From Trichosphaerium sp. ATCC 40318 (lineage: Eukaryota > Protista > Tubulinea), in assembly GCA_038496445.1 (NCBI GenBank), contig JALMLS010000097.1:124001-188000 (forward strand): a stretch of DNA of 64,000 nt. Reading direction: 5' to 3'. The notes under the pieces are model-generated. The model saw only the letters and a program-made list of their open reading frames with translations. It was not told the DNA's origin and made no database searches. A program made the translations under genes and the position numbers. This document shows positions 1 to 64,000 of the stretch, piece after piece (position 1 is the stretch's first letter; every line of letters begins with the position of its first letter).

Positions 1-1481
1 TGAGCAGGTTTGTTGAAGGCAAAGACCCACGCAATATTGAGTTGATATGGGACCAGGTTACACATCAGTAAAGCTTGTCGTAGCAATCATCTGACTTGTT
101 ACTTAGATGTACCGTGCCACCCTACCATATGGAAGAAAGGTAATTTTCCCTTGAACTTTCTAATGACTTGTCCTGACAGACGTTTTAAAAGGGCTTAACA
201 ATACATGCTATCAGTGCTGTTGATCTTGCATTATGGGATATTCTTGGAAAGTTAAGAGGTGAACCTGTGTACGCACTGATAGGAGGCAAAACCACAGACA
301 AGGTAAACAAACTTATAAAAAATCTTTTAAAAAAGTTGACATCCTTAACTTTGTTGTAGCTTCCTGTCTACGCTACAACTGCTAAACCACTCTTGGCCAA
401 GAACATGGGCTTCAAGGTGAGGTCAAGAAAATGATAAGCTTTAGTACAATGGAAATATTCTTAACTCGTTTTGTTCACACCAGGCTGCAAAGTTTCCACT
501 TCCTTATGGTCCTAACGATGGTGAGAAAGGATTCAACATGAATGTAGCACGTGTCAAGGTACGTAAAAATATACTTTCAGCTTCAACTTTTGATGTTTGA
601 GAATATAGGAGGTCAGAGAAAGCGTAGGACCTGAGTTCCGCATTATGATTGATGTGTACATGTCTCTCACTGTTCCTTATGCTATTCGCCTTATTAAGGC
701 TATTGCAAAGTATAACGTGTACTGGTTTGAAGAGTTTCTTCATCCAGATGATTACGAAGGTTATGCTGAAGTTAGGGTAAGAAATACTCATCACAAGGTT
801 AATTCAAAAAATAACTCGAGATAGCGTGCTACTGGTGGCGTTATGATGCTCACATGTGGAGAACATGAATATACGCGCTATGGTTTTAGACAGCTAATAT
901 CAAAGAAATGCTGTGATCTTCTCCAACCTGATGTAAACTGGGTTGGTGGTCTGACTGAGGTAAGGATGTACTTTCTCTTTCTCTTCCCAAACTGATTGGT
1001 TTTTTTTCAAACATCTCAAAAAAAATACATGTAGTTTTCTAACACGTGTTAATAGGCCCGTAAGATTGTTTCAATGGCAAGTGCTTGGGACTTACCTGTT
1101 ATACCACATGGATCATCAGTATTTTCGTATCACTTACAATACGCTTTTACTAACTGTCCAATGGCTGGTATGCTATTTTTTCTTTTTGTTTACCAACTCA
1201 CTTGTGTGATACGATCGTAAACTTATTTTCTCTTTCAGAGTACCTTGTAATGAGCCCAGGTGCTGACAAGATAGTACCATTATTTGGAAAGCTTTTCAAA
1301 GACGAACCTGGTACACTCTTTATTTTGAACTTGTTTCTTTCCTTGTTCTCATTTTTTTCGTGTTGTAGTACCAAAGGATGGTTACATTGTACTACCTAAC
1401 AAACCAGGATGGGGTGTAGAGTTGAACAAGGATGAATTGAACTTTATTAGACCATATCCACGCACAGAAACTAAACAATGA
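1..1481 (+). CDS. rhmD: L-rhamnonate dehydratase (enolase/mandelate racemase superfamily), 5'-partial, 9 introns
   Basis: Spliced translation: ..[119 protein letters not shown]; stop TGA 1479-1481. Confidence 0.9.
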
Positions 1482-1625
1482 GCGTATTCAAAAACACAAT
1501 AAACAGAAAATAGCACATATTATTCACTTTTACGCCGACTTTAATCCTTGTCTTACTATGCTTGCACTTTTTTCTCGTAGGCCTAACTAGGTGGATGGAA
1601 ACTAGAGTTAAACCAGTAATTTGCT

Positions 1626-3088
1626 TTATTGCGTTGCCGAAAAAACAGCAGAGGTGTTAATAGGATTCCCAGTACCAGTTCTTCTCATCTCACCGACTGA
1701 TTTTGAAGAACCAGGTATACCTCCAAAAACAAGCCAATTCTGATCGTTCAACTGTGACATAGTATGGCCACTACGACGTAAATTTATCCAACCTTCAACA
1801 TCTAGCGTATCCCAAGACATATCATCTGCATTGTAGTTAGCAAATTCTATCTCATCACGTGACAAATCATTACCTAAATGAAGGACATGCACGGCATTAC
1901 AGACTTCTGAGTTGCTCAAATTGCCATACCCGCCACACATAAGTAGTCGTTTATCGTCAAGTTGTATCAACTTATGTCTACAACAAACACTTTTAAAAAC
2001 AACACGGCACTACTTCACATTGACTTGCCTGCATCTCGTTTGTGGTAGAACACCTTTACATTGTATCTTTTGCCAACAAGCTTTCTCTACCATGCGTCAG
2101 TGTAAGTCTACAAAACCTTAAGGTACCTGAATTAAAGGTGTGCAAACCAGCTAATGTTGTGCCATCATAACCACCATGCATGTATACCGTGTCATTCGTT
2201 CTGTCTTGCACACATGCGTGCCAACGTCTAGGCGATGGTATACTTCCAGTCGACTTTATTGTCTCCCATGTTGATGTGGCTGTTTAAAGACGGCATAAAC
2301 AACTGTGTTGCTCTACAGCAGCTAGAATAAAACAGTACCTATATTGTACATTGCTATCGTCTCAACAGGACCGGTATCATTCCAACCGCCATGTACGAAT
2401 AGCCGACCTGAAGTTGACGTTAGTCGTTGCACAAAGCAAGCAAGAAAAACTAAAGAGGCTCAAAAATACTCTACCCTGTAATTGCCAACCCACGTGCCAT
2501 CTCCTTCCAACAACAGTACCTGATTTTACTTTATGGACAATATTGTTACACTGTCTTAAGGCTGTTTGACGAACAAGTAAGATAAGAAACATGTGTAACA
2601 AAAAGAGAGCTTGTTTTTTCATACGCAGATTAACAGCTTTGACATCACCAAGAACGACACGTTTTGAATCATAGCCACCGTGAATATAAAGTGTGTCATC
2701 TACAAGGAATGTCACGTGACCAGCACGTCCTTCAATAGCATCTCCAGTGAGTTTGACTAAGAGTATGTTATGTCATCCTAAAAAAAGGTGCAAGTACCTT
2801 TCTGCCATTTCAAGTCAATGTCTTGACCTAAAAAACCACTCAGTATCGTTGCAAGTGACACTGGATAGGCTTACATATATTGTCTATCCCTTTGAGACGC
2901 CACATGTCATTTGTGCGCTTAGAGCCGTCATAGCCTCCAAATATAACCACAGAACCTTTATAGACGTCTGACGAATGCCCTGATATTGGTGGCAGCACGT
3001 TTTCGTTTGAAATAGAGTACAGCTATCATAGGCACTTTTAGCGTGTTTCAACCGAATTTTACAGTACTCTACCGCAGTGATACGTCAT
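1626..3088 (-). CDS. Kelch-repeat beta-propeller protein
   Basis: Repeated (S/A)GH..xxFGG/HGGY motifs (ISGHSSDVYKGSVVIFGGYDG; GRAGHVTFLVDDTLYIHGGYD; RRWHAC..YMHGGYDG; RRSGHTMSQLNDQNWLVFGG); start uncertain. Confidence 0.8.
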
Positions 3089-3356
3089 TTATGATGCTTT
3101 ACAGGTATTTGGTGGGGTATAGGCTACAGTTTACTTAACGGACGCAATTCAACAAACTTCCATTCAATTTCGCTATTTCACGCGTCAGAAACAGCAGTTA
3201 CGAAGCCCCACAGCAAATGGCATACGTACTACACACTAAGCAAGAATATAGTAATTAATAGCTGTGGAGGCTCTAACTGGCGTTGGTGACCCGAATTCGG
3301 TTCGATAACGCGTCTTCTACCGTTTCTAGGTGTTTGTATCTACAAACGTCACAATA

Positions 3357-5011
3357 ATGAAATCAATACGCGCAGGGCGCACTAAACGCGCATATACAGC
3401 AATAAAAAGCAGATCACAAAGAATACAGTTGTTTAATGACATTGGTAAATCTCTCAAGATTAAGACCTTAGACGGATGGTATCAAACATCAGGTGACAAA
3501 GTAGTAGAAGCTGGTGGCGGCGGCGTTATAAAAAACTAGTGAGTGACTGATTGCAACAGTTGTCAACATTTGACTTTCCACGCTTAGCTACGGATCCTCG
3601 CTGAAGAAGTGTCTGATAGATCTGTACCCTCGCTACGCATGGCGGCGAGAACTCTTCATGTGCGCTTAATTCCTTGTCGTTAACCTGACACAGTGAGTAG
3701 CTACACTCCATCTGGTTACTGGCACAGTGAGATCAACCAAAAAAGAGCCTTGGACGATATTGCTAAGAAACTACGCATCCTAATCCTAGACGACTGGTAC
3801 AACATTAATGGAAGCGATATCAAAGAGATAGGCGCCTTTGCCGTCGTTCAACTGTGAGTAAACACAATGAAGAAGCTGACTAACACGTCCTAAAATTACA
3901 GTTACGGAGAGTCTCTAATAGACTGCGTATCTTCGCTATATCCCAATCACAATTGGTTACCATGGCGCTTTACGTACGAGTAGATGTATAAAATGATGTA
4001 AATAGAACTTAATCGCTTTGAGATAAGTCGATGTCCAGATGGTTACTGGGAAGATGCAACACGTAGACAACAAGCAGTCGATTATATTGGCCAATGTCTT
4101 AACATAAAATTAATGCGAGACTGGTACAATTGTAGTTGCAGTAAACTGAGGAACCACGGCCTAGCGAACATTCTGTCATAGTGCGTACTAACATCCTTAC
4201 AGTCACATTAACATTGCGCTTCCACTAGTTACAATAGCTCCTTATCAGAGTGCCTACAAGATGTTTACCCTGAATACAACTGGCTACCCTGGAAGTTCAG
4301 GCAAACAACCATTAGATTCTTGGTGCTTATTAACCCAAATCCAGCGCTGCTCCTCAAGCTTTTTGGTCCACTGTAACGAATCAACGCCGTGTTTTGGAGC
4401 ACGTGGCAGCAGAACTAGAAATAACAGATGTAACCGGCTGGAGAAAAGTAACAACCCAGTATCTTATTGATATTGGCCTAAAAACCTTCATTTCCAACCA
4501 GTATGGATGAACAACACTCTTTATTTAAACTAATTACTCTTACTTGTAGGTACAACAATAGCATTGACAAAGCGTTAAAAACAGTCTTTCCAACATACAC
4601 AGAGGCACCAAGGCAGCTAGCACCATCGTACTGGAGCATCGAGCAAAATCAACTAGACTTTCTGAGGCATGCAGCAAGAGTACTTAACGTCACAAGAGAA
4701 CAGGACTGGTACACTTGGCAGCCATCCAATTACCAGAAATCCTCATCGGTATCTTTAGGTATCGCGTAGCGCGAACACAGATGCTGCAACTAAGCGGCCA
4801 TGGCATACTACCATACTATCCACATGCTCTATCTATGATGTACCCAGCTTATTCTTGGGATTGGCAAAAATTCGAAAAACCAAACAAAAAATCTTTGCAA
4901 AGGTACCTTTGACCGAAGCAACCAAAAACTGACGAAGCTTTGTCTAGATTACTACAAGCAGCAGTGAAATCTTCTTTCGAAAATAAACTGACGCAAAGCA
5001 CAAACCTGTAA
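3357..5011 (+). CDS. Uncharacterised repeat protein, about 5 x ~68-aa repeats (PxGYW..NQR..LD.I...L.I..LDDWY......I...GG......YxxSL...L..LYP...W..W.F); 9 introns
   Basis: Hand-spliced exons give DGWY, DDWY, RDWY, TGWR and QDWY repeats; basic N-terminus; start uncertain. Confidence 0.75.
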
Positions 5012-5217
5012 AAATAGAAAACAAAATCCCTCCAAAAACAATTTAAATATTTCGTTAATAATTTTGCATTGGCAAACCGTGAGCTACTCGTTTTCCTCAG
5101 CGCAATGGTCACATACGCTTACAACAAAGCGAAAGAGAAATGGCAAGTTTTAACCGTTATTATTACAAAAGCAAAAGTTTGCAAAAGACGCAGTAGAGCG
5201 AGTTGGAGCGTTAAGGA

Positions 5218-5233
5218 GGTGTTAAAAAACACC
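5218..5233 (-). promoter_or_regulatory. Histone 3' stem-loop of H4 mRNA (GGTGTT-TTTT-AACACC)
   Basis: 6-bp stem with 4-nt U loop, about 20 nt after the H4 stop; identical to the H3 copy. Confidence 0.9.
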
Positions 5234-5254
5234 AAATATTTGGTAATAAACCAT

Positions 5255-6213
<959 letters not shown>

Positions 6214-6236
6214 ATTACCCATCTGGGTTAACCCTT

Positions 6237-6252
6237 GGTGTTTTTTAACACC
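6237..6252 (+). promoter_or_regulatory. Histone 3' stem-loop of H3 mRNA (GGTGTT-TTTT-AACACC)
   Basis: 6-bp stem with 4-nt loop, 23 nt after the stop. Confidence 0.9.
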
Positions 6253-6338
6253 TCCTTACTGCTACAAAACTCTATTTTTGCCTTACCGTCAAGTCTTATT
6301 CAAAAATACTAGTTGGTTTATTTTAAAATTACCGTTAT

Positions 6339-7541
6339 TCATCGGCTAAACAATCTTTTACTGTTTGTTGTAGGTCGTCGAAATATTTGCTGACGTTGTC
6401 GTAGCTTTGTGTGAAATTGGTTATTGGCAATAAATAGTTTGTATCTATGCTGCTTTAGTTTTTTGATTAATGAAGTATACTTACCGGTGTCTGTTACGCC
6501 GTGCGACAGTGTTTGAAGCGCGCTAATGCAGTGGGCGCTCTGTAAAATGTTTTTCTGTTCGCAAGCGATTGTTAGCGTCTTCAACACCTTGTTTATTCGC
6601 GCTTTTGAACTGCCGAGCGCTTGTTGGTATTCTACGCGTTTCAATTTGTCAACGATGCGAATGAGCTCTTTGGCTGATGTGACGAGTTCTGTTGTGTCGT
6701 GGCTAGTGGCTAACTTCACGCAAGCGTCTACGCAGTCGGTCTTGGACTGGTTATCTTTAAACACTGCTTCGAGCTTGTCGCCCCATTTCTACTCTCGTCA
6801 GTTGCAATTGTGGTGATGATGTTTTGTACGTATGGAGGTGCGTTGTTAATGATATTGATGATATTAATGTTGGCTTCAACTATTTCGAGCGCTATTGAGC
6901 GTTGGTTCTCTACTCCATTGATGTTGAGTAGTGCTAGGTTTTCTATTTTATTGGGCGCCTTCATGGCCTTTTCGGCGCGTTGTACTCGTTTCTCATCTGT
7001 GACTTCTTCTGGTGGCTCTGGTTCTGCTATAGAATCCTCATAGCATGAATCCCTATGCCACACGTTAACCTCAATCGAAGCATTTCAATGAAAAAACTCT
7101 GTTGTACCCGTATTCCATGAGTATGGGAGCTACAATTGTAAAGGTAGGTTTTGGGCTTGTCATCGTTATATCCTTCACCGTTTAGCTTGCAAAATGTCAT
7201 TTAAAATACCTGTAACAGCGTGTTACCATCTAACGGCGTGGGGTCTTCGAGCCTGTACAAGTTGTAAGGGCGTATTTTATACAATACATGTTTAGTTACG
7301 TGAAGAGCTGTAAATTCGCATCAAGCTTCTCCTTTCGCGAGCGCTTTATTATTTCCAGTTTAAAATCGGCAACTGAGCCATTTGGTAGGAATGGAATTGC
7401 TAGCTGCCTTGTCGCGAGCTAGGCACCGCTGTAAGTATTTCAACGCGCGTTGACAGCGCTGGTGAAGTTAAATAATAACCGTTTGGCTACACTTGTTAAT
7501 ACGCGTACTTGTACGTAAAATCTAGTCTTGGTCTGCTTCAT
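6339..7541 (-). CDS. Hypothetical protein (multi-exon)
   Basis: MKQTKTRFYVQ..LAIPFLPNGSVADFKLEIIKRS..; ORFs 6728-7063 and 6339-6764 probably joined by a short intron; no family recognised. Confidence 0.5.
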
Positions 7542-7871
7542 AGGTTGTTTATTAAATGTCTTTTCCCTGAAACTTGCAATAGACTTTAAGGGAACTTCGA
7601 TGTGACAACAAAAGGCGTTTACAGATATAAATACGCGTGAATTTGCCTTGTAATTGAGTATTAATTAATATACATGTCAGGGTTGGTTTTTCTTATTTGT
7701 GGCCATGCCTTGTAATATTACATATATGGTATTGCGTCAAACCCAGACGTCGTGCGTTGAAAAATTGGGTTGCGTACAATGTATACCAAAAAAAAGAAGA
7801 GAAATAGCTACAGCACGTTTTCTTACTGGGTTGAGGCCAAATATTCACAGACTTGCGTTGGTGGCTTTGTT

Positions 7872-9172
7872 TTAAATAGCGTATGGATCTCCAGCGATAT
7901 CATCAATTGTACGTAGCCTATCAGCGTCAAGCCAGTTTTCAAGGTTATTAAGACGTTGTCCAGGAGAAGGCTTGTAGAGCATGTCAAGGAAATCTACCCA
8001 AACTGCAAAACGTTCTCTTCTTGCTTTACGGCATTCAATAGCCTCTGCAAGAGCGAGTGTATGATCTTTGCCTAATGCGTTTGCCACTCTTCTACATGCA
8101 AACGTCAAAAAATGAAAGGCCATTATTTGGTCGCGTACGTATCGGCTCCTATTTCTTTTACATTGGCGTAATACACGTGAAATGCGGCAGCTGCTGTTAT
8201 AGCGACACCGTGTAGAATCACGTAGTTGTAAAACATTGTTATCTGATTAGGATCAAGTTAGTTCTCTGTTTTGTACGGGGAGGTGTACCTTTGGATGAGT
8301 GGCAAAGTAGAAGTAACCAAGCACGCAAGCGTATAATCCTGCACCAGGTACAGTAGAGTAGTTTGTTGCTTTAACAATCTCTCTGGCTATTGTAGCTTCT
8401 CTCAGTGTCTTAAATGGAAAGTATTGTCCCTAAATAAAAATGAAGTCAGACACTAATTTTTGATTTTTTGTTTTGCGTGTCAGTCCGCTTTTTCCAACGT
8501 ACCTTGCCCATGACATTCAACCGTACTTCTGGCGGTAGTGTACTAAATGATGTCACAAAAAACGCGTACAATGGGCTTTCTCAGCGTTCGCAAAGGGCAA
8601 TTTTTGATTTTTAATTAAACAACATATTTGACGCACCTTATTGGTCCCTTGAAGGCGTATTGCGCGCTCTCTATTTCTTCGTCCGCTTCACCGCCCATAA
8701 ACTCAGTTATACCGCGTGAGAGAATAATGACTGGACCACCGTAACTAACATTAACCGGTAAGTATACTCACCACTGTTGTTGCGTCACAGAGCATTTTTA
8801 GAGCGTTTGGGAGCGACCATACGCATTTAACACGGAGCATGTACATACCTCAACAATGAGCCTCTAGTTTTCGTCTGGCTACCGCTATACCACTGAATTC
8901 GTTCTCTTACTTCTTGACTGATGCCCAGACGGTCACAAAGTAAATCTGCTTCATCTAGCTTGTCTTGTCGGCCCATTTTCACAGAGTAGTAGTCCTGAAA
9001 CTGCATCCTACGCCATTATTATTTTACTAGTTGTTCAAAAGCGAGCTCTAAGCACTCCCGACGCGCATAGTTACTATTCATACCATAAAGAAGGCCATAC
9101 ATGGTTTAGTGTAATATGTAGCGAGCCAGCCGTTATTACGCCCGCTCTGAATAGCTGCAATGCAAGCGACAT
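7872..9172 (-). CDS. Membrane protein, possibly TMEM177-like / degenerate M48 peptidase fold
   Basis: MSLALQLFRAGVITAGSLHITLNHVWP..; EATIAREIVK followed by two hydrophobic segments; C-terminal YKPSPGQRL. Confidence 0.4.
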
Positions 9173-9406
9173 GCTACGACTGCGTAAGACGGTTGTTTAT
9201 TCTTGTTGTCAAGCGTTGTAAAACGAGTGGTTTAGTCAAAAACAATCTTGTAGCTTGAAGCAGCACGCCTCAGGCCCATTTGATAATCACATGGTATCAC
9301 AGCACCGCCGTGTAAGGACAGTACACGACAGTATGTGAATGATGTGTTTATGTCGAATCACATTGCTGGTTATGTTGTTGTATTTTGAAACTATAACGCT
9401 GCAGAC

Positions 9407-11260
9407 ATGGCAAAGCGAGTACGCAAGCTCCACAAGCAGAAGTCTATGACTATAGACTTCCCGAGGCAAAACAAAACGGCGAAAGTACAGGATATTTACG
9501 ATATTGGCAAAGTACTTGGCGAAGGAGCATTTTCTGTTGTGAGGTAACGGTTAGACTTCATGTCTGTTTTTCTCGCCGCAAGCGCTGTAGTTAAATTGGT
9601 TAAACGTTTTTGGTAGAGTAGGCGCAGTAAAAGGCAAACCAGAGGAAAAATGGGCTGTCAAGATTGTAAATAAGCGCAATACGAACTCAAAACAAATGCT
9701 AGAGGAGATTAACGTGATGGTACATTTTTATTGTTTCTCGTACTCCAAAATGCATCAAACTCTGCTTTCCGCTGATCATCCGACTTTCTTAGGCCGAGTT
9801 AGACCATCCGAATCTCGTTCAATACAAGGAGCTGTTCAATACGTACAAGGACTTTTACGTTATCCTCGAATACATCACTGGAGGCGAGCTATTTGACAGG
9901 ATTATCAAACTAAGACGTTACACCGAAAAACATGCCGCAGAAACAATCAAAGACTCGTTAAATGGTTTAAAACACATGCACGAAAAGGGCTTGGTTCACA
10001 GGGATATTAAGTATCCAACTATGACGCGTCACAAATGGCGTTCGACAGTTTTTTTGCCGTTTGTGTTTATCGATTTTTATTTTCTCCCTTAACGTACCAA
10101 AAGACCCGAAAACCTCCTGTTGGCATCTGAAGCCGATGACGCACCTGTAAAAATTGCTGACTTTGGATTTACAACGTATGTAATTTCTATCTAAAAGGAG
10201 AAAAAAAAGATCGTGATTCCTGCGTTTGTTCACTTTTTTTTTAAGCAAGGTAGAGGATGATGCCGTGTTAAAGGAGTTTATGGGAAGGTACGATAATTTA
10301 ACAAGTTTTATTGAACGGAGTGTAACGTCTATAGTGTCCCGTACATGGCTCCAGAGTTAGCGCTGTTGTATGAGACAAGCAGAGGAAAGGCCGGATACGG
10401 CAGACCAGTCGATGTTTGGTACGCACGAGAAAGTATACTTGTGATTTAATTGTTAATTTGTAGGGCAATCGGTGTTATCATGTACATTCTTTTGAGTGGT
10501 ATACATCCTTTCCAGATGGATGACGATGATGAAACCATAGAAGCCATATTAGAAGCTGACGATTTGCCATGGTATGGAAAAAATTGGGACGCCATTAGTG
10601 ATGCTGGTAAAGAATTATTAAAGATGATGTTGGTACGCATTCAACCAGTTGCCAATTTTTTTTAAATGGTTGTCAGGAACCTATACCTTCAAGACGTGTG
10701 ACAGCAGCCGACGCTTTGAAGCACAGATGGTTTGTTGAAATGCTTGGCCAAAGTCACGAAGAGGCTCCAGAAGTGCCTAAGGGTGTTTCTGAGGAATTGC
10801 GTAAATTTCAAGTACGTCTTTGTAGGCAACTACGTTGGATTTATCGGCGTTCTAATGTTAATTTTATTTGATGGCGCTTTTTTTCTTTGTACCCACTTGC
10901 TAATTTCATTGAACAGGCTCGCCGCAAGTTTAGAGGTGCCGTCAATGCTATTCGTGTTGTCAATAAAATGAAAAACTCCCTCGCTGCTCTTTCTCTGGGA
11001 AAACCGGATGAGGAAGAGGAGGGCACCAATGACAGTTGGACATTGGCTGTACTTCGTGCTAAACCGACGCCAGAAGGCAAGTTGAAACAAAAAAAAACAA
11101 ATTTTGTATTAACACATTTACAGGATTGGACGCCATGAAGCTTGAGACATACCTGTCTGATAAGGACTTCAAGGACGTATTCGATATGGAGAAAGCAGAG
11201 TTCTACAAACTAAAAGAGTGGCGACAAAATAAGTTGAAGTTGGAGCAAGGTTTAATTTAA
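9407..11260 (+). CDS. CAMK-group Ser/Thr kinase with CaM-binding segment and C-terminal villin headpiece
   Basis: LGEGAFSVV, WAVK, GGELFDRII, VHRDIKPEN, DFG, YMAPE, DVWAIGVI; LRKFQARRKFRGAVNAI; PEGLDAMKLETYLSDKDFKDVFDMEKAEFYKLKEWRQNKLKLEQGLI. Confidence 0.92.
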
Positions 11261-11343
11261 AGACAAAGTTTTGTTTTTTGAAGAAAATATTTCATTAGAA
11301 TAATTGATAAAAATACACTTTTTGACAAAACTTCAATGCCCGT

Positions 11344-11916
11344 TCACTTTTCTACTATAACTCGACCTTGGTCATACTCTTCTTTTTTTGTTAGTTCTCC
11401 ATTACTTTTCCAAGTCGAAAAAGTACCGTGTAGATCTCCACAATCATAGAAACAACGAACGTGCATTTTACCATTTGGAAACCAAGAAATGTACTCTCCT
11501 ACTAATTTTCCTCTTTTATACGCACACAACCAGCTCGGGTTACCGTTTGAGTGCCAACCTTCATATTTACCCTCTTTTTTGCCATCTACAAATGTACACA
11601 ACCACTGCCTCTGCCCATTCATGTGCCATCCTTTGTGGATGCCGTGTCTTTTGAAGTATTTGTAATGTATTTCTTTGTAGAGCTGACCGTTCTTGTGCCA
11701 TTTTCTTTCTATTGATGGTTTACCGTCTTCAAAGCGTGTTTCCTCGCCTCTTGTAAATGGCAGTTTTTTAAACCATCCTTGTTTGTTCAAGTGGCCGTTA
11801 AACCGAGAAGATACAGCGAGCGTTAAGGACAGTGTCGGCCATAGTTTATAAATCCCAGGATCGAGGACTGATATCATTGCGAGAATCTCTGGCGGTAGTA
11901 ATTCTAATTTGAGCAT
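11344..11916 (-). CDS. MORN-variant (MORN_2/YwqK-like) repeat protein with F-box-like N-terminus, intronless
   Basis: LELLPPEILAMI then 24-aa repeats (W H/F x NG..Y/F..GK..G). Confidence 0.8.
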   Translation of the reverse strand: MLKLELLPPEILAMISVLDPGIYKLWPTLSLTLAVSSRFNGHLNKQGWFKKLPFTRGEETRFEDGKPSIERKWHKNGQLYKEIHYKYFKRHGIHKGWHMNGQRQWLCTFVDGKKEGKYEGWHSNGNPSWLCAYKRGKLVGEYISWFPNGKMHVRCFYDCGDLHGTFSTWKSNGELTKKEEYDQGRVIVEK

Positions 11917-12210
11917 CTGTGCTATTTGGTAGTAGCAGAGTGAGCGTACGCGTCAAGGTTTACAATTGTGGCACTTCAGAGTATGGCTTTGTTTAAAATA
12001 CGTACAATCTTTGAAACACGTATTTAATCGCTTGGTTACTTTGCCTGCCGCCATTTATTACACATTGCGATACTTTTGAATGGTTATAACAATCACATGA
12101 ACGCCATTGCTCATGATTATTCTTGACCATAATTTGTACGCGGGGTTTTAGAAACCGAAGAGCACATACAGGTGTAGTTCCATTACAACTCAATACGCCT
12201 GACGAAAACC

Positions 12211-14553
12211 ATGGCCCACGTACGAAATAATAGACTTCCTTGTTGGGTTTTTCAAATTTCTCTGCATCATTTTAGTGCTTTGTCGCTCTCGCAGTGCTTC
12301 TGAGATATATGAAGGCAATTAGCCACATTCGCATGAATTTATGTTAAAACTACAAATTTCCGTCATGTTTACAGGCTGGTTTTGCAAATAGCGCCCAGTA
12401 AATACATTCTTACTTCTTCTGAACCAACGGCATCTTTTTAACCCTTTTACATTCGTACTGGTAACGGTTAGCTTACTATCGCATAGCGAGACGCTTCTTC
12501 AGCAGATTTCTTCATTCCGGAGACACCGCCGCCAAGCGACGAAGTACCTCCGCCTGAGCCCGAACTACCACCACCAGACACTGTAACAGCTTCAACACTC
12601 AGATCCAAAAGGACTGTAAGGCGCGAAAAATCAACGGGAGCAAAATCGCCACGCGTACCTCCTAGAGAAGAAGCGCCAGAACCGCCACCAGAGCCTGTTT
12701 GTACGTCAAGAATGTTTCAGTTTACCATACACGAAAAAGCGAAAATCTTTGTTTGACACCTTCCTTATAGTGCCCCCACCTGTGGTTGTAAAGGCAAAGT
12801 CACCTAGAAGGCATCAACGTGTTATGACATCTGTCGCTGCTAAAGTAAAGGTAATTGATCCTAATTTTGGCCAATTGTGTTTTTTTTTTTTGGTTCAATT
12901 GGCTTGTGTGCTTGATTACATTGCAACAAAAATTAATGTTGTCGTAGAAAGACGGTACTGTTGTTATTCCCCAAGATGATGGAGGGATGTTATCCGGGCG
13001 TATTCAGCAAGATGAAACCGTGTTGTTAGACAACGGCACAGTCTTAAAAACTGCACGTTCTATTCGACGTAGTCAGAGTGCCATGACATTGACTGTTCCG
13101 CCTTTGGATACTTCCAAGATAACTGATAAAAAAGCAAAGTCTGCTCGTGAGAGGAAGAAAACGCCTAGAGACAAGAAAACGCCTAGAGACAAGAAAAAGT
13201 CTCCTCGGGATAAAAAAAAGTCACAAAAGGGAAAGAAGGATAAATCGCCAAAAACCAAATCTCCAAGATTAAAGAGAGGTGAAAGTTTAATCACAGTACA
13301 TATTCCAGGATCCGTTAATAAGCCTGCGTTTAAACATGGTATACCGACATCCATATATTGGACTGACAGGACATTGTATCAAATAGTTGAAGGTACAACT
13401 CTCATTTTCTTTTTTGATTGTTTTGTTATTTTTTTTTTTTTTCATTTTGTTGACGTTTAATAGGTAATTCTGGTATTTGGTACGTGTTCACACAGACCAA
13501 ATTATGTGACAGACAGGTATGTACCCACGAAGTGGAAAAAAGGAATTAATTTGAAGAGATTATTAACAAGAGGGTGTGCTAGGCGTTTCTTGATTCCACA
13601 AAAGAAAAGGAAGACATTGTTCCGTACATTACAAATCTCGTGCGCAACGGATACCACATACAACAAGTGCGTCAAAACTCTAAACAAGTTGACAAGCCTC
13701 TAATGTTCATGTTCATAGATCTCTCGAATGAAGGGACGGTGGTTGATATTCGGTAATTTTGATAGTAGAAAGAGACAGCGACCAAAAAGGAATATTCATG
13801 TTACTACAGAGTTCCCTCATTCTGTTATGCATGATGCATGGTCAAAGAAAAATAGAGTAGTACATGTTAGTTGGTGTGACCCTTTGTGGTTCTTGATTAT
13901 CGAGGAAGACGGTTCTCCAAATGGCAAGCGAGGTAAGACTAATTGATCAATGTTCGAATAATTCTGTGGATAATAAATACAAAAAAAAAAGAACGGTGGT
14001 TTTTAATATTAATGCAATTGTGTTAGGTCAACAAGTTCTCACTAGTTTACAATCTCCAAAAGATGATATTAAACGTCTATGGGAAGCTGGTACATTAATA
14101 AATCCATTAGTTTTTATTAGAGGGAGCATTGATTAATTCTAATGGTTTTTTAAAAATAGGCAAGTATATAAAGCTCTTGACGTATGGAGGTAGCACACCT
14201 TTACAGTGGGTCTGTGTACCTGAAGCTATGCCTTCTAATAAGAAAATCGTACAGCAGTTTTCTTATGTGGGAGGATCTTTAGACAAGGTCATATCTAACG
14301 CCTACCTCAACGATAAAATGTACAAGTTTTTTGATAACTGTTTCTTTGTTTTTTTTTGTGACTAATCTCTTACGGTTTTTTTGATAGGTATGTTAAAAGT
14401 ATGCATTGGAGCTCATACGATAAAAAATGGGGTATTCTTTTTGAACGCATTTCGTACAACAATACAGCCCGTCGTAGACAGTGCTTTTCTATGTACAAGA
14501 ACTTTCCAGCAAAGGAGATTAGCCTTTTGGGTCATACTGTTGGCAAGACGTAG
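12211..14553 (+). CDS. Pro/Lys-rich protein with C-terminal DUF7477-like repeats
   Basis: PETPPPSDEVPPPEPELPPP; KKTPRD/KSPRD repeats; TEFPHSVMHDAWSKKNRVVHVSWCDPLWFLI, SPKDDIKRLWEAGKYIKLLTYG..QWVCV; stop 14551-14553; start uncertain. Confidence 0.6.
13155..13190 (+). repeat. Coding 18-bp tandem repeat (AAGAAAACGCCTAGAGAC x2) encoding KKTPRD
   Basis: Exact duplication, followed by a degenerate KKKSPRD. Confidence 0.85.
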
Positions 14554-15392
14554 GTTATCTAATAACGTACTCTTTGTAGCGTTTATGCTACACATTTTTC
14601 TAACATCCGCTTTTGCGGATGAACAAAGCACTTGAGGCAATATGCACTATTGTGCGGAACCTTTCCTGCTTTAACTTTTTGTAACAGTCAATATCTAATA
14701 TAACCACAATAAAAACCTTCGTCATTTGAACTACAGATTGTTTGTCGTAGAACAAAAGCATCCAAAATACAGAAGCTATCGTGTATTTTTGGAAAACAAC
14801 GATCACCACTTTTGAGGGGTGATAATGGCAGCGCACTGTTAAATAGTAGCGTTATTGGTTCTCTGTAATGCGAATTGGTGCTAAAACAGTTTAAAGGTAA
14901 AGTGGTTTGCTTCTCTTTTTTCTTGTTCTATTCTTGTTCTTTTGAATACCTTCTTGTAGCTATTAATACATTTACATCAATACCTCACGCGAAATAATAT
15001 AAAGGAAGGTGTAATCGTAAGTAAAGATAAAATCATCTTCGTTTAGTAAAAGTCGTACGTTTACACGAATTACAGCCTAAAAGGTTCTTATTGAATGTTT
15101 GGTGTTTTTTGAATAAATAAGGTGCTATTTTAAAAACGTTCATGAATAGTTACGGTAAATATTATGTTTCACGTGCCAACTACTGTTTACTCGAAAATGC
15201 GTTCTTTGCGCGCTCAGGCTAGTAGTTATAAGTGATCCCTTTCCTTATTTAAGAAAAAGAAATGAGGAGTAATCGATTACGATACCTGATTTCACATAAA
15301 ACTCAAACTTAAGTTGGTCGCTAAGTAGGTGTAAATACAATCATAAAACAACTCCTACAACCAATAGCAAACATCCTCTTCGACAAATAAAG

Positions 15393-15804
15393 ATGAACAC
15401 AACAATGTTATTTGTATTGGTCACTTTGGCGTTGATACCAATAGCCTTGACGATCCAATCTAAAGACACTGAAGAAATGCCAGATATGAATGAAAAGAGA
15501 GCAACTGAGGTATAATCCGTACTCCTCAAACAGTTACCTAAGGCTTCATTTAGCAAGGACCATTGCTCTGTGGTGAAACATGTGATGAAAATGGATGGTG
15601 TCCTCCTGGATGGAGAAGACGTGGTCGTGAAAAACGTGGTCAATGTACGTGAATAAAGGATTATTTGAATACTTGTGTTGTACTTACTTTTCGTTTTTGA
15701 TAGGTTCAACTGCATACTGCTACCCTGGATCTCCATTATGTTTCCGCATCAGAAGTGATAAATGGTGTTGCTGGAACGAAGCTGTTTGCGGTCAAACATG
15801 CTGA
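15393..15804 (+). CDS. Secreted cysteine-rich prepropeptide, copy 1 (3 exons)
   Basis: MNTTMLFVLVTLALIPIALT-IQSKDTEEMPDMNEKR-ATEQGPLLCGETCDENGWCPPGWRRRGREKRGQCSTAYCYPGSPLCFRIRSDKWCCWNEAVCGQTC; both introns GT-AG. Confidence 0.88.
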
Positions 15805-16554
15805 GATGACCGCTTGAAAGCGCAGTACTGGCTTCGCTCGCCTTGTGTAAATAAACAAAAAACTAAATTTGTTTAATAAACTTTATTCTGTATCTACGTA
15901 TTGTGCTGGGCATGGGCGTTTAACATTTATTTTTTTTGCCTGTTTGGGATCCTGAAATCATTCAGTATAGTAGTCGACCTTTTGATAGTACATGTCTACC
16001 AATAAAACCTTGAAAACTCAGTACATGGCTTTATCACACTTTCTTTTTACACTTCGGTAGATCCTATCTCCTTCACAAGCGAATAAAATAGGCTACTTCA
16101 AGCTTCTGCAATACATTAACACGACTGAGGCACGTAGTTTATCACATAAGATCACGGGCTAGCTTGCAAAAATGGTTCAAAAATTTATGCTCATTTCTTC
16201 ATCAATACCACTGGTTGAATGTTGCATTTCCTGACAATTGTAGAGGATCGTGCCTCTTTATTTAATCAGTACAATAATGCTTTTTACAGTAAACTGTTTC
16301 ATCAAGAAGCCACTCATCGTTTCATTGAATGAATGTTTAGGCTAACAAATACAGTGGCAAACAACGCATTTCCGGCAATGTTCTCTTATTTCGAGTGTTG
16401 TAGCATATTTTATGTCCAACATTTGTTTGCAGATTTTGAAAGAAAATTACCCGAAAAAATAGGTTTACCATAAATAAAGCCGTTTAAGTTCCGTCCTCAC
16501 AGAATCATAAACTCAAACCTACCTAACATAAACAACTCTCATTAAAATAATACA

Positions 16555-16965
16555 ATGAAAACAACTGTACTTTTCGCCTTTGTCCTCATGGCATTGACTG
16601 TTGCCTTGGCGGTCCAATCTAACGAGATCAGTGAAAGAGCCAAAAGAGCAACTGAGGTAAGTCAAAACTGCTGGGTTCATAGCCTTATCTAGATATAACT
16701 AACTATGTCATTTAGCAAGGACCATTGCTCTGTGGTGAAACGTGTGATGAAAATGGATGGTGTCCTCCTGGTTGGAGAAGACGTGGTCGTGAAAAACGTG
16801 GTCAATGTACGTGAATAAAGGATTATTTGAATACTTGTTTGTACTTACTTTTCGTTTTTGATAGGTTCAACTGCATACTGCTATCCTGGATCTCCATTAT
16901 GTTTCCGCATCAGAAGTAGTAAATGGTGTTGCTGGAACGAGGCTGTTTGTGGTCAAACATGCTGA
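16555..16965 (+). CDS. Secreted cysteine-rich prepropeptide, copy 2 (3 exons)
   Basis: MKTTVLFAFVLMALTVALA-VQSNEISERAKR-ATEQGPLLCGETC..IRSSKWCCWNEAVCGQTC; same exon structure as copy 1. Confidence 0.88.
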
Positions 16966-17150
16966 GATGATCGCTTAAAGACACTGTAATGACTTTGTTC
17001 ACATGAACAGACATAAATAAATACTACAGTAACTCCCATGTTCTAAAAATTACTCCGTGGTTTATTTCTACAAAAAATTAAAAGCTCTTCTGCTGTGGCT
17101 TAAGTTTCTAGAATTCGGTTTTTGCCTTGTAGACAGGATCTAGACTGTCC

Positions 17151-19599
17151 TCAAAGACTAGTTGATATTAAGAATTCAGTCATTAACGATTTGTGTAGCG
17201 GGGTACCTGGGTTGAATATGCGAATAGGATGTGCCTCTGTGTTGAATACATACTTGTCCAATGGAAGCACGTTTGGCGAAGTAAAAGTTAAATATAAGTA
17301 CCTTCAATCACGTTAGCCCAACAAAACAGAAGAAGATTCTCATAAAATTCCTATTATTATTAATACTTACTTTAGAGTTTCAGCTAAAAACCAAGATTGC
17401 TGTGAATCATCTGGTCTAGAATCCACATTGTATACGTCATAAACACCTACATAACCGTTTTCCTTTCTACAATAGTTCTCTATCCCTTCGAAAATCTCCC
17501 AAGCCCAATCTCTGTATTTTTGATCTTTTGTTATTCTGTACATTATGAAAATAGACTCAACAGTTTCAGGCCGAAGAATATATCGGCCATCAGCAGACCT
17601 TAGACAGACAGTAAGTTCATCATGTTAGATAGTGTGTTATAAGTTGTACTTAGTATTTCCTTGTGCGTCTACGAGAAAGCTATCTGGACCCAATTTTGTT
17701 CCTGTAACGTGGTATGACTTACGGCATAGTTCTGTAATACCTATTTTTTTGAAAAGGATGGTCAGCATAGGTCATGATTAAATGCTTTTGTAGTACCCTC
17801 TCCAATAGAAAACTGTATTTCTTGTTGTTCATCTGAAGCATACGGAGAACCCATTGCATACATCCCACCAGCAAAGCAAGACTACAATCACATAGATGGG
17901 TAAGGTTAAATCACTCTGAATGTATTGTTACCAAGTGCTCCATTCTGCCGTGTTTTGTTGTGCTGTATAGGTTTCCAGGTAATTTATTCAGTATTTGGGT
18001 TTGGAGACGCTCCGCAAACAGGAAGTACAAATCACCAAACAACTGAAATTTCTTTTCAGTAAGCAACCTGTTAAAACACAGTGATTAGAAACTCTTCGTT
18101 TTTAAAGTGGGTAAGGCTTACCAAACTTTGAGAAGGTATTCATAAAAGCTATCTACATAAACCTAAGCAATAAAGTCATCAACGTCATTAATGCATTGCC
18201 GTTAAACAAAGCAACCATTATGTACCTGAAGCACCTCCAAGAGAAACACCTGTGACAGAATAGTTAGTACCCAGAGATTTTCGATTATTTTTTGCTTATT
18301 GTACCTCCACTGAAGTACCCTGAGGACCCTATACTCAAAGGCATACCTCCACTCTTTGGAACATTTCGTTTGACATGCTTGATAACACCAAAGGCCTATT
18401 TAAACAGTATGTTTGTTAAACTAAATAGTCACAAAATTAAACTTAACCTCACCTTTTTTGCGTATATACTATCGCCAGTAATTTGTGCTACCAACAGTAT
18501 GTCAGTAAGTCAGTTCGATATCCATGGAACAAGACACTTATAATACGCACATAAATAAGCAAACTCGACTTGAAGCGTTCCAACCTCTGCGAGATTAGTG
18601 TTACCCCCACTTGCTTGTCCTCTAAAACAAAAGTGTTAAGTCAAATTGCAGTTTGCTCCAAAACAGGTATTTCAAAAAAAAGAACGCACGTGTTGAGATT
18701 CATATACTGGCGTGGTATACTGCTTCCGTCCGGAAACGCTTTGATTAAACGGTTACCAAGGTCAACAGCTCTTAAAACAACAATGAACAACACAGAAAAA
18801 AGCAAATCTTGTTTCGTTTACTTTGCCTTGAATATCTCGTCCCCTGTCATGTCATAGGCACTGAGTAAGCCTCCGAGGTGTCTTATAGTTGTTTCAAAAA
18901 CACTGACTTGTTGTGTCTACACAAAATATGTTGAGTTATCAACTGTCGCGTGGACGCTTACGCTAGTGTATTGGAGTTCAGTAGCAACCCATTCTCTCGC
19001 TCTTGTCAAATTTATTTAGCGAGTAATGTAGAAAAGTAGCACCGTACCGTTTGTATTGGTCGAACAAGCCTGCTATGAGCAAAGTGTCAAGTGAGTCAAC
19101 AATTGTAACCTTTTTTGGTTAATGACTAACTTTCAAATAGCTATTGACGTACTCCTATGCCACCATACGTGTTGGACGCCTAAATCCGCTAGTAAGAATA
19201 CAATTAACTTGAGAAAAACTACCTCCTTTGCAATGGGCCTTAATTCATCGCTTCCAAACGCTATACGCTCGTACGACTCGTATGCGTGCTTTATTGCCTA
19301 GTTTCAGGTGAGGTGTAGTAAATACGTTTGTAGTCACCTCTTTCACTTTTCTTCTACGTTCAATCGTTGTTTTAGACTCTTTGCTGTCATCTGAATACAC
19401 ATCTTGTGGTCGTGTAATTGGTACAGGAATAGTCGCTTGTTTTGGCTCTGTGACATCAACGCTTGCGCTTTTAGGCGGAAACAGTGTAAACGATAAAAAC
19501 AAAAGAGCAGCACATGCGATCACTACTTGCAATGAGCACGTGTGATTGTATACAAACGAACTAACCAGGGAGAAGCAATCTCTTTGTTTTAAAGTGCAT
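17151..19599 (-). CDS. MNS1: Class I alpha-1,2-mannosidase (GH47), type II membrane protein
   Basis: N-terminal TM; [80 protein letters not shown]. Confidence 0.93.
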
Positions 19600-19865
19600 C
19601 ACTCTTCTATGAATTCGTACCAGTTTTGACAAAAGTGGACAATTATTTACGAAGCTTATCCAGCTTATCAAAATTATTTTAGAACGATAGGTATTAGAAG
19701 CCTTATTGTAACATATAGTGATTGCTTTGATTTCACTCACGTGGTAACTCCAAGTGATGAGCGTTTTCATTTGAACACATTTTTTTTTATTGATTGCCAG
19801 TTTACATTCTTTAAAAAATCCTAATATTACATTATGGTATCCCATACTTGCGAACTGCATTGTAT

Positions 19866-22800
19866 TCAGTTACTGTTAGCAACTGATACATCTGATATTT
19901 GTACACGTGCAGTCGATACTTCCTCAGGACTATCATGTCGAAGCTTTCCAATAGGCACTGTAGGCAAATGTGTTTCGCCCATTAGCTGCCTATCAATTTC
20001 AGCTGCAGCACAACGTCCTTCGTTGATAGCCCAAACAACCAACGATTGTCCTCTTCGGCAATCACCAGCCGCAAAAACTGGAGCAAGTTCGTCATTGTCT
20101 ACAGTAAAGTATGTTAGCTATAGTAAATTCTACTTTGGTTGTGTCGTACCTTTCAATGATGTTGTGAATTTGCCATAGCGTGCTTTAAAATCGCCAGTTT
20201 TAGTACGTTCTATTGGGCTACCTGCACGCTCGAAGACGTCATCAGGCATATCAGGACCACTAAAACCAATGGCAATGATTACAATATCTGCAGTGTATGT
20301 CTTGCTCTTTGACTCGTCAATGGCGAGTCCATAACCGCCTGAAACATCAGACCATTTGTACCCAACAGTCTTAACGCCCTTAACATTGCCGTCTTCATCT
20401 AAAATCCAAGTAAGAAAAACCACAAAGAAGAAAGCAATAAGAAGCATACCAGCAACGAGTTCTACAGGCTTCGTGAAAAATAGCCGTGGGTCCTCATTCC
20501 ATTTAGCCATTGCTTCGCCATGTGCGTAATCTACCTTATACACACGTGGCCATTGTGGCCAAGGATTGCTATCATTTCGTCTGCAGAGAAATAAGTTGGG
20601 TGAAAGCGATGAAAGGTTATCGTACTGCTCTGGTGGTCTAGGAAGTACTTCAAACGATACTACGGACTTGCATCCATGTCTAATGGCTGTACCAATACAA
20701 TCAGCGGCAGTATCACCTCCACCAATGACGACAACACGCTTGCCCTTGGCAGAAATATAGTCGCCTTTAGGCAATCCATTGTCTAGTGCTTTGATTGTGC
20801 TGTTCAAGAACTCCATAGCGTTCAAAACACCCTTGGATTTTGTACCAGGTATATCAAGAGCGCGTGGCTTTGCAGCACCCACGGCTAGAAGTACAGAGTT
20901 GTGTTCTCGTCGCAATTGATCGAACGTGATATCCTTCCCAATCTAGAAGGAATGGATTAATATAAGTTTTCTCTTTATTTGGTGTACCTCCACGTTTGTA
21001 ACAAACTTGATACCGGATTGTTCCATTACCTTCCTTCGTCGTAACACGACAGATTTTTCGAGTTTCATGGATGGGATACCATACATTAGCAATCCACCAA
21101 CGCTATCATCTCGTTCATATACAGTAACCCAATGGCCGGCTTTGTTCAATTGATCAGCTGCTGCCAACCCCGCTGGACCGCTACCAACAATAGCAACGCG
21201 TTTACCGGTTCTAAATTTTGGATTATTGGGCTTAATCCATCTAAATCACGTGTTAGTTTACGGAGAACGAATAATAAAAACGGTTTTAGCGTACCCTTCC
21301 TTAAAAGCACGCTCAGATATTGAGTATTCCACGTTTTTGATAGTGACTGGTTCGTCTGTAACGCCAAGTACGCATGCACCTTCACAAGGAGCAGGACATA
21401 CACGACCAGTTATTTCTGGAAAATTATTGGTCTTGTCGAGTGAGAGGAAGGCTTCCTTCCACTGATCATGGTACACAAGATCGTTAAAATCAGGAATATT
21501 ATTGTGAATAGGACATCCAGCGTCTGATTGACAAAATGGTACACCACAGTCCATACACCTTGCAACTTGTCTCTTTTCTTCAGCACGTTTTTGTAGGGTG
21601 TATATCTCGTCCCAATCCTGTACACGATCAACTGGATCACGGTACGGAGCGTCCTTCCTTCTAAACATTTTGAAGCCTTCGACTTTGTCCAATCCCTATT
21701 TTCACTGTTTAGTTTTGTAGATATGTAATCACTATAACGTACGTGTGGTATGGCGTGTTGGAATTTATTCCACAAATCGTGTTGTTGTCTTGACTCTTGA
21801 TCCAATTTTCTCTTTTCAATCTCTTCAGCAGATAAGTTCGAGATGATTTTACCCAAGAATTCATCTTGTTGAAGCTGAAGTAATCCTTGTTTAGCACGAC
21901 GTTGTTGTACAACACGTCTATAATCATGTGGGTACACTTGAATGAATTCATGTTTATGTCTATCCCAGTCTTTTAAGATCTCCAGCGTTACAGTAGACCT
22001 ATAAAGTAAGTAAGCCATGTATGGCAACTCTGTTGCAAGTACATTGTGTATTTGGCATGCTTTATCAATAGAGATTTGACAAGTGTCTGTGATTCTTCCT
22101 CCATTGGGATTAAGTCAACCATGCCTTTGTTAACATTGTTTGTAAACGTGTTAGCGCTAGCACCTTACTCATAGTTAGTTTATGCTGATGGTAGCTTGTT
22201 AAAGCCTTTGTTCGTACCTGGTGCCCATACGTATGCAATGCCGCCAGACATGCCTGCTGCAAAGTTTCTACCAACTGCACCAAGGACCACAACCCTTCCG
22301 CCAGTCATATATTCGCATGCATGAGCGCCGACACCTTCAACTACGGCGTGTGCCCCAGAGTTCCTGACAGCGAAACGCTCAGCGACTTCTCCCCGAATGA
22401 AAAGCTCTCCAGCTGTAGCACCATACAGAACTGCATTTCCTGCTACAACGTTCGATTCTGTCTCCTGCAGATTTGTGTTTTGAGGAGCGACAACGATTCT
22501 GCCACCACAGAGACCTTTTCCAACGTAATCATTAGCATCACCGTTAAGCTGGATGGTAACACCCCTAACGTATAAAATATAAGCGAAAAAACCACGTGAA
22601 TGATTGTGTTAGAAGTACCTTGTCAAGAAAGCACCAATACTTTGACCAGCAGACCCAGTGAGCTCCAAGTGGATTGTATCATTAGGTAGTCCAGTGGACC
22701 CGTGTTTTTTAGTTATCTCATGCGAGAGTGTTGTTCCGATAGCACGATCTGTGTTACACACTCTGTATGCCCGAGTGATACGTGCAAGGTCATTTATTGC

Positions 22801-25800
22801 TTCTTTGCAGTCTTGAACCAACCGCGCGTTGAATGAGGTCTCAAGTTCAGAGTCTTGAGTTACTGTCTTTTTAACAGGTACATCAGGCCTAGCAGCGCTT
22901 GCGAACTTTAGAATAGGAGACAAGTCGACACCAAGCTCGTCCAGGTAGTCTTTTTTATGCACAACAAGCCTATCAGTTCTACCTATCATCTCATCAATCG
23001 ATCTAAATCCCAACTGTGCCTAAAATATGGTATTAGCAAAAAAACCTTCCAAAAAGAGTGCAGTGTACCATGTATTCACGAACTTCTTCCGCCAACATGA
23101 AGAAATAGTTAATGACGTGTTCTGGTTTACCCTTGAATTTAGCACGAAGGATAGGATCTTGTGTTGCTATACCAACAGGGCACGTATTCAAGTGACACTT
23201 TCGCATCATGATACAGCCAATAGTTATAAGTGGTATTGTACCGAATCCGTATTCTTCAGCACCTAGTAATGTAGCGAGAACGACATCACGACCGGTTTTG
23301 AGACCACCATCTGTCTGTATCCTTACTCTTCCTCTCAATCCATTCAAAATAAGTGTTTGATGTGTTTCTGCAAGACCAAGTTCCCATGGGCATCCAGCGT
23401 GTTTGATACTCGTCCATCTTGCTGCACCAGTACCGCCTTCGTGTCCAGATATTGTGATATGGTCTGCTTTTGCTTTAGCTACACCTGAAGCAATAACCTA
23501 CAAAAGCAATTATTTCAACTACTAGGCAGGAGTAATCGATGGCATGGACGTACACCGACTCCAACTTCTGATACTAGTTTAACTGATATTTCAGCGGAAG
23601 GATTAGCACTTTTGAGGTCGTAAATAAGCTGTGCCAAATCTACAAAAAAGGTGAGTAACAAATAAAAACTAAATTCACGATTTCATCACCTTCAATCGAG
23701 TATATGTCGTGGTGAGGAGGTGGTGATATCAGACCAACACCAGGCGTAGAGTGTCTGGTTTCTGCGATTTGCTGTGTTACTTTATGACCTGGCAATTCAC
23801 CGCCTTCTCCAGGTTTTGCGCCTTGTGCCATTTTGATTTGGATTTGATCAGCATGTGTCAGGTATGTGATTGTTACACCAAATCGTCCAGATGCCACTTG
23901 TTTTATAGCTGAGCGCGCAGATTCCTCCCCTTCAGACAGTAGGCGCTGCTCATGCTCACCTCCTTCACCTAAGCGCAAAATTGTGAGGTAAACTGAATAA
24001 TGAAAAACTGTCTATCGTACCAGTGTTTGATCTGGATCCTATGGTGTTCATTGCCTTTGCCAGTGTTTGATGTGATTCACTAGATATGGATCCATAGCTC
24101 ATGGCACCAGTATTAAAACGCTTTACTATGCTAGCAGCATCTTCCACTTCGTCAAGAGGGATTGGGTTTTCAGCTGGCAGTAAATTAATAGTGGTATAAA
24201 ACAACTATTTATGGTACCATCTTTGAAATCGAGCCATCCTCGCAGATTGACTTTTTCGCTCATCTTGTCCACTCTATCTGTGAACTCTCTGAATTGTTTC
24301 TTTGAGTTCAGTTCCACAGCTTGCTGCAATTTCGAAATGGCAGCAGGCTCATGGGAATGGCTAACAACAACTTAGTTACAATTTAAACAAGCTACAACGT
24401 ACATTGCTCCATCTGCTCTCCAGTGAAGACTTCCTTTGTTCTTTAGTACGCTTTCCTTCTTCAAAAATGCTTGTGTATGGATAGTATTGTAGTTCTTTAA
24501 GATCTTGGCGAAAGAAAATCCTTGTATGCGTGATGGAGTGCTGTCAAAGCATCTGCTCACTACTTCTTCTCCTAGCCCCAAAATCTCAAAAATCTGAGCG
24601 CCCTTGTAACTGTGCAATGTCGAGATGCCCATTTTTGACATCACTTTCAGAATACCCTTGTTTACTGACTTGATGTAGTTGGCTACGAGTGTATCGTGTT
24701 GGTCCTACGCCCCTGTTAGAGAAATGTATTCGAAGGATCGGAATGGTACCTTTTGTCCAAATGTCTTGACAAGTTCGAGGGCAAGGTACGGATATACGAC
24801 GTCAGCGCCATATCCTACCAAGCAACAAAAGTGGTGAACTTCTCTTGCTTCTCCAGTATCTACGATTAAACCGACTTTGTTTCTCTTGTTAACATTCACA
24901 AGGTGAAGATGTACAGCGCCAGTAACAATAAGCGCTGATACAGCCATGCGCTCCTCACTAACATTTTTATCACTCAGAGAAACAAATTGTGCTCCATTGT
25001 CTACAGCATCTTCTACTTTCTTGCATATCCTGTCCAAAATCTCGGGCAAGTTTTTGTTTTCCCTTACTTTGTAAGTGCAATCTATGACCTCCGTATTCCA
25101 CCCGACTTGGGTCCTAACACGAACAATCAACCCACGCGCGTGAGATAGAATGAGGTAGCGTACTTCAAATATGAGTCAAATGATGCTCTTTGGGCATCGT
25201 TCAGCACTGGAGATTTTGCGTATAATCGTCTTGCTGCTTCTGGTCCAGGCTTTAACATGTTTGCTTCTGGTCCAATGTAGCACTCCAGACTCATTACGAT
25301 ATTTTCCCTAAGCGGACATTAGTCTTTAGTTGTTTTCCACAAGTTGGCGAAATGTACCTGATTGGATCTATTGGTGGATTCGTGACTTGAGCAAACAGTT
25401 GTTTGAAGAAGTCGTAGCTAAGACGTGGTTGATGACTAAGGAAAGCCAGAGATTCATCATTCCCCATGCTTCCAAGAGGCTCTTCAGCACTGCTTGACAT
25501 AGCTGTAAGTGTTGATACATCCTCAGCCGCATAAGAAAAAGCGTGAAGACTAAGGTGGTTAGTATGTCATAAAAGCAAATTATGGTAACGAACCGCTTGT
25601 CTGCGTGTGCATCTTTTATTGGATCTACCCTTACTAAGGAAGGATCACCAGGATGTTCGTTTAAGATAACTCTATTTTCTTTCAACCATTTGCCATAAGG
25701 GTGCTTGGACGTGATTGCCTCTTTTGCTTCTACATCATCAACAACACGTTGTTCCTCAAAATCTATCAAGAAAATCTTTCCAGGTTCCAAACGCCTTTTA

Positions 25801-27687
25801 ACCGCAATCTAAAGGACAGTCATTGACGCTTTACTAGTTCATTTTGACGTACTTGATCAGGAGGCACATCTACAACGCCGACCTCACTGCTCAGTATTAT
25901 TTTTCCGTCAGTTGTTTCCCATATTCTACCTGGTCTCAACCCGTTTCTATCCAATACAGCACCGGCGCACTGTCCGTTGTTGAAAGCAAAGAGTGCTGGA
26001 CCATCCCAAGGCTCCATGAAGCAGCTAGCATACTCGTAGAAAGATCTCTTGTCCTCTGTAACTGTAGTATCCTTTTGCCAGGCTTCAGGTATCATAGTGA
26101 CAATCGCTTCTGACATTGAGCGCCCTAAACAATACGTGTGAATCGTCACGTGTTAACGAACCGGCAAAGCGTACCTGTCAGAGACAAGAATTGAAGGACG
26201 TTATCGAACATGCCAGAGTCTGAAGAGTGTACATCCATGATTGGATGAAGGCTCTCCAAATCATCCATAACATCCGAGGCCATAACACCTGATCTCGACA
26301 ACATCCAATTCCTAGCATAATTGTTAGTTACCACCTCACAAGGCTTTTTGCAGATACCTATTGCCTTGAATGGTATTAATTTCTCCGTTGTGGCAACTGT
26401 ATCTTAGTGGTTGAGCGCGAGGCCAACTTGGAAATGTGTTTGTTGAGAATCTTGCATGTACTAGGGCAGAATGTGTTGTGAAAGAATCTTTCTTCAAATC
26501 CTTGTAGTAATTCAGCAGATTGTTACCATGCATCATGCCCTTGTAGACAATAACCTAGGGAATATACTTAGCATAACAAGAAGTGTTAATAGACATTACT
26601 TTTGAGGAAAGAGAGCACCAATACATCTGGTTAGGATCATTCACAAAGTTACTTGAAAGACGTTCTAATATATACAATTTACGCTCAAGATCGTCTTCTT
26701 TGTATGATTTGCCGTGAATGAATACTTGGGCTATGTGAGGTTCCAGTTTCTAATTAAAAAGTAAACTCAAAAGAAGTGGATTTGGATTTGTACCATGGCA
26801 GTTGGTGCAAGTACACTTGAGTCGACTGGTACGTCTCTCCATCCGATAATACCAAGACCTTGCTTATCTGCTATTTCTCTTGAAGACAATAAGCACAGTA
26901 ACAAGGAGTAGTGATGTGACGACGTACTCTATTTTATTTTTATATACATTCCGAAGGGTCTTGTCCGTTGGTAAAAAAATCTGACCAATGCCAAAATTGT
27001 CAGGTAATGTAACGTTTAACTATAACGCACGTGCATCAGCTTGTGAACTCAAAAATAAAAGACAACTTACCTCTTCTTTTGCCACCGTTTGTAAATAATC
27101 ACGAGGAAGCGCAACTTGAATACCAACACCATCACCTAAGTTCTGTTCCTCACCCTCAGCAGACCTTTCAAAAATGTCACTAATTTTTTCCCAAGTTTTG
27201 TGACTTACCTGTGTTGTAATCGCTCTAATGCCACTACGGCGTCTATGACGATTTGATGTGATGCGCGTTTGTATTTATCCGCAATAAGAGCAACCTTGAA
27301 ATGAGATTAGTCCAATAAACAACAAAAAAAAAACAATGTTTTAAAAAAAAATAACACGTGTTGTAACACTGTCCCAACGCACCCCACAGTTGTCTTTTTC
27401 GCGTCTAGGATCATAAAGCCCTTGTTTTTTAGGTAAACCACAAAAGCTTCTGTGATGCAAGTTAAAATCTTAAAAAGACAGTACAATATGGCTGAAAGAA
27501 GGCTATTGTACGTTGTTTCTGGCTGAACATGTCTACTTGTAGCGGAAAAATAAAAGCTTCTGTTGTTATGCCGTGTAACCACCGCAGGGCGCGTGGTACG
27601 GCATTTCCGTGTAACGGAAGATTGTTTTGTTCTAACTGTTGACGGTACACCCGCCAACGCTTTTACTTTCAACATTGTGTTGAGCAT
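19866..27687 (-). CDS. GLT1: NADH-dependent glutamate synthase (fused large + small subunit), about 24 introns
   Basis: Presequence then KDNCGVA; [124 protein letters not shown]. Confidence 0.98.
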
Positions 27688-28049
27688 GGCGTAGAAAACC
27701 GTAACCTATATCGCACGAGCTACCTCACGTTTGTTCTCTGTTAGTTACTACAATTATCGAGTTGGGAACAGAAAGGATAACCGCAATGTGTCAAATGCCA
27801 ACGGAATAGTACGCTTGTACAGTAAAAGAAGACGTTTTCCCCGTTAATGTATACACGTTTTCGGCGATTTTACAGTTTACAGCGCGTATATTACGATTTT
27901 TACGGTAAACTGATGTGAATGTGGCGCGTTCGCGAGCGTCTGATTTAATTTTGTTTTATTTCGCCATAGTTGGGAATGAAAATAAAAATGTGAATTTTAG
28001 ATTTAGAAACGATCAAACACTCACCACCAATTGCAACAACACCCATTCA

Positions 28050-28850
28050 AGTATCATAGGTTCTTGTGCACTGACAATCCCGACTCATTAACATGTGTTT
28101 CAGGTAGTGACTGTTTGGCAATTACTTTGTTGTGGCCCCAGAACAAACGAAACTATATTTTTTTTGTCAAAGTTTATGACTTTATTAAAGTGCACGTGTG
28201 GTTGCACATTCTTGACCCATGGCACCCTTTATTTAGATGATCATAGCTACAATTCCAATATTCCATGAACCAAGGACTTGAACCAACCTCTACAAGCATA
28301 TAGCTTGTGCTACAATCATAAGGGTGCCACTTATATCGCCTACATTTGTTTGTTCTGTACTTAGCGCAAGGTGACACCTTTACAAGGTGGACCAATCATA
28401 CACTTGCCATTCTGTCCAGGGATGCAAGAAAAACCAGTGTTGGCAACCTTCAATTGCGTTATAAAGTAATTTTCGCAATTGTCGGCATGGAGCGTTGTTA
28501 ACGAAATACCCACAAGGTCTTTAAACGCCTGACTTTACACTCGTTTTCGGCGATGTAGTTATCATAGCAACTACCATAGACAAAATACTTGCTAATAGCC
28601 ATATTGTTCCACACCGTATACTCATTGCAGGAATGTCCTAGTTTGCTCCCAACTCCTGTAAAGTCTTGTAATGCCACAGAAGGTTGGAGTGCAGAAGAAG
28701 TAAGCGTTTCTACGCATCTACAGGAGAAGGCAACACAACCTACATTTGAGACTATAATCCCGTTACCATTTGGTTTGTTGTTGAGGTGCTTGTTGTACAC
28801 AACCGCCAAAATTTTGTTCACGGAAATACCGAAGTCTTCTATTTTATTTG
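28050..28850 (-). CDS. Possible Cys-rich hypothetical protein or gene remnant
   Basis: Several short Cys/Trp-rich open stretches with plausible splice sites, but no consistent model could be built. Confidence 0.25.
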
Positions 28851-29033
28851 TTCAAAAGACAAGTCGTTTGTCCTTACTAAGCCATTGATATAATTACACC
28901 AGTAGCTCCGCCAGTTACCATTCTTTACTCTGTCCTTCGTTCATACCATTTTCAGTCACCACACAGTCAAATACGCTAAAGTATTGTACCACTGGCCGCA
29001 CTACACCGATGACAACGTAAAAAAACGGTTATT

Positions 29034-30563
29034 ATGAACCGCTATTCAACTGGTGCTGTTTCGCGCTCAACTACACGCAAAAGGCACAAAGCGGTTACAA
29101 AGAACAAAAACCAGCGAAAACAAGTGTCTACACCAAGTGACATTCCAAAAAGTTCTGTAGAGAGCCAACGCGCATTCCTTGAAGCAAAGGTGTACCCACA
29201 CCTTTGTATTTTTACAGTTTGTGACCTGTACAGAATTTCATTCATTGGATTGCGCTCTTTGGGCGCAAGGAAGGTAACAGACAGGTAAAGAGACACGCTG
29301 TCACAGTTTAATAGCTTCTTTTACTTAAAACGAGGTTAGATACGGAGATTCAATCCATCGCTGTTTTTCGACGTTGTACCCTTCGTTTGACTGGGACGTT
29401 CATAGATTTACGTACGAGGCTGGACAGACAAAACATGAATAATTTCCATTGACAAATACAAAGGCACAAACCACGTCACTACTGGGCTCATTTAGCGAAT
29501 CAAAGGTGGCACTTGGAATTGTTTATGTCAGAGAATGACATGGTTCACCTAGATGACTGGTACAACATCTCAAAAGAACAACTGATATCAAAACGTGGTT
29601 GTGATCAAATATTGCTAAGGTAAATCACGTGGACAAATATTTATATCACGTGCAACCATTGATTAAATTGTTGTTTTAGGTATGATTCGATGCAGGCCGC
29701 ACTACGTACCATCTATCCTCATCATCCTTGGAAATTCAAGTACGTCGTTTATTGGTACAAGTTATGCTTGTAGCATTACATTTGCTCTGGTGTATGCATA
29801 CAATGGGTAACGGTGCGTGTAGGAAGAAGATTAGAAAGCACTGGGATAGTATAGAGAACCAACGCCACAGGTTTGATGCTATAGGAACGGCCCTGGGTGT
29901 GGTTACACTATCTGATTGGTACACTGTTCGGTGGGACATGGTTATTGCAAAGGGAGGTGCCAGTATACTAAACAAGTACGCTATACCAAATGTCAAGTTG
30001 ATACTTGTGAGTAACCTGTACGATTATAGATACAACCATAAACTGTCTCGTGCACTTGTTGCTATTTATCCTAAATACACGTGGCAAATGTCCATGTTCA
30101 CGTGCGCTCATATTGTAACATTAAAGCTTTCACATCTATTGACATAGTACTAGCGATATGAAGCGGAAGAAGCAAGCAGTGCAACATCCTAACCGAAATC
30201 CACCTGGATTTTGGCAAAATGACATAAACATCTCAGAGTTTTTACAGAAAGCAGCAATTGCACTTAATATTCAGTCTCCTCAGGATTGGTACTTGTTATT
30301 GTAGTAAACTTAGCTAACTACAGATTAGGGGCCGTGTCTCTTCGATTCAAGTACAGGCACTAGGAGGAAGTGGCTTGCTTCGCTACCTGTACTGGTCGTC
30401 TCGAAACAGTATCATACCTGCAGCACTACTTTCACAGAATAATAAAAGGTCACAACAGAGGTACAACCACTTTTAATTTCCCATTGCATTACACGCGCTC
30501 ACTATGGCTACTAGATGGCTTATTGAATGCTCACATCAATTGTTGACCTGTAAAAGACCGTAA
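29034..30563 (+). CDS. Second 'DWY' repeat protein, paralogue of 3357-5011 (about 4 repeats)
   Basis: HKPRHYWAHLANQRWHLE..LDDWYNIS; KHWDSIENQRHRFDAIGTALGVVTLSDWY..GGASILNKYNHKLSRALVAIYPKYTW; PPGFWQN..QDW; same intron positions as the first gene. Confidence 0.78.
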
Positions 30564-30781
30564 TCCACTTTTTTTGTAAATACAATGTAAAATACCATGA
30601 CAACAGCCTCAACTTATTTTCGGCAGACTGAGCACAAAGCTATAAAATATCTCCAAAATAGGCGAGAGAATAACACCACAAGTCTTTCTTCGAGCGAACT
30701 TTTGTATCCACTGATCTTAATGTCACGTGACAAATTCGTCAACACAGGTCACCACAGTTGTGCACACTTTGTAGTTTGTAG

Positions 30782-33737
30782 ATGTTTCGTAAATCCGGTC
30801 AACGTAACCTGCTAATGGATGATAAACGCGAGGAAACTGCAGCTTTATTTGAGCATGCATTGAGCAGCTTTAACAGCCATCAACTTGCTGACGCTCGTGA
30901 ATACTTTCAAAAAGCAGCAAAATCCGGTAGTATAGAAGCGTGTTGGTATTTAGCATACCAATACATGCATGGGTACGCTGTTATTTTTACTAACGCTCAC
31001 CATTGGCGTTTCTGTAGCGAAGGGACACCACGTGATGAAAATAAAGTTTTTGAATACATAAAACAGATAGCCAAGGGTCGTGGAGACAACATAGCGCCAG
31101 AACACACCGAACAGATAGACGCGTCATACCTTTTGGGTTGTTTGTATTTTTTGGGTCGTGGAACCAAGCAAGACTACAAAGAGGTGCGTATAAATCGCAC
31201 GGTGGCCTCCTAATTCAGGACGGTTATCAGGCAATCGAAAATTTCTTAACTGCATCCGCGAGGGGTCACAGCACCGCCAGTTGTGCCCTAGGTCTTATTT
31301 ATATGGAGGGTTTGGGTGTAGGTTAGAAACACGTGACATATTTTATTTGTTGAACTAATCTAATCGTATATCGGATAGAATCTTCATACGCACAGGCAGC
31401 TGTACATCTGACTCTTGGTGCGCTACTACTTCTAGTAAGCGATCTAACACGTGCAAGCACTAAAAATGGATCCTGAATGTGCAGAGGCAGCACATCTGTT
31501 GGGCCAACTGTATTTCATAGGAGATAAAACAACGCCAGCCGACAACAGGTAAAAATTATCGCTACAAACACAAGTGGTTGATCTTGTTTCTGTTTTATGA
31601 CCTAAAGATTGCACTAGCAAAGCAAGGGAGTACTTTGCCATGGCTTCTAAACATCCAGGAGCCAATTACTATTTGGGATTTATGCACAATGAAGGTATTG
31701 GCATAGAAAAGAGCGAGCTTAGCGCATTCAAGTACTTGAAGAAGAGCGCGGCAATGGTACATCATTGTTAATAACATGCCTACCTGCTAACAATTGTCTT
31801 TACATCAGAATCATTCTCTGTCTCAATTCTACTTGGGTTTGATGTACTACCATGGCGTCAAGAGCTCAGATAATAGGATGGAGAATATATCAGAGGTACT
31901 GTAAATACACGCTTGATATTCAAAAGCAGCCAAATTCATTTTTATCAAGGCCATTGAACAGTTCTTTCACTCTGGCTCGTCATCTGTACGCCCACGTTCA
32001 ACACTCTTCTCTACTTAACCACGTTACCCAGAGTAACGGCCGAGGCAATCCTGCAGCGCAGTACTATTTTGGGATGTTGTACAAATTAGGTATAGGCGTC
32101 CGTGTTGATAAAAAGAAGGCTGCAAAGTGGTTTGAAGAAGCTGTATGTGTACATACGTTCTACCTCAACTGTAGTCTATTTGATGCCTGATGCATTGCAC
32201 TAGGCTGTAGGTGGTCATCCGAGAGCTCAATTTCAGATTGGTGTCTGTTATCAGTATGGTTTGTTGCACTAGCATTCATCGCTGCAATACAAAATGTGTT
32301 AACATCTGAAAAGGCATGGGCAAAGACAAAAATGTTGACAAGGCCAGGAAGTGGTTTTTATCATCTGCAGACAAGGTATTTCCACTATCCAGCCCAAAGT
32401 TTCATTACACTGACACATAAAGGGAGATCCCAAAGGGCAATGCGCTCTTGCCTACATGTATGAAACCGTCCAAGTACTTTATTAGACTGACGTTAGGTTG
32501 AGGTGTCTTCACGACCACAACAACCAGCAAGGTGCAAAGGATGCGCTTAAGTGGTACGAAAAAGCTGCGCAAAGTAAGGACGCTGGTGGAGAGTATGCCT
32601 TAGGATGCATGTATCATCAGGGCAGAGGGTGTAAAGCAGACGGCGAGAAGGCTTCTATGTACTTTGAACGTGTACGCCTAAATTGTTCCTATCACGTGCC
32701 TTTAAGTATTAATGTTGACTCACTTCCAGGCTGCTAAGAAAGGGCATGTTGCCAGTCAGTATGCTATCGCAGTGTGCTTTGAGAAGGGTATCAATAAACC
32801 ACAAAATTTCTCCAAGGCAAAACGATATAATAATACCATTTCTTTTTGTATTAGCTAACTCTGATGGCACATAGGCAATCTTTTGGTATCGCAAGGCTAC
32901 AGTAGGAGGCCACAAACAAGCAGAGCAGAGGCTAAGCCTTCTTGAAAAAGATTTGGAACAGGTAATTGCCATGTGCAATATCTCCTTGTCTCACGTGATG
33001 CGTAGTTGTGTTTGAATCCTGAAGATAATCCACGAATGTGGTCATACAATCGCGGTATTGCCACAACCCTTATTATAAATGAACTAATTCCATTCCATAG
33101 TTGGCGAATGGCTCAAGTCTCAAGGCGCTCCATTTTCAACAGAAGCTCAAAAGTTCATTGATGAGGAAGTTGATGGGTAAGTGCACGAGCCTTTACAAAA
33201 CTTGACACGATCTGATGTTGTTAGCGAGGCCTTGGTTGAAATGACTAACGAGGATTTGGCACGCCTCGGTATAAAATTAGGACCACGCATGAGGTACGCA
33301 AAGCCAACAACGAATAGGATTTTACACTCTTTGTTTTGACTTGGTTTAGAATTGTGAAGCGGATAGACAGCCTCCGTGTTGCTGAAAAGAACTTTGTCAG
33401 AAAGGCCATAGGTGCCGGTAAGAGACTACATACGGGTGCGTCGGTGAGGATGTCCGTCGCACAAGCAGAACACATAAAGACATTGTCCGGAGATGAACAC
33501 GTCTGGAACTTTCTCAGTAAGATTTCATTAACACAGTACTATGATTGCTTCATCAAATACGGTAGACCAAATCGTCTTATTGCAGCCCCTTTTTGACTGT
33601 GGAGCCTAGGATACGACGAAATGGGTGATATTTTAGACATCACAGACAAAGAACTAGAGGTCATTGGCGTTAAGTTGATAGGTCACAGGAAGAGAATACT
33701 AAAGAATGCAAAAACCCTGACGCCTGTCGAGCAATAA
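30782..33737 (+). CDS. Sel1-like repeat protein with two C-terminal SAM domains
   Basis: Many A.Y.LG.xY..G.G...D...A..W...AA repeats; WSYNR.GEWLK..FIDEEVDGEAL..LGIKLGPR; FLSKISLTQYYDCF..DKELEVIGVKLIGHRKRIL. Confidence 0.88.
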
Positions 33738-33834
33738 ACGTTCTCTATGTTCACAAAAACTGACCAGTTTGACAAAATTTGGTATTTATTTTACATGTTG
33801 CTGTATTTTTGAAAAAAACTCCTAGCGCTCACAC

Positions 33835-36800
33835 TCACTTGCTGTGTGTCCAAGTATGCGCAAGCTGACTAGCCATCTCTGATACAAGAATAGCCTTGTC
33901 GTTTCCGAGAGAGTGGAAGACATGCTTTAACTTGTACATCTTGACTACATGCCTTGGATTGTCCGCACACATGATCAAACAATTCAAAATCTTCAGTAAA
34001 TTCACGCGAACCATGTTTGACGGGTGATCAAATCGCTTCAACACAAGCGGTATTATGCCTAAAGCGGAAAGAAAATAAAGATTAGCAAATTTGTTTTACA
34101 ACTAATTGAAGAAAAAAAAACGCACTCGAGAGCTCTCGTCCAATATCTGATGACACTGTGAGCAGCTTGATAAACGATTCTACTAGATTAGAGAACACCT
34201 ACAAATACTAGTTAGCGAGTGCATTTGAATATTTGAACAAAAAGCGGTTACCTCTGGAGTGGCGTTGGCGAAGAGTGTTTTGAGCTCTTGTATGTTCTCT
34301 TTTCGTTCGAGGATGCCTGATACGTGATTCATATCGTCAGCCATCCAAGCTGACAAGGCGTCCATGGCTTGTACTTGCCAAGGGAAACCCTGTCGGAACA
34401 AGGAAACGTAGAACTTTACACAGTTATTCCGCTTGAGCTCTGCTCTTATCTTCTTTGTGTGCGCAAACTCGCACATGAGAGGAAGTGCGAACTGCTTCAT
34501 GGTGCTATTTTCCTCTATGGCCTGCATCAAGTGTGGTATCACACCTAGCTTAGCAGCCTTCTCTTGTCGCTCCTTGTTGATACGACAAAGGTTGTGTATG
34601 ATGGCGAGTATCTGGTTCTGTACGTTGACCTTGTTTCGCTTTGGCGATTTCTTGCCCATAAAGTTGATTAAAGACTTTATAGCGCCAGCCTTATGAAGCA
34701 CAGCCAGAGCGTTCGATTCCATCGATAGATTCTTGAGACTCTTCAGGATGGTCAAAAACTGTGATGACTTTTTCAGTTTTGGAAGCAAAGTGAACAGTTC
34801 TACAAACATCACCGTCAGTATACCCAAATGCATTCGCACGGTTGCTACTCCACAAAAAGGGAAGATGAGAAAATACAACGTACGCTTTAATACATCTATG
34901 TCAATGAATGCTCGTTTGACCTTGGAATCAGACCTCGAGAAGTACAATAGAATATCTGCAATCTTCCTGCAGTAGCTCTTGGCATTGTCTGCGCGTTCAC
35001 CTATCATATTGTGCAAACACCTCACAAGCTGAGGAAGGAGTCCGTGATGGGAAAACAGTCTACAAAAATCGTTCTTGGTAATGTGCGGCAGGTGGAACAC
35101 CTTGTACACGCAGTGTATCACCTTTTGTAGTATATGTCTGCTTTCAGCGTATTCCTCATCCGGCCTGAAAACCACGTCAGAAACCACAAAAAAAACGAAA
35201 AAAAAATCAATTATTTGGTACGTACACTGCTAGTAGTGTAACGAGCACTGGAATGCCATTGGCAGCTATAAACATCTTTGTAGTTCGTGTAGTAGAGACG
35301 ATTATTTTTATAAAGTTGGCAATCTCCAGCCTTATCTTGACCGAGTACCTCAGTCGGGCGTACTGCATCACAGCGGGTATACCTCCAACAATAGCAAATG
35401 TATCTGCTATCGCCTTGTTACCAAGTATAAACTACAAGCGGCAATTAGCGAAATCATGTTTGGTAGGGCCACACAAGAGGCAAGCAATACCGTATTGACA
35501 GTTCTCAAAACGTATGGTATAGTTTCGAGATACTCTTTTGTCTCGTAGATCAAATCGTAGATTGGCATGACACCGTGGTGCTGCATCAATTTTTCAGTTT
35601 GCTCAGGGAAAGATGTGAAGATTGCATTGAGCTCATCACACGCTTTTATAATCTGGTCATTGCTATATGACGTCGATGCTGTTTCTATCAACTGCAATAC
35701 TTGCTCAGCAATCTCCTTGCCATTAGGCGCGTGGATATCACCTTCCATGTCTACCATAACCCAGTTATTACACAGGTTCGAATAAGGTCAAACTAGGTTG
35801 AGTCGTACCGAATGAATCGGACAAATCTTCGTCGAACAAATCATCAAAGGCTTCTTCCTCCTTTTCATCCCAAGCCTCAGTCATTTTGACTTCCAATTGA
35901 TTTTGATCTAATCCGAACGACGTCTGGGAACTAACTTCACCAAAGTCATCCCAATCAGATGTGTCTTCATTCTCCGCAAACTGTTGTAGTTTCTCTACAC
36001 AGAGTTAGACACAGTTCCGTAAAAAATAAACTGATAAAAAAAACAGTTCAAAAAAAAAGAGATTTGTAAGTTTCAGTTATGGCCAATTGCCGTGCCTGGC
36101 AGATTCTGATCTATCATATCGCCAGCCAAGTTTTTATCATATGCAACTCGTCTAGGTGCATCACCACCAAGGGTTTCATCATCTAAGATTATTGTGTAAG
36201 CAAACGTAAAATCCAAAATGTGGTTACACCAAAAACCCGCACCATTACCAAAATCCTCGTCCCAATCCTCTTCTTCGGTGTCTTCAGCGTATTTACTGAG
36301 AGATCCACCACCAACAGGAGAGCTGCTCCCTGTTACCAGAGAATTAACTCTAGTGTGATGATGGACAGATCTAGACTCGCCTGACGTGTCAGTGCGTGAC
36401 CTGAAGTGTCGCCGAGCTTTACCTACAGCCCTTCTAACAGATGGGCCATGCAAAATCAATGTCTTCCGCTTCTCCTTGCGCACTGCACAGACAATGATCA
36501 ATTATTTGAATTAAACAATTGCAAAAAAATGGTACGCACCTTCGAGTTCTCTGTTAAACGCTTCTACATTCTTTTCGACTTGTTCATTGTTGGCTTTGAT
36601 CGGCACTGTCTAAAAAACAAAAAAAAATACAATTTAAAACTATGGACAAAGCCATTTGGAAGGAGGGATAGATGGAGCAAAAGAATTGCTGGCAGATAAC
36701 GTACCATATTAGAAACAATCCATTGATGTTTTAACAGCTGTACAGCACTTGGTCTGAGCATCGCTTCCTTACGGAAGCAGCGTTGCAAGAAGCCTTTGAG

Positions 36801-37858
36801 CTTTGGTGTAATACCATCTGGCATAGGCGGTGAGTCGTCTTGTACTATACGGAACAAGGCAGCCATTGGTGACAACTCAAAGTAGGGAGGAGCTCCTGTG
36901 GTTAATTCTATGACAGTCGAGCCCACACTCCAAATATCAGAAGCAGGTGTTGCACCGTTCAACTCCACAATTTCGGGAGCCACTATTCATTATTGTAAGA
37001 GCCGGATGCGTGATTACAAAAAGGCTAGAATTTGTACGCACTCCAGTAAGGCGATCCTCTAATTTCATCAGCGTCATCCTTGGCAGTGGACGGATTGAAC
37101 TTTGTAGCCACGCCAAAATCTGCGAGCTTGACTTTGGCACCTTTGGTACATAGAATATTGGCTCCCTTGATGTCACGATGGATAACACCTTGTTCGTGAA
37201 GGTATGCTAATCCCAACAATACCTGCGCAAGATGTAGGTACATAAATCCAAAGAATAGAGAGCGAGTACCTGTCGTATAAAATGGGCAATCAGACTCTCT
37301 GGCAATTTCCCTATTTTTTTGACCATGCCAGCAAGTGACCCTGCCTCCATATATCTAACCCAATGTCATTATTGATGGTTTTTATCATACAGTTTTACAA
37401 GTAGAAAAACAGTCGCTACGCACTCTAATACAATGTATAGGTATTCTGATGTCTTGTACGATGCCAGGTATTGCACAATATTGTCATGATTCAAGTAGCG
37501 GAGCAGAGTTATCTCTTGCTGATGAAGAATTAACCACCAAATACGCGAACAAAAAGCGCTACGCGTGCTCTGCGCTATGTGCTTACCATTATACTGGGCA
37601 ATTCATCTTTGGGTATATTTTTAAGCTCAATTTGTTTTATGGCGACAACTATTCATATTAACGCATGCTAGTGCATTTGACAGTGTACCTTGACCCATTG
37701 ATCTCGGCGAGGTATCTATACCCCTCCTGACAACTCCAAAGCCACCTTTGCCGATGATATCATCACCAATAAGCTATTTTCTATTTAGACAACAGACGTT
37801 ACATTTAGATAATTACGTAGTGGTCCGATATGGACTCTTTCTTGCTTGGCTTTGCCAT
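33835..37858 (-). CDS. sepA: STE-group kinase of SepA/Cdc15/Cdc7/MAP3K-epsilon type with C-terminal ARM repeats
   Basis: [53 protein letters not shown]; [23 protein letters not shown] region. Confidence 0.88.
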
Positions 37859-38157
37859 AGCTGAATAGTTTACTGTGTGTAGACGCGCTTTGGCTTGCTT
37901 TTACTGAAAATGGTTTTTTAGAAATTTTTGAGGCTTTCCATAAGTCGCTATGCGTGCTTAAAAGATGAACGTTGGGCCAATCAAATGCGCACAAGTGTGC
38001 TACAGTGTAATGGTAGTGACAGAAAGTGCCAGACAAGAAAAAATATTTAATTGTCCATCGCTAATTTACATTCGCCAGTGAGGCCATATTATGGATGTAT
38101 AGCAAGAAACAAAGAGTGTTGGCATATATAAAACCATTCCAATTTTGTGCTGTCAGT

Positions 38158-38691
38158 TTATGCTTCAACTTCTTCAGCAACGGCTGGCGTGGCCTTTTCA
38201 GGTTCTGCAATTGGGTCTCCAACGTGTGTTTGTCTGAATTGCAATTTGTACAACAATTCTGGACCCCACAAGAGCGCGTTGCGTTTATCCGCTACCCAAT
38301 CGGCTGGAACTTCGGTGTAACCCCATGGCTTACGTCCACCAAGTATTTCACCAACATAATAACCAGCGTAGACAGCACCAAAGGTGGCTGGGACTCCTTA
38401 AACAATTTGTATTAGTGTGTGGTGGCGCTAATGAAATAATTTGCGCATAAAAACAGCGCCTTGTAACCTACCAGTGATCCATTCGTTAGCGCTGAGTTTC
38501 AGTGTAATTAGACGGCCGAAATCTGAGCTGAATGCACCTGTGAACCTGCCGGCTTTTAAAAACTGGTATCCAATGTGCTGGAAAGTGAAATGCCAAAAGT
38601 AAGGGCTGGTTCCAGGCTTTACGTGAGCGAGGTCGATGAGTTGTCCTCTCTTGATTAAATTAGCACCGATATTTGCTAGCATGCGGGCCAT
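38158..38691 (-). CDS. ATP20: Probable mitochondrial ATP synthase subunit g
   Basis: Small protein with one TM ending GYYVGEILGGRKPWGY (subunit-g GE.IG....GY signature) plus a C-terminal extension. Confidence 0.6.
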
Positions 38692-38806
38692 AGCGAACTG
38701 TTTGTTTGGTTTGGTGGTTGGTTCTGTCTATTTTGTTTGACCAATTTTTTTTTTCGCTTGGATTAATAGCATTTACAACCAGCTGAGCTCAAAATTGTCT
38801 CACAGA

Positions 38807-40600
38807 ATGCTGACCAAAGGCGCGCAAATGTTTAGCAGAAGGGTAGCTTGTGTGAATAAGAACCAAATTTCTCGTTCTTCACTCCCTCGCACTTCCCAGA
38901 CCATCAAAACACGCAACGTGCAAACCTGGTCTAATGTGGATACCAAAGTGGTGTGTTCCAACCTTTTTGTTTAATTATTTATGCTTAAAACGCGTAGGTG
39001 ACACTCTTGCCTGGCGACGGTGTTGGTCCAGAGATCACAGACGCTACAGTCGGTGTTATACAGGCTGCTAAAGCACCTGTTGAATTTGAAAGGTTTGATT
39101 TGCGTGGTCCTTACGAACCTGAGAACATCAGTGAAACGTCAGAACTTATCTCAAGGTGCGAAGCGTAGTTCGTATTGCGCATTTTCTCAAAGTATACCAT
39201 TCTAGCATTTCACGCAATGGCATTGCGCTAAAAGGACCACTTTTCACTCCAGTTGGCTCAAAGCGCTACACAAGAAACTTACAGCTTCGCCGTGTGTTTG
39301 AACTGTCAGCCATGCACGTACCTTGCTACTCCCTAGAAGGTGTCAAGACGCGCCACAATGACGTAGATTTGGTACGTGTCTGAGTCTAAGCACTCCCTTG
39401 TGACAAAAAAGCAAACATCTAAATCAAGTACTCCAGGTTGTAATTAGAGAGAACACAGAAGGAGAATACTCAGGTTTGGAGCAAGAGGTACGATCAATTT
39501 GGTTACTGTACCCGTTTTTTCAAAAAATGAATTATTTTTTTCTGTTTTCTTTTTTTCCCTTTTGAGTTGACATCTTTTCTTTAGCTCGTACCTGGCGTAG
39601 TACAATCTCTTAAAGTGACCACTGAGAAAGCTTCATTGTCCATTGCGAAGAGAGCATTCGACTATGCAGTTGAGAATGCCAGAAAGAAGGTCACAGCCAT
39701 ACACAAGGCCAATATCCAGTGCGTAATTTAACTGCTCATCTTGTCAATGTAACGGTTTTATTTTAAAATAGAAAGGTTACAGATGGATTATTCCTTGAGT
39801 CTTGCAGGTACTTGAACATTTTATGTCGCTGTATATTTAATGTGGCTTTCGACCAATTTGGTCATAGTGTTATTATACGAATTGCTGTTTTACTAATAAC
39901 TATTGTAGACTTGTTGCAGAGAAATACCCTAACATTGAGTACCAAGAGATGATTGTAGACAACACTTGCATGCAGGTACGCGCTGACACGTGCACGCATA
40001 TCCTCAATCAATCTACTTTTTGGTGTATTTTTATCGAGGGTCACTGTACCCCTTCTCCCTTCCACACAAACTGACAACGGATTGCACTAGTTGGTTATGA
40101 ATCCTTCTCAATTTGATATAATGGTCACACCTAATCTTTACGGAACTATTGTCGGTACGTTTGCGCCCTATTGTGGCTGAGAAAGATGCGTGGGCCAATG
40201 TGCTAACAGGTCTTTCTACTTAGCCAACGTTGCTGCTGGATTAGTTGGAGGACCAGGTCTCACACCAGGTGCCAATATCGGTGACAACGTCGCCATTTTC
40301 GAGCCAGGTTGCCGTCACGCTGGCATGGATATTAGAGTACGGTTTATTTTTTCCCCTTGCAATCTGTCCCCTCTAACAGTGTTGTCTCTTTAGGGCAAAA
40401 ATATTGCAAATCCAACCGCTATGATTCTATCAGGTGCTATGATGCTTCGTCACTTGGAATTGGATAGATACGCTGATATGATCGAGAACTCATTGAAACG
40501 TGTTCTTAAAGAAGACAACGTAAAGACCATGGACTTGGGTGGTACCGCCACTACTAAGGAATTCACCAAAAGGGTGATTGAATCCCTTAACAGAAAGTAA
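38807..40600 (+). CDS. IDH1: NAD-dependent isocitrate dehydrogenase, regulatory (non-catalytic) subunit, mitochondrial
   Basis: Presequence; [51 protein letters not shown] (lacks the catalytic DxxSD), ANPTAMIL. Confidence 0.93.
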
Positions 40601-40754
40601 AACAAATTTTGAGAACAAAAAACCAAGCAAATAAAGTGAAGGCTTATGTAAAGAAAAAAAGAGTGTTGACTTTTTTCCCATAAATATTTGGCATTTTATT
40701 ATTAGTACAACGAGAAATCTATCCACTAGTCACCTTGTCACGTGCGGTAGGTGT

Positions 40755-42583
40755 TTACACTGCCACATAACTGGCTGGTACCCATCCAATGCGGCCAGCT
40801 AAGAATTGATGAGTATTTACTTTTTTTTTTTGTATGGTTTGTTCTCCGTACAGCTATTTTGTCCTTCAAACCAACTGCCATCGCGACCAAGTATCACAAT
40901 GCGTTCGCCTTTGAAACACGAGATTTCGAACTGGCTGCGCGCCTGGCAAAGGATTAGAAGAAGATTCAAAAAATGTGACAAATTCAAACTTTTACGCACA
41001 TTAAACGTGTAGCTGGCGATGCCAACCTGATGTGATGTTGCTGCTGGGGCGCCACTGTTTGCTATAGACGCAGTGGCTTGCATCTCTTCGGACGATGATT
41101 CTTCTTCGGAACTGTCCTCTTCGCTGCTGCTCTCTTCGTCTGATTCGTCAGTTTCTGTTGTGTCTTCTCTGCTCGATTCCGAATCGATTGGTGAAGGCGA
41201 CTTGTGCAGGTCTGTCGTAACTGTCTGCACGTATGCCCGAGGGATAAACCCTTTCTCATCACCTAGTTGCACTTCCAACCAATCATCGCTTACAGTGTTG
41301 ATCAAGGTCATAATATCGCCCTTGGAGAAAGATATCTCGCGTTCGTCACGTTTTTCAAAGTCATATCTGCCAAAAAATACGTTCAGTACAAAAATTGGAT
41401 TGCTGCTCTACACTTACAGAGCGGTTACTTTTTCGGTGGATGTTGGTGTTGGCGCTGGTCCAAGTGTAGGAGTGGATTCTCCACGCCCACTATCGGTCCT
41501 TTTAAAGGCGGAGTCTCTGTCTTTGATTGGAGCGCGATTAATCATCTTCTTTTCCGGATCGCAAAGATCTGGTATTAATATCACGCATTGCTTATGTGCA
41601 GCGAACGAGCACGTTTTGCACTGGTAACCTTAGTAGTAGATCAGAGTTTTAAGGCTACTAGTTTGTTCTTGTGTTGTTTTCTGTTGTGATTGCGTACCTT
41701 GCTTTTGTGTTACGCCCCAGATAAACTTTGTACAGTGATTGCACCACGTTGGCCTTTATACGATGAATATTAGTGGCCGGTACAAAAAATAGTGTTTGAT
41801 GTAGCCTGTATGTACCTTCCAAAGTAAGTTAACGAGAACTTGTGCTCGCAATAGTTTGCGTTCCTAGCGTCTAATGTTAGAGGCTCGCTTTGAATAAGGG
41901 CGTATGTACTTGATGAGTGGTCGGCCAGCCTCTATTTATTAAGTGTTAATACTACACAGGCATAGGAGTGGATTGGCGGTATTATGTTCGGCGTAAACAA
42001 AACCAAAAAGGGGGTACCTTTATTTAGTTTATCCGCGCTTTGTGTCATTGTTCGTATCCATTCATCTGCGGATTCGGCGCTATCTAAAAAAAACGTGTTG
42101 TCATGAGCCACACAATCCCCGTTTGTATATTGCACGTGAGTAATGTACCTGCACGTAGTTGGAACGTTTTCCACGTGCGCTCGTCTGTCTTGTAGAAGGC
42201 TATGCATTGGCCATCTTTTTTGCCGACTTTTTTTGCATAACATAACGTTTTTAAGTCTACGCGTTCCACTTCCTATCGCTACGTTAATATTTTTTCGGTT
42301 TAGCTTTGTGTACCTTATGTGGTCCCCACTTTTTTTCGATTTTAGATTTCTGGGAGTATTTAGGGTTTTTGAGTGTAGGAGCTTATCATCGCACCTTTGG
42401 CGTAAATGTCATGATGTAGAAACTAGTAACTTGCACCCAACGCTTCTTCCATGTACCGGACGGTGCTAATACCTGTGCTAAACCTACATGCGCGTTATTT
42501 AGCCATCAAACGGTACTAAAAATTATGTAGCGTGTAATACTGTGCTAATTACGCGACATCGCACCTTCTTTAACGACGGACAT
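40755..42583 (-). CDS. PH-C1-SH3-SH3 adaptor protein
   Basis: GTWKKRWV..ADEWIRTM (PH); HKFSLTYFGRPTWCNHCTKFIWG..GYQCKTCSFAAHKQC..C (C1); ALYDF..EISFSKGD..DDW..GFIPRAYV and ..GRIGWVPASYV (SH3). Confidence 0.85.
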
Positions 42584-42804
42584 GTTAGCGTTAACAAGGC
42601 AATGTGTGTAAAAATGGATTTGGGAAGAAATTGGAGGACGTTGTATTGCAACTTGAGCTCCGCAAACCCAAAACAGGCAAGAACTTACTACAAATTTACC
42701 GCTTGATACACAGGCTACTACAGTTTAATATTTGCACAACAATATAGTTTGTCCAATACTGGAATTACATTTTCTGTCAACATACATTCGGTACAAACCC
42801 TCCT

Positions 42805-43628
42805 TTAAAATCTTGACCTGTACGGTTTGAGACGTGGAATAAACATGCCTACTTCCTCTCTATACATTTGAAAGATGGCACCTAAAACACGCTGTTACTA
42901 CGTGCAAAAGGGAATGAGTGTCAAGAGGTTGTTTTTACTTGCCGTATTTGTTTATGCGAACTGGATCTAGGATGAGCGACATGTACAAGAAACTCCCAAC
43001 AAAGAATACCAGGCAGTAGTAGAACATTGTAGGCGAATTGATCAGCTGAGAACCTGCAAGTAGAGAAATCTCAAGTATCTTGTAAGCCGCCTTGGTGTGA
43101 CTTGATTGTAATTGTGCGTACCCACAAGCCGCTTGTCAAGGGCGTTCGGATGTACTTGTGTATCCCATGAATCGATAAAGGTTCTATTGCGGATTTTGGG
43201 AGTACAGGGAAGAGACCGTCAAAGCTATAAAAGTGGATGAGGGGATGTTGACACACGACATACAAAAAATGTTTACGTACGCAATCCCTAAACCGAATAG
43301 TAGACCGCCAATGCCCATTATACTCTTAAATAGACGTGAATAAACCGTTATAACGATAATGTAACCGAACCTGTACTGGACGCGTCAAAGTTGCGGCGAC
43401 ATCCAACCCAAAGAATTTACGTATGCCATACTCTAGGAAGGGCGTATCGAAGTCTTTTGTAACAAGTATAATAAATGCAGGTACGCCTATCACGTTTACA
43501 ACCTAGTAAATATCAAAATTGAGCGTGTGGGAGTATTGTACCATCCATAGTAAATGTTTTAAGGATAGCGAATTGCCAAACGGCTTTTTGTAGAGTTGGT
43601 CGCGTAAGCTTGGTTGATGGCTAGCCAT
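42805..43628 (-). CDS. ICMT/PEMT-family membrane methyltransferase-like protein
   Basis: Multi-TM; LSIHGIHKYIRTPLTSG (cf. L...G.Y..VRHP.Y.G); INKYGAIFQMYREEVGMFIP. Confidence 0.65.
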
Positions 43629-43772
43629 TGTGTTAGCGTTATTGATTGATGCCCACGTCGAACAGAAAAATGACGAATTTGTTTGCGGCAAGTTTTTCAC
43701 TAAAGAGAGAACCCTTGACTGTGACCCCACACTTATTCTTTGCGAACTTTTCTTGTTTTACATAGCAGCACC

Positions 43773-44458
43773 ATGGTGTGTATTATGCATTAATGAGTAA
43801 ATACTGACAAATTGTAGTCTCAAGCGGATATACAAGATACACAGCCTGTTGGAGACGACGATGAGCTTATGGGCGATATAAAAGAGGAGGAGGTCGATAT
43901 GATAGACACTCAAATGAGTTTTGATGATGTGCGCGTCCCAAGCATACCATGAGAGTCACTAAGCGTATTATAGGACACCAACGCATTTGCGAGCGCCCCA
44001 GCAGAAGGTTTTGGTTCTAAATCTTTTTATAAACGCTAACGCCACTCTTAGCAATGTCAGAGGTTGTACCCTTCGAAGAGGATATTGAAGAAGACCACAA
44101 ATCGGAAGTACGGATTGTGTATGCAACGTAACGGTCAACATTGACATTTTTAAACAAAAGCGTGTGACCACTCCATTCATGACAAAATACGAGAGAGCAC
44201 GTATCCTTGGTGTGCGTGCAAAACAGATTAGCATGAACGCACCTATTCTTGTTGAGTTAAAGGGAGAAACAGATCCTCTAGAGATTGCCATGAAAGAGCT
44301 AAAGGAAAGTAAGATACCACTCATCATTCGCAGGTACATACATACACACGCCTTTTCTGTCTTTTTTGACCTCAACGTGGTCCTAACAAGCTTATTAAAG
44401 ACGGTTACCTGATGGCAGCCACGAGGATTGGACCGTAGATGAGCTTATCATTCCTTGA
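43773..44458 (+). CDS. RPB6: RNA polymerase I/II/III common subunit RPABC2
   Basis: Acidic N-terminus; [55 protein letters not shown]. Confidence 0.97.
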
Positions 44459-44484
44459 TTCCGCTTTTTTTCGTTTATTGTATC

Positions 44485-44620
44485 CATAGCCAGCTCCCTC
44501 GATCAGTATAACTCTAGTCGTGGGATGAGACCCCAAAAAAAGAAGAAACGCCAACTTCTTAACACTGCACAATCAACCATTTATGTGCCAGTAGTAGTGC
44601 GTTGGCGCTTTTCTTCTTTG
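44485..44620 (-). ncRNA. Candidate structured RNA (two hairpins with internal loops; H/ACA-like but no H box)
   Basis: Inverted repeats AAGAAGAAA-CGCCAAC/GTTGGCG-CTTTTCTTCTT and TCCC-CGA/TCG-GGGA; G-U pairs favour the minus strand. Confidence 0.3.
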
Positions 44621-44699
44621 TACCCCAAAAAATAAATTTTGCCATTGCTTAAATCACGTGACCAAAAAACGTTTTTCTTTTAAAGTGTAAATAAAGACG

Positions 44700-47600
44700 A
44701 TGATAAGGAAACCTTCTTCCAAGACTCTTGCTCACTCTACCAGCATGAGGATTCGAAAACCGGCGTTAGGTAGGCTAGAAAACCGAATGGTGGCGTCGAT
44801 GCGTTCGTTACCTAGGCACACTGGTAGCTCTGCTTCTTTTGAATTATTACCCGGACATGCGTATATTCGCCGCAGACTCTTGGATCCAAGCGCGTACCCC
44901 ATCGTAGACGATAGGTGCTTACTATTCGTTACTTTTAACACTGGCTCTTAACGAATTACAAACATCAATTTGGTTTTTGCTCTTGTTTTTAACTGCGATG
45001 GTTGCTAGCCTACTGTTTACAACAATCTATGCAGTGTAATTTGAAAAGCGTTGGCGCTAATGCGAGCTTTCGTATTATTCATCTAAATGATGTTTGTAGT
45101 GAAGAAAACAGAGATGACGACCACGGAGAGGAAGCGGTAAAGTCTATATCCGCAGCATTGGCAAATGTAGATGCACGTGTATCTTCTATGGTAGAAATTA
45201 TGGGCTCCTTCGACGCCAAGTTGATGAAGCTTCGTCAATTAACTGACAACAACATCAGCAAGTGGCAAATGATATATTCAAGCACGTACATGCGCTAGGA
45301 TACACTTTGAGATAAGTTGAATTGACGAAGTTGTATGTAGACCTTGATAAGACGATTGATGGGATAGAGACCATACTAGACAAGTTTGATAGTATAAATG
45401 AAGGCCAACTCCTGCAAGAACCACTACTCCTTATGCCATCGCTAATATAGAGTACTCATTTAGGAATCAGTCTCCAGATGAGGTTGGGATACCAAGATAC
45501 ATTGCGATATTTGACAAGGTCGATAGCAGCATACAATTTTTCATGGATAAAAAAAACTTCAAGTCAGGGGACTTATACAGCAAACAACTGGGCAAGTTTC
45601 GTAAAGGTAACCATCTAAAAAATCACGTGTCACGTTTTTGTGGCGTCTGTTACAGTAGTCATCGTCAGCATCATCAGCATCATCGTAACTTTACAACCGC
45701 TCTTTAAGCGTGCCACGTGATTATTTCGTTTTTAAGACATACTAACTGGTGTAGCCGGATTAAGAGGAATGGTATGAACGCTTGTGGACTAAATATAGCC
45801 TGAGTCAAGCTTATACAAACATTTTTGGCGTTGACAAGGATATGACTGAGTGTAGGTAAAAGCCTTCAAGTCGCGGTTGTCTGCGTGTTCAACACCGATA
45901 TACTTCGAGTCGAGGATTACCAAAGAACTCAAGAGACAGAGAACAGGTTGGTTAACGCACTTGTCGTTTATTCTATCCCATAGTTGCAAATTACTAACCC
46001 CACCGCCTTTTCAACATAGATATTCGTACTGTGCTTCGAGACAATGATTTCTCCATCTCATTATGTGAACCCAACGCACAGGAAGAGATGCAAATGTTGG
46101 CCGCAAAGCTCCACAGCCTGGAGTTGGGAAAGCCCCAATCCACCAATGCGGTCTTCCCTCAATTGTTATCGCATTATGTAGAAAAGAGGTAACCTGCCAC
46201 TAGGCATGCCATGCCGTATTACTAGTCGCACCGTTCACACTTGTTAGGAGCTCGTTCTTATTGCTCAGCTTAAACAGGTCCGACATGGACTCTTTTACAA
46301 CCCAATACTGTCAGTAGCTTGCTGACTCGGTATTGTGATTAGATCCAGTAGCTTCAGTCCAGCTCAACAATTCAAGATTCCAAGTTTTTCAGACACAGAA
46401 CATGTCCTCCAACACTACATTGTCTTATTGAAGGTAAATAACAGTTGCTTGTCGCTACTGGTTGAAATAAGCGTCTAACAGTGTACCGGCTTAGAGTGAA
46501 TATGTTTTTGCTACGGACACATTACCAGCATCAGCCGTACGGGAAGTTTGGGATGATGTTGTCAAGGACAGCCAGGAGAGGGTGGATGCACGATTGATAG
46601 ACATTGTAAGTTACGCCAGCCATCAGCATGTTTCTATACACCCCTCTTTGACTGGCATGCAAAGGTAAAAGCTCTTGAAAACAGTACCAATAGAGAAACT
46701 TCTGTCTTTACGTTGTTGGAGATATGGCAGTTCTTCTACGATCACCTGGACCTCTTCCACAAGATACTCGCGGTACGCATACAACAATAGCAATCATTTT
46801 TGTGGCAAACCAGCGCCCTGAGGACTGACACTGGAGAAAAGGTAAATCCAGATAGCACCAGAGCTTTTCAAGGCGTGTCTGGGCTGTGGAAATGTATTGA
46901 TGCGACTGCTAGGTAAGTTTTTTTGAACCGTAACGGGATGCGCTTTGAGCTCAATCGTTTGCATCTAGGTTCAATTGCTTTAATCAAGAAGAAAAGTACG
47001 TTCGCACATCACCTGAGCAGCTTCCTCTTGATGGCACCGTCCTCCAACTTACAGCCAAGGTGAGGATTAGTACTACTAAGCCTATAATTTATTACTGACT
47101 TGTTTGGTAGACGCTGAACTACCTGCTGTCCCTCCTCAAGTTTTTACCAACAGTCGAATTGGTTTTGAGTCCTGAACACGAGCCATTGATGAAGCTTATT
47201 TCGCCACCTAAGCCAGATCCTAACGTAACGTTAAAGCCGTTTATAAGTGAGTGTGCACACCTTTTTTTATTTCAAAAAATAGTTGGCTTAGAACTAACGT
47301 GGATTCAAAAGTGCGCATGCTAGAAGCGCTTGACAGCACGCTGTTGTTTAAAGCGGAGGGCGCATCTAAAAAGGACGCTGCGTTGGCGACGATATTCCTT
47401 TTAAACAACTACCACTTCATTTACAGCACGCTCAAGGACTCTCCGCTTGCACGGTTTACACAAGAACAGATTGGTGGATACCAAAAGCGCGTTGAGCACC
47501 AGAAAGATGACTACATGACCAGGTACGCAACTTGTCATGCAAGTCACTTCTTCTCACTGTTTTCTATGTTGTAGTTGGAGCACAACATTGAAGTACCTCT

Positions 47601-48107
47601 CTGAAGAGCTTAACTTTGGAACCAAAAAGCGAGACTTGCTCAAGTCAGTCGTGTCAAAAAACAAGATAGAACTCAAGATAAAGGCGGGATTTAATGGATT
47701 TAATCAAAATCTCGAAAAGGTTCATTAGTGTTTACATCGCCAACAGCTGACGGCCTTTCTTAGATATACGCGACCCAACAGCACTTTCTAATACCTAATA
47801 AGGAATTGCGACGAACAATGCAGTCACTCCTTAAAGCAGAAGTGATCAAACAGTACACTGCTTTTCTAGCAAGGTAAATAGACCCAAGGGTGGATAATTA
47901 CATTTTTTTTGAAATTGAAAAATTGAGCATTTGTCTGGCTGACAACAACTCTTTTCTAGGTTCTCGCAGGTACACTTTACGGATAACTCCTCCAAGTATA
48001 TTAGATACAACCCAGAGACGATCAGTAGCATGTTTGATAACTTTTTCACCGGGCTGTACAAGGAAAATAGATCCAAAAAGTTTTCATTGTCCAATAAGAC
48101 ACGTTAA
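44700..48107 (+). CDS. EXO70: Exocyst subunit Exo70
   Basis: LPLDGTVLQLTAKTLNYL, LATIFLLNNYHFI, FNGFNQNLEKIYATQ..IPNKELR, FTDNSSKYIRY. Confidence 0.9.
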
Positions 48108-48364
48108 ACTGGCATACGTTACTCACTTTGGTGTAAGTAACTAAGTTCAGAATAAAATAAAGAGCCGTTTGTTTTAACGATTATTAACGAACGATGTATT
48201 TATGATAGCAATAAATAAAGTGGTTTATTCGCTGTGTTTTTGTAGTGTGTGTTAGTTTGAGTGGTCTTTGAAGGGTGGGTGGTTTAGATTAAATAAGGGT
48301 GGGTGGCGTCCAATACATGATTGGACAATAAATACGACCCCTAACGAGAACAAAAACGCAACGT

Positions 48365-49768
48365 TTACGCTTTGGAAAGACGTTTCCTTTTGCGTTGGTT
48401 GGTCGAGCGCCTCTCAGCCATATAACGATTTCTTTCAGCTCTAGAGTGTACGTGTGAGCGAATGAGCAAAAAGTAGAGAGCCCGTGGCATTTAGAGACGA
48501 GCAGTAGAGTGGTTGGTTACATACCTTGGAAAACCATGCTGATTGACATTCGACCAAATGGAGAAAGGCGCTGATTTTAGTGTGTGTACAGGTTTACCAT
48601 TGACGTTGAGTGTGTACGTCAGGTGAAATATAAAGCCTAAAGAAGTGAACATTGTGAGCATAACTGCGTTGTCTTTTGGATTAAAATTCTACCTTTTGTG
48701 CGGCCAGCCAGTGAGGCTTGAGATATTTTAAGGGAAGGCAAGCTAATCCGTGCTTCGCCTTTAGACTAGAAGCCAAATGTCAGTGAGAGCCCGCCGCAGC
48801 ACAAGCAAGAAAATATTTTCCAGAAAAAAACCAAATGCGCAATAACGCGGCCAATGTACGATTTAAAAAGTTGATACGATATACGCACCATTACTGGAAT
48901 AGCAATCAAAAAGATATTGTTATCGCGTTCATCCCTGCCCATTTGTTTGTCACAAACCAGGTGAACGGTGATGTTGTCAGAACACCGCAATAATTCTTTT
49001 CCCTAACGTTATAATAATGAGTACAAGGCCTACAATATTAAAAAAAGAGAAAGTAATTGCGTTCTTTTGGGGCGGCATGTGGGGTTTAACCGATGATGAA
49101 AACCGTCACTGGCTCCTGTAACTAGGTTGTGGTGGTTATTAAATACGTACTTGAATTGATATAACGTTAGCTGGGAGTATGTTGAATTCCTTGACTTGGT
49201 GTTCGCTAGGCCCAACTTCCAAACTCAGCCTACAGCCGTTCGTTAACATTCCAGAACCAACCGTTTAAGAAGTTATATTTTCTTGATTGTACCTGGGAGT
49301 TGGTTCAATGTACTGAGCTTGGCTCTCAACTTCCAAGTCTTCTTTAGACTCAGTGTCTTCATCGTAGCGTGGTGTAGCAGTTGGCACGGTCACACCTGGA
49401 TAATACTACAAACAGGTTGAGAATTGTGGAAATCAGTTTGGTCTCGTAAATTAACGGAATTACGAAGCCCATAGCGCACCTGTTTGCATGAGGTGTTCAT
49501 TCGCGGTTGTACGTTGGCGTACTGAATAGCGGAGTTGAAAGTGTATCGTAGTGGCGCGTCGTACGGTAAACCACCGTTGTGGGCCTCAATGAATTGGGGT
49601 TGCGTGGGATCTGGATAAATGTGTAAATTCGCGCTAAATCGATCTAATTGTTGTACCACGATGAATTTGCCAGTTGTCGTAATAAACTGGGGCGTGTTGA
49701 GGTGCGACATAGCGCGAGAATTGTGCATAGACAGGGCCGTCGTACTGATTCATTCTTGGTTTGTACAT
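48365..49768 (-). CDS. Putative transcription factor with beta-sandwich (CudA/STAT/p53-like) domain and C-terminal NLS
   Basis: Low-complexity N-terminus; LSLEVGPSEHQVKEFNILP..ISLPSLKISQAS..FIFHLTYTL..LKSAPFSIWS; ends RKRKR. Confidence 0.4.
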
Positions 49769-50116
49769 TAGCCAAGGGTGACGTCTCTGGAGTTAAATAA
49801 ATAATATGAGTTCTGTTCACTGACGTTTGAAATATTTTGAACTTAAAAAAACAACATTTCTTCTACACTACGCCACCATGGTATTACTGAGCTTGCACTA
49901 AATCATTGCAGTGCAAAACTATAAAAATAAATTATCGGAATTTGTAGTTTTCTGGTTTTCTTGAGGTTCTTTCTTAAGCTAACGAACATAGAACCGAAAA
50001 CGCACAAGCCACACTTGGTTTAGGGCGAGAAAAAAATGAGCTTGGTTAGAAAGGTAGGTGGTATTTTGGAGGTTGTTGTTACAAGGTTTGTGTTTTGTTT
50101 TCTTCAAAAGTTCGCG

Positions 50117-51407
50117 CTATACATGCTCCATTGCTACAACAACGGTTTTGTTTTTGCGTTTTTTAGCTATGAGTGAGTGCTTTGCAGCGGCGTGTTGTGC
50201 CTTATCTTGTTTCTCCAAGTACTCCTTACGGTGCAATATCGCGTACACCCAACAAACAGTGCACATGCTGACAATAAGGATGCCGAGTGCCACTGCCGAA
50301 GCAATTGCACCTTCAATTGGACCTTTATCAATCACTACACTTGGCAGTTAGTAAAAAATGCCTATGAATAAATGCTCTTGGAATGAATGGTAGTATTTTG
50401 TGTACCTTCTGCCGGGCAATTGGGTTGACCTTGACGTCAACATGTCAGTAACAAAACCAATACAAAATTGTAATTTACAAAGAACGAATGGGTGTCATTT
50501 CGTGGGGGGGCAGTACCTGGTGATGGTGCACATATGCCAACGCTGTTATTTGTGCTGAAGTAAGAGATGCTCGCATACGACACGTTTTCGTGTGTAGCTA
50601 TAGCGGTGGTTAGTAGTGTGTCCACAAAGGTAGTTAATCGATAAAAATGCAACAGCAAAAAAGACTACGCACGCGTTGTGGCTATTTTTGAGTTGTTGTA
50701 GCACGGCCACGTGTTTTCTAAGGTCCCGAAAGATAATCCGGCCAGAACGTCGGATGTATTTGCTGTTCTGACCAATACAACGCAAGCACTTTCTCCTAAG
50801 CCATGGACGTCCGTTGGGTATTTAAACAGTGACACCCTAGGGCCTACTGTGGCTAATTTTGGTCAGTGGGCCAGTAAAAGCCAGGAGCATTTGATGGTGA
50901 GGGTGTTGACGTACCAAACCCGTTTTGCGCTGTAATGCGTTCCAATCGCTTTTTTTCGCGTGTAGATAGGTCTAATTCACCTTCAGCCGCTGGCTCTTCC
51001 TCTACAGGGTCAGATCTCTTTGATGACGAGCGTGACGCGTTATCAGGAACGACTAGTCTTACGGTTGCTGTAGCATCTCCAGCAATGCTGGTATTGCCAT
51101 GGAGCAACAAGAAGTGCGTTACATTTGCCGTTGGGGGGAGTTCTACTCCCCACTCCTCGTGCATAGTTTCGTCGTATGTGGTGTACACATGGACGCGTAA
51201 CGATTCATTCAGTGCGTTGTTAACTACAGTTACTTCAATAAATTCGTTTTCAACCGGGCCATTGTCGATTTCGCTAATGTACGCAATGCCAGAAAGCGTA
51301 AATGGATCAGAGGTGTCGCTTGCCCAAACACACAAAACCTAAACGTGTTAATAACTGTAACAACGTACTAAACATACCAGCAATGATAAAACGTAGTACA
51401 TTGACAT
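50117..51407 (-). CDS. Type I membrane glycoprotein, unknown function
   Basis: Signal peptide, many N-x-S/T sites, single C-terminal TM (AIASAVALGILIVSMCTVCWVYAIL), basic tail. Confidence 0.7.
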
Positions 51408-51524
51408 TGCAGCGTTTGTGGCAAATGAATACAAATACTCTTTTTTTTTCAATTAAAGTCTCACCTTAAATAATTCAGTGAAATCAACTAAAATGCCTAA
51501 TGGTGTCAAGCATACAAACCCCCA

Positions 51525-52829
51525 CAGTACTGGAATCGGGATTTTGACCCGTACTAAACCCGTACAGAACCCGTACTTTTGACCCGTACTTAACCCGTAC
51601 GGGTTCCGTACTTTTGACCCGTACAAAACCCGTACAGAACCCGTACTTTTGACCCGTACTTAACCCGTACAGGTTCCATATTGTTGTCCCGTACTCTACC
51701 CGTACGGGTTATGTACGGAATCCGTACGGGTAGAGTACAATTAAATAGTATGAAAAATTGTAATTATTGGATACAGAATATACTCCTTTTTTTTCCATAC
51801 AATGTATGTGTACACATATATCACATGTGTGCCAAAACCACAACCATCAGTATATACTTGCAATCAAAAAAAAAATTTGGCCATCAAATTTTGTTTGGAT
51901 TTGGCAATCAAAAAATCCAAAAAAAAATTACTGCAATTAAATGGCAGCTTGTAATCGTAAGGTACAAAAACATGTATTATTAATAGATGAGGGTGTTTTA
52001 AGGTTATTAGGGCATTTACTTAAAAAGTAGAGGAGAAAACTTAATAAAGTGCAAAATGTAGCTTTTTGCTGAATTTTGTTGTTTTATTGAATAACTTTGG
52101 TCTGACTGTACGAACTGCTCAGAAAATGTAGCATTAGGTATATTTAGGTACGATGCATGGTTTCATGATGGTTTGGGGATCAGCTCACCATTTTTAGGCA
52201 AAAACGACAGAAAATATGTATTTGGAGTAGTTTAAGGCTATTATGGCCTAATAGCTCTATTAAACCACTTTTTAAAGGCGATTATGGGTTTCAAGCATTT
52301 TTCTGAAATAGTCGTTAAGTTGTGGATATTAAGTTGGGTTTTAGGACAATTAAGGCATGATGTCTAAAATATCTCCTCAAACAGGTCAAAAACATGGTCG
52401 TTTAGTGGTAATGGGGTTGTAATGTAATGTAATGTATTGTAATGTAAATGTACTTGTAATAGTTAAGAAAACAATAAACCAATCCATCGTTTTTACTATT
52501 TTGTGTACACAATTATAACTGCCGACACATATTTTGACCTGTACCTAACCCGTACGGGTTCCGTACTTTTGACCCGTACAAAACCCGTACGGAACCCGTA
52601 CTTTTGACCCGTACTCTATCCGTACGGAACCCGTACTTTTGACCCGTACTCAACCCGTATGGAACCTGTACTTTTGACCCGTACTCTACCCGTACGGGTT
52701 CCGTACTTTTGACCCGGATTAAACCCGTACGTAACCCGTACTTCCGACTCGTACAAAACCCGTACGGGATCCGTACTTTTTGACCCGTACTCTACCCGTA
52801 CATTATCCGTACTCCCGATTTTACTACTG
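51525..52829 (+). mobile_element. Non-autonomous DNA transposon (element A, about 1.3 kb) with imperfect TIRs and subterminal CCCGTAC arrays
   Basis: Ends CAGTACTGGAATCGGGA / revcomp CAGTAGTAAAATCGGGA; flanked by CA on both sides (possible 2-bp TSD); arrays at 51548-51735 and 52537-52813; no coding capacity. Confidence 0.8.
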
Positions 52830-52892
52830 CATAGAACTTTAAGTTAAATATTTATTGAGCTGTTTTTGTTCTCACTATGCAACAAACATATG

Positions 52893-52936
52893 ACAGTATT
52901 GGAATTGGAATTTTGACCTGTACTCTACCCATACAT
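52893..52936 (+). mobile_element. Old degenerate left end of the element A family
   Basis: CAGTATTGGAATTGGAATTTTGACCTGTACTCTACCCATAC aligns with the left end of A; all three CpGs mutated. Confidence 0.7.
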
Positions 52937-52950
52937 ACAGGATGTAAAGA

Positions 52951-53714
52951 CAGGGCTGAAACTCAGCAAGGCATTTTCATCAACTAATGCCTAGTTTTTG
53001 CATTCAAAAGGCAAATACAGGCACTTATATTTGATGAAAAATGCTTGCATTTGGTATATTTTAAGTAAATTTTATTGGAAAAAAAAAATATGCCTTCAAA
53101 TAAGCCATAACTCATGCAAAAGGCTTTTTTAACCAATTGAAGTGTGCAATAACTCTCCAATGGATTAGTATTTCTATCACTCTCATCTTGTTGTTACTAA
53201 TAGTTAGACTAGTTAATGGTTGGTGTGCTGTGGGCTGGTTGGAATGACAAACTCTTTACTAATAAGGAAAAACAAATTCATATAGAGAATTCTCAATGTG
53301 AATAACTACCAAATAAAAACAAATTTATAAAAGTTGGATGTTATTGGAATTTATTTGGATGGCTGATTTTAAGGATATATGGGACAATTGGAGAGTTGGT
53401 TTACCACCATCTGATTTTCCCTTCTTTACCTTCTATCAACCCCCAAAATACTTATATTAACAAACAGCTTAGTGCACTAACCCACCCAAATGTAGGTCAA
53501 GTAGACAAAGACATAAACTATTATTCATAAAAAAGCTCAGACAAATGTGATGCAGATCTCTATTTTGAGCTATGAAACATATGTAAAAAAAAGCACAAGT
53601 GGTTATTTTCATCCACAACACAATAAACCTCCTTTTTTATTAAAAAAAAAAGCATAACTCTAGCATCAATGCCTTATTTTGAAGGCAAAAAGACATCATT
53701 GTCATAAAGTACTG
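52951..53714. repeat. Degenerate repeat family 2, copy 1 (probable TE relic with AGGCAT/AAGCAT motifs)
   Basis: Blocks shared with 54700-55140 (TAGTTAGACTAGTT..GGTGTGCTGTGGGC; AATTCTCAATGTGA). Confidence 0.55.
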
Positions 53715-53722
53715 TAATCAGG

Positions 53723-54397
53723 ACCTAATGCTACATTTTCTGAGCAGTTCGTACAGTCAGACCAAAGTTATTCAATAAAACAACAAAATTCAGCAAAAAG
53801 CTACATTTTGCACTTTATTAAGTTTTCTCCTCTACTTTTTAAGTAAATGCCCTAATAACCTTAAAACACCCTCATCTATTAATAATACATGTTTTTGTAC
53901 CTTACGATTACAAGCTGCCATTTAATTGCAGTAATTTTTTTTTGGATTTTTTGATTGCCAAATCCAAACAAAATTTGATGGCCAAATTTTTTTTTTGATT
54001 GCAAGTGTATACTGATGGTTGTGGTTTTGGCACACATGTGATATATGTGTACACATACATTGTATGGAAAAAGAGGAGTATATTCTGTATCCAATTTTTC
54101 ATATTATTTAATTGTACTCTACCCGTACGGATCCCGTATGTAACCCGTACGGGTAGAGTACGGGTCAACAATACGGAACCCGTACGGGTTAAGTACGGGT
54201 CAAAAGTACGGGTTCCGTACGGGTTTAGTACGGGTCAAAAGTACGGAACCCGTACGGGTTAAGTACGGGTCAAAAGTACGGGTTCCGTACGGGTTTAGTA
54301 CGGGTCAAAAGTACGGAACCCGTACGGGTTAAGTACGGGTCAAAAGTACGGGTTCCGTACGGGTTTAGTACGGGTCAAAATCCCGATTCCAGTACTG
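53723..54397 (-). mobile_element. Truncated second copy of element A (element C), inverted
   Basis: Near-identical reverse complement of 51525-52139, including the terminus; perfect 70-bp tandem units at 54181-54380. Confidence 0.88.
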
Positions 54398-54699
54398 TAT
54401 ACAATATACGGATTTTCATTTGGTAAAAAAAGTATTTGAACTTTACAAACATGGGTAGCAGTTTGTACCTTAGTATTTAAAGCATAGCTTTTGTCATAGT
54501 TTGCCTTTGATTTATGTTCACGTTTATACCAAAGCCATTTGCTAAAACAGACACTTGTTTGATAAGGACAGGTTTGGTTCCAAAAGAATAAAATTCTACA
54601 AAAAACTTCATTAAGCCCATGGTCACCAAACAATATTCTTTTGAAGTATAAGTGTGAACACTCTGGCTTTCTTAACCAAGTGAAGCGTGCAACAACTCC

Positions 54700-55395
54700 C
54701 TAGTGGAATAATATTTCTGTCACTCTCACCTTACTATTGCTAGTAGTTAGACTAGTTTATGGTGTGCTGTGGGCAACAAAATCTACAATTTTCATAGCCA
54801 AAAGCTGGCTTTGCACAGTTAGCCTGTAATGTGAAAATCCCACCTACTCACATGTAAAGTGTCTGATATTGTCAAACAACACATTCAAACCAGATCAACC
54901 TCTTATTCTTCAAAAAATGATCAATCTAGGTTGGAAAGTCAAGTTTTATTCTGCATCAACAAAATATATTGGTGGCTCAATATTGATAATTCTCAATGTG
55001 AGGAATACCTTGATGAAAAGTTTATTCAAGTTTGTATGTAAAGTTACATGGAAAGATTGGGGTGTTGGATTACTACTCCTGCCAGATCCTCCTCCTTTAC
55101 CATCTTCACCAAAAAACTTGTATATTAAGTCTATTACATACTAACTCCTAACAAGTAAAACCTAAAAGAAAAAACATGGCTACTACTCAAACTATGAAAG
55201 CTCAGCCTTTTTGCCAATCTTGCCTTATCATAAACTTAAACAAGAACTTACCTAATTAGGCAAAAATCTCTAATCCAATAATTGTCTAAATGCTTGAATC
55301 CAGTACATAAACAAGGCATTTAATCCTCCAAATGCTGAGCATAAATCAAGCATTATTCAGGTATAATGCAGGCATAAAATAAGGCATCAAACTTG
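54700..55395. repeat. Degenerate repeat family 2, copy 2
   Basis: Direct-orientation similarity to 53170-53460; AAGGCAT/AGCAT cluster at 55310-55390. Confidence 0.55.
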
Positions 55396-55468
55396 TATTT
55401 GTGATACAACATTAACAATTAAAAAACAAAAGTTCCAAAGTATTGTTGTAATTGTGATCACCTTTGTA

Positions 55469-57040
55469 TTACATGTAGTTTGCCTTTGCCATGTATATAA
55501 GTGTATTTGGGTGCTGCGGTTCGAATGAGCTAGGTTTCATTAGAAAGCTTAGATTCCCACAAATCTGAATATAAAGTATCAACTCTGGTATGTCTGGACC
55601 ATAAAGAGGCTTTGAAGTTGTTGGCAATGGTGGATATATCAGGAATGGACAAACCACCTAATTGGAAGGGTAAGCAAGTACAAGCTCCTAAAAAAGACCT
55701 ATAAGTATGAGTACTGTTATATACTTTAGCAACATTATTTATACTATCATAATACCCATAAAATAGAAACCAATTGACTATATTCCGCCATTGTTTATCA
55801 ATGAAGGGAGGTATAGTCAATGGCCTAGCAAAATATAATATTTGTGATTGTGCATCCCCACATAAACGATACCCAGTTTATATCAACCAACTTCATGTTT
55901 TTGCCATTTTACCTTACTTTAACAGTTTTGTTGGAAACAACACCATTAATCCTCTGCCACTTGACTTTGAAGCTGGTTGACTACAGCTTCAGCAATATTT
56001 TTGGAAACACCAATATGCATGAGAACAAGTATTAGTACATTGTGAGCACAACTATCAAAAGCCTTTTTGTTGTCTAATGGACACAAAGAAAGTGGGGTGC
56101 ATGATTTTTGGAGTGATTCCACAATTTCTAGTGTAGCTATTTGATTATCAACTATGTCTCAACTTGGAATAAAACCATTTTGGTTAGAACTGATAATGTT
56201 GGGTAGAAATTTAAGCATCCTGTTATTGATAACCTTCATAAAAATGTTGTAATCATTATTAAGTAGGACTATAAGTCTATAATTGTCCAACAGACTGGGA
56301 TCACCTTTTTTGTAAAAAGAACATATAATGCCTCTTCCAAACCACTCATGGGGATTGCCATCAATAATGTCATTAAAAAGAGGACTTAAATGAGCAATGG
56401 ATTGACTTAAGTCTTTATAAAGACACATTCCCACACCATTTGGGCCAGGAGCTTTGTTGGATGGCATGCTTTTTATAGCAGTAAGTATTTCTTTAATTGT
56501 AATAGTAGCTGACATATTGGTGGAAATTTTGTCTTTGCAGTATACTTAGGAATTCATTCATGGCACCTTCATTACCCAAGGAGCATACAAGTTTTTTTTG
56601 TAATAAAGAAGGCCTTTGTTGAGCATACTTGAGAGTCTTGCATCATTGGGATGGTTTTCAGAACGTCTTAACTCCTTAATCTGCTGTGAGGCTTGTTTGC
56701 CCTTCATACCTTAGTGAGATAGGGCAAGAGTGTCTCTTCGTTAGTAACACGCCAAAATTTATTGCACGACTTTAAAAACAATTTTTGGTTTTGCTTGACA
56801 TTGCTGACAAGCACCAGCTTGAGTTCATGATAGTCAGACAGCAATATGTTCATATTATCAAGTGCATCCTTCAGAACAGGGGATACATGTGACTTTTTCC
56901 ATGTTACAGGATTAAGTTGCCACAGTTTTCGTTGTTTATAGCGCATTGTAAAGGTAACTAAAAGTGTACAGTGATCGGCACCTGGTAAACATACCGAGTG
57001 GACACATTTAATTTTGGATAACCATTATAGACGAAAGAGT
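55469..57040 (-). pseudogene. Decayed L1/Tx1-type non-LTR retrotransposon ORF2 (endonuclease end, partial RT, post-RT region)
   Basis: ADH (SDH) motif at about 56970; EILTAIKSMPSNKAPGPNG, YKKGDPSLLDNYRLIVLLNNDY, IISSNQNGFIPS*DIVDN, LDNKKAFDS, GGLSIPD; stops and frameshifts. Confidence 0.9.
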
Positions 57041-57573
57041 AGTACCCTTAACCTTGTAAAAAGAAGAGTTGTCTGGAGGAGCTTCATTTAAAGACATAAC
57101 TTGTAGTGAATTAAGCATATAGAAATATGAGCTTAAGAGCCAATGGCTGTAACAATTTCTTATGTCAGACTGGCCATAAATCAGAATCCTGATTACAGTA
57201 TTGTGTTTTAACAAAGAAACACCATTACATGAAAGTACAATGGCAATAAACCAATGTTTGGCCTTACATTTGTATTTAAATTGCTCATCATGATTCAATT
57301 TGCTTGAAAAGGAAAAACAGATGGTTTTTAAAAAACTTAATCACTGGCATAGTTTGGTTCAAAGTTATATCAAATATATGCTTCAAATGAACCTTATCAT
57401 GAGAGAACAAGCCACTTCAATGGTTAGAAAACTAACCAAGTTTGAAAGTAATGCAATTTTATAGATTTGTCAAAGTAATTAAAAGGATAAATGAAATAAT
57501 TTTATTAAACAACAAAGGCAAACAGCTACCAACTAATTACACTGAGTAAATAGGTAAAATGCTTACAGCATCT

Positions 57574-58655
57574 TTACAATACAATACACATCCCACGCTT
57601 TTTCCTCTTGCTGTTGAAAAGAACAGATTTAACCTATTGAGAGAAGATGGTTATTTTTAACTATAAAGCAATTGGTAGAGTAAATAACGTACTGCCTCAT
57701 CAAAAACCATTTTCAAATTTTCCTCTGTCTTAGCAGAGCACTCCAAATATTTAACGGCCTTGATTCGTTTGGCAAGGTCCTCTCCCTTTTGTGTGGTGAT
57801 TGGGCTGCTGCCGCTTACTTTGAGTTTCTCCAAGGTGGAAGGATCATTGCGTAAATCCAATTTAGTGCCCACCAACAAGTATGGCACGTCAGGTGAAAAG
57901 TGCATGAGCTCTGGGTACCACTAAACAAAGGGTCACTAAAAAAGGCAATACGATCCCTCCCTTTACGCGATAATAATAAAAAAACACGGTTTTCGTTTTT
58001 TTTGTGCAATTGTGACACACCCACGCGAAAAACGTCATCCCAAACACTTCAACAGCGTACCTTCTCTTGCACGTTCTCGTGCGATACTGGATTTACGACG
58101 GAAAAACAAATGAGAAATACGTTAGCGTTCTATCGCAAAACGTCAGGACATGCATTGAATAATAATGTAGTGTGCAATAAACGTACCGCGTACGATAGTG
58201 GACGCAATCTATCATATTCCTCTTGACCTATAGAGCAGTTATAGGCCAAATACATACAACACCAATTAAATGAGTACCTGCTGTATCCCAGAGACCCAAT
58301 TCAATCGTCTGATCGCCGGCACTCAAGTTTACTACGTAATTATCGCTACAAACGGTCAACTGTACGATCGCGTTGCTCAAGGCTTCCAAAAAAAACGAGA
58401 CAGGCCACAAAACGGATAAAGTGTAACGTACAATACGGTAGGTACCTAAACGTAGATGTTAGAAACATAGCCAATACATAAGTAAACAGAATAAAAAGTA
58501 CACGTACATAATCTTCTGGGAAGCGGTTATTTGCGTATGCAATAAGGAGGCAGCTACGCTTTCAGTAAGGTCACGCAAAAACTATAAAAAAATCCGTACG
58601 TCTTTCCTACTGCTCCGTCGCCAACGACAACTAATTTTATGGAGGTTGTTGTCAT
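57574..58655 (-). CDS. racC: Rho-family GTPase, RacC orthologue (8 exons)
   Basis: [80 protein letters not shown]..CIVL (CAAX); matches my recollection of Dictyostelium RacC. Confidence 0.93.
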
Positions 58656-58960
58656 TTGTGAGTACTATTGTACAAAGTGCGGTTTTTGTTTTAGGCTAAC
58701 GAGACCAATCGCGACTGAATAAAATAGAATTTCTCAACTAAATTGCAACTCAGTTTTACTAATGCATGCAAAACGAGGAGGTAGTTGTCTCGAAAAATGT
58801 TGGTAATACCTTTGAGTAGGATGGGCGCAAGGCACGTTTCACGTGTGTTTTATTTACAATTGCAATTGAATAACAACAGCTGACAAACAGGTGTTGCAAT
58901 GGATGCATAATGCACCCATCTATGTATATACATTTTATATTTGCCTGTAGCAAATCTATA

Positions 58961-60446
58961 TTAGGACACTACGCGTGTGGGTGATTCTGGAGGTGAGTTA
59001 GCCTCACGAAACTTTTGTACAAGTTTCATATTGAAATAAGCTATTTTGGAATTTTTGTATGTTTTCTCCTTGATTGGTGTACCTCCTAAAATCGCCTTAA
59101 ATGGATGTGCTATAAAGCCTTCAAAGTACCTGGACTGCGTGAAATGTTATCTACACGGCGTAGCGCTACACCAAGGCCAGGAGAGGATGTGGTTTTTACA
59201 TTTTGTACATTTGCAGTTTTATTTTCCTTGTTGTTGTTACTGTTATCACATCTCCTTAATCCACCCGTTTTTAAGCCTATCACGGGTCAGTGACTGCAAT
59301 GATTGTGGTGCACAAAGTACCTGTTTTCCTAAGCGAGAAAATAGGATTGGTTGAAGGTTTCGTTGTCTCTGAGGGTGAAAACTGTCAATCACACAAGCTT
59401 ATCTTAGAAGTCGTACCTTTTTTAACTGGCACAGACGTCTTGCGCAGTTTAACAGACTAGAGGAACGAAGTTAGGTAAGATTTTCACGGAGAGGCATACC
59501 AATATCTGATTTAGCGAAACGACAGGACTAGCAGGTGCATCTTCAGTACGCGTTGGTGCTCGAGTGGTGGTTCTTTTTTTCTTGAGTTTAAAAGTACGCA
59601 GCTTGAGTAGAGAAGCTGGAGGTGGTGGTGGAGGTGGAGGCGGCGCAGCACACACAGGAGGTGGCGGCGGTGATTTTGTGACGACAGGTGCTTTACAAAC
59701 CAGTGAGCCTCCTAACAAACAAATATATAAATTGAAGCTACTTACCTGATGCTGCAATTCCACTAATGGTGTTTCTTCTTTGACGGTTTGGACTTTGCTG
59801 CCGTGGCGAGACTCTACGCTTCAACCACTTTATAGATTTTTTGTATTTTACATTTTGCTGCAACTACTATCAATAAAATGTTTTAAAACGACTTCAAAGT
59901 ACCCTCTTAAGTTTTGCGAGATCCTTTTGCATCTTTTCAACGCTCTCTCGCAATTTGTCAGTGGCTTGAACGCGCGATCGGCGTGGAACGATCACATTGA
60001 GCATTGATGATACGTACATGGCTGCCTAAAAGTTGTTAGTGTCACACACGCAAAAGTATCGGTTAAAAGTGAGAAATAAGTTTGGTGCTATGTTTGTCAC
60101 CAAATCATCTAAATATAAGCAGTACCGCTAAGGCTGAGGTTTGTATTGACATGTAAGCAACTGCGCAACCTCTACACGCCATATAAAATGGCGACATGAA
60201 AAGTGAAGTGTATATGTAAGCACATTGTGCTAACGGTTTCCATATAGAACGTCTACGCTGTTTTGCTGGGTTCTACACCATCAGTCAAAATCAGAAAATG
60301 TGTAGACTGCATACAATTGTTCCCACTGCCCTTACTGCTGGTGTCCTGGTACCACTTACTGAAGAGGCTCTTGGTCTCGTGGATGTGGATGACATTTGAG
60401 TTTGCCTCGGTATTCTTGTAGATCGCGCTCTGTGAGACCTTTGCAT
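58961..60446 (-). CDS. PRR11/MTFR1-like proline-rich protein
   Basis: Coiled coil, poly-Pro, VSLNQILSVKLRKT, LRRVDNISRSPGGTP..KLVQKFREANSP; start uncertain. Confidence 0.65.
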
Positions 60447-60574
60447 TTGTGCTAACACCAAGAAAACGCAACAAAAGTTTTGAGGACTTTTAAGCCGAAT
60501 TGAAGAGGTAGTTAAGTGTAAATTCGCCCATACCCTCAAAGCATGCTATTCGTGCAGTGACGACTTTATATAGG

Positions 60575-62615
60575 ATGAATCCCACTAATTATAAGCTTGC
60601 TGGCGCGATTGTAGAGAAGACGTATGTTGAGCAAGCTAAACAAGCGAGAAAACAGATGGAGCGCAAAGTAACGGTGCTGTTGTCGCAGGTACACGATTTG
60701 GTGTCAGGTTTTGTTAACGCTCATCACAATTTTAGCGTGCGCTGCCAATAGAAGGCTGGAGTGATTCCACCATTGAATACTTTCTAAACGAACTTTCAAT
60801 GATGGACAGCAACAATTTCTTGCGTAAGTGTATGTAGTAGTTGCGTGTTCTAAGCGTACCGAAGAAAATGTCGGAGGCGGAGAGCGGGAGGGCAGAATTT
60901 ACAGCACAATTGTAAGGACGCGCCATTACGGACTCAGTCACGGCATAGGCCGCAGTGGAGATATTAAAGCTGTACAACCCAAGGCTGCTGGCTCGTCCTT
61001 GCTGTACGCTTTGACGAATATGCTAGCGTGCAATGCGCTCAAGATTGCAGGTATATAATTATAAATCCGTGACATTTGTGACACTTGGTCTTTTTCATTT
61101 AATTTTGCGTGTGTTGACGTTATATTTCGGGTACAAGCATTGTAAGGCTGCTCTCGTATTGCCTTTATCGACTGGCATGGCTCTTGCGTTGACGTTGAGA
61201 ACGTGTCGAGATACTAGACCAAGTTCAGGCCTTGTTTTGTGGATGAGAATCGATCAGAAGTCCGCCTTAAAGTGTATTCAAGCTGCAGGTTTAGAGGCAG
61301 TTGTAGTGCTTGGAAAACTAGAAGGAGATCAGGTGCGTCTAAATACATTCAGTTGTGCGCATATAGACTGATGAGGTCTATTCAGATAGTGAGTGATATA
61401 GATGCACTAAGAGCTGCCATCACAACACATGGCGCTCAAAAAATTACTGCTGTGTTGTCTAATTCAAGTTGCTTTGCTCCACGAGGGTGTGATGCGTATG
61501 TAATCCCTAGCTTACTGTTGTTGTTGGGATATTCACGTTACCCGGTAGATTGAGTGCAATCGGTGCAGTTTGCAAGGAGTTTGATATTCCTCACATTGTA
61601 AATAACGCCTACGGTGTACAATCTTCATGGATTATGCACCAAATAGACCAAGCTTCAAGGTATCTTGTTTTGATTAAAACTCTGTCACACCAAACCAACG
61701 GTCTTTCCTAGGAAAACGCGAATAGATGCCATTATTCAAAGCACTGACAAAAACTTTATGGTGCCTGTGGGCGGTAGTGTTGTAAGTAGTCCAACCAAGG
61801 CCATGCCAGACGCTATTGCCAAGACTTATTCAGGTACCTTCTTTTAGCGTGTCACGTGTATGTTGTTGCGGTATTTGACGTGTGTGCACCTTGTAGGTAG
61901 AGCCAGTGCCAGTCCTATTGTAGATTTGTTCATTACACTACTGAGTATGGGCGCCAATGGCTTTAAAAAGGTAAAAACAGTCCCTTCTTTACATTGGTTT
62001 AATGTGAAGCCACTGACACACCTTTCTTGTTTTAGTTACTAGCGGATAGAACAGCAGTGTACAAATACTTGCAGGAAAAACTAGGCAAGCTAGCAACACA
62101 ACATGGAGAGCGGCTACTCTTGACACGTGCTAATCCAATATCTATTGGCGTTACGCTTAACACGTGCAAGCAACCGACGTACTTGGGATCGATGCTGTTT
62201 AGACGTTGTATAACAGGCATAAGGTACTCGACCTGCATTTATCATTTTTGTGTTAACAATATCGTCAAAACAAGGGTCGTGGTGCCAGGCACAGAGAAGC
62301 AAATAGGCAATCTTGAATTTAATAATTGGGGTGCATCTGTACGTCTAGACCAACCACTCGTCTTGTTCTTTTTGCTGAATCTATGCGCATTAGACTGGCC
62401 CAAAGGCGTACCCGCACGCCTACTTGACTGTTGCAGCTGCAATTGGCATGACATTGGCTGTGCGTAGTCTTACGATGTAACGGGAACGCTAATGCAATAA
62501 GTAGGAGGTGGACACAGTGGTTGAGCGACTAGCTAAAGCCTGGACAGATGCCAACAACAAGCCTGAACCCAAAAAGGATAAGAAACCCTCGCCCGACGTC
62601 GGTACCAAAAAATAA
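60575..62615 (+). CDS. SEPSECS: O-phosphoseryl-tRNA(Sec) selenium transferase
   Basis: [78 protein letters not shown]. Confidence 0.97.
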
Positions 62616-62909
62616 CACTTCGCTGATTGCGTAAATATACGTATAGCATTTGTGAGCCCGTGTCAAACCTACTTTCTCCAGTTTGATATTCAATGATATT
62701 CATTATCCAACAAAAAGTCAAGCCTCAACTGGCTTTATGATGCTTTGATTGTTCAGTAGAACCAATAAATAGTTGTCTATTAATTTACCATCGTTTTTGG
62801 GTGTGTGACTTAACAAGGTGGAAAAAGTTGCCAGTTTTCATTACTTGGCCACTGAGTTGACGCGAAAAGTGTTGTTAGTAGCTAAAAATCTGCTGTTCCG
62901 GCTCGTAGC

Positions 62910-64000
62910 ATGCTTGCCAAACTTCGTGGTACTGCTGTGGTTCTGTTTTACCGTTAACACTCTGTAGGTAGGTTTCACGCGCATGGAATGCGTCAGCGGC
63001 AAACAGTACGTTGGCAATCTACAGCGAAGACATTGAACGTGTCTGCTATGCCTTCCGCCTACGATCGAGTGCGTTAGCCCGTGAGAGTGACATTTGATTG
63101 TTTTGGTAGATGGCTGTCGAAGAAAATCGGTCTACATGGTGGCACAACAACCGCTACTTCAGGCACAAGAACAATCCAGCTGCCAAGCGCAAGTTCTCGA
63201 TGATTTTTCCACCGCCAAATGTCACGGGATATTTACACGTTGGACATGCGCTTACAGCTACACTACAAGACGTGTTAATGAGATGGCATCAAATGAAAGG
63301 CGCAAATGTTGTGTGGGTGCCAGGGTACACAGCGTTGATGCTAGCAACTCCTTATAATTCGAATTGAGGCTTGATCACGCAGGTATTGGCACACAAGTAG
63401 TCGTTGAGAAGAAGCTAGCTCGTCAAGGTGTACGTGTCATTGCTTGGAACCACAGCTTATATTACATCGTACAGTGTGCCAACACCTTGTTTTTTTAGAA
63501 ACATAGATTGGATCTTGGCAGAGACAAATTTGTTCAAGAAGTGTGGGATTGGAAGAACCAGCATGGCGGTAAGATTATACAACAATTGGTACGTCTGTAC
63601 GCGAGCTATATCGCTTCCACATACACGTATTGCTTTACTTACAGTTTGGCGTTGTAGAGGGCCACAGGCGCCACCTTGGACTGGGAAGATCTGTTGTTCA
63701 CACTCGATCCCGCGCATTGTGCTGGCGTCACAGAAGCGTTTAACGTGCTGCATGAACGTGGCTTGTTGTTTCGCGACAACCGCATTGTCAACTTTTGTCC
63801 TCATCTACGTAATACATAGCAAATGATTGAGGCTGTGATTGCTCATGACAAACACGCGTTAGGCACCGTAATATCAGATATTGAAGTAGAGTACGTCGAT
63901 GTCGAGAAGCCAACAAAAATGAAGGTTCCAGGATACGACAGATTAGTTGAATTTGGTGTCCTACACGTGATTGGGTGCGCTGATTAAAATTTTATGTAAT
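62910..64000 (+). CDS. VARS: Valyl-tRNA synthetase, 3'-partial, probable mitochondrial presequence
   Basis: [53 protein letters not shown]. Confidence 0.95.

Follow-up and report, generated by a model that had tools for sequence, protein, structure and literature searches.

Two transcribed members of an amplified, apparently lineage-restricted family of ten-cysteine prepropeptide genes in Trichosphaerium sp.

The window (64,000 nt of contig JALMLS010000097.1 of Trichosphaerium sp. ATCC 40318; positions given below without a contig name are counted in it) had been read in a preliminary description, from the letters alone, as carrying at 15393–16965 a tandem pair of secreted ten-cysteine prepropeptides, possibly a new peptide family. 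The locus raises the question of whether two genes that no open reading frame displays as a whole are real, to what they belong, and what their product would do for the cell. Both genes are transcribed and belong to an amplified gene family, probably multiplied for dosage and apparently restricted to this lineage, in which they represent a minor 66-aa subtype.

The gene pair and its transcripts

The source DNA is eukaryotic with short GT-AG introns, and the coding sequences were obtained by splicing the window sequence at GT-AG sites. Both were open after splicing and gave two three-exon genes on the plus strand (15393–15804 and 16555–16965), in agreement with the two hidden prepropeptide genes proposed earlier. 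The plain list of open reading frames of the region has exon-sized pieces only (35–53 aa), so an ORF track would show neither gene, as had been remarked.

Gene 1 (102 aa; introns of 44 and 59 nt): The 5' UTR was placed at 15343–15392 (+), with the transcript start within an initiator-like TCA(+1)TAAAAC motif. Exon 1 (15393–15509, +) encodes an alpha-class leader, comprising the putative signal peptide and the acidic pro-piece KDTEEMPDMNEKR, and then the mature residues ATE; it is followed by intron 1 (15510–15553, +; 44 nt, GT-AG, phase 0) and by exon 2 (15554–15644, +), which carries Cys 1–3 and the cationic x14 loop and ends in phase 1 within the codon of Cys 4. Intron 2 (15645–15703, +; 59 nt, GT-AG) leads to exon 3 (15704–15804, +) with Cys 4–10 and the TGA stop, and to a 3' UTR (15805–15888, +) in which AATAAA-type signals were read from the sequence.

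Gene 2 (97 aa; introns of 59 and 58 nt): The proximal promoter and 5' UTR (16437–16554, +) contain, as read by motif, a ATAAATAAAG box and a ATCATAAAC initiator-like element, and the same region is conserved with beta-leader copies of the 66-aa type (72–73% over ca. 115 nt against the sequences upstream of the copies on contigs C55, C152 and C480). Exon 1 (16555–16656, +) encodes a beta-class leader (putative signal peptide, pro-piece NEISERAKR, then ATE); intron 1 (16657–16715, +; 59 nt, GT-AG), exon 2 (16716–16806, +), intron 2 (16807–16864, +; 58 nt, GT-AG; the same as intron 2 of gene 1 apart from a 1-nt indel) and exon 3 with the stop codon (16865–16965, +) follow in order. The 3' UTR was drawn to the limit of contig cover (16966–17011, +).

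Both precursors are built from a short polar N-terminus, a hydrophobic core of 18–19 residues, a ...QS motif, a pro-piece ended by KR, and a 66-residue peptide that begins with ATEQGP and has Cys as its final residue. The cysteine spacing given in the preliminary description, C-x3-C-x5-C-x14-C-x4-C-x6-C-x8-CC-x5-C-x3-C, is exact in both products; the x14 loop reads PPGWRRRGREKRGQ.

Contigs of cDNA from two public runs (X1 and X2, belonging to two studies) were aligned to 15250–17050. X2 contig 9 (322 nt) begins at 15343 and matches 15343–15507, 15552–15644 and 15704–15746 with 0 mismatches (100% over 301 nt); a SMART-type template-switch adapter (GGTATCAACGCAGAGTACGGG) directly precedes 15343 in this contig, and this position is accordingly the 5' end of the gene 1 mRNA. 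Upstream of several other family copies, ATCATAAA(A)C-like strings were noticed by eye, unaligned and uncounted. Both introns of gene 1 are skipped exactly (15510–15553 and 15645–15703), the first, a skip of 44 nt, in one X1 contig and one X2 contig, and the second, a skip of 59 nt, in four X1 contigs and one X2 contig. Since both GT..AG joints occur in X1 contigs as well, the X1 run includes processed RNA. The 3' UTR of gene 1 (to 15888; X2 contig 10 spans 15717–15888) and exon 3 with the 3' UTR of gene 2 (16865–17011; X1 contig 8 and X2 contigs 12–14) are covered at 98–99% identity. A further X1 contig joins 16596–16654 in exon 1 of gene 2 to an exon 2, aligned on the near-identical copy of gene 1 (joint 16654->15552). 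Both genes are transcribed, and the introns of gene 1 are spliced as modelled, contigs of the two runs lacking both of them; this runs against the lack of expression or of the modelled splicing by which the preliminary description would have been refuted. The contigs cannot rank expression level.

One X2 contig lies on the minus strand between the two genes (16021–16303) and has the template-switch adapter at 16303, where a capped transcript seems to start; it runs away from gene 2, ca. 250 nt upstream of the gene 2 ATG, and 16021–16303 contains no minus-strand ORF of at least 30 aa. This transcript may be a divergent product of the gene 2 promoter; in other pairs the corresponding site is occupied by a head-to-head partner.

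Copies, leaders and selection across the genome

In exon-wise searches of the 70.3-Mb assembly, exon 2 was matched at 49 sites and exon 3 at no fewer than 50, distributed over more than 20 contigs. Complete three-exon models were obtained by script for 41 copies, and three more copies were found intact by eye, two of these with a GC donor in intron 1; the modelled introns measure 44–77 nt and are GT-AG throughout except in two damaged copies. About 49 family loci were counted, of which ca. 40 are intact and nine are broken or partial (frameshifts, stops, lost start, lost last Cys, or exon 2 only). The two copies with GC in place of GT at the intron 1 donor (ACTGAG/GCACTT; C12:685159 and C12:655887, both +; loci L010 and L046) are otherwise intact, and their first introns are probably GC-AG introns. 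Among the modelled copies the window pair is the only same-strand tandem; other neighbouring copies are arranged head-to-head (630–690 nt between exon-2 starts, 1187 nt on contig C55) or tail-to-tail. The same-strand tandem described earlier is real, and what had been put forward as a candidate new family turns out to be a minor subtype within a family of 49 loci.

A repeated element was met at three loci (C25 at ca. 341.0 kb, C3 at ca. 769.0 kb and C131 at ca. 123.6 kb; L049:1450–2000 (−), L050:1480–2030 (−) and L051:1250–1720 (+)). Its three copies end with an open reading frame (...MAFEGGSPRM*) and a long A-rich tail, and directly after each tail stands a degenerate piece of the family (end of exon 2, intron 2, exon 3). 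Such an arrangement suggests that a retroelement has captured or transduced part of the gene.

Peptide types and selection were evaluated on 37 intact copies, the latter by the Nei–Gojobori method on 61 mature codons. Type A (65 aa, 26 copies) has the loop ...RKRGREKNGQ and the C-terminal end ...WSEAACGSC; type B (65 aa, six copies) has the loop ...RKRGREKRGQ and the C-terminal end of type A; type C (66 aa, five copies) has the loop ...RRRGREKRGQ and the C-terminal end ...WNEAVCGQTC. Two of the intact type C copies are those of the window, two lie on contig C55 and one on C152, and three broken type-C-like copies are to be added. In the family as a whole, two or three residues separate the last two cysteines (x2 or x3). 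The dibasic motif of the loop, RKR or RRR, is present at the same place in all intact copies, and R-x-K-R is found only in the minor types, the main type A reading REKN (26 of the 37 intact copies analysed). The loop with RRR and R-x-K-R that the preliminary description had singled out is present in the window pair, then, but is not a family-wide trait.

Substitution values were as follows: within type A, dS 0.20, dN 0.005, dN/dS 0.024; within type C, dS 0.17, dN 0.0125, dN/dS 0.07; type A vs type C, dS 0.36, dN 0.079, dN/dS 0.22. Very strong purifying selection acts on the mature peptide. One identical peptide is encoded by 15 copies through 14 distinct coding sequences, with 23 synonymous positions variable among them; the invariance of the peptide is, for this reason, mostly a matter of purifying selection and not of youth. 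The exact intron skips of the cDNA contigs, the same three-exon structure at 49 loci, and a dS of 0.20 against a dN of 0.005 together place these loci far beyond chance as real genes.

The two genes of the window share a homogenised mature-peptide cassette (gene 1, 15546–15820, +; partner in gene 2, ca. 16708–16981) composed of exon 2, intron 2 and exon 3, which extends from 8 nt before exon 2 to ca. 15 nt beyond the stop. Within it the genes are 97% identical (8 substitutions and 1 indel in ca. 265 nt; exon 2, 98%; intron 2, 58/58; exon 3, 95%), whereas outside it identity falls to 69% in exon 1, 55% in intron 1 and ca. 50% in the flanks. Gene 1 is thus a mosaic: its exon 1 has 92% DNA identity to the alpha leaders of type A copies, but in exon 2 it agrees with type C copies at 97% and with type A at only 87%, and no other alpha-leader gene carries a type C core. 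Exon 1 of gene 2 has 96% identity to the remaining beta leaders of the 66-aa type. A shared cassette behind unrelated leader exons points to gene conversion: with leaders of different class and a recently homogenised block from exon 2 to exon 3, gene conversion or recombination in intron 1 moves the mature-peptide module between leaders. Hybrid leaders, with a beta-type signal and an alpha-type pro-piece or with a 3-aa insertion, were found at four loci (C224:10883, C287:36299, C465:13359 and C12:682526) and show that recombination between the alpha and beta classes takes place inside exon 1 also.

Relatives and comparison with known systems

Relatives were sought with single exons of 30–32 aa each. 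Pfam, searched exon by exon at E <= 10, gave no match for the mature exons, and the only defensin-type match (Defensin_propep on the gene 2 leader, E 0.59) is at chance level. A word index of 5.8 billion proteins gave no candidate; the query was exon 3 within a 94-aa open frame of a paralogue, a frame chosen so that full-length proteins would fall within the length range of the word search. The exon-3 profile had 0 matches among 1.84 billion representative proteins, profiles of exons 2 and 3 had nothing beyond chance matches among PDB sequences, and in metagenome, viral and prokaryote genome contigs pattern matches were present, none of which was confirmed. In the ESM Atlas feature search with exon 3 the best score was 0.81 (lantibiotic and scorpion-toxin clusters), below the useful threshold, and a literature search found no description of such a peptide family. 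Over all these searches of proteins, PDB sequences and contigs no known family was matched, in keeping with the earlier statement on defensins, macins, saposin-like amoebapores and acanthaporin. The missing relatives are weak evidence, because the queries were exons of 30–32 aa and the lineage is poorly sampled; the latter follows from a conserved neighbouring enzyme, whose best matches reach at most 44% identity.

This neighbour (20130–20915, −), a 261-aa open frame, is similar to glutamate synthase small subunits (Pyr_redox_2). Most of its best matches are bacterial; few of them carry an organism name, and these are planctomycete or other bacterial metagenome proteins, which, on this resemblance, could hint at a gene of bacterial origin. 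At 5716–6213 (+) the window also contains an intronless core histone gene (Histone fold, E 3e-46; ORF of 165 aa from a TTG start).

Structure prediction was made on exon 3 alone. The AlphaFold model (pLDDT 62.8) has a beta-hairpin of low confidence as its only secondary structure.

In architecture the family resembles the Cys-rich prepropeptides processed by Kex2 or furin (antimicrobial peptides, toxins, KEX2-processed peptides of fungi), with which it has in common a putative signal peptide, the short pro-piece, the KR directly before a small disulfide-rich peptide, and the clustered multigene organisation. It differs from them in having no sequence or Pfam link to any, in a peptide that is near-invariant and not diversified, and in two interchangeable leader exons for one mature cassette.

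Knottins (inhibitor cystine knots of spiders, cone snails and plants) have the generic spacing C-C-CC-C-C and the topology I–IV, II–V, III–VI. The last six cysteines of the peptide, all in exon 3 (C-x6-C-x8-CC-x5-C-x3-C), are compatible with this spacing, which is a lead only. They are preceded by four more Cys and a basic loop of 14 residues, and the searches gave no match to a knottin family; the pLDDT of the exon-3-only model, 62.8, is too low for a disulfide topology to be read, and the best Atlas feature score was 0.81.

With the WAP domain and crustins the peptide shares G-x-C-P at its beginning and ...CC-x5-C-x3-C at its end, and eight of its ten Cys could be placed in the WAP order; WAP requires C-x5-C-x5-CC, however, and the peptide has C-x6-C-x8-CC. 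The four-disulfide core was rejected on this spacing and on the lack of a PF00095 match to exon 2 or exon 3 at E <= 10 (exon-wise, not on the joined domain). Defensins (CS-alpha/beta and beta-defensin) and macins were rejected as well: CxxxC is present and CxC is not, and the mature exons have no Pfam match. Amoebapores, naegleriapores and acanthaporin are small disulfide-bonded effectors of amoebae, secreted or granular, as the present peptide would be, and likewise encoded by several gene copies; the peptide differs from them in having ten Cys and not six, in its richness in Gly, Pro and Trp, and in the absence of a saposin-like Pfam match. Saposin-like pore formers (SapB; six Cys, all-helical, ca. 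77 aa) were therefore set aside, there being no SapB match to either mature exon, ten Cys, and a predicted beta-hairpin (exon 3 alone, low confidence).

Proposed processing and role of the peptide

The leader has a short polar N-terminus and a hydrophobic core of 18–19 residues, and on sequence reading its ...(V/I)QS motif fits the −3/−1 rule. In 37/37 intact copies analysed, KR stands before A/S-T-E-Q. Four loci with a Peptidase_S8 match followed by a P_proprotein domain on the same strand (C36:153211–154893, C188:94006–95799, C27:38486–40347 and C11:113930–114710, all −) encode candidate kexin/furin-like convertases, and removal of the pro-piece at KR is plausible in view of these subtilase and proprotein-convertase P domains. 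By established secretory-pathway biology, the precursor would enter the ER co-translationally and be cleaved by signal peptidase after ...QS; five disulfides would then form; a kexin/furin-like convertase would remove the pro-piece after KR; and a single-chain peptide would be released with its positive charge in one Cys-bounded loop of 14 residues. The mature peptide has a mass of ca. 7.2–7.5 kDa, pI 8.1–8.4, a net charge of +2 to +3 and four Trp; the Cys-bounded loop by itself carries +4 to +5.

That this is a real, expressed family of secreted-type prepropeptides with cassette exchange is, at the gene level, very probable. A near-invariant product from ca. 40 intact copies would imply selection on the quantity of one molecule, and selection for amount suggests an extracellular effector or a material made in bulk, where 'made in bulk' is a reading of copy number alone. 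The full statement, in which the transcribed and amplified family yields a bulk-made extracellular effector, has about an even chance of being right. As to its role, antimicrobial or prey-handling defence is the best guess, ahead of others. Antimicrobial and toxin families usually diversify, and a structural or housekeeping extracellular role fits about as well, since the peptide is near-invariant and only weakly cationic (+2 to +3).

A bolder version would combine a new disulfide-rich fold and a mass-produced effector with interchangeable leaders that set delivery or regulation, the gain of R-x-K-R in the 66-aa subtype adding a two-chain state; in this complete form it is doubtful.

In a serious, though rather unlikely, rival reading the peptide is not directed at other organisms but is structural material, supplied in stoichiometric amounts to build the cell coat, the cyst wall or an adhesive matrix. 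Some 40 copies with an invariant product and a dN/dS of 0.02 resemble the dosage amplification of structural or housekeeping products and not that of arms-race effectors, and the low net charge agrees with this. The peptide, however, has only 65–66 residues, with no repeats and no low-complexity or glycosylation-rich region; no carbohydrate-binding domain was recognised in Pfam, exon by exon, and bioactive peptides are the more usual products of propeptide cleavage at KR.

The effector reading takes the peptide as a single chain. In the preliminary description, cleavage of the x14 loop by a furin/kexin-type protease was proposed, by which a 3-Cys N-chain and a 7-Cys C-chain would be held together by disulfides in an insulin-like maturation. 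The loop of the window pair has both RRR and R-E-K-R, the dibasic RKR/RRR is kept at the same place in every intact copy, the same genome must cut the pro-piece at KR and encodes kexin-like convertases, and the 3 + 7 division of the cysteines means that the chains would need cross-linking; insulin and relaxin likewise have internal basic sites between two Cys-bearing parts of the precursor. The second site is not family-wide, however, the 26-copy main type having R-E-K-N instead of R-x-K-R. No excisable connecting piece is conserved, and the loop, unlike a typical spacer, is conserved as strongly as the rest of the peptide. Basic sites within tight disulfide-bounded loops often escape cleavage, which also counts against the proposal. 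Membership of the insulin/relaxin superfamily itself was rejected, the cysteine pattern not being that of B-chain C-x11-C and A-chain CC-x3-C-x8-C, with the second basic site missing in the main type and no Pfam match to either mature exon. Cleavage at the universal RKR/RRR might still give a two-chain product; the R-x-K-R site is missing in 26/37 intact copies, the Cys framework is not insulin-like, and the insulin-like maturation as a whole is unlikely.

Still a serious rival to the effector reading, if an improbable one, is a canonical tight-binding protease inhibitor, in which the Arg/Lys-rich loop would be the reactive site and trypsin-like or kexin/furin-like proteases the targets. In its favour are a small, disulfide-rich framework and a single basic loop, exposed and strongly conserved, between cysteines, and R-x-K-R and K-R are convertase recognition motifs; yet exon-by-exon searches matched none of the inhibitor families of Pfam (WAP, Kazal, Kunitz, TIL, Bowman-Birk or others), the PDB gave no sequence match, and the idea comes from pattern reasoning only. 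A secreted signalling or pheromone-like peptide, comparable to the prepro-pheromones of ciliates, would share the prepro architecture and a Cys-rich mature part of 65–66 residues, but signals do not usually need ca. 40 gene copies, and pheromone families are polymorphic between types where the present peptide is near-invariant; this is very improbable. A last reading, in which repeats or transposons have spread copies without function whose frames persist only through youth, is hardly credible. In its favour, gene fragments follow the poly(A)-rich tail of the repeated element at three loci, nine loci are broken and gene conversion is active; against it speak a dS of 0.2–0.5 with almost no amino-acid change (the dN/dS values already contradict the reading), spliced transcripts, and exons that are intact although intron length varies between 44 and 77 nt.

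For annotation, the result means that dozens of expressed genes in the Trichosphaerium sp. genome are invisible to ORF-based tracks. The family stands out by its copy number, its invariance and the modular make-up of leaders and cassette. It is a clean natural case of dosage amplification with exon-level exchange of a cassette between two leader types, and one in which concerted evolution can be separated from purifying selection. Should the peptide prove to be an effector, a protist lineage that has hardly been sampled would have supplied a new scaffold for antimicrobial, inhibitor or toxin-like activity.
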